From Pseudomonadota bacterium (GTDB taxonomy: Bacteria; Bdellovibrionota; FAC87; UBA2466): a DNA stretch of 20,126 nucleotides. Shown in pieces: positions 1-20,126 of the stretch (position 1 is its first letter; the number at the start of each line of letters is the position of its first letter). Below the pieces are notes generated by a model. The model had not been told where the DNA came from, searched no databases, and worked only from the letters and a program-made list of their open reading frames with translations. The stretch is from contig JAYUGC010000194.1 in the NCBI GenBank assembly GCA_043767805.1, forward strand, positions 1 through 20,126, in the 5' to 3' direction. A program made the position numbers and the translations under genes.

Positions 1-463
1 GCCGGGTTTCCAATTCGGAGATATGGGGCTGAAACTCTGGTTTCTTGTCCTTTAAGAATTTGGCGAGGTATCCAATGGCCGAGCTAAGCACCACGGACTT
101 TACATACTCAATTTCAGGGCCGAACTCCCGGGCGATGGCGCCTCCGAGGGGAGCCCGAGGCGCGCGCGGCAGAGCGGCGGACGGGCGGGGACTTGCGTCC
201 CCGCCTTTTCCGACAGCCATATTGCCTAGCAAAAAGCCACCGCCTACGGCGACTCCCACGCAGGTCCAAGGGCGTTTCTGGACTTGGTACTCAGGATTTA
301 GATGCGCCAGTGTTTCCGATACGGCGTTTTTGACGTCGGCGACGGAATCCTTTGCCTGCTCGTACTTACCTTCCACGATGGATCCGAACTCATGGAGGTT
401 CGCCTCGAGAGCGGCGCTGGTTTTATAGATGTCCTGGCGGATTTGTTCCGTTTTGCTAGGCAT
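1..463 (-). CDS. DUF3618/ElaB-like membrane-associated protein (3' end runs off the window)
   Basis: Read by hand; not in the ORF track because there is no stop in the window. ATG at 463 follows AGGAG. Translation: MPSKTEQIRQDIYKTSAALEANLHEFGSIVEGKYEQAKDSVADVKNAVSETLAHLNPEYQVQKRPWTCVGVAVGGGFLLG... The 'EQIRQDI' start is DUF3618-like and 'KRPW..VGVAVGGGFLLG' is a DUF883-type hydrophobic segment. Confidence 0.8.
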   Translation of the reverse strand, partial: MPSKTEQIRQDIYKTSAALEANLHEFGSIVEGKYEQAKDSVADVKNAVSETLAHLNPEYQVQKRPWTCVGVAVGGGFLLGNMAVGKGGDASPRPSAALPRAPRAPLGGAIAREFGPEIEYVKSVVLSSAIGYLAKFLKDKKPEFQPHISELETR

Positions 464-486
464 GAAGCGTCTCCTAAGAATCGAAG

Positions 487-831
487 TTAGTCTCTACGAG
501 CGCCGCGAACGACGGTCGCAATCAAGGCGCCAACGCCGAGGCCGATGGCCAAGGCCTGGAGCGGATACTTTTTCACGAGCGATGTGGCCTTTTTACCGGC
601 GTCCGCGAAGAAGTCTTCCGCGCCTTCGAGCCATTCACCCGCGTTAGACAAGCCTCCGTCGACAGCTTTCACGACGGCTTTGGCCTGCGGGCTGTCCATA
701 GCGGAGTCAAACACGTCTTCGGCCTTCTTCGCGAAGTCTCCAATGATGGTATTGGCTTCGTTAGCAACTTCCCGGCCCTTCGTGGCGGCTTCGTGACCTT
801 TTTTCTGAATTTCGTTACGTGCGGTTTCCAT
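487..831 (-). CDS. DUF883/ElaB/YqjD-like tail-anchored protein
   Basis: 114 aa with a helical Ala/Lys/Glu-rich body and a C-terminal 'VKKYPLQALAIGLGVGALIATVVRGARR' anchor. AGGAG RBS upstream. Confidence 0.85.
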   Translation of the reverse strand: METARNEIQKKGHEAATKGREVANEANTIIGDFAKKAEDVFDSAMDSPQAKAVVKAVDGGLSNAGEWLEGAEDFFADAGKKATSLVKKYPLQALAIGLGVGALIATVVRGARRD

Positions 832-871
832 GATCTAAATCTCCTGGTTACAAGTTTCGAGGATTACCTGG

Positions 872-887
872 TGCAAGGTGCGTACCA
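872..887 (-). promoter_or_regulatory. sigma54 (RpoN) -24/-12 promoter for the DUF883/DUF3618 genes
   Basis: Minus strand reads TGGTAC-GCACC-TTGCA, one mismatch to TGGCAC-N5-TTGCW with exact spacing, about 40 nt upstream of the ATG at 831. Confidence 0.75.
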
Positions 888-888
888 T

Positions 889-1128
889 TTACGCGCGGGG
901 CTCGCGTGCGGCGGGCGCTTTCGCCGTGAGGCGCCGCAGTATGAGGAAGGCGCCTATAAGAGGTAGCGGAGAAACGGAGTACCACCAGCGGCTCAAGGGC
1001 CGCGCAACCGCCTCTATTAGAGATGAGCGCTCGTCGCGCAACGGGCGCCACTCTTCATCCAGGTCGCGCTGATAGCGGGGCCGCGCATCTCCGAACAAGA
1101 CTTCATCCAAGTTTTTTAAAAGCTTCAT
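889..1128 (-). CDS. Small hypothetical protein with C-terminal hydrophobic segment (79 aa)
   Basis: Start reassigned from 1311 to the ATG at 1128 (MKLLKNLDEVLFGD...), which has an AGGA RBS and its own sigma54 motif. C-terminal 'WWYSVSPLPLIGAFLILRR'. Confidence 0.65.
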   Translation of the reverse strand: MKLLKNLDEVLFGDARPRYQRDLDEEWRPLRDERSSLIEAVARPLSRWWYSVSPLPLIGAFLILRRLTAKAPAAREPRA

Positions 1129-1158
1129 ATGAGTTTTCCTCCGGTTCACCTCGACATA

Positions 1159-1174
1159 CGCAACATTGATGCCA
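1159..1174 (-). promoter_or_regulatory. sigma54 -24/-12 promoter
   Basis: Minus strand reads TGGCAT-CAATG-TTGCG with exact spacing, about 30 nt upstream of the ATG at 1128. Confidence 0.75.
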
Positions 1175-1215
1175 GTGAAAATAGCTACAAATTCGTGACG
1201 AGCTCGGCGTTGACA

Positions 1216-1252
1216 CGTCTCTAAACGGGAACAGCGTCCGCTAACGGAGACA
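1216..1252. promoter_or_regulatory. Candidate tandem enhancer (UAS) sites for a sigma54 activator
   Basis: Two imperfect dyads 19 bp apart, CGTC-N10-AACA (1216-1233) and CGTC-N10-GACA (1235-1252), lying between the divergent sigma54 motifs. Confidence 0.4.
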
Positions 1253-1305
1253 ACCGTTTCCTCAAAAAAAGGACGCGCGCCGGAGATTTCTAGCGCGCGC
1301 GGCCG

Positions 1306-1321
1306 TGGCACGCCGGTTGCA
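1306..1321 (+). promoter_or_regulatory. sigma54 -24/-12 promoter for the DUF1328 operon
   Basis: TGGCAC-GCCGG-TTGCA, a perfect match to the consensus. Confidence 0.85.
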
Positions 1322-1418
1322 CTGACGATTTAGCACAACCTTCGGACTCGTCTATCGATCGCCGGGGGCAAACTTAGATGGGCTCCAAAGTAGAGCTCGT
1401 CCTTTTGGGAGGTAGATT

Positions 1419-1601
1419 ATGTTGAGAGCTGCGTTAGCCTTTTTCGTTTTGGCCCTGATCGCGATGTTCCTCGGCGCTAACGGCGTCGCGGGCGTTTCCC
1501 TGGAAGCGGGCAAGCTTCTTCTCATGGTGTTCTTGGTCCTCGCCATCGTTAGCGGTGTCGTTGGCTTGGTATCCGGGCGCGGTCCGCGCTCGCTCACTTA
1601 G
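1419..1601 (+). CDS. DUF1328 (UPF0391/YtjA-like) small membrane protein
   Basis: MLRAALAFFVLALIAMFLGANGVAGVSLEAGKLLLMVFLVLAIVS is the characteristic two-TM family pattern. GGAGG RBS. Confidence 0.92.
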   Translation: MLRAALAFFVLALIAMFLGANGVAGVSLEAGKLLLMVFLVLAIVSGVVGLVSGRGPRSLT

Positions 1602-1631
1602 TTTTACTCAATTGGAAAGCGGAGTTTTAAG

Positions 1632-1922
1632 ATGCGGAATTCTATGTTTAAGACCCTGATGGCTCTGTTGGCTGGCGTTAGTTTCTTTCTCGCGGCGGGC
1701 GTTAGTTTGCGCGCGGTAGCCAACGAAAGTACCGGCGAGAAGATTGAAAATAAAATGGACGAGGCTGGCAAAGACATGCGGAAGGGCAGCCGCAAGATGA
1801 AGCGCAAGGCGCGCAATGCGAGCGGTCACGGCAGCGTCGGCAAAGACATGAAAGACGCCGGCAAAGACGCGGGCGACGAGATCAAAACGGGCGCGAAGAA
1901 ACTCAAACAAAAGGTGGATTAA
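1632..1922 (+). CDS. Secreted hydrophilin / CsbD- or LEA-like helical protein
   Basis: Signal peptide followed by K/D/E/G/A-rich repeats (GKDMRK, GKDMKD, GKDAGD). GGAG RBS. Confidence 0.75.
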   Translation: MRNSMFKTLMALLAGVSFFLAAGVSLRAVANESTGEKIENKMDEAGKDMRKGSRKMKRKARNASGHGSVGKDMKDAGKDAGDEIKTGAKKLKQKVD

Positions 1923-1926
1923 TCCC

Positions 1927-2427
1927 ATGAGCATTTTCACGGAGCTCAAAAAGGATCACAAGCAGGTCAAGGCGCTTTGTAAGGCCATCGAGAAGGAAGA
2001 AGAGTCTCCGAAGAAGCGGTTGAAGCACTTCTTGGAGCTCGCGAACCTTCTTAGCCATCACACCTACGCTGAAGAAGAAGCCTTTTACGAACGCCTGAAG
2101 CCCGAAGGGGGCAAGGCGCGGGCCTTGGCGCTCGAAGGCTATGAAGAGCATCATGTCGCTGACTTTCTGCTCAGCGAGCTGAAGAACCTCTCCGTGGAAG
2201 ACGAGCACTGGACCGCCAAGTTCACGGTGCTGAAGGAATCGTTGGAGCACCACATCGAAGAGGAAGAAGAAGACATGTTCGCGACCGCCCGGAAGAAGTT
2301 TTCCAAGGCCGAGCTCGAACAGGCCGGTAAGGCTTTTCTAAAGCTCAAGAAGGCGGGAGATTCCATTCCTGATAAACACACGTTTGCGGGATCCCAACGG
2401 GGTCACGTCGGCGGCGCCCGCGCTTAA
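1927..2427 (+). CDS. Hemerythrin/HHE cation-binding domain protein
   Basis: Motifs LKKDH, HHTYAEEEAFY, EEHH and HHIEEEEEDMF. Confidence 0.92.
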   Translation: MSIFTELKKDHKQVKALCKAIEKEEESPKKRLKHFLELANLLSHHTYAEEEAFYERLKPEGGKARALALEGYEEHHVADFLLSELKNLSVEDEHWTAKFTVLKESLEHHIEEEEEDMFATARKKFSKAELEQAGKAFLKLKKAGDSIPDKHTFAGSQRGHVGGARA

Positions 2428-2449
2428 CTAGCCCCAAAGGAGTTTTCTC

Positions 2450-2758
2450 ATGGATCAGACACCACAGACCGGCGATTCTCGTCTCGAACAACAGGGGGCT
2501 ACCCTAGGCAGCGCTCATAGCGTCGTTCCCGATGGGAACATCCCAAAAGAAGCCTTACGCGAGAGTGCTCGGGCTCATGCCCGCAAGGGCTCTAAAGAAA
2601 CGGATTTCGACCAGAGCCGGGGCGGGGTCGGCGAGGCTAAGCTGGAAGCGACGGCCGGAAACGAGGCTTTGCGCCGCGGCCCTCCCTGGCGAGTGCTGGC
2701 GCTCGCGGGCCTGTCGATCGCGGCGGTGACGTTTTTTGTCGCTCGTTCTCGGCGATAA
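2450..2758 (+). CDS. Hypothetical protein with C-terminal membrane anchor
   Basis: AAGGAG RBS, a polar disordered body and the tail 'PPWRVLALAGLSIAAVTFFVARSRR'. Confidence 0.7.
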   Translation: MDQTPQTGDSRLEQQGATLGSAHSVVPDGNIPKEALRESARAHARKGSKETDFDQSRGGVGEAKLEATAGNEALRRGPPWRVLALAGLSIAAVTFFVARSRR

Positions 2759-2842
2759 GTCCTTTCCCGACGGCAAAGACACGGCACGAGGCAGTGTGCT
2801 AGAAGGAGGTCCTTCGGAACATCTATTGAGTAGGAGTTTTGC

Positions 2843-3922
2843 GTGGTCGCGTCTGCGCCCAATCGAAAAAATCAGGTCACTTTCATCACCTTTCTGCTCC
2901 TTTTGGGAGCCTTGGCGGTGGTCCTGTTTCGGATGTTCGGCCCGTATTTTCTAGCGCTCTTTATGGGCGCGATCTTGGCGCTGATGTTCCGTCCGCTCTT
3001 TCGCCGCCTTCGGTCGCGCGGGATGGGCGCCCGCCCTTCGTCCGCTCTGCTCACTCTGCTTCTTACTTTAGTGCTCATCGGTCCCGTGGCTTCCTTCTCG
3101 GTCATCGCCGTCAATCAAAGCATCGACTTCGCGAAAACGCTCTCGGGCTATCAAGGGCTCAATCTCTCATCGCTCGAAGGCTATCTCTTTCGTTTTCAGT
3201 CCATCCGGGATCTCGCGGGGAGCCGCGAGAATCTCACCTTGAAATTGCAAGACGAGATCCAGGGCTTCGGTCGTACCGCTTCCTCCTGGCTCGTGGTGCA
3301 ACTCTCGACCCTTCCGGACTTGGCCGTTCAGCTCACGCTGGTGCTGCTTACCTTCTATTTTTTCTTGATAGACGGCCCGAGGCTACTCGTTTGGATGCGG
3401 GATAAAGTACCGCTCGATGCCGACGTGCGGGAAATCCTCTACCGCTCCTTCAAGGATACCGCCATCTCTTCCATCTGGGCGACGGTGCTCGCGGCCGCGG
3501 TGCAGGCCGTGATTCTCTTCATCGGATTTCTGGTGCTTGGGGTGCCCGGGGCTTTCTTCGGAGCTTGCGTCACCTTCTTCTTTGCCTGGATTCCGGTCGT
3601 CGGGAGCGCGCCGGTTTGGATTGGCGCGGCTATTTATCTCTTCGCCCATCACGCGCCGGCTAGCGCGGCCGCCATGATAGGTTTCGGCATTCTGACGAGT
3701 GTCGCCGATCACATGGTGAAGCCATGGATGCTCAGGGGCAGAAGTCATCTCCACCCGCTCTTTGCGCTCGTCGGTATCTTTGGCGGCATTCACATGTTCG
3801 GTTTGCTCGGAGTTTTCTTCGGACCCATCCTGACGGCTTCTTTCGTCTCACTGCTCGAAATCTGGCCCGAAGTCCGGAAACGTTTCTTTGCCGGTCGTTT
3901 AACGCCTATGGAGGCCGCATGA
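2843..3922 (+). CDS. AI-2E family transporter (PerM/YdiK-like)
   Basis: 359 aa multi-TM protein with 'FYFFLIDG', 'IPVVGSAPVW', 'DHMVKP' and 'GGIHMFGLLGVFFGP'. GTG start with AGGAG RBS. Confidence 0.93.
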   Translation: MVASAPNRKNQVTFITFLLLLGALAVVLFRMFGPYFLALFMGAILALMFRPLFRRLRSRGMGARPSSALLTLLLTLVLIGPVASFSVIAVNQSIDFAKTLSGYQGLNLSSLEGYLFRFQSIRDLAGSRENLTLKLQDEIQGFGRTASSWLVVQLSTLPDLAVQLTLVLLTFYFFLIDGPRLLVWMRDKVPLDADVREILYRSFKDTAISSIWATVLAAAVQAVILFIGFLVLGVPGAFFGACVTFFFAWIPVVGSAPVWIGAAIYLFAHHAPASAAAMIGFGILTSVADHMVKPWMLRGRSHLHPLFALVGIFGGIHMFGLLGVFFGPILTASFVSLLEIWPEVRKRFFAGRLTPMEAA

Positions 3923-4995
3923 AAGCGCGCGTTTGGTTCTTGATGGTTATGATGCTGGCCGTCCGCGTAAACGCGGACGTCGCCGAACCGCCGGTTGAAT
4001 CTGGCTCCCAGGCCGCAGTGGAAAAGCCGGCGGAAGAGGCCGGAAGCTCCATGGCTCCCATCGTCGGCTACGAGCCGACTTTCGGGTTCATCGCGGGCGC
4101 TGCCTATTTCTATCAGAGCGAAAAAACCGACTGGGGCATCGATATAAGCACCAACTTTCACAAGGTGTATCAGGCGCACGGGCACGTGGCCCAGGATCTT
4201 GGATCTTCCTGGCAATACGAAATTCAACTCGGCGGCAATCAAGGTTACGACCCTTACTATGGTGAGGGCGGCGAAACCAAGGTGGGCGATCGCGTGAAGC
4301 TTTGGGGCGTGAGCTCCCGCAATGAAGTCCGTCTGGCTTTCAAGGTCTCGAAGAACGTGTCGTTTGGCATCGTCGGAGACCTGCGCGTGCATACGGAGAA
4401 TGGGACCGAGGACTCGCCGGCGCGGATGTTCCCGAATGAAACTTCTTTAGGAATCGGCGGCGAGGTCATCATCGATTACCGTAATCATCCCAATCGGCCG
4501 ACGAAAGGCTTTCTCTTGCGTACGCGCGGCACTGTCATTCCGCCGAAGTGGTCCACCGTGCCCAACTCAAAAGAGTTCGCTCAGCTGGAAAGTAGCTTCA
4601 CCGTGTATCAGGCGATCCTGGACGACATCATTCCGGACGTGGTCGCCGCGTTCCGGGTCATGGGCGGTTACACCTTTGGTCACTCGACCTATGGCTATGC
4701 CTACCGCCTGGGCGGTAGCGATCGGCTAAACGGGTATCTCGAAAACCGCTTCCGCGGGGATAAGTACTATCTCCAGCAGACCGAGCTTCGTTTTCCGATC
4801 TTCAAGATGGTTTCCGGCGCCGCGCTCCTGGGCTTTGGCGATGCGACTCATAGCGTTTTCAGCAATCCTAAAATGTCTTACGGCGTTGGCTTGCGTGTCG
4901 GGCTTCCGCCCGACTGGGTCAGCAAGGTGCGCATCGATCTCGCCTTCGGGAAAGATGAAAAAGGCGTCTTCGTCGACTACGGCCAAACTTTCTAG
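3919..4995 (+). CDS. Omp85/BamA-TamA family outer-membrane beta-barrel lacking POTRA domains
   Basis: Start reassigned to the ATG at 3919 (ATGA overlap with the upstream stop, GGAGG RBS, signal peptide MKARVWFLMVMMLAVRVNA). Has 'LGGSDRLNGYLENRFRG' (loop-6 RGY-like), 'ELRFPI', 'YGVGLR', 'VRIDLAFG' and a terminal beta-signal 'YGQTF'. Confidence 0.85.
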   Translation: MKARVWFLMVMMLAVRVNADVAEPPVESGSQAAVEKPAEEAGSSMAPIVGYEPTFGFIAGAAYFYQSEKTDWGIDISTNFHKVYQAHGHVAQDLGSSWQYEIQLGGNQGYDPYYGEGGETKVGDRVKLWGVSSRNEVRLAFKVSKNVSFGIVGDLRVHTENGTEDSPARMFPNETSLGIGGEVIIDYRNHPNRPTKGFLLRTRGTVIPPKWSTVPNSKEFAQLESSFTVYQAILDDIIPDVVAAFRVMGGYTFGHSTYGYAYRLGGSDRLNGYLENRFRGDKYYLQQTELRFPIFKMVSGAALLGFGDATHSVFSNPKMSYGVGLRVGLPPDWVSKVRIDLAFGKDEKGVFVDYGQTF

Positions 4996-5241
4996 GCGGC
5001 GAGTCTCGGCGCTTCGTTCAGGGCCGCCCCCCTGCCTTCGGGGTCCTACCTGGCCTCCTTGGCTGGACCTGGAGAGGGGCGGAGGGCAAAGAAGTGCGCT
5101 TGGGTATTTCAGCTTTTTGATGGGTGGCAGTAGGGTGGGGCGGTTGGAACGTTCCGCCCAGGAGCCGTTCTCCTTCCAGGCCGCCCATGAAATCCCTTTT
5201 TAATAGAGTGGCTAGTGCTACGCGCCAGAAGCGGCAATTTA

Positions 5242-5640
5242 TTATTTTTTGGGAGGCTTCGACCAGTCGAAGGCGCCTTTGCCTTCCATCCACGCCGCCG
5301 CTTTTTGGCGGAGCTCGGGAGTGGGCACGAGCCTAAGGAACGCGAGCACGTCGTCCGTGCCCATTTCCTTGCGGATGCGGCGGTAGGTGTCCAGATAAAC
5401 GCGAAACTTGTCCTCGGCTTCCGTGTCGAAGGAAGGCGGATAGCGATCGGAGATCTTGATGAAGGTCTCGACGGGCTCTTTCTTTTTGACCAGGTCGAGG
5501 GCGGTCTTTTCGTTGAAGGCGGTCGCGGGCACGTTCAAAAGCAGACAGAGCGCACGGCAGGCCCGTGGAAAGCCTTCCTTCTGGTTCGCGCTTTGCTCAA
5601 CACTTTCCCAGGCCGAGCGAACTCTTTCTTCGAGACCCAT
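5242..5640 (-). CDS. Hypothetical helical protein (132 aa)
   Basis: Protein-like composition. Starts 5 nt after the stop of the upstream hydrolase-like gene, so probably in the same operon. No family recognised. Confidence 0.7.
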   Translation of the reverse strand: MGLEERVRSAWESVEQSANQKEGFPRACRALCLLLNVPATAFNEKTALDLVKKKEPVETFIKISDRYPPSFDTEAEDKFRVYLDTYRRIRKEMGTDDVLAFLRLVPTPELRQKAAAWMEGKGAFDWSKPPKK

Positions 5641-5645
5641 GCCGA

Positions 5646-6356
5646 TTATTCTACCACCGCCCCTGAAGCGCCGCCGAGCAGCGTTTGGAGAAAATGGTAA
5701 CGGGCTCGCTGGGACGCTTTTCCCAGCATGTCATGGTCGTCGTCGATCCACGAAATGAGGCAATTGGGGGGCGCCGTCGTTTCAATCTCCCTCCCCTGAG
5801 ACGCTTCTATCCAGGGATCCCGCGTGCCGAACTGCAATAAACCCGGAAGGGATAAGTCCATAACCCTCGTCGTCAAATCATGGGGCCGGGCGATGGAGCG
5901 GAAGGCGCTAGCTACGAAAGGGCCCTGAGCCCGAGCGGCCACGGCAACCGGGTGCTCGCTTACTAACCAAAACTCGCTAAGCCGCGGTACGGATCCCGCG
6001 GCGAGAAAGCCTCGTGCCGGGGTCTGGCCGACGCAGGCGGCGGCGACCGATCCGCCCAAGTTGAAGCCTGCGACCACCAACGGGAGTCCCGCTTGGGACA
6101 GCGGATCGGAGGCCCAGGCCCGCGAGGCTTCCTTGGGCAACTGGCTCCAAAACCGGGCTTCGGACTCCGGTTGTTGAGGACCGCGAGCGGGAGACGTCCC
6201 CGTGAGGTAACTCGCCCTCCAGGCCAGTACGGCCACGCCCGATTCGGCAAGCCGTTCCGCTTCGCTACGAAATTCCGGCTTGAAGCCCGTGGCGGGTGGA
6301 CAGAAAAAGGCAATGCCAAGGCACGCGCCGTTCGGTGTCCATCGATGAAAGCCCAT
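5646..6356 (-). CDS. Alpha/beta hydrolase-fold protein with atypical nucleophile (GFNLG)
   Basis: Ordered motifs 'LAESGVAVL', 'VVAGFNLGGSVA', 'LLQFGTRDPWI' (acid) and 'DDDHDM' (His). Confidence 0.7.
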   Translation of the reverse strand: MGFHRWTPNGACLGIAFFCPPATGFKPEFRSEAERLAESGVAVLAWRASYLTGTSPARGPQQPESEARFWSQLPKEASRAWASDPLSQAGLPLVVAGFNLGGSVAAACVGQTPARGFLAAGSVPRLSEFWLVSEHPVAVAARAQGPFVASAFRSIARPHDLTTRVMDLSLPGLLQFGTRDPWIEASQGREIETTAPPNCLISWIDDDHDMLGKASQRARYHFLQTLLGGASGAVVE

Positions 6357-6399
6357 GGACGAAAGGCATACCTCCTTTTTGAGAGGAGGAAAGTTAAGA

Positions 6400-6855
6400 T
6401 TACGGGACGGAGCCGTCGCCGAACGCGAGGTAATTGAAGACGTGATACTCCTTGCGCCCGATGCGGTAGCTCAGCTTGTGATCGGAGTTGGGAAGGAGAT
6501 TCAAATCGAAGGAGAGACAGCCTTCCGGTAAAGCGTGGCCCTCGCTCGCGGTGAGCGCGCGCGCCGTCGTCACTTGTTTACCGGCCGCCGCTTCGAAACT
6601 CACTTCGAGACCGCTGGGAAGAGCGAGGCACGAGTCCTCCGCGCTTTTCGGGCCCGGGCAATACATGCGAAAGGCGCCCGGAAGGGGGGCGTAGTAGCAA
6701 GACGTGTTCACGATCGTGACTGGAAGATCCGAGACGAAGGCCGTCGGTCCCGGCGTGCCGCCAGTGGCTTGGCCGCCGCCGCCCTCGGGCGCTTTGGTGC
6801 AGGCAATGAGCAGAAACGAGGAAAAGATCAGAAAAGTTCTGGCTACGTACCGCAT
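6400..6855 (-). CDS. Hypothetical lipoprotein (151 aa)
   Basis: Start reassigned to the ATG at 6855. MRYVARTFLIFSSFLLIA-C lipobox, a Gly/Pro linker and four further Cys. Confidence 0.75.
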   Translation of the reverse strand: MRYVARTFLIFSSFLLIACTKAPEGGGGQATGGTPGPTAFVSDLPVTIVNTSCYYAPLPGAFRMYCPGPKSAEDSCLALPSGLEVSFEAAAGKQVTTARALTASEGHALPEGCLSFDLNLLPNSDHKLSYRIGRKEYHVFNYLAFGDGSVP

Positions 6856-7059
6856 GGCTGAACCCCTACCGTTAAGAGGGTATTTCCTACTTTCTAATTT
6901 TAGTCTCAGAGCGTGCTGCAATTGTTGGGGCTAAGTTTCTACGTTATTTCGGTAAGTTAGGGCCATTGCCCAAGGTTTCTTGTCAGGCGGCCCTGCCCGG
7001 TTTATCGGGCATTCAGAGTCTGAACGCGTCCTTCGGTTCGCAGGGGTCCTTCCGCGTCC

Positions 7060-7553
7060 TGGTCACGTGGAGCCCGTTGTGCGCGAGGACACCGCTGCCG
7101 GAAAGGCCGACACCCTTCAGCGCGTGAAAGAGCTGGGGGAAAGGTTCACCTTTCGACGGAAATCACGAGTGCGAAGCTCGGTGCCGAAGGCATGAAGGTC
7201 ACCCTCTCGGACGGCACCGCGTTCACTTGCGACTTGAGCATCGTGCAAATCGGCTTCTTGTTCGCGAAAGAAGTCTTCGAAGAGCACAAAGTCCGCTTGA
7301 ACGACGATGGCAGCATCGCCATCGATCCTTACTTCGAGACGAGCCGCTGCGGTATCTTCGCGGTGGGCGACGTCCATGGGGACATCAAGCAGGTCACCGC
7401 CGCTTGGGCGGAAGGCATTCAAGACGCCATCTACGCTTTCAAAGAGATCACGGCCCCTATTGGCTCAATCAAAAACCCCTCCGGGACTACAAGGTGGCGC
7501 TCATCGGAGAGAAGATCGCGGTGGCCGCGAGAAACAAGGCAACTAAGCCTTAA
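7060..7553 (+). pseudogene. 5'-truncated, frameshifted thioredoxin reductase / ferredoxin-NADP reductase-like gene
   Basis: C-terminal FAD motif 'FETSRCGIFAVGDVHGDIKQVTAAWAEG'. The reading continues across single-base shifts at the G run 7135-7139 and the C run 7454-7457 (...RVKELG/GKVHLSTEI... and ...KEITAP/YWLNQKPLRD...). No N-terminal GxGxxG half is present. Confidence 0.75.
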
Positions 7554-7616
7554 AAAAGTGTAGGCGTTCCGTTTTGCTTGAGTTAAGTCAGTGCAAAACC
7601 GCCTGAGGAGAAAAGG

Positions 7617-7823
7617 ATGAATCAGCCCGAGACCGCCCCCGAGTTCGACGACGAAACCGAGATCATCGAGCCGTCCGCGCTCGGAAAGCTTTTCACGCAG
7701 CTGGGCGGCGCCCTTGGTTTGAACGATGAAGAAGAGATCGACCTCGACGACGATGCCTTCGAAGACGACGAAGACGACTCAGACGCCGAGGCCGACCTGG
7801 AATTCGACGAAGAAGCGTTCTAG
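7617..7823 (+). CDS. Highly acidic small protein (68 aa)
   Basis: GAGGAG RBS. 28 of 68 residues are D/E with a single Lys. Its stop overlaps the convergent ppiC stop. Confidence 0.75.
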   Translation: MNQPETAPEFDDETEIIEPSALGKLFTQLGGALGLNDEEEIDLDDDAFEDDEDDSDAEADLEFDEEAF

Positions 7824-8095
7824 TCCGGAAGGCGCTTGATGAGGTGGTAACCGAACTGGGTCTTCACCGGCCCGGAGATTTCGCCCACTTTAAGCGCGAA
7901 CGCGGCCGTCTCAAAGGGCGCGACCATCTGGCCCTTGCCGAAGCTGCCGAGGGATCCGCCATCGCGGCCCGAAGGGCATTTGGAAAATTCCTTCGCGAGC
8001 GACTCGAAAGACTTTCCTTCCTCTAATTTCTTGAGCAAATCCTGCGTTTCGTGCTCGTTCTGGACGAGGATGTGGCTGGCGGTGATTTGGGCCAT
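7820..8095 (-). CDS. ppiC: Parvulin-type peptidyl-prolyl cis-trans isomerase
   Basis: ASHILV, FESLAKEFSKCPSGRDGGSLG, GQMVAPFETAAF and GPVKTQFGYHLI. Confidence 0.96.
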   Translation of the reverse strand: MAQITASHILVQNEHETQDLLKKLEEGKSFESLAKEFSKCPSGRDGGSLGSFGKGQMVAPFETAAFALKVGEISGPVKTQFGYHLIKRLPD

Positions 8096-8160
8096 GGCTA
8101 TTGTCTCCGGAAAAGAGTTAATGCGATTTGAGGAGGGATACCACTTCTCCTTGGCGCGGT

Positions 8161-9000
8161 CTACTTGAACGCCGGAAGCGACGGACTGAGCTTCTTAAAG
8201 AAGACCGTCCCGTTGTAGCCCTTCTCGAGAGGTTCGGGCAGAAAGTAGCCGTCTAGGCTTACCGCCGTAAGGTAGACGCTAACTGGCGGATGGATCTCGT
8301 GGACTTTGCAGTCGGCTTCCAAAGCGCTCATGCAGGTCCAAATCGAGCCGCCTCCAGAACGGACTCGGACGGCGCCGATATCTTTCGCTTTCACTGGGGT
8401 TCCCGGCAGCGAGTGCAAAAAATAGCTCATGGGTAGGTAAGCCGGATCGGAACCGATTCCGATTTCGATGCCTCCGTGGACGTTTCCAGTGAGCACTACG
8501 AAATGCTTGGGCCGGTAGCGAGCGTAAGCGTGAATGAGATTGAGAGCCATGAGCTTGTCACGCTCCTGACCGTTCTTTCCATTTTGGGAATCGAAGCAGA
8601 CGACGCGAATGTAATTGGGAAGAGTCTCGAGAAGCTTCACCATGGCCTCGCTCGAGCGGCCGTCCTGGTAGCCACGTACGAAAAACGAGGAGGTCTTCAG
8701 GAGCGGCCGGAACTTGGTGCGGCGAAAGCGATCGACCAAAGCTTGTTCCTTTTGCGGGATTTCGACCCCGAGGACGACTCTGCGTTTCTTTCCCAGCGCT
8801 TTAGCGAGATTCAGCGCGAAGGCCGGCGCTTCTTGCGTGCCATGCACTTCTCCGACTGTGATCCAGCGATACGCGGAGAGCGCTTTGGCGATGCGGCTCA
8901 TTTGGGGAAGGGAGATGGCCTGTTTCTTCACGTAGTCGGGCGTCGGTTCCGCCCAAGCGAGAGGGCCTAGGAGAAGAAGAGACAGCCAAAGTCGTTTCAT
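8161..9000 (-). CDS. Secreted ChaN/EreA-like (erythromycin esterase/TIKI superfamily) protein
   Basis: Start reassigned to the ATG at 9000 (signal peptide MKRLWLSLLLLGPLAWA). Motifs 'VGEVHGT', 'LGVEIP', 'DGRSS', 'RDKLMA' and 'LTGNVH'. Confidence 0.7.
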   Translation of the reverse strand: MKRLWLSLLLLGPLAWAEPTPDYVKKQAISLPQMSRIAKALSAYRWITVGEVHGTQEAPAFALNLAKALGKKRRVVLGVEIPQKEQALVDRFRRTKFRPLLKTSSFFVRGYQDGRSSEAMVKLLETLPNYIRVVCFDSQNGKNGQERDKLMALNLIHAYARYRPKHFVVLTGNVHGGIEIGIGSDPAYLPMSYFLHSLPGTPVKAKDIGAVRVRSGGGSIWTCMSALEADCKVHEIHPPVSVYLTAVSLDGYFLPEPLEKGYNGTVFFKKLSPSLPAFK

Positions 9001-9081
9001 TCCCTGAAAAATAGTCGCTGAAGGGCGGGTGTGCAAGAAGTCCGGGGGCTTGACGGGTAGGGGACCCTGGGATCTAAGCCC

Positions 9082-9099
9082 TTTGCCCTTTCGGGCAAA
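9082..9099. other. Hairpin in the divergent intergenic region
   Basis: TTTGCCC-TTTC-GGGCAAA, a 7-bp stem with a GAAA loop on the minus strand. Function unknown. Confidence 0.45.
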
Positions 9100-9165
9100 A
9101 GCTTTCAGACGCTCCTCTCACCGTGGTACTTAGAGCGTGGGTTCATTCAGGGGGAGAGGTTCACA

Positions 9166-10320
9166 ATGGGTCGGTTCAAGGTCGGTTTCCTGGTACTCGT
9201 CTGTCTTCAGGCTTTGGCCTGGGGCGCGCAAAGCATCGAGGTCGTGCAAAGCGTGCCGGCCGAGACTTCCCTTGCGGTGCCCGGTATCCGCCAGGCTCAA
9301 GCCGTCTGGCTCGAGATGATTCAAAAAGCCAAGTCCACTCTCGATTTGGAACAGTTCTACATTTCCGACGAAAAGGGCCAGGCCCTGGTTCCGGTGCTCA
9401 AGGCTATCCAGGACGCCGATGCCCGAGGCGTTAAAGTACGGCTTCTCGTGGACGCGCAGTTTTTCAAGACCTATCCCGAATCCGTCAAGGATTTGAACGA
9501 AGGCGATAACAGCGAAGCCCGCACCATCAGCTTTGCGCGCTACGGCGGCGTTCAGCACGCGAAGTACTTCATCGTGGACGGCAGAAACACCTTCGTGGGC
9601 AGCCAGAACTTCGACTGGAGAGCGCTCAGCCACATTCACGAGATCGGCCTGCGCATCGATGACGCTTCGATCGCCTCGACTTTCGGATCGATCTTCGAAA
9701 AAGATTGGGCCATGGGAGAGGCGGTCGATCAACGTAAGAAGGTAAAACGTGGACCGGTATATCCGGCTCGCGCCGTGCAGCGCACGCAAAGCTTGTACGT
9801 AGTGGCCGCGCCCGAAGCGGCGAACCCGCCGGGCGTGCCTTACTCGCTCAAGGCGATTCAGGATCTGATGAACGCGGCGAAGCAGTCCATCCGCATTCAG
9901 GTGATGGAGTACTCCACCCGTTCGGCTCGCCAAGGCGGCCAGAATTGGAAAGAGCTGGATTCGGTCATCCGTGCGGCGGCCGCTCGCGGCGTAAAAGTCG
10001 ATCTCCTGGTCGACGTTTCCAATATCAAAAAGGCGAAAAAAGATCTGGAATCTCTCGCCGTGGTGAGTGGTATCAACGTGCGCACCATGACCATTCCTCC
10101 CTATTCGGGCGGAGAAATTCAGTATGCGCGTTTAATTCACAGCAAATACCTCGTCGCTGACGGCGTATATGCGTGGGTCGGCACCGAGAACTGGAGCGAG
10201 GGGTACTTTCTAAATACCCGCGATGTCGGCGTCACCACCGCCGAGCCGACCACGGTGCGGGCGTTGGGTCAGGTCTTCGAGACGCTGTGGCGCAGTCAGT
10301 ACGCAAGGCCGTTTCATTAG
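9166..10320 (+). CDS. Secreted phospholipase D superfamily protein (two HKD motifs; PLD3/PLD4-like)
   Basis: Signal peptide, 'GGVQHAKYFIVDG...GSQNFDWRAL' and 'RLIHSKYLVADG...VGTENWS..YF'. Confidence 0.93.
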   Translation: MGRFKVGFLVLVCLQALAWGAQSIEVVQSVPAETSLAVPGIRQAQAVWLEMIQKAKSTLDLEQFYISDEKGQALVPVLKAIQDADARGVKVRLLVDAQFFKTYPESVKDLNEGDNSEARTISFARYGGVQHAKYFIVDGRNTFVGSQNFDWRALSHIHEIGLRIDDASIASTFGSIFEKDWAMGEAVDQRKKVKRGPVYPARAVQRTQSLYVVAAPEAANPPGVPYSLKAIQDLMNAAKQSIRIQVMEYSTRSARQGGQNWKELDSVIRAAAARGVKVDLLVDVSNIKKAKKDLESLAVVSGINVRTMTIPPYSGGEIQYARLIHSKYLVADGVYAWVGTENWSEGYFLNTRDVGVTTAEPTTVRALGQVFETLWRSQYARPFH

Positions 10321-10323
10321 CGT

Positions 10324-10345
10324 TCGCCCGAAAACATTCGGGCGA
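10324..10345. terminator. Stem-loop after the PLD gene (possible bidirectional terminator)
   Basis: TCGCCCGAA-AACA-TTCGGGCGA, a 9-bp perfect stem 3 nt after the stop, between convergent genes. No clear U-tract. Confidence 0.5.
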
Positions 10346-10348
10346 GTG

Positions 10349-10432
10349 GTCGCGCACTGGGACGCCCCATTCCTCGTCGTGATACGGAATGTGCAGGTCA
10401 TGGGACTCGGACCAGGTACAGCGTTTCGGCAC
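10349..10432 (-). pseudogene. tag: N-terminal remnant of DNA-3-methyladenine glycosylase I
   Basis: GAGGAG RBS and GTG start. MPKRCTWSESHDLHIPYHDEEWGVPVRD matches the Tag signature RCxW...YHDxEWGxP. Similarity ends after about 28 codons. Confidence 0.8.
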
Positions 10433-10445
10433 GGAGCCACTCTCC

Positions 10446-11744
10446 TCAAAGATGGTCGTTAACGATTTCCCGAAGCACCGGCAGGGGAAGGGTGCCTCGC
10501 TTCAAGACCATGGTGTGATAACTGCGGGGATCTCCCGCGGCCTTTTTGTACAGAGCGCGAAGCTTCAAAAACTCGCTTTCGCCGACTTTGTAAGCCAACA
10601 CTTGAGCGGGCCAGCGCCGGACGCGATCGACTTCCCGTTCGGCGATGCCCGCCTGGTTGGGAACGTTCTTGTTCCAAAATTCTAGTGCCTTGTCCCGGGA
10701 CCACCCTTGGTAATTCACGCCCACATCGAGAACGACTCTCGCCGAGCGCACGAGATCCCATTCCCATTTGCCATAGGCGCGGTAAGGGTCTTGGTACGCA
10801 CCGAGATCCCAGCCGAGATCTTCGGCGTACGCGCCCCAGCCCTCCGTGAAGCCCGGGAACCAGAATAGTCCCGTGACCCCGCGAGGCTTCGGGGCAACGC
10901 TCCCCTGATAGTGATGCCCAGGGATCGCTTCGTGAATGAAAAGCCAGCCGAGCGATCTATCGGCGAAGCGATTGCCGAAGAAGCTGTAATAGAAAATTCC
11001 TTCGTCGTAGTAGCCGGGCGGGCTGTCTTTGGTGGGCTTCGGGTCCGGCTCGATGCCGACCTCGGGAATCGTCATCGGATCAAAAAGCTTCGGCAGGTTC
11101 GATTGAATCGTCGCTCGGAGGGAAATGAACTCCTGCTTTAGCTTCGCGGGATCCGTAATCCAAAACGACGCGTCGTTCAGCAGCTTGTGAAAGGCGTCGG
11201 TGTTGAGCCCGAAGCCTTGCTTATCTTGAATGGCAAACATTTTCGCGCGCACGCGGGCGATTTCCTTCGTGCCGAAACGGACCAGCTGCGCGGGCGTCTT
11301 ATCGCTCGAGGTCCATTTGCGGACGTAGTACTCGTACCATCGTTTGCCGTTGGGTAGACCGAAGAGGCCGTCTTTAGGAAGCGCCGCGAGCTTTTGATGG
11401 CGGAATTGTTTTTCGAGATTCAAGCGATCGAACTCGAGCCCCATCTGGAAGCTCAGGGTGTCGTACTGATAGCGCATCTCGTCGCCGAGGAGCGAGCGAT
11501 CGATCAGAAGCAGCTTCGCGTACCAGGCGTGAAAGAAGGCGCGCTGGCGCGCGATCTCGGCGAGAGAAGGAATCTTATTTAGATTCTCTTCGTAGCCGAG
11601 AGCGAGCTGGGGGATCTTTAGGGCCTTGTGGCCCATGGCGAATAACCGAGCCAGGTTGCTCAACTTCTGATCGGTGCTATTGGCGTGTGCTGGGACGGCG
11701 AGGAAAAGTAGCGCCGCGGTAAAGAAACCAAAAAGCTGGCTCAT
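10446..11744 (-). CDS. DUF885 family secreted protein (putative metallopeptidase)
   Basis: Start reassigned to the ATG at 11744 (signal peptide MSQLFGFFTAALLFLAVPAHA). Motifs 'HEAIPGHHYQ', 'FTEGWGAYAE', 'RSARVVLDVG' and 'PAQVLAYKVG'. Confidence 0.92.
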   Translation of the reverse strand: MSQLFGFFTAALLFLAVPAHANSTDQKLSNLARLFAMGHKALKIPQLALGYEENLNKIPSLAEIARQRAFFHAWYAKLLLIDRSLLGDEMRYQYDTLSFQMGLEFDRLNLEKQFRHQKLAALPKDGLFGLPNGKRWYEYYVRKWTSSDKTPAQLVRFGTKEIARVRAKMFAIQDKQGFGLNTDAFHKLLNDASFWITDPAKLKQEFISLRATIQSNLPKLFDPMTIPEVGIEPDPKPTKDSPPGYYDEGIFYYSFFGNRFADRSLGWLFIHEAIPGHHYQGSVAPKPRGVTGLFWFPGFTEGWGAYAEDLGWDLGAYQDPYRAYGKWEWDLVRSARVVLDVGVNYQGWSRDKALEFWNKNVPNQAGIAEREVDRVRRWPAQVLAYKVGESEFLKLRALYKKAAGDPRSYHTMVLKRGTLPLPVLREIVNDHL

Positions 11745-11878
11745 GGGTAACCCCCTATGGTCGGCAAGAATATCCCCGAGCGCCTGGCTTCGGCAATCGC
11801 GGCGGGGCGGTTTTCTTTTGATTTCGGTCCCGAGCCACCCCGCGCTACAATAGCTCCACACAACCAGGAGATTTCCGT

Positions 11879-12412
11879 ATGTGGAAAAAGTTTCTGCTCG
11901 CCATTCCCGCGCTTTTGGCGCTCGTCGTGGTGATTGCGGCGTTTCAGCCCGATCAGTACCAAGTGAGCCGTACCTCGACCATCGCGGCGCCGGTGAACGA
12001 GGTGTTCGAGCAAGTAAACGATATGCACAAGATGGACGCCTGGTCCCCTTGGCTGGCTCCCGATCCTCACGCCAAGAAGACCTTCGAGGGCCCGGCCTCG
12101 GGGCAAGGTGCGATCTTCTCCTGGGCTGGAAACTCGGAAGTGGGGGAAGGACGGATGACCAATATCGATAGCCGCCCTCCGGACTTCATTCGTTTCAAGA
12201 TGGAATTTTTAAAGCCCATGGTGGGTTTCGGCGAGACCGTTTTTACCTTCCGCGCGGACGGCGGGCAAACTGTCATCACTCAGACCATGACGGGCAAGAA
12301 GAACTTCCTCAGTAAGCTGATGTGTATGTTCATGAGCATGGATAAAATGATCGGCACCCAGTTCGAAAAAGGGTTCGCCAACATGAATGCTCTGCTCACC
12401 GCGAAGAAGTGA
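11879..12412 (+). CDS. SRPBCC (polyketide cyclase/START-like) family protein with N-terminal anchor
   Basis: 'VSRTSTIAAP..VF', 'WSPW', 'GAIFSWAGNSEVGEGRM' and 'MDKMIGTQFEKG'. AGGAG RBS. Confidence 0.92.
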   Translation: MWKKFLLAIPALLALVVVIAAFQPDQYQVSRTSTIAAPVNEVFEQVNDMHKMDAWSPWLAPDPHAKKTFEGPASGQGAIFSWAGNSEVGEGRMTNIDSRPPDFIRFKMEFLKPMVGFGETVFTFRADGGQTVITQTMTGKKNFLSKLMCMFMSMDKMIGTQFEKGFANMNALLTAKK

Positions 12413-12437
12413 TTATGGACAGCTTCCCGAGCCGAAT

Positions 12438-12527
12438 AATGAGATGGTTGCCGCCCGCGGCGAAGACTCCTTTGGCCATGCCCGAGAGTTGGCCGCAAGA
12501 GCATTTCAGGATGAGGTCGTACTTCAC
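12438..12527 (-). pseudogene. Possible N-terminal remnant of a DUF6151/GFA-like Zn protein
   Basis: GTG start, (M)KYDLILKCSCGQLSGMAKGVFAAGGNHLI. This resembles from memory the 'DL.L.C.CG.V.G........GN.V.CYC' start of that family but lacks the CYC onward. Confidence 0.4.
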
Positions 12528-12596
12528 GGTTTGGTATGGATCAGGTGAGTGATCCCTCCGATGGCGATTTGAATAGGATTTAAGACTTGGCACCTA

Positions 12597-15500
12597 ATGC
12601 AAGGTGTCGACTCAGCCCAAAGGAACCAGCAAATCAAGCGAACACTTCTCTTTCATGTTGTGCTTTTCCTTGCGGCCACCGGCCTCGCAGGTTGTTTTGA
12701 GTTCAGAGGCACGTCCACCGTCGACGACGGTTACAAGCCCGGGCTCAATCCCGCCCTTCAGACTCCCCATGTTTCCCGGGTGACGTCGCCCGCGACCGAC
12801 GGGTTGTTCGGGCCGGGAGAGGACATCGAGATCGAGGTGGTCTTCGACCGCGCGGTCATCGTGACCGGAGTTCCCCAGCTGACCCTCGAGACGGGGACGA
12901 CGGACGCGGTCGTCGATTACCGCGAGGGCAACGGAACCACGATGCTAACGTTTCTTTACACGACGGGAAGCGGGCAATCGGCCTCCCGCCTCGATTACGT
13001 TTCCCCTTCCGCGCTAGCCCTAAATGGCGGCGCCATTCGCGGCGCTGGCGACTTTGACGCCGATCTCACGCTCCCCGTGCCCGGAGCGAGCGGCTCGCTT
13101 TCCGAGCAAAGGAATTTAGTCATCGATGGGCTACTCCCCGCCGTTACCTCTGTCACCTCGAGCACGACCAATGGCACTCACGGCGCGGACTTGTCGGTCA
13201 CGGTTCAAGTGGTCTTCAATAAGTTCGTGACCGTTACGGGGGCACCGACGCTGACTCTCGAGACCGGCGCTACCGACGCGGTCGCGACCTATCTCTCGGG
13301 AAGCGGCACGAGCACGCTCTCGTTTCTCTACGCCATCTCGGCCGGCGAAAGTAGCCTCGATCTCGATTATGTCGCGACGACTTCGCTCGCCCTAAACGGC
13401 GGTGCCATCCTCGACGCTTTCAGCAATGTCGCCGATCGCACGCTTCCCGTTCCCGGCGCGGCGGGCTCGCTCGCGGCGAATAAGGCCATCGTCATCGACA
13501 CGACTCAGCCCACGGTAACGAGCGTCAGCTCCACGACGGCAAACGGCACTTACGGCGTGGGGCAAGCGGTCTCAATTCAGATTGCGTTCTCAAGGGCCAT
13601 CACCGTCACGGGCACGCCGCAGCTGACCCTCGAGACGGGAGCGACCGACGCCGTCGTGAATTACGCGTCGGGGTCCGGCACTACTACGCTTACTTTCACT
13701 TACACGGTGGCAAGCGGTGAAACCTCCCTCGATCTGGATTACGTCGCGACGACTTCGCTTACCTTGAATGGCGGGACCCTCAAGGACGCGTTCAATAATG
13801 CGGCCGTTCTTACGCTAGCCGCCCCGGGAGCCGCGGGCTCGCTCGGCGCGATTAAAGCGCTCGTCATCGATACGGCCGCGCCCACGGTGACGGGAGTGAG
13901 CTCGTCTACCGCCAATGGGACTTACGGCACGGGCCAGTCGGTCTCCGTCGAGGTGACTTTCAGTAAGACCGTGGTCGTGACGGGTACGCCTCAGTTGACG
14001 CTCGAGACCGGAACGACAGACGCGGTCGCGAGCTACACTTCCGGAGGTGGCAGTGCGGTTCTCGTTTTTTCCTATACCGTGGGGTCGGGTCAAAGCAGCG
14101 TGGATCTCGATTATGTCGCGACCACTTCACTGGCTTTGAATGGGGGAACGATCAAAGACGGCTTCAATAACTCCGCCGTGCTCACGCTCGCGTCCCCCGG
14201 GGCGGCTGGGTCTCTGGGGGAGACCAAGGCGATCGTCATCGATACGACGGTGCCCACGGTGACGGCAGTCACTTCTTCTCTCGCCAACGGAATCTACGGG
14301 GTCGGTCAAGTCGTTCCGATACAAATTACCTTTAGTAAGGCCGTAACGGTCACGGGAACGCCCCGCCTGACGCTCGAGACGGGAGCGACGGACGCCGTCG
14401 TCAATTACACCTCGGGAAGTGGCACCGCGACCCTCAGTTTTGATTACACGGTCGCGACGGGACAGACCGCCTCCGACTTGGACTACACCAGCACGACGGC
14501 CCTCGTGTTAAATGGAGGGACCGTAAAGGATGTCTTCAACAACCCGGCGACGTTGACTCTGCCCGCGCCGGCGGCAGCCGGCTCTTTCGGCGCGAACAAG
14601 AATCTGGTCATCGACGGCCTCGCGCCGACGGTCACGAGCGTCACTTCGCTGACCGACGACGGACTTTATGGATTGGGTCAGCTCATCACTATCCGCGTCA
14701 CCTTCAGTGAGCCGGTGACCGTAACGGGCACTCCGCAGCTCACTCTCGAGACGGGCGCGACCGACGCCGTCGTCGATTACTCATCGGGAAGCGGCACCAC
14801 GGTTTTGGTATTCGCGTACACGGTAGGCGTAGGGCAGGTTAGCGCCGATCTCGACTACGCTTCCGCCGCCGCGCTCACTCTTAATGGCGGTACCATCGCC
14901 GACGCCACGCCGAACGCGGCGGTGTTGACGCTTCCGGCGCCGGGAGCCGCGGGATCTCTTGGGATGGCCAAGGATCTCGTCGTCGATAGCGTGAACCCGC
15001 TGATTACCTCTATCACTTCCGCTAAGCCAAATGGAACCTATGGCGTAGGGACGGTCATCGGCATCGCCGTAGCCTTCAATCGCGCGGTTTCCGTCACGGG
15101 TACGCCGCAGCTCACTCTCGAGACGGGCGCGAGCGACGCCGTCGTCAACTATACGTCGGGAAGCGGCACCGCCACCCTCTTTTTCAATTACACGGTTGCC
15201 GCGGGACACGCGAGCGCGGATCTTCAGTATCTTTCCGTTTCGGCGCTGGCGCTAAATGGTGGCACGATTAAAGATGTGGGCACGCTGAATGCTCGTCTCA
15301 ATCTCCCCGCGCTGGCCTCTCCCAGTTCTTTGGCGGGAAGTAAGGCGATAGTCATCGATACCTCCGCCCCCCTAGTTTCAACGGTGAATTCCGCTACGGC
15401 AGATGGCATTTACGTCCATGATGACATCATAGCCGTAGAGGTCACCTTCAATCGGGCGGTAACCGTTACGGGGACTCCGCAGCTCACTCTGGAGACGGGA

Positions 15501-18500
15501 GCGACGGACGCCGTAGTCAATTATGCTACCGGATCCGGGACGGCGACTCTCGTTTTTAACTATACCGTCGCGTCCGGGGAAAATAGCGCGGATTTGGATT
15601 ACGTGGGAGTCGGCTCCCTCGCCTTAAACGGAGGCACCATCGTCGATGGCTTGGGCAATGCGGCCTCTCTCGCTCTGCCGGCGCCTGGAGCCCTAAATTC
15701 GCTCGGCGCCACTCGCGCCTTCGTGGTCGATACCATCAGCCCAGTCACGCGAGATGTGACGGCGCTCGTCGCGAGTGGGACCTACGGCGTGGGGGATACG
15801 TTAGGCATTCAGCTCCTATTCAATCGGCCGGTAACCGTTACGGGGACTCCGCAGCTCACTCTCGAAACGGGAGCGACTGACGCCGTCGTCAACTATGTCT
15901 CCGGAAGCGGTACGGACACTTTGCTTTTCAACTACACGGTCGCCTCTGGCCAGAACAGCGTACGGCTCGACTACCCGACGAAGACTTCGCTCGCGTTGAA
16001 TGGCGGCACGATCAAGGACGCCACGACCTTGAACGCGCTCCTGGTTTTGCCTGCTCCGGCCAGTCTCAGTTCGCTTTCCGGCAATAAGGCCATCGTCATC
16101 GATACGACCTCGCCGCTCGTTGCCTCGGTGAATGCGTCGTCGGCCGATGGGTTATATACGACGAGCGACTCCATTACCGTGGAAGTGAACTTCGACGAGC
16201 CCGTGGACGTGACCGGCACGCCGCAGCTCACCCTCGAGACGGGCGCGACGGATGCGGTGGCGATTTACGTCTCGGGATCCGGAACTCCGACACTCACTTT
16301 CTCGTATACGGTGGCCGCTGGAAACGTCAGCGCCGATTTGGATTACGTCGCGACCACGTCGCTTGCGCTAAACGGCGGCACGATTAAAGATGGCGCCCGC
16401 AACGCTGCGAATCTCACGCTTCCCGCTCCGGGAGCCACCGGATCCTTGGGCGCCAACAAAGCCATCGTCGTCGAAACGATTCGCCCCCTCGTGGTCAACG
16501 TAAGCTCGAGCTTGGCGGATGGACCTTACGGCGCGGGTCAGGTCGTTCCTGTTCAGATTACCTTCAACCGAGCGGTCAACGTCACAGGAAATCCTCGCGT
16601 GCTTCTCGAAACGGGAAATACCGACGGGTATGCGACGTATGCTTCGGGGACGGGCACCGCCGTCTTGGTGTTCAATTACACCTCGGTGAGCCCTCATTTC
16701 GCCGCCGATTTGGATTACGTTCAGCCCGGGGTCATCGATCTGAACGGGGGAACCATTCAGGATCTCTCCGCGCTCGCCGCCGTGCTGACGCTTCCGCCTT
16801 TGGGCGCCACGAGTCTAGCTGGAAACAAGGACCTACTCATCGATGCGGTAAGCCCGGCTGTGACCAATGTGACGACGGATGTTTCAGTCATGGACGGAAT
16901 CTACGGATCCGGCGCGTTCGCCATTACCGTGCAGTTCGACGAGGTCGTGCTGGTCACGGGCACGCCCCGGCTCACGCTCGAGACGGGCGCGACCGACGCG
17001 GTCGTCGATTACTCGTCGGGAAGTGGGACCGATACGTTAGTTTTCTCCTACACCATTGCGCCCGGGCAAAACTCCCCGGATTTGGATTACGTCGCGACCA
17101 CATCGCTTGCGTTAAACGGCGGCACGATCCGAGATCTCTTAGCTAATAACTCCGTTCTCACGCTGCCCGCGCCGGGGGCGACTGGATCTCTGGGGGCCAA
17201 TAAGGCCGTCGTCATCGATACGATTCATCCCTTGGTCACGAGTGTGACGAGCTCCGTGGCCAACGGGACGTATGGCAACGGCGCGGTCGTGCCCGTCCAA
17301 GTGGTGTTCAATCGAGTGGTGAACGTCACGGGCGTTCCTCAGCTTACTCTCAGTCTTTTACCAGCGCCGCGAGCGATCGATTACAGCTCCGGCACGGGGA
17401 CAAACACTTTGGTTTTCAACTATACAGTCCTGGCGGGGGATGCCGCCGCCGATCTCGATTACGTGGATGGGAGCTCACTCGCGTTTAACGGCGGCACGAT
17501 CCAGGATGGGTCGGCTGTCGCCGCGGTGCTGAGCCTTTGGCCCGTCGGGATATCGGGTTCCCTTTCCGCGGCGAAGAACCTCGTCATCGATACCAGTGTC
17601 GCCTCGGTCGTCGCGGTGAGCTCGCCGGCCATCAACGGGGCGTATGGGGCGGGTAGTGCCTTCAGCCTGGAAGTTCAGTTCTCCGATGTCGTCACCGTCA
17701 CGGGTACGCCGACCCTCACTCTCGAGACGGGAGCGACGGACGCCGTCGTGAACTATACATCGGGGAGCGGGACCGCGACCCTCACTTTTCAATATGTCGT
17801 CGCCTCGGGCGACAATAGCGCCGACCTCGACTACGCCTCGGTGAGCGCGCTCTTTCTGAATGGAGGAACGATCATTGGCGCTAGCGGCAACGCGGCCTCG
17901 CTGACTCTGCCCGTCCCCGGAGGCGTGGGATCTCTGTCGCAGGCCAAGGATATTTTCGTCGACACCGCGCATGCGGTGGTGGACCAGGTATCGTCCGTAA
18001 AAGCGGACGGCATCTATACTGTGGGTGAGTCCATTTCCATCGACGTTCAATTTAATCGGGTGGTGAACGTCACCGGCGTGCCGCAGCTTACTCTCGAGAC
18101 CGGAGCCAGCGATACGCTCGCTTCCTACGCTAGTGGGTCCGGCACGAATACCCTTAGCTTCACTTACGTGGTGCAAGCGGGCAACGGAACTATCGACTTG
18201 GAAGCCGTGACGACCAATCCGCTCGTCTTTGACGGCGGCACGATTCAAGACGGGGGCCTAGCGAACGCCAATCTCATGATTCCCATTCCGGAAGACCCGC
18301 GCTCCTTGTCGACCTTGAAAAGCTTGGCCATCGATACGACGAGTCCCTTGATTGCCAGCGTGGACTCGACTCTCGCCGACGGAATCTACTCGGTGGGCGA
18401 GGTCATTCCGATTTCCGTGAATTTCAACGAGCCGGTCAATGTAACCGGCGTCCCTCGTCTTACTTTGGAGACGGGCGCGACCGACGCCGTGGTGAATTAC

Positions 18501-20126
18501 GTATCCGGCAGCGGGACCGCGGCGCTCCTTTTCACTTACACGATTGCCAGCCCGCAAAACACCGTGCGTCTCGATTACGTCGCGACGACGTCCTTGGCCT
18601 TGAATGCGGGCACCATCTCGGATGTTCCGGGCAATACCGCGGTCCTGACGCTTCCCGTGCCGGGATCCCCTGGCTCGCTCGGGGTGGGGAGGGCGTTCGT
18701 GGTGGACACGGTGAACCCCGTGGTGACTCAGGTGACGTCCGCGGATCCCGATGCGACCTACGGCGTCGCTCAGGTGATAGGCGTCCAGGTGAGGTTTAAT
18801 CGCGCGGTCAACGTGACGGGCACGCCCCGCCTTCTTTTAGAGACGGGTCTCGCGGACGTTTTCGTAAACTATTCCTCCGGCTCCGGCACGACCACGCTTC
18901 TCTTCAACTATACGGTAGCCGCGGGCCACACCTCGAGTGATTTGGAATATTTCGCCTTGAACTCTCTTTCCTTGAACGGCGGTACTATCCGGGACGCCGG
19001 TCTACTTAATGCACAGCTCACCTTGCCGGCCTTAGCCAGTCCCCGATCCTTGGGAGGCTCGAAGGACTTGGTCGTTAGCGGCCGAAGGGTTGGCAAGAAG
19101 CTCGCCGGCAAGTTCAAGAGCGGCGGCGCGGCCAAATCCGGCAAGGTTACCAAGGGAGGGGTGGGCTCCGGAAGCGTTTCCCCGTCGCCTTCCCCTTTGA
19201 CCGTGACTGGCGCCAAGGGCGCGAGTCAATTCGGCGTGGCCATTTCCGGTTTGAAGGATCTTAACGGAGATGGCGTGGGAGATTTCATTGTCGGCGAGCC
19301 CAGTGAAAAGGGACGGGGCTTGGCTCATGTTTACAATGGCGCCACCGGTCAACTGCTCTTCGATCTTCGGGGCTCCGAGGACGGCGGTCTGTTTGGCGCC
19401 GCCGTGTCCGGCGTTCCCGATCTGAACGGGGATGGCGTCGACGAAATTATGGTGGGCGAACCCAGCGCCGCGGGTCGGGGGCGCGTGCACGTTTTCGACG
19501 GGAGAAGCGGACGCGCGCTCTACGCGCTCACTGGCACCGAGAGCCGCGCGCAATTTGGAGCTTCCCTCGCGGGCGTGTCGGATGTCGATGGAGACGGACT
19601 GGGCGATCTTTTCGTAGGTGAGCCCTTCGCCAGTGGCGGCGGAACACGGCGGGGCCGGGCGCATCTGCTAAGCGGAGCGAGTGGAACGGCGATCGACCGT
19701 TTCTCCGGTGCCGAAGACGAAGGGGGCTTCGGCATTAGTGTTGCCGAGGCGGGCGACGTGGATGACGACGGCCGGACTGATTTCGTGGTGGGAGCGCCCT
19801 TTGTCGCGGGAGGCGGAACGCGCCGGGGCGCCGCCTATGTCTTTCGCGGTCTCGATCGCACCCTGATCGCGCGGATTTCGGGCAAGGCCGATCACAGCAA
19901 TCTCGGTTACTCCGTCGTGGGATTGGGAGACGTCGATAGCGACGGGTATGGGGATCTCTTATTGGGAGCGCCCGCGCTTTCGGGAGGCGCAAGAGCGTGG
20001 GTTTTTGTCGTCAGTGGCCATGACGGAAAGACTCGGTACGGCATTCCTGGGAGCGAAGAAAAAACGGGCTTTGGCGAAGCGCTCGCTCAGGCGGGCGACG
20101 GGAATGCGGACGGTGGGATGGATTTT
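12597..20126 (+). CDS. Giant surface lipoprotein/adhesin: 17 Ig-like repeats plus FG-GAP beta-propeller (3' end runs off the window; at least 2510 aa)
   Basis: Read by hand in frame 3. MQGVDSAQRNQQIKRTLLFHVVLFLAATGLAG-C gives a lipobox with Cys at 12693. Frame checks at the repeat anchors and at the window end (...AGDGNADGGMDF) are in phase. Its absence from the ORF track is consistent with no in-frame stop. The start codon has a weak RBS. Confidence 0.92.
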   Translation, partial: MQGVDSAQRNQQIKRTLLFHVVLFLAATGLAGCFEFRGTSTVDDGYKPGLNPALQTPHVSRVTSPATDGLFGPGEDIEIEVVFDRAVIVTGVPQLTLETGTTDAVVDYREGNGTTMLTFLYTTGSGQSASRLDYVSPSALALNGGAIRGAGDFDADLTLPVPGASGSLSEQRNLVIDGLLPAVTSVTSSTTNGTHGADLSVTVQVVFNKFVTVTGAPTLTLETGATDAVATYLSGSGTSTLSFLYAISAGESSLDLDYVATTSLALNGGAILDAFSNVADRTLPVPGAAGSLAANKAIVIDTTQPTVTSVSSTTANGTYGVGQAVSIQIAFSRAITVTGTPQLTLETGATDAVVNYASGSGTTTLTFTYTVASGETSLDLDYVATTSLTLNGGTLKDAFNNAAVLTLAAPGAAGSLGAIKALVIDTAAPTVTGVSSSTANGTYGTGQSVSVEVTFSKTVVVTGTPQLTLETGTTDAVASYTSGGGSAVLVFSYTVGSGQSSVDLDYVATTSLALNGGTIKDGFNNSAVLTLASPGAAGSLGETKAIVIDTTVPTVTAVTSSLANGIYGVGQVVPIQITFSKAVTVTGTPRLTLETGATDAVVNYTSGSGTATLSFDYTVATGQTASDLDYTSTTALVLNGGTVKDVFNNPATLTLPAPAAAGSFGANKNLVIDGLAPTVTSVTSLTDDGLYGLGQLITIRVTFSEPVTVTGTPQLTLETGATDAVVDYSSGSGTTVLVFAYTVGVGQVSADLDYASAAALTLNGGTIADATPNAAVLTLPAPGAAGSLGMAKDLVVDSVNPLITSITSAKPNGTYGVGTVIGIAVAFNRAVSVTGTPQLTLETGASDAVVNYTSGSGTATLFFNYTVAAGHASADLQYLSVSALALNGGTIKDVGTLNARLNLPALASPSSLAGSKAIVIDTSAPLVSTVNSATADGIYVHDDIIAVEVTFNRAVTVTGTPQLTLETGATDAVVNYATGSGTATLVFNYTVASGENSADLDYVGVGSLALNGGTIVDGLGNAASLALPAPGALNSLGATRAFVVDTISPVTRDVTALVASGTYGVGDTLGIQLLFNRPVTVTGTPQLTLETGATDAVVNYVSGSGTDTLLFNYTVASGQNSVRLDYPTKTSLALNGGTIKDATTLNALLVLPAPASLSSLSGNKAIVIDTTSPLVASVNASSADGLYTTSDSITVEVNFDEPVDVTGTPQLTLETGATDAVAIYVSGSGTPTLTFSYTVAAGNVSADLDYVATTSLALNGGTIKDGARNAANLTLPAPGATGSLGANKAIVVETIRPLVVNVSSSLADGPYGAGQVVPVQITFNRAVNVTGNPRVLLETGNTDGYATYASGTGTAVLVFNYTSVSPHFAADLDYVQPGVIDLNGGTIQDLSALAAVLTLPPLGATSLAGNKDLLIDAVSPAVTNVTTDVSVMDGIYGSGAFAITVQFDEVVLVTGTPRLTLETGATDAVVDYSSGSGTDTLVFSYTIAPGQNSPDLDYVATTSLALNGGTIRDLLANNSVLTLPAPGATGSLGANKAVVIDTIHPLVTSVTSSVANGTYGNGAVVPVQVVFNRVVNVTGVPQLTLSLLPAPRAIDYSSGTGTNTLVFNYTVLAGDAAADLDYVDGSSLAFNGGTIQDGSAVAAVLSLWPVGISGSLSAAKNLVIDTSVASVVAVSSPAINGAYGAGSAFSLEVQFSDVVTVTGTPTLTLETGATDAVVNYTSGSGTATLTFQYVVASGDNSADLDYASVSALFLNGGTIIGASGNAASLTLPVPGGVGSLSQAKDIFVDTAHAVVDQVSSVKADGIYTVGESISIDVQFNRVVNVTGVPQLTLETGASDTLASYASGSGTNTLSFTYVVQAGNGTIDLEAVTTNPLVFDGGTIQDGGLANANLMIPIPEDPRSLSTLKSLAIDTTSPLIASVDSTLADGIYSVGEVIPISVNFNEPVNVTGVPRLTLETGATDAVVNYVSGSGTAALLFTYTIASPQNTVRLDYVATTSLALNAGTISDVPGNTAVLTLPVPGSPGSLGVGRAFVVDTVNPVVTQVTSADPDATYGVAQVIGVQVRFNRAVNVTGTPRLLLETGLADVFVNYSSGSGTTTLLFNYTVAAGHTSSDLEYFALNSLSLNGGTIRDAGLLNAQLTLPALASPRSLGGSKDLVVSGRRVGKKLAGKFKSGGAAKSGKVTKGGVGSGSVSPSPSPLTVTGAKGASQFGVAISGLKDLNGDGVGDFIVGEPSEKGRGLAHVYNGATGQLLFDLRGSEDGGLFGAAVSGVPDLNGDGVDEIMVGEPSAAGRGRVHVFDGRSGRALYALTGTESRAQFGASLAGVSDVDGDGLGDLFVGEPFASGGGTRRGRAHLLSGASGTAIDRFSGAEDEGGFGISVAEAGDVDDDGRTDFVVGAPFVAGGGTRRGAAYVFRGLDRTLIARISGKADHSNLGYSVVGLGDVDSDGYGDLLLGAPALSGGARAWVFVVSGHDGKTRYGIPGSEEKTGFGEALAQAGDGNADGGMDF
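12753..19076 (+). repeat. 17 x 372-bp (124-aa) intragenic tandem repeats, Ig-like
   Basis: The Leu codon of the LETG motif recurs at 12885, 13257, 13629, 14001, 14373, 14745, 15117, 15489, 15861, 16233, 16605, 16977, 17349 (degenerate LSLL), 17721, 18093, 18465 and 18837. Consensus: PTVTSVSS..ANGTYG.G..V.I.V.F...V.VTGTPQLTLETGATDAVVNY.SGSGT.TL.F.YTV..G..S.DLDYV....L.LNGGTI.D...NAA.LTLP.PG..GSL...KAIVID. Confidence 0.95.
19197..20126 (+). repeat. FG-GAP (integrin-alpha-like) repeats, six visible, within the giant CDS
   Basis: FG...DLNGDGVGDFIVGEP, FG...DLNGDGVDEIMVGEP, FG...DVDGDGLGDLFVGEP, FG...DVDDDGRTDFVVGAP, LG...DVDSDGYGDLLLGAP and FG...DGNADGGMDF (cut by the window edge). Confidence 0.93.

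Follow-up and report, generated by a model that had tools for sequence, protein, structure and literature searches.

Three predicted sigma-54 promoters, designated here as P1, P2, and P3, lie close together near one end of a 20,126-base stretch of Bdellovibrionota DNA (the window), and head an island consisting mostly of small membrane-protein genes. These promoters probably are genuine, and with them a lineage that lacks RpoS probably has placed small envelope and dormancy-type proteins under the control of sigma-54 along with an AAA+ activator. The genome is that of a Pseudobdellovibrionaceae-like MAG, 4.5 Mb in size and scored as 100% complete.

General stress responses, RpoS-, SigB-, or EcfG-type, are in textbook terms a matter of sigma-factor replacement. 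If sigma-54 instead were running the same kit, then control would be of a very different sort, i.e., without leaky expression, with kinase signalling and ATP hydrolysis, not sigma-factor competition, determining output, and with each island addressable by its own activator. Predatory-type Bdellovibrionota alternate between growing and non-growing states, and such control would bear on how these organisms switch into and out of dormancy or survival.

Three predicted promoters

The promoters as predicted are as follows:

872..887, minus strand: predicted sigma-54 promoter P1, TGGTACGCACCTTGCA (read 887..872), strict pattern match
1159..1174, minus strand: predicted sigma-54 promoter P2, TGGCATCAATGTTGCG (read 1174..1159), strict pattern match
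1306..1321, plus strand: predicted sigma-54 promoter P3, TGGCACGCCGGTTGCA, full consensus, strict pattern match

A preliminary description of this DNA had pointed to three exact-spacing -24/-12 motifs at these positions, each oriented toward a downstream ribosome-binding site and ATG, and in both respects it was accurate. The strict pattern, TGGYAY-N5-TTGC, is found exactly three times in the window (873-887 minus, 1160-1174 minus, and 1306-1320 plus), versus a chance expectation of 0.02 as based on 100 shuffles, none of which contained three. The distance from GG (-24) to GC (-12) is exactly 10 nt in every case. All three sites are intergenic, and each faces a same-strand open reading frame that is preceded by a Shine-Dalgarno-like run, with 36 nt (P1), 26 nt (P2), and 93 nt (P3) separating the 24-nt scoring window from the start codon.

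The sites differ in quality. P3 scores 22.1 and 21.8 with, respectively, the first and second position weight matrices (PWMs) used. P1 scores 18.1 and 17.1, differing from the consensus, TGGCACG-N4-TTGCW, in that T replaces C at position 4. P2 is the weakest, scoring 13.7 with the first PWM and falling below the 11.5 cut-off of the second; it ends TTGCG, that is, with G rather than A or T, as is seen in only 1 of 178 accepted genome sites. Alignment with a same-genus genome, G001, nonetheless shows all three kept at the orthologous locus, amid flanking DNA that has diverged. There the P1 and P3 counterparts score 19.4 and 20.0, and the P2 block CGCAACAT.G.TGCCA is retained.

That these motifs are chance matches is hardly credible. 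The shortness of the motif would speak for chance, and nothing further does, whereas against it stand the three matches seen versus 0.02 expected, the conservation in G001, and the distribution of the strict motif over the whole genome, where 68 of 83 matches fall within the non-coding 10.3% of sequence. Distinctly unlikely as well, though less so, is that the genes are chiefly transcribed from unrecognised sigma-70, RpoH, or ECF promoters, with the sigma-54 sites being secondary or poised and giving rise to little output. Many E. coli sigma-54 binding sites indeed are inactive or intragenic, according to one account (PMC4591121), and the simple scan employed here for sigma-70-like promoters is an insensitive one. 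That scan, however, found none within 830-1420, and a single one within 1-5400 (5270-5241, minus), while the sigma-54 sites lie between genes, face the right way, stand 26-93 nt ahead of start codons, and are conserved amid diverged flanks.

Genes of the island

The genes that these promoters face, and those following co-directionally, are these:

2..463, minus strand: 154-aa ElaB-like protein, 3' end truncated by the contig start; helical N-terminus and glycine-zipper membrane segment
487..831, minus strand: 114-aa tail-anchored amphipathic protein of ElaB/YtxH-like architecture
889..1128, minus strand: 79-aa small protein with C-terminal hydrophobic segment; GGAGG 8-9 nt before the ATG
1419..1601, plus strand: DUF1328 (YtjA-type) small membrane protein; PF07043, 41.1 bits (cut-off 27)
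1632..1922, plus strand: 96-aa protein, secreted and rich in lysine, unassigned to any known family
1927..2427, plus strand: hemerythrin-HHE protein; PF01814, 52.1 bits (cut-off 25.3)
2450..2758, plus strand: 102-aa protein with C-terminal membrane anchor; placement in the sigma-54 unit uncertain
2843-3922, plus strand: AI-2E family transporter; PF01594, 155.7 bits
3919-4995, plus strand: Omp85-type outer-membrane protein; PF01103, 38.6 bits

P3 would drive the DUF1328, 96-aa, and hemerythrin-like genes. On the opposite strand P2 and P1 would drive three small tail-anchored membrane proteins, i.e., the 79-aa protein from P2, and the 114-aa along with the 154-aa protein from P1. The motifs had been described as heading about nine genes, which stands as a count of co-directional open reading frames (three minus, six plus), but the last three are absent from the G001 locus. 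The 102-aa protein has no homologue there, nor any Pfam or NCBIfam family, and the transporter and Omp85 genes, though co-directional with the island, are preceded by an 84-nt gap that lacks a sigma-54 site, leaving their membership putative.

Family labels given to these proteins fared unequally. The DUF1328 and hemerythrin labels hold, each with a match above the Pfam cut-off, and this copy of DUF1328 is the only one in the genome. The label DUF883 is a loose one. For the 154-aa protein the best matches are sub-threshold, to DUF883_C (E = 0.0012; 18.9 bits versus a cut-off of 27) and YtxH (E = 0.0086), and the 114-aa protein has no Pfam match of its own. The latter has 51 homologues at E <= 0.001, with the 41 that were aligned including matches to Apolipoprotein (10), YtxH (7), DUF883_C (6), and DUF883 (2). 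DUF883 membership of the 2-463 and 487-831 proteins is not supported, as neither has an above-cut-off match, though their architecture is similar; Pfam DUF883 has 0 matches genome-wide, and the two are described here as ElaB-like and nothing more. A CsbD-like protein likewise had been listed, but PF05532 matches no protein of the window, the genome's single CsbD copy instead lying behind a sigma-54 site on a different contig, C172.

The 79-aa protein belongs to no Pfam or NCBIfam family that was found, and has a syntenic homologue in G001 that is 36% identical. The 96-aa protein similarly lacks Pfam and NCBIfam matches; its nearest Atlas clusters are unnamed, with the CsbD cluster at just 0.79, and its syntenic G001 homologue is 57% identical. 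A stress role for the island's genes is suggested only by the names of their families.

Sigma factors and the sigma-54 network

Seven sigma-70-family matches are seen in this genome: an RpoD-size frame, RpoH (NF005143, 275.7 bits versus a cut-off of 241), FliA, and four ECF-size frames. None of the seven is RpoS or SigB, this in a genome that is scored as complete, and the four small frames, at 172-216 aa, are too short for a PhyR-type fusion. By these measures the genome has no dedicated sigma-70-family stress sigma factor of the RpoS, SigB, or EcfG type. Among 41 related genomes, 0 possess an RpoS equivalog above cut-off and 40 possess rpoN. The lineage, that is, would appear to be without RpoS, SigB, or a PhyR-type system. 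The idea of RpoN control presupposed an rpoN gene, and here that gene is complete, with AID, CBD, and DBD domains.

Enhancer-binding proteins (PF00158) are represented by 22 matches, about 19 of them strong. In 61 cases a strict motif match is followed within 300 nt by a gene on the same strand, and at a PWM score of >= 12 there are 280 intergenic versus 92 coding matches. About 255 oriented, intergenic sigma-54 promoters are predicted, with a median distance to the start codon of 46 nt, and these would head 487 of 4227 genes (11.5%), as called using a simple and indeed crude in-house caller. The functions found behind these sites are mixed: FliL/M/N, FlgF/G/A, a secretin, five S8 proteases, DUF4360, LpxC, LptF/G, and fatty-acid genes. 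With sigma-54 heading flagellar, secretion, protease, lipid, and LPS genes, sigma-54 control by itself thus does not imply stress; the sigma-54 network is very large, and the stress set is one portion of it, an enriched one.

Enrichment of stress-type families

Four families had been named in advance, and 8 of their 11 genes lie behind sigma-54 sites versus 433 of 4227 genes overall (p = 1.4e-6). For seven stress-type families, three of them picked post hoc after having been sighted downstream of sites, the count is 12 of 16 versus the same 433 of 4227 (p = 1.4e-9). Relative to all genes, stress-type families are over-represented behind these sites by approximately 24 to 27 times. The set predicted to be sigma-54 controlled comprises DUF1328, CsbD, BON, KGG, Transgly_assoc, HSP20, and hemerythrin-like members. 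Lacking a site are 4 of the 16 genes, i.e., a hemerythrin (contig C124), an HSP20 (C110), and two BON genes (C81 and C20), the last of which adjoins a contig end.

The association extends to relatives. Across 40 related genomes, which are non-independent samples, the motif is found upstream of DUF1328 homologues at 15 of 15 loci, of CsbD homologues at 17 of 23, and of hemerythrin homologues at 22 of 27. Same-strand downstream controls for the DUF1328 and CsbD loci gave just 3 matches in 22,500 nt and 0 in 32,236 nt. The link between motif and family is retained in family-, order-, and phylum-level relatives.

It is conceivable, though rather doubtful, that the promoters are real but that no unified general-stress regulon exists, with sigma-54 serving as the main alternative sigma factor, separate activators serving separate modules, and the island serving envelope remodelling or a phase of the life cycle; a non-growing, attack-type phase is a similarly doubtful example. 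The breadth of the network, at 255 predicted promoters over functionally very mixed genes, is what would be expected of such an arrangement, as too are the approximately 19 activators that are encoded, the marking of other promoter subsets by other dyads (CTGTC-N9-GACAG and GTGAC-N7-GTCAC), the minority of stress promoters that the dyad TGTCTC-N6-GAGACA covers, and a second island, on contig C3, which carries an activator, a kinase, and a response regulator of its own. It does not, however, readily accommodate the extent of over-representation of stress-type families, nor the preservation of that link out to phylum-level relatives, nor that no other candidate stress sigma factor was found among the seven sigma-70-family matches.

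The reading that is preferred here remains that of a stress and dormancy toolkit run through RpoN and an enhancer-binding protein. As was originally proposed, that reading has in silico support, in the form of rpoN presence, RpoS lack, motif conservation, and enrichment. With no RpoS-type sigma factor, and with stress genes found behind conserved sigma-54 promoters, it is thus probably an ATP-driven activator that switches this survival kit on.

A candidate activator

Most likely to be the island's activator is a REC-AAA+-HTH protein encoded on contig C172. It has REC, AAA+, and lid domains, and its gene is adjacent to that of a hybrid kinase (HisKA-HATPase-REC-Hpt). Its loop reads GAFTDA rather than GAFTGA, and a Fis-type HTH was recognised by eye only, in the last 50 residues, with no Pfam match there at E <= 0.001. 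In G001 the C172 gene set (an 80% identical activator, CsbD, and an outer-membrane protein) directly adjoins the island orthologue, and a TGTCTC-N6-GAGACA site accompanies this island-adjacent kinase and activator.

That dyad is spacing-specific: at N6, 9 of 17 matches (<= 1 mismatch) are intergenic, versus 0-3 at other spacings. Of the best intergenic dyads, 9 of 15 lie just upstream of sigma-54 promoters, with three of these on C172 itself. Within the island the following is a candidate counterpart:

1216..1252, no strand assigned: two adjacent weak dyads, candidate activator site, between divergent P2 and P3

Using the TGTCTC-N6-GAGACA matrix, CGTCTC-N6-GGAACA (1216-1233) scores 11.1 and CGTCCG-N6-GAGACA (1235-1252) scores 9.1. 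Their cores are partly conserved, with GTC/GAC falling in columns that do not vary in an alignment of this genome (G000) with G001, but as each dyad has three mismatches they are no more than suggestive of an activator site. In relatives' loci the dyad is found beside only 3 of 83 valid sites (0.35 expected), and the assignment of this activator therefore may not generalise.

As a mechanism, the hybrid histidine kinase on C172 would feed its signal to the neighbouring activator, whose binding sites in turn would be TGTCTC-N6-GAGACA-like dyads located 45-95 nt upstream of the -24 box. Until opened by this enhancer-binding ATPase, the promoters would be silent. The three promoters, the candidate dyad, and the kinase-activator pair all offer experimental handles.

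Relation to known systems

RpoS and SigB regulons of model organisms include ElaB/YqjD-like proteins, YtjA/DUF1328, CsbD, the BON protein OsmY, KGG/YciG-GsiB, YeaQ/Transgly_assoc, and small heat-shock proteins. In gene content the present set overlaps with those of RpoS (Gammaproteobacteria), SigB (Bacillota), and EcfG/PhyR (Alphaproteobacteria). Those systems are controlled via proteolysis, partner switching, and anti-sigma factors, whereas no such sigma factor was found here, where the promoters belong to the -24/-12 class. Promoters of that class require ATP hydrolysis by an activator and have essentially no basal activity. It may be, and this is put forward tentatively, that in RpoS-less Bdellovibrionota sigma-54 together with two-component AAA+ activators has replaced the general-stress sigma factor, keeping the kit strictly off until fired, with conservation from genus to phylum and within an unusually large network of about 255 promoters.

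The arrangement resembles the PspF-psp, ZraSR-zraP, and NtrBC-glnAp2 modules in combining a -24/-12 promoter with, as candidates here, upstream dyads and an AAA+ activator; in those modules, too, promoters often are paired divergently around a common enhancer. Each of those modules, however, consists of one or a few operons and answers one specific stress, whereas here most general-stress-type small proteins of the genome fall to the sigma-54 class, a link that holds throughout a phylum-level sample. Francke et al. 2011 (PMC3162934) have argued that the cell exterior is under sigma-54 control.

The architecture had been called possibly undescribed, which calls for softening, as a sigma-54 activator "for modulating general stress responses" has been published, i.e., DVU3305, which belongs to a three-component system in Desulfovibrio vulgaris Hildenborough (PMC3333781, PMC4641369). 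DVU3305 resembles the arrangement proposed here in being a two-component, REC-AAA+ activator of sigma-54 with a kinase next to it, in having adjacent operons of small membrane and hypothetical proteins under its control, with targets that rise under several stresses, and in having a binding site that is conserved in relatives. It differs in that its targets are UspA-type, hypothetical, kdp, and transporter genes rather than DUF1328, CsbD, BON, KGG, or hemerythrin genes, in that its regulon is small and its genome's sigma-54 set was put at about 70 operons, and in its inclusion of a Lon-protease response regulator, none being seen beside the C172 activator.

The window's hemerythrin-like protein, lastly, distantly resembles the family of PA2171 of Pseudomonas aeruginosa, a hemerythrin-like, persister-promoting protein with ribosomes and FtsZ as binding partners, whose regulator is still unknown according to that source (PMC13041383). 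Residues 6-143 match the family's NCBIfam model, NF053874, at 81.5 bits (E = 5.4e-23), which is far under the equivalog cut-off of 190, and the protein therefore is not a member of that equivalog. A sigma-54 island such as this would supply a regulatory context for PA2171-like hemerythrins, as well as for DUF1328 and ElaB-like proteins.

Predicted Sigma-54 Promoters in the Window

As seen in silico, the window carries sigma-54 promoters, these are conserved, and the genome in which they are found lacks an alternative stress sigma factor. The preliminary description had proposed that a stress toolkit is run here through RpoN along with an enhancer-binding protein, a proposal which sequence analysis supports to the extent that it can.

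The strict pattern TGGYAY-N5-TTGC has exactly three matches in the 20,126-base window, versus a chance expectation of 0.02, with three matches reached in 0 of 100 shuffles. The three -24/-12 motifs that had been claimed thus are borne out. They are designated here as P1, P2, and P3:

873-887, minus strand: P1, TGGTACGCACCTTGCA, strict pattern match, 36 nt to the start codon
1160-1174, minus strand: P2, TGGCATCAATGTTGCG, strict pattern match, 26 nt to the start codon
1306-1320, plus strand: P3, TGGCACGCCGGTTGCA, strict pattern match, 93 nt to the start codon

Also as claimed, each motif points at a same-strand open reading frame (ORF) possessing a GGAG-type ribosome-binding run, i.e., over the noted 26-93 nt. 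The usual sigma-54 consensus is TGGCACG-N4-TTGCW, and the site matrix of this genome (G000) yields that same consensus, to which P3 is a full match. P2 is the weakest of the three, ending in TTGCG, with G at that position in 1 of 178 accepted G000 sites, and scoring below the 11.5 cut-off of a second, softer matrix.

Genes of the Island

The genes found around P1 and the divergent P2/P3 pair, that is, the island, are as follows:

2-463, minus strand: 154-aa protein, truncated at the contig start, with sub-threshold DUF883_C and YtxH matches
487-831, minus strand: 114-aa protein, without a Pfam match
889-1128, minus strand: 79-aa protein (ORF)
1419-1601, plus strand: DUF1328 protein, Pfam confirmed
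1632-1922, plus strand: 96-aa secreted, lysine-rich protein, without a family
1927-2427, plus strand: hemerythrin-HHE protein, Pfam confirmed
2450-2758, plus strand: 102-aa protein with a C-terminal anchor (ORF)
2843-3922, plus strand: AI-2E transporter, Pfam confirmed
3919-4995, plus strand: Omp85-type protein, Pfam confirmed

The family labels that had been attached to these genes fared unequally. Pfam agrees with that of DUF1328, while a CsbD-like protein is not to be found, no window protein having a Pfam match to that family. With the label ‘DUF883’, what stands is an ElaB-like build, and what does not is the family assignment itself, the 154-aa protein reaching just 18.9 bits for DUF883_C versus a cut-off of 27 (YtxH being likewise sub-threshold) and the 114-aa protein going unmatched. 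An exhaustive HMMER search provided 51 relatives of the 114-aa protein, 41 of which were aligned, i.e., upon setting aside three proteins longer than 200 residues and seven matches that were short or partial. Among those 41 are Apolipoprotein matches in 10, YtxH in 7, DUF883_C in 6, and DUF883 in 2. The 154-aa and 114-aa proteins are therefore ElaB-like in build, with a predicted amphipathic helical head and glycine-zipper tail anchor, and with DUF883 membership unsupported.

In word-index homologue searches, the 114-aa and 96-aa proteins recovered nothing beyond their own sequences and one close copy, nor was a named family found for the 96-aa protein in an Atlas search or any family match in a profile search. 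Against NCBIfam, the hemerythrin protein hits the PA2171 persister family model at E = 5.4e-23, but with a score far below the cut-off of that model. PA2171 of P. aeruginosa binds ribosomes as well as FtsZ and represses translation (PMC13041383).

Toward the other end of the window, at 12597-20126 on the plus strand, a giant ORF of more than 2510 aa runs off of the contig, consisting of tandem repeats of approximately 100 residues followed by FG-GAP-like repeats, and this probably is a surface adhesin.

Sigma Factors of the Genome

The G000 assembly is 4.52 Mb in 204 contigs, with 57.9% G+C, and the window is all of contig C194. Presence of rpoN had been an expectation of the preliminary description, and the gene indeed is there, encoding a complete RpoN (AID, CBD, and DBD domains) that is 71-81% identical to RpoN of Pseudobdellovibrionaceae, Bdellovibrionaceae, and Bdellovibrionota MAGs. 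The sigma-54 interaction domain has 22 matches in G000, of which roughly 19 are strong. The search for sigma-70-family genes turned up just seven, the genome being scored as 100% complete:

One RpoD-size frame
RpoH, with 275.7 bits to NF005143 versus a cut-off of 241, and 150.5 to the RpoS model versus 378.7
FliA
Four frames of 172-216 aa

Neither RpoS nor SigB is among these seven and, judging from frame length, none of them would be long enough to represent a PhyR-type fusion. Whether rpoS is present had been raised as well: it is found neither in G000 nor, over the RpoS equivalog cut-off, in any of 41 genomes (family, order, and phylum, G000 included), with rpoN over its cut-off in 40 of those same 41.

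Conservation in Relatives

In a genome of the same genus (G001) the locus is syntenic, that is, with 114-aa and 79-aa genes divergent from those for DUF1328, the 96-aa protein, and hemerythrin, and with island proteins 36-83% identical between the two genomes. The 102-aa, AI-2E, and Omp85 genes (2450-4995 of the window) are absent from the G001 locus (its contig C128), where a conserved 132-aa gene, 82% identical, directly follows the hemerythrin gene. Upon alignment of the two regulatory regions, the P1, P2, and P3 boxes stand as conserved blocks with diverged flanks, P1 scoring 19.4 and P3 scoring 20.0 in G001, so that motif conservation upstream of orthologues, as had been anticipated, is seen for all three boxes.

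Forty related genomes were scanned for matrix matches of at least 11, no more than 700 nt upstream and on the same strand. Such sites precede DUF1328 homologues at 15 of 15 loci (own genome left out), 13 of these at 38-70 nt from the Pfam match, CsbD homologues at 17 of 23 loci (not counting the own genome or six rows scoring below the Pfam cut-off), and, with the same thresholds, hemerythrin homologues at 22 of 27 non-own loci. Same-strand downstream controls supplied 3 matches over 22,500 nt and none over 32,236 nt. Positive loci span other families of the phylum, these being relatives which share ancestry and hence not independent trials. In at least five relatives (G025, G020, G034, G006, and G001) no more than a few kb separate the DUF1328 gene from the CsbD gene, and therefore the island arrangement itself recurs.

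Stress-Type Families Behind Sigma-54 Sites

A further suggestion had been to test whether sigma-54 sites are enriched upstream of DUF883, DUF1328, CsbD, BON, and hemerythrin genes. DUF883 has no matches in the whole of G000, with DUF1328 having 1, CsbD 1, BON 5, and hemerythrin 4. Enrichment is substantial: 8 of these 11 genes are at position 4 or earlier of a sigma-54-headed run versus 433 of 4227 genes overall (odds ratio 23.8, one-sided Fisher p = 1.4e-6). Also behind predicted sites are KGG (1/1), Transgly_assoc (2/2), and HSP20 (1/2), which together with the previous families give 12/16 (p = 1.4e-9), a figure that is inflated because these three families were picked after being seen downstream of sites. 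Stress-family genes without a site are a hemerythrin on C124, an HSP20 on C110, a 552-aa BON-containing protein on C81, and a BON gene on C20, the gene upstream of the latter abutting the contig end.

Stress genes cluster on contig C3, where 13 promoters are predicted in 19 kb, the genome-wide average being 0.56 per 10 kb. This contig (19,208 bases, outside of the window) is a second, denser sigma-54 island, encoding KGG, BON with a 195-aa partner, a trio of ElaB-like, Holin-X, and 186-aa proteins, and several tiny membrane proteins, along with its own REC-AAA+-HTH activator, kinase, and response regulator.

Sigma-54 Genome-Wide

Genome-wide, the strict pattern has 83 matches. Although non-coding sequence makes up just 10.3% of the genome, 68 of the matches are intergenic, and 61 are followed by a same-strand gene within 300 nt (genes and non-coding share as according to our own gene caller, which scores start codons). 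A matrix built from the strict sites gives 253 matches at scores of at least 12 (204 intergenic, 178 oriented). The softer matrix at that same threshold finds 280 intergenic versus 92 coding matches and, at 11.5 or above, 255 oriented predicted promoters. These are a median of 46 nt from the start codon, with 211 within 100 nt, and they include 12 divergent pairs. Because they head co-directional runs amounting to 487 of 4227 predicted genes, sigma-54 is, on these predictions, a major rather than niche sigma factor in G000. For a genome of 4.5 Mb, the predicted regulon is very large.

Pfam annotation of downstream genes was tabulated for 285 of 286, one giant protein being left out. Found are flagellar genes, a secretin and its ATPase, subtilases, M48 peptidases, and Lon, as well as DUF4360 proteins, LpxC, LptF/G, and fatty-acid genes. 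Stress-type genes consist of KGG, BON (two), CsbD, hemerythrin, HSP20, and Transgly_assoc, plus AhpC, cytochrome c peroxidase, MscS, and a SpoIIE/RsbW-like pair.

The hexamer GAATAC/GTATTC is present in 69 of the 255 promoter upstream regions (84 copies versus 23 expected), often as the direct repeat ..AC-N5-GAATAC with an 11-nt period, the distance to the -24 box being variable. A global co-regulator may act at this hexamer, which is not seen at the window's promoters. The perfect dyad CTGTC-N9-GACAG occurs at five predicted promoters (C18, C58, C62, C140, C182) and GTGAC-N7-GTCAC at four (C62, C66, C81), the two dyads marking separate promoter subsets and likely being sites of other activators.

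A Candidate Activator and Its Dyad

A search for perfect 5-mer dyads in the 255 upstream regions did not find a dominant shared enhancer, nor are GAGAC/GTCTC pairs, taken at any spacing, enriched (7/255 versus 5.0 in shuffles). The palindrome TGTCTC-N6-GAGACA, with up to one mismatch, is specific to one spacing, 9 of 17 copies being intergenic at N6 versus 0-3 at other spacings (2-10), so that only the fixed N6 is informative. With a matrix built from these nine intergenic copies, 9 of the 15 best intergenic matches are located close to a predicted sigma-54 promoter, from 3 nt inside it to 95 nt upstream. Included are three promoters of contig C172, one of them that of an OMP-CsbD operon, plus the ElaB-like trio of C3.

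C172 encodes a hybrid kinase (HisKA-HATPase-REC-Hpt) and then a REC-AAA+ activator with a GAFTDA loop. The last 50 residues of the activator, by eye and without a Pfam match, look like a Fis-type helix-turn-helix. A single G001 contig holds the orthologue of the window's island and, directly adjoining it, those of the activator (80% identical), CsbD, the OMP, and the 69-aa, 201-aa, and 93-aa genes. Because of that synteny, and of that only, C172 and C194 probably are neighbours in G000; overlap between the end of C172 and the start of C194 was not found. Adjacency, if true, would place the kinase-activator pair roughly 3-4 kb from the window's promoters.

Between P2 and P3 are two adjacent, weak dyads, at 1216-1233 (score 11.1) and 1235-1252 (9.1), with three mismatches each, and in the alignment with G001 the GTC/GAC cores of both fall within the small number of columns that are conserved. 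The dyad is seen again at the CsbD operons of G001 and of a further relative, G004. Across relatives' loci there are only 3 valid occurrences among 83 sigma-54 sites versus 0.35 expected, a fourth having been dropped as an edge artefact. It is about an even call whether the C172 activator and this dyad, as candidates, belong to the window's island.

Proposed Mechanism and Known Systems

All steps downstream of the DNA we infer. The hybrid kinase would sense a signal and phosphorylate the activator. Assembled on the dyads, the activator would then drive the ATP-dependent opening of closed sigma-54 complexes at the divergent P2/P3, and probably at P1 also. Made from these promoters would be small proteins, membrane-anchored and periplasmic, along with the hemerythrin-like protein, which may damp translation.

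Gene content of this type resembles the RpoS and SigB regulons of model bacteria. In the open-access literature searched, no paper was found which links DUF1328, CsbD, hemerythrin, or ElaB-like genes to sigma-54, nor one describing a stress regulon under sigma-54 for bacteria of the Bdellovibrio type. The closest published case found is DVU3305 of D. vulgaris.
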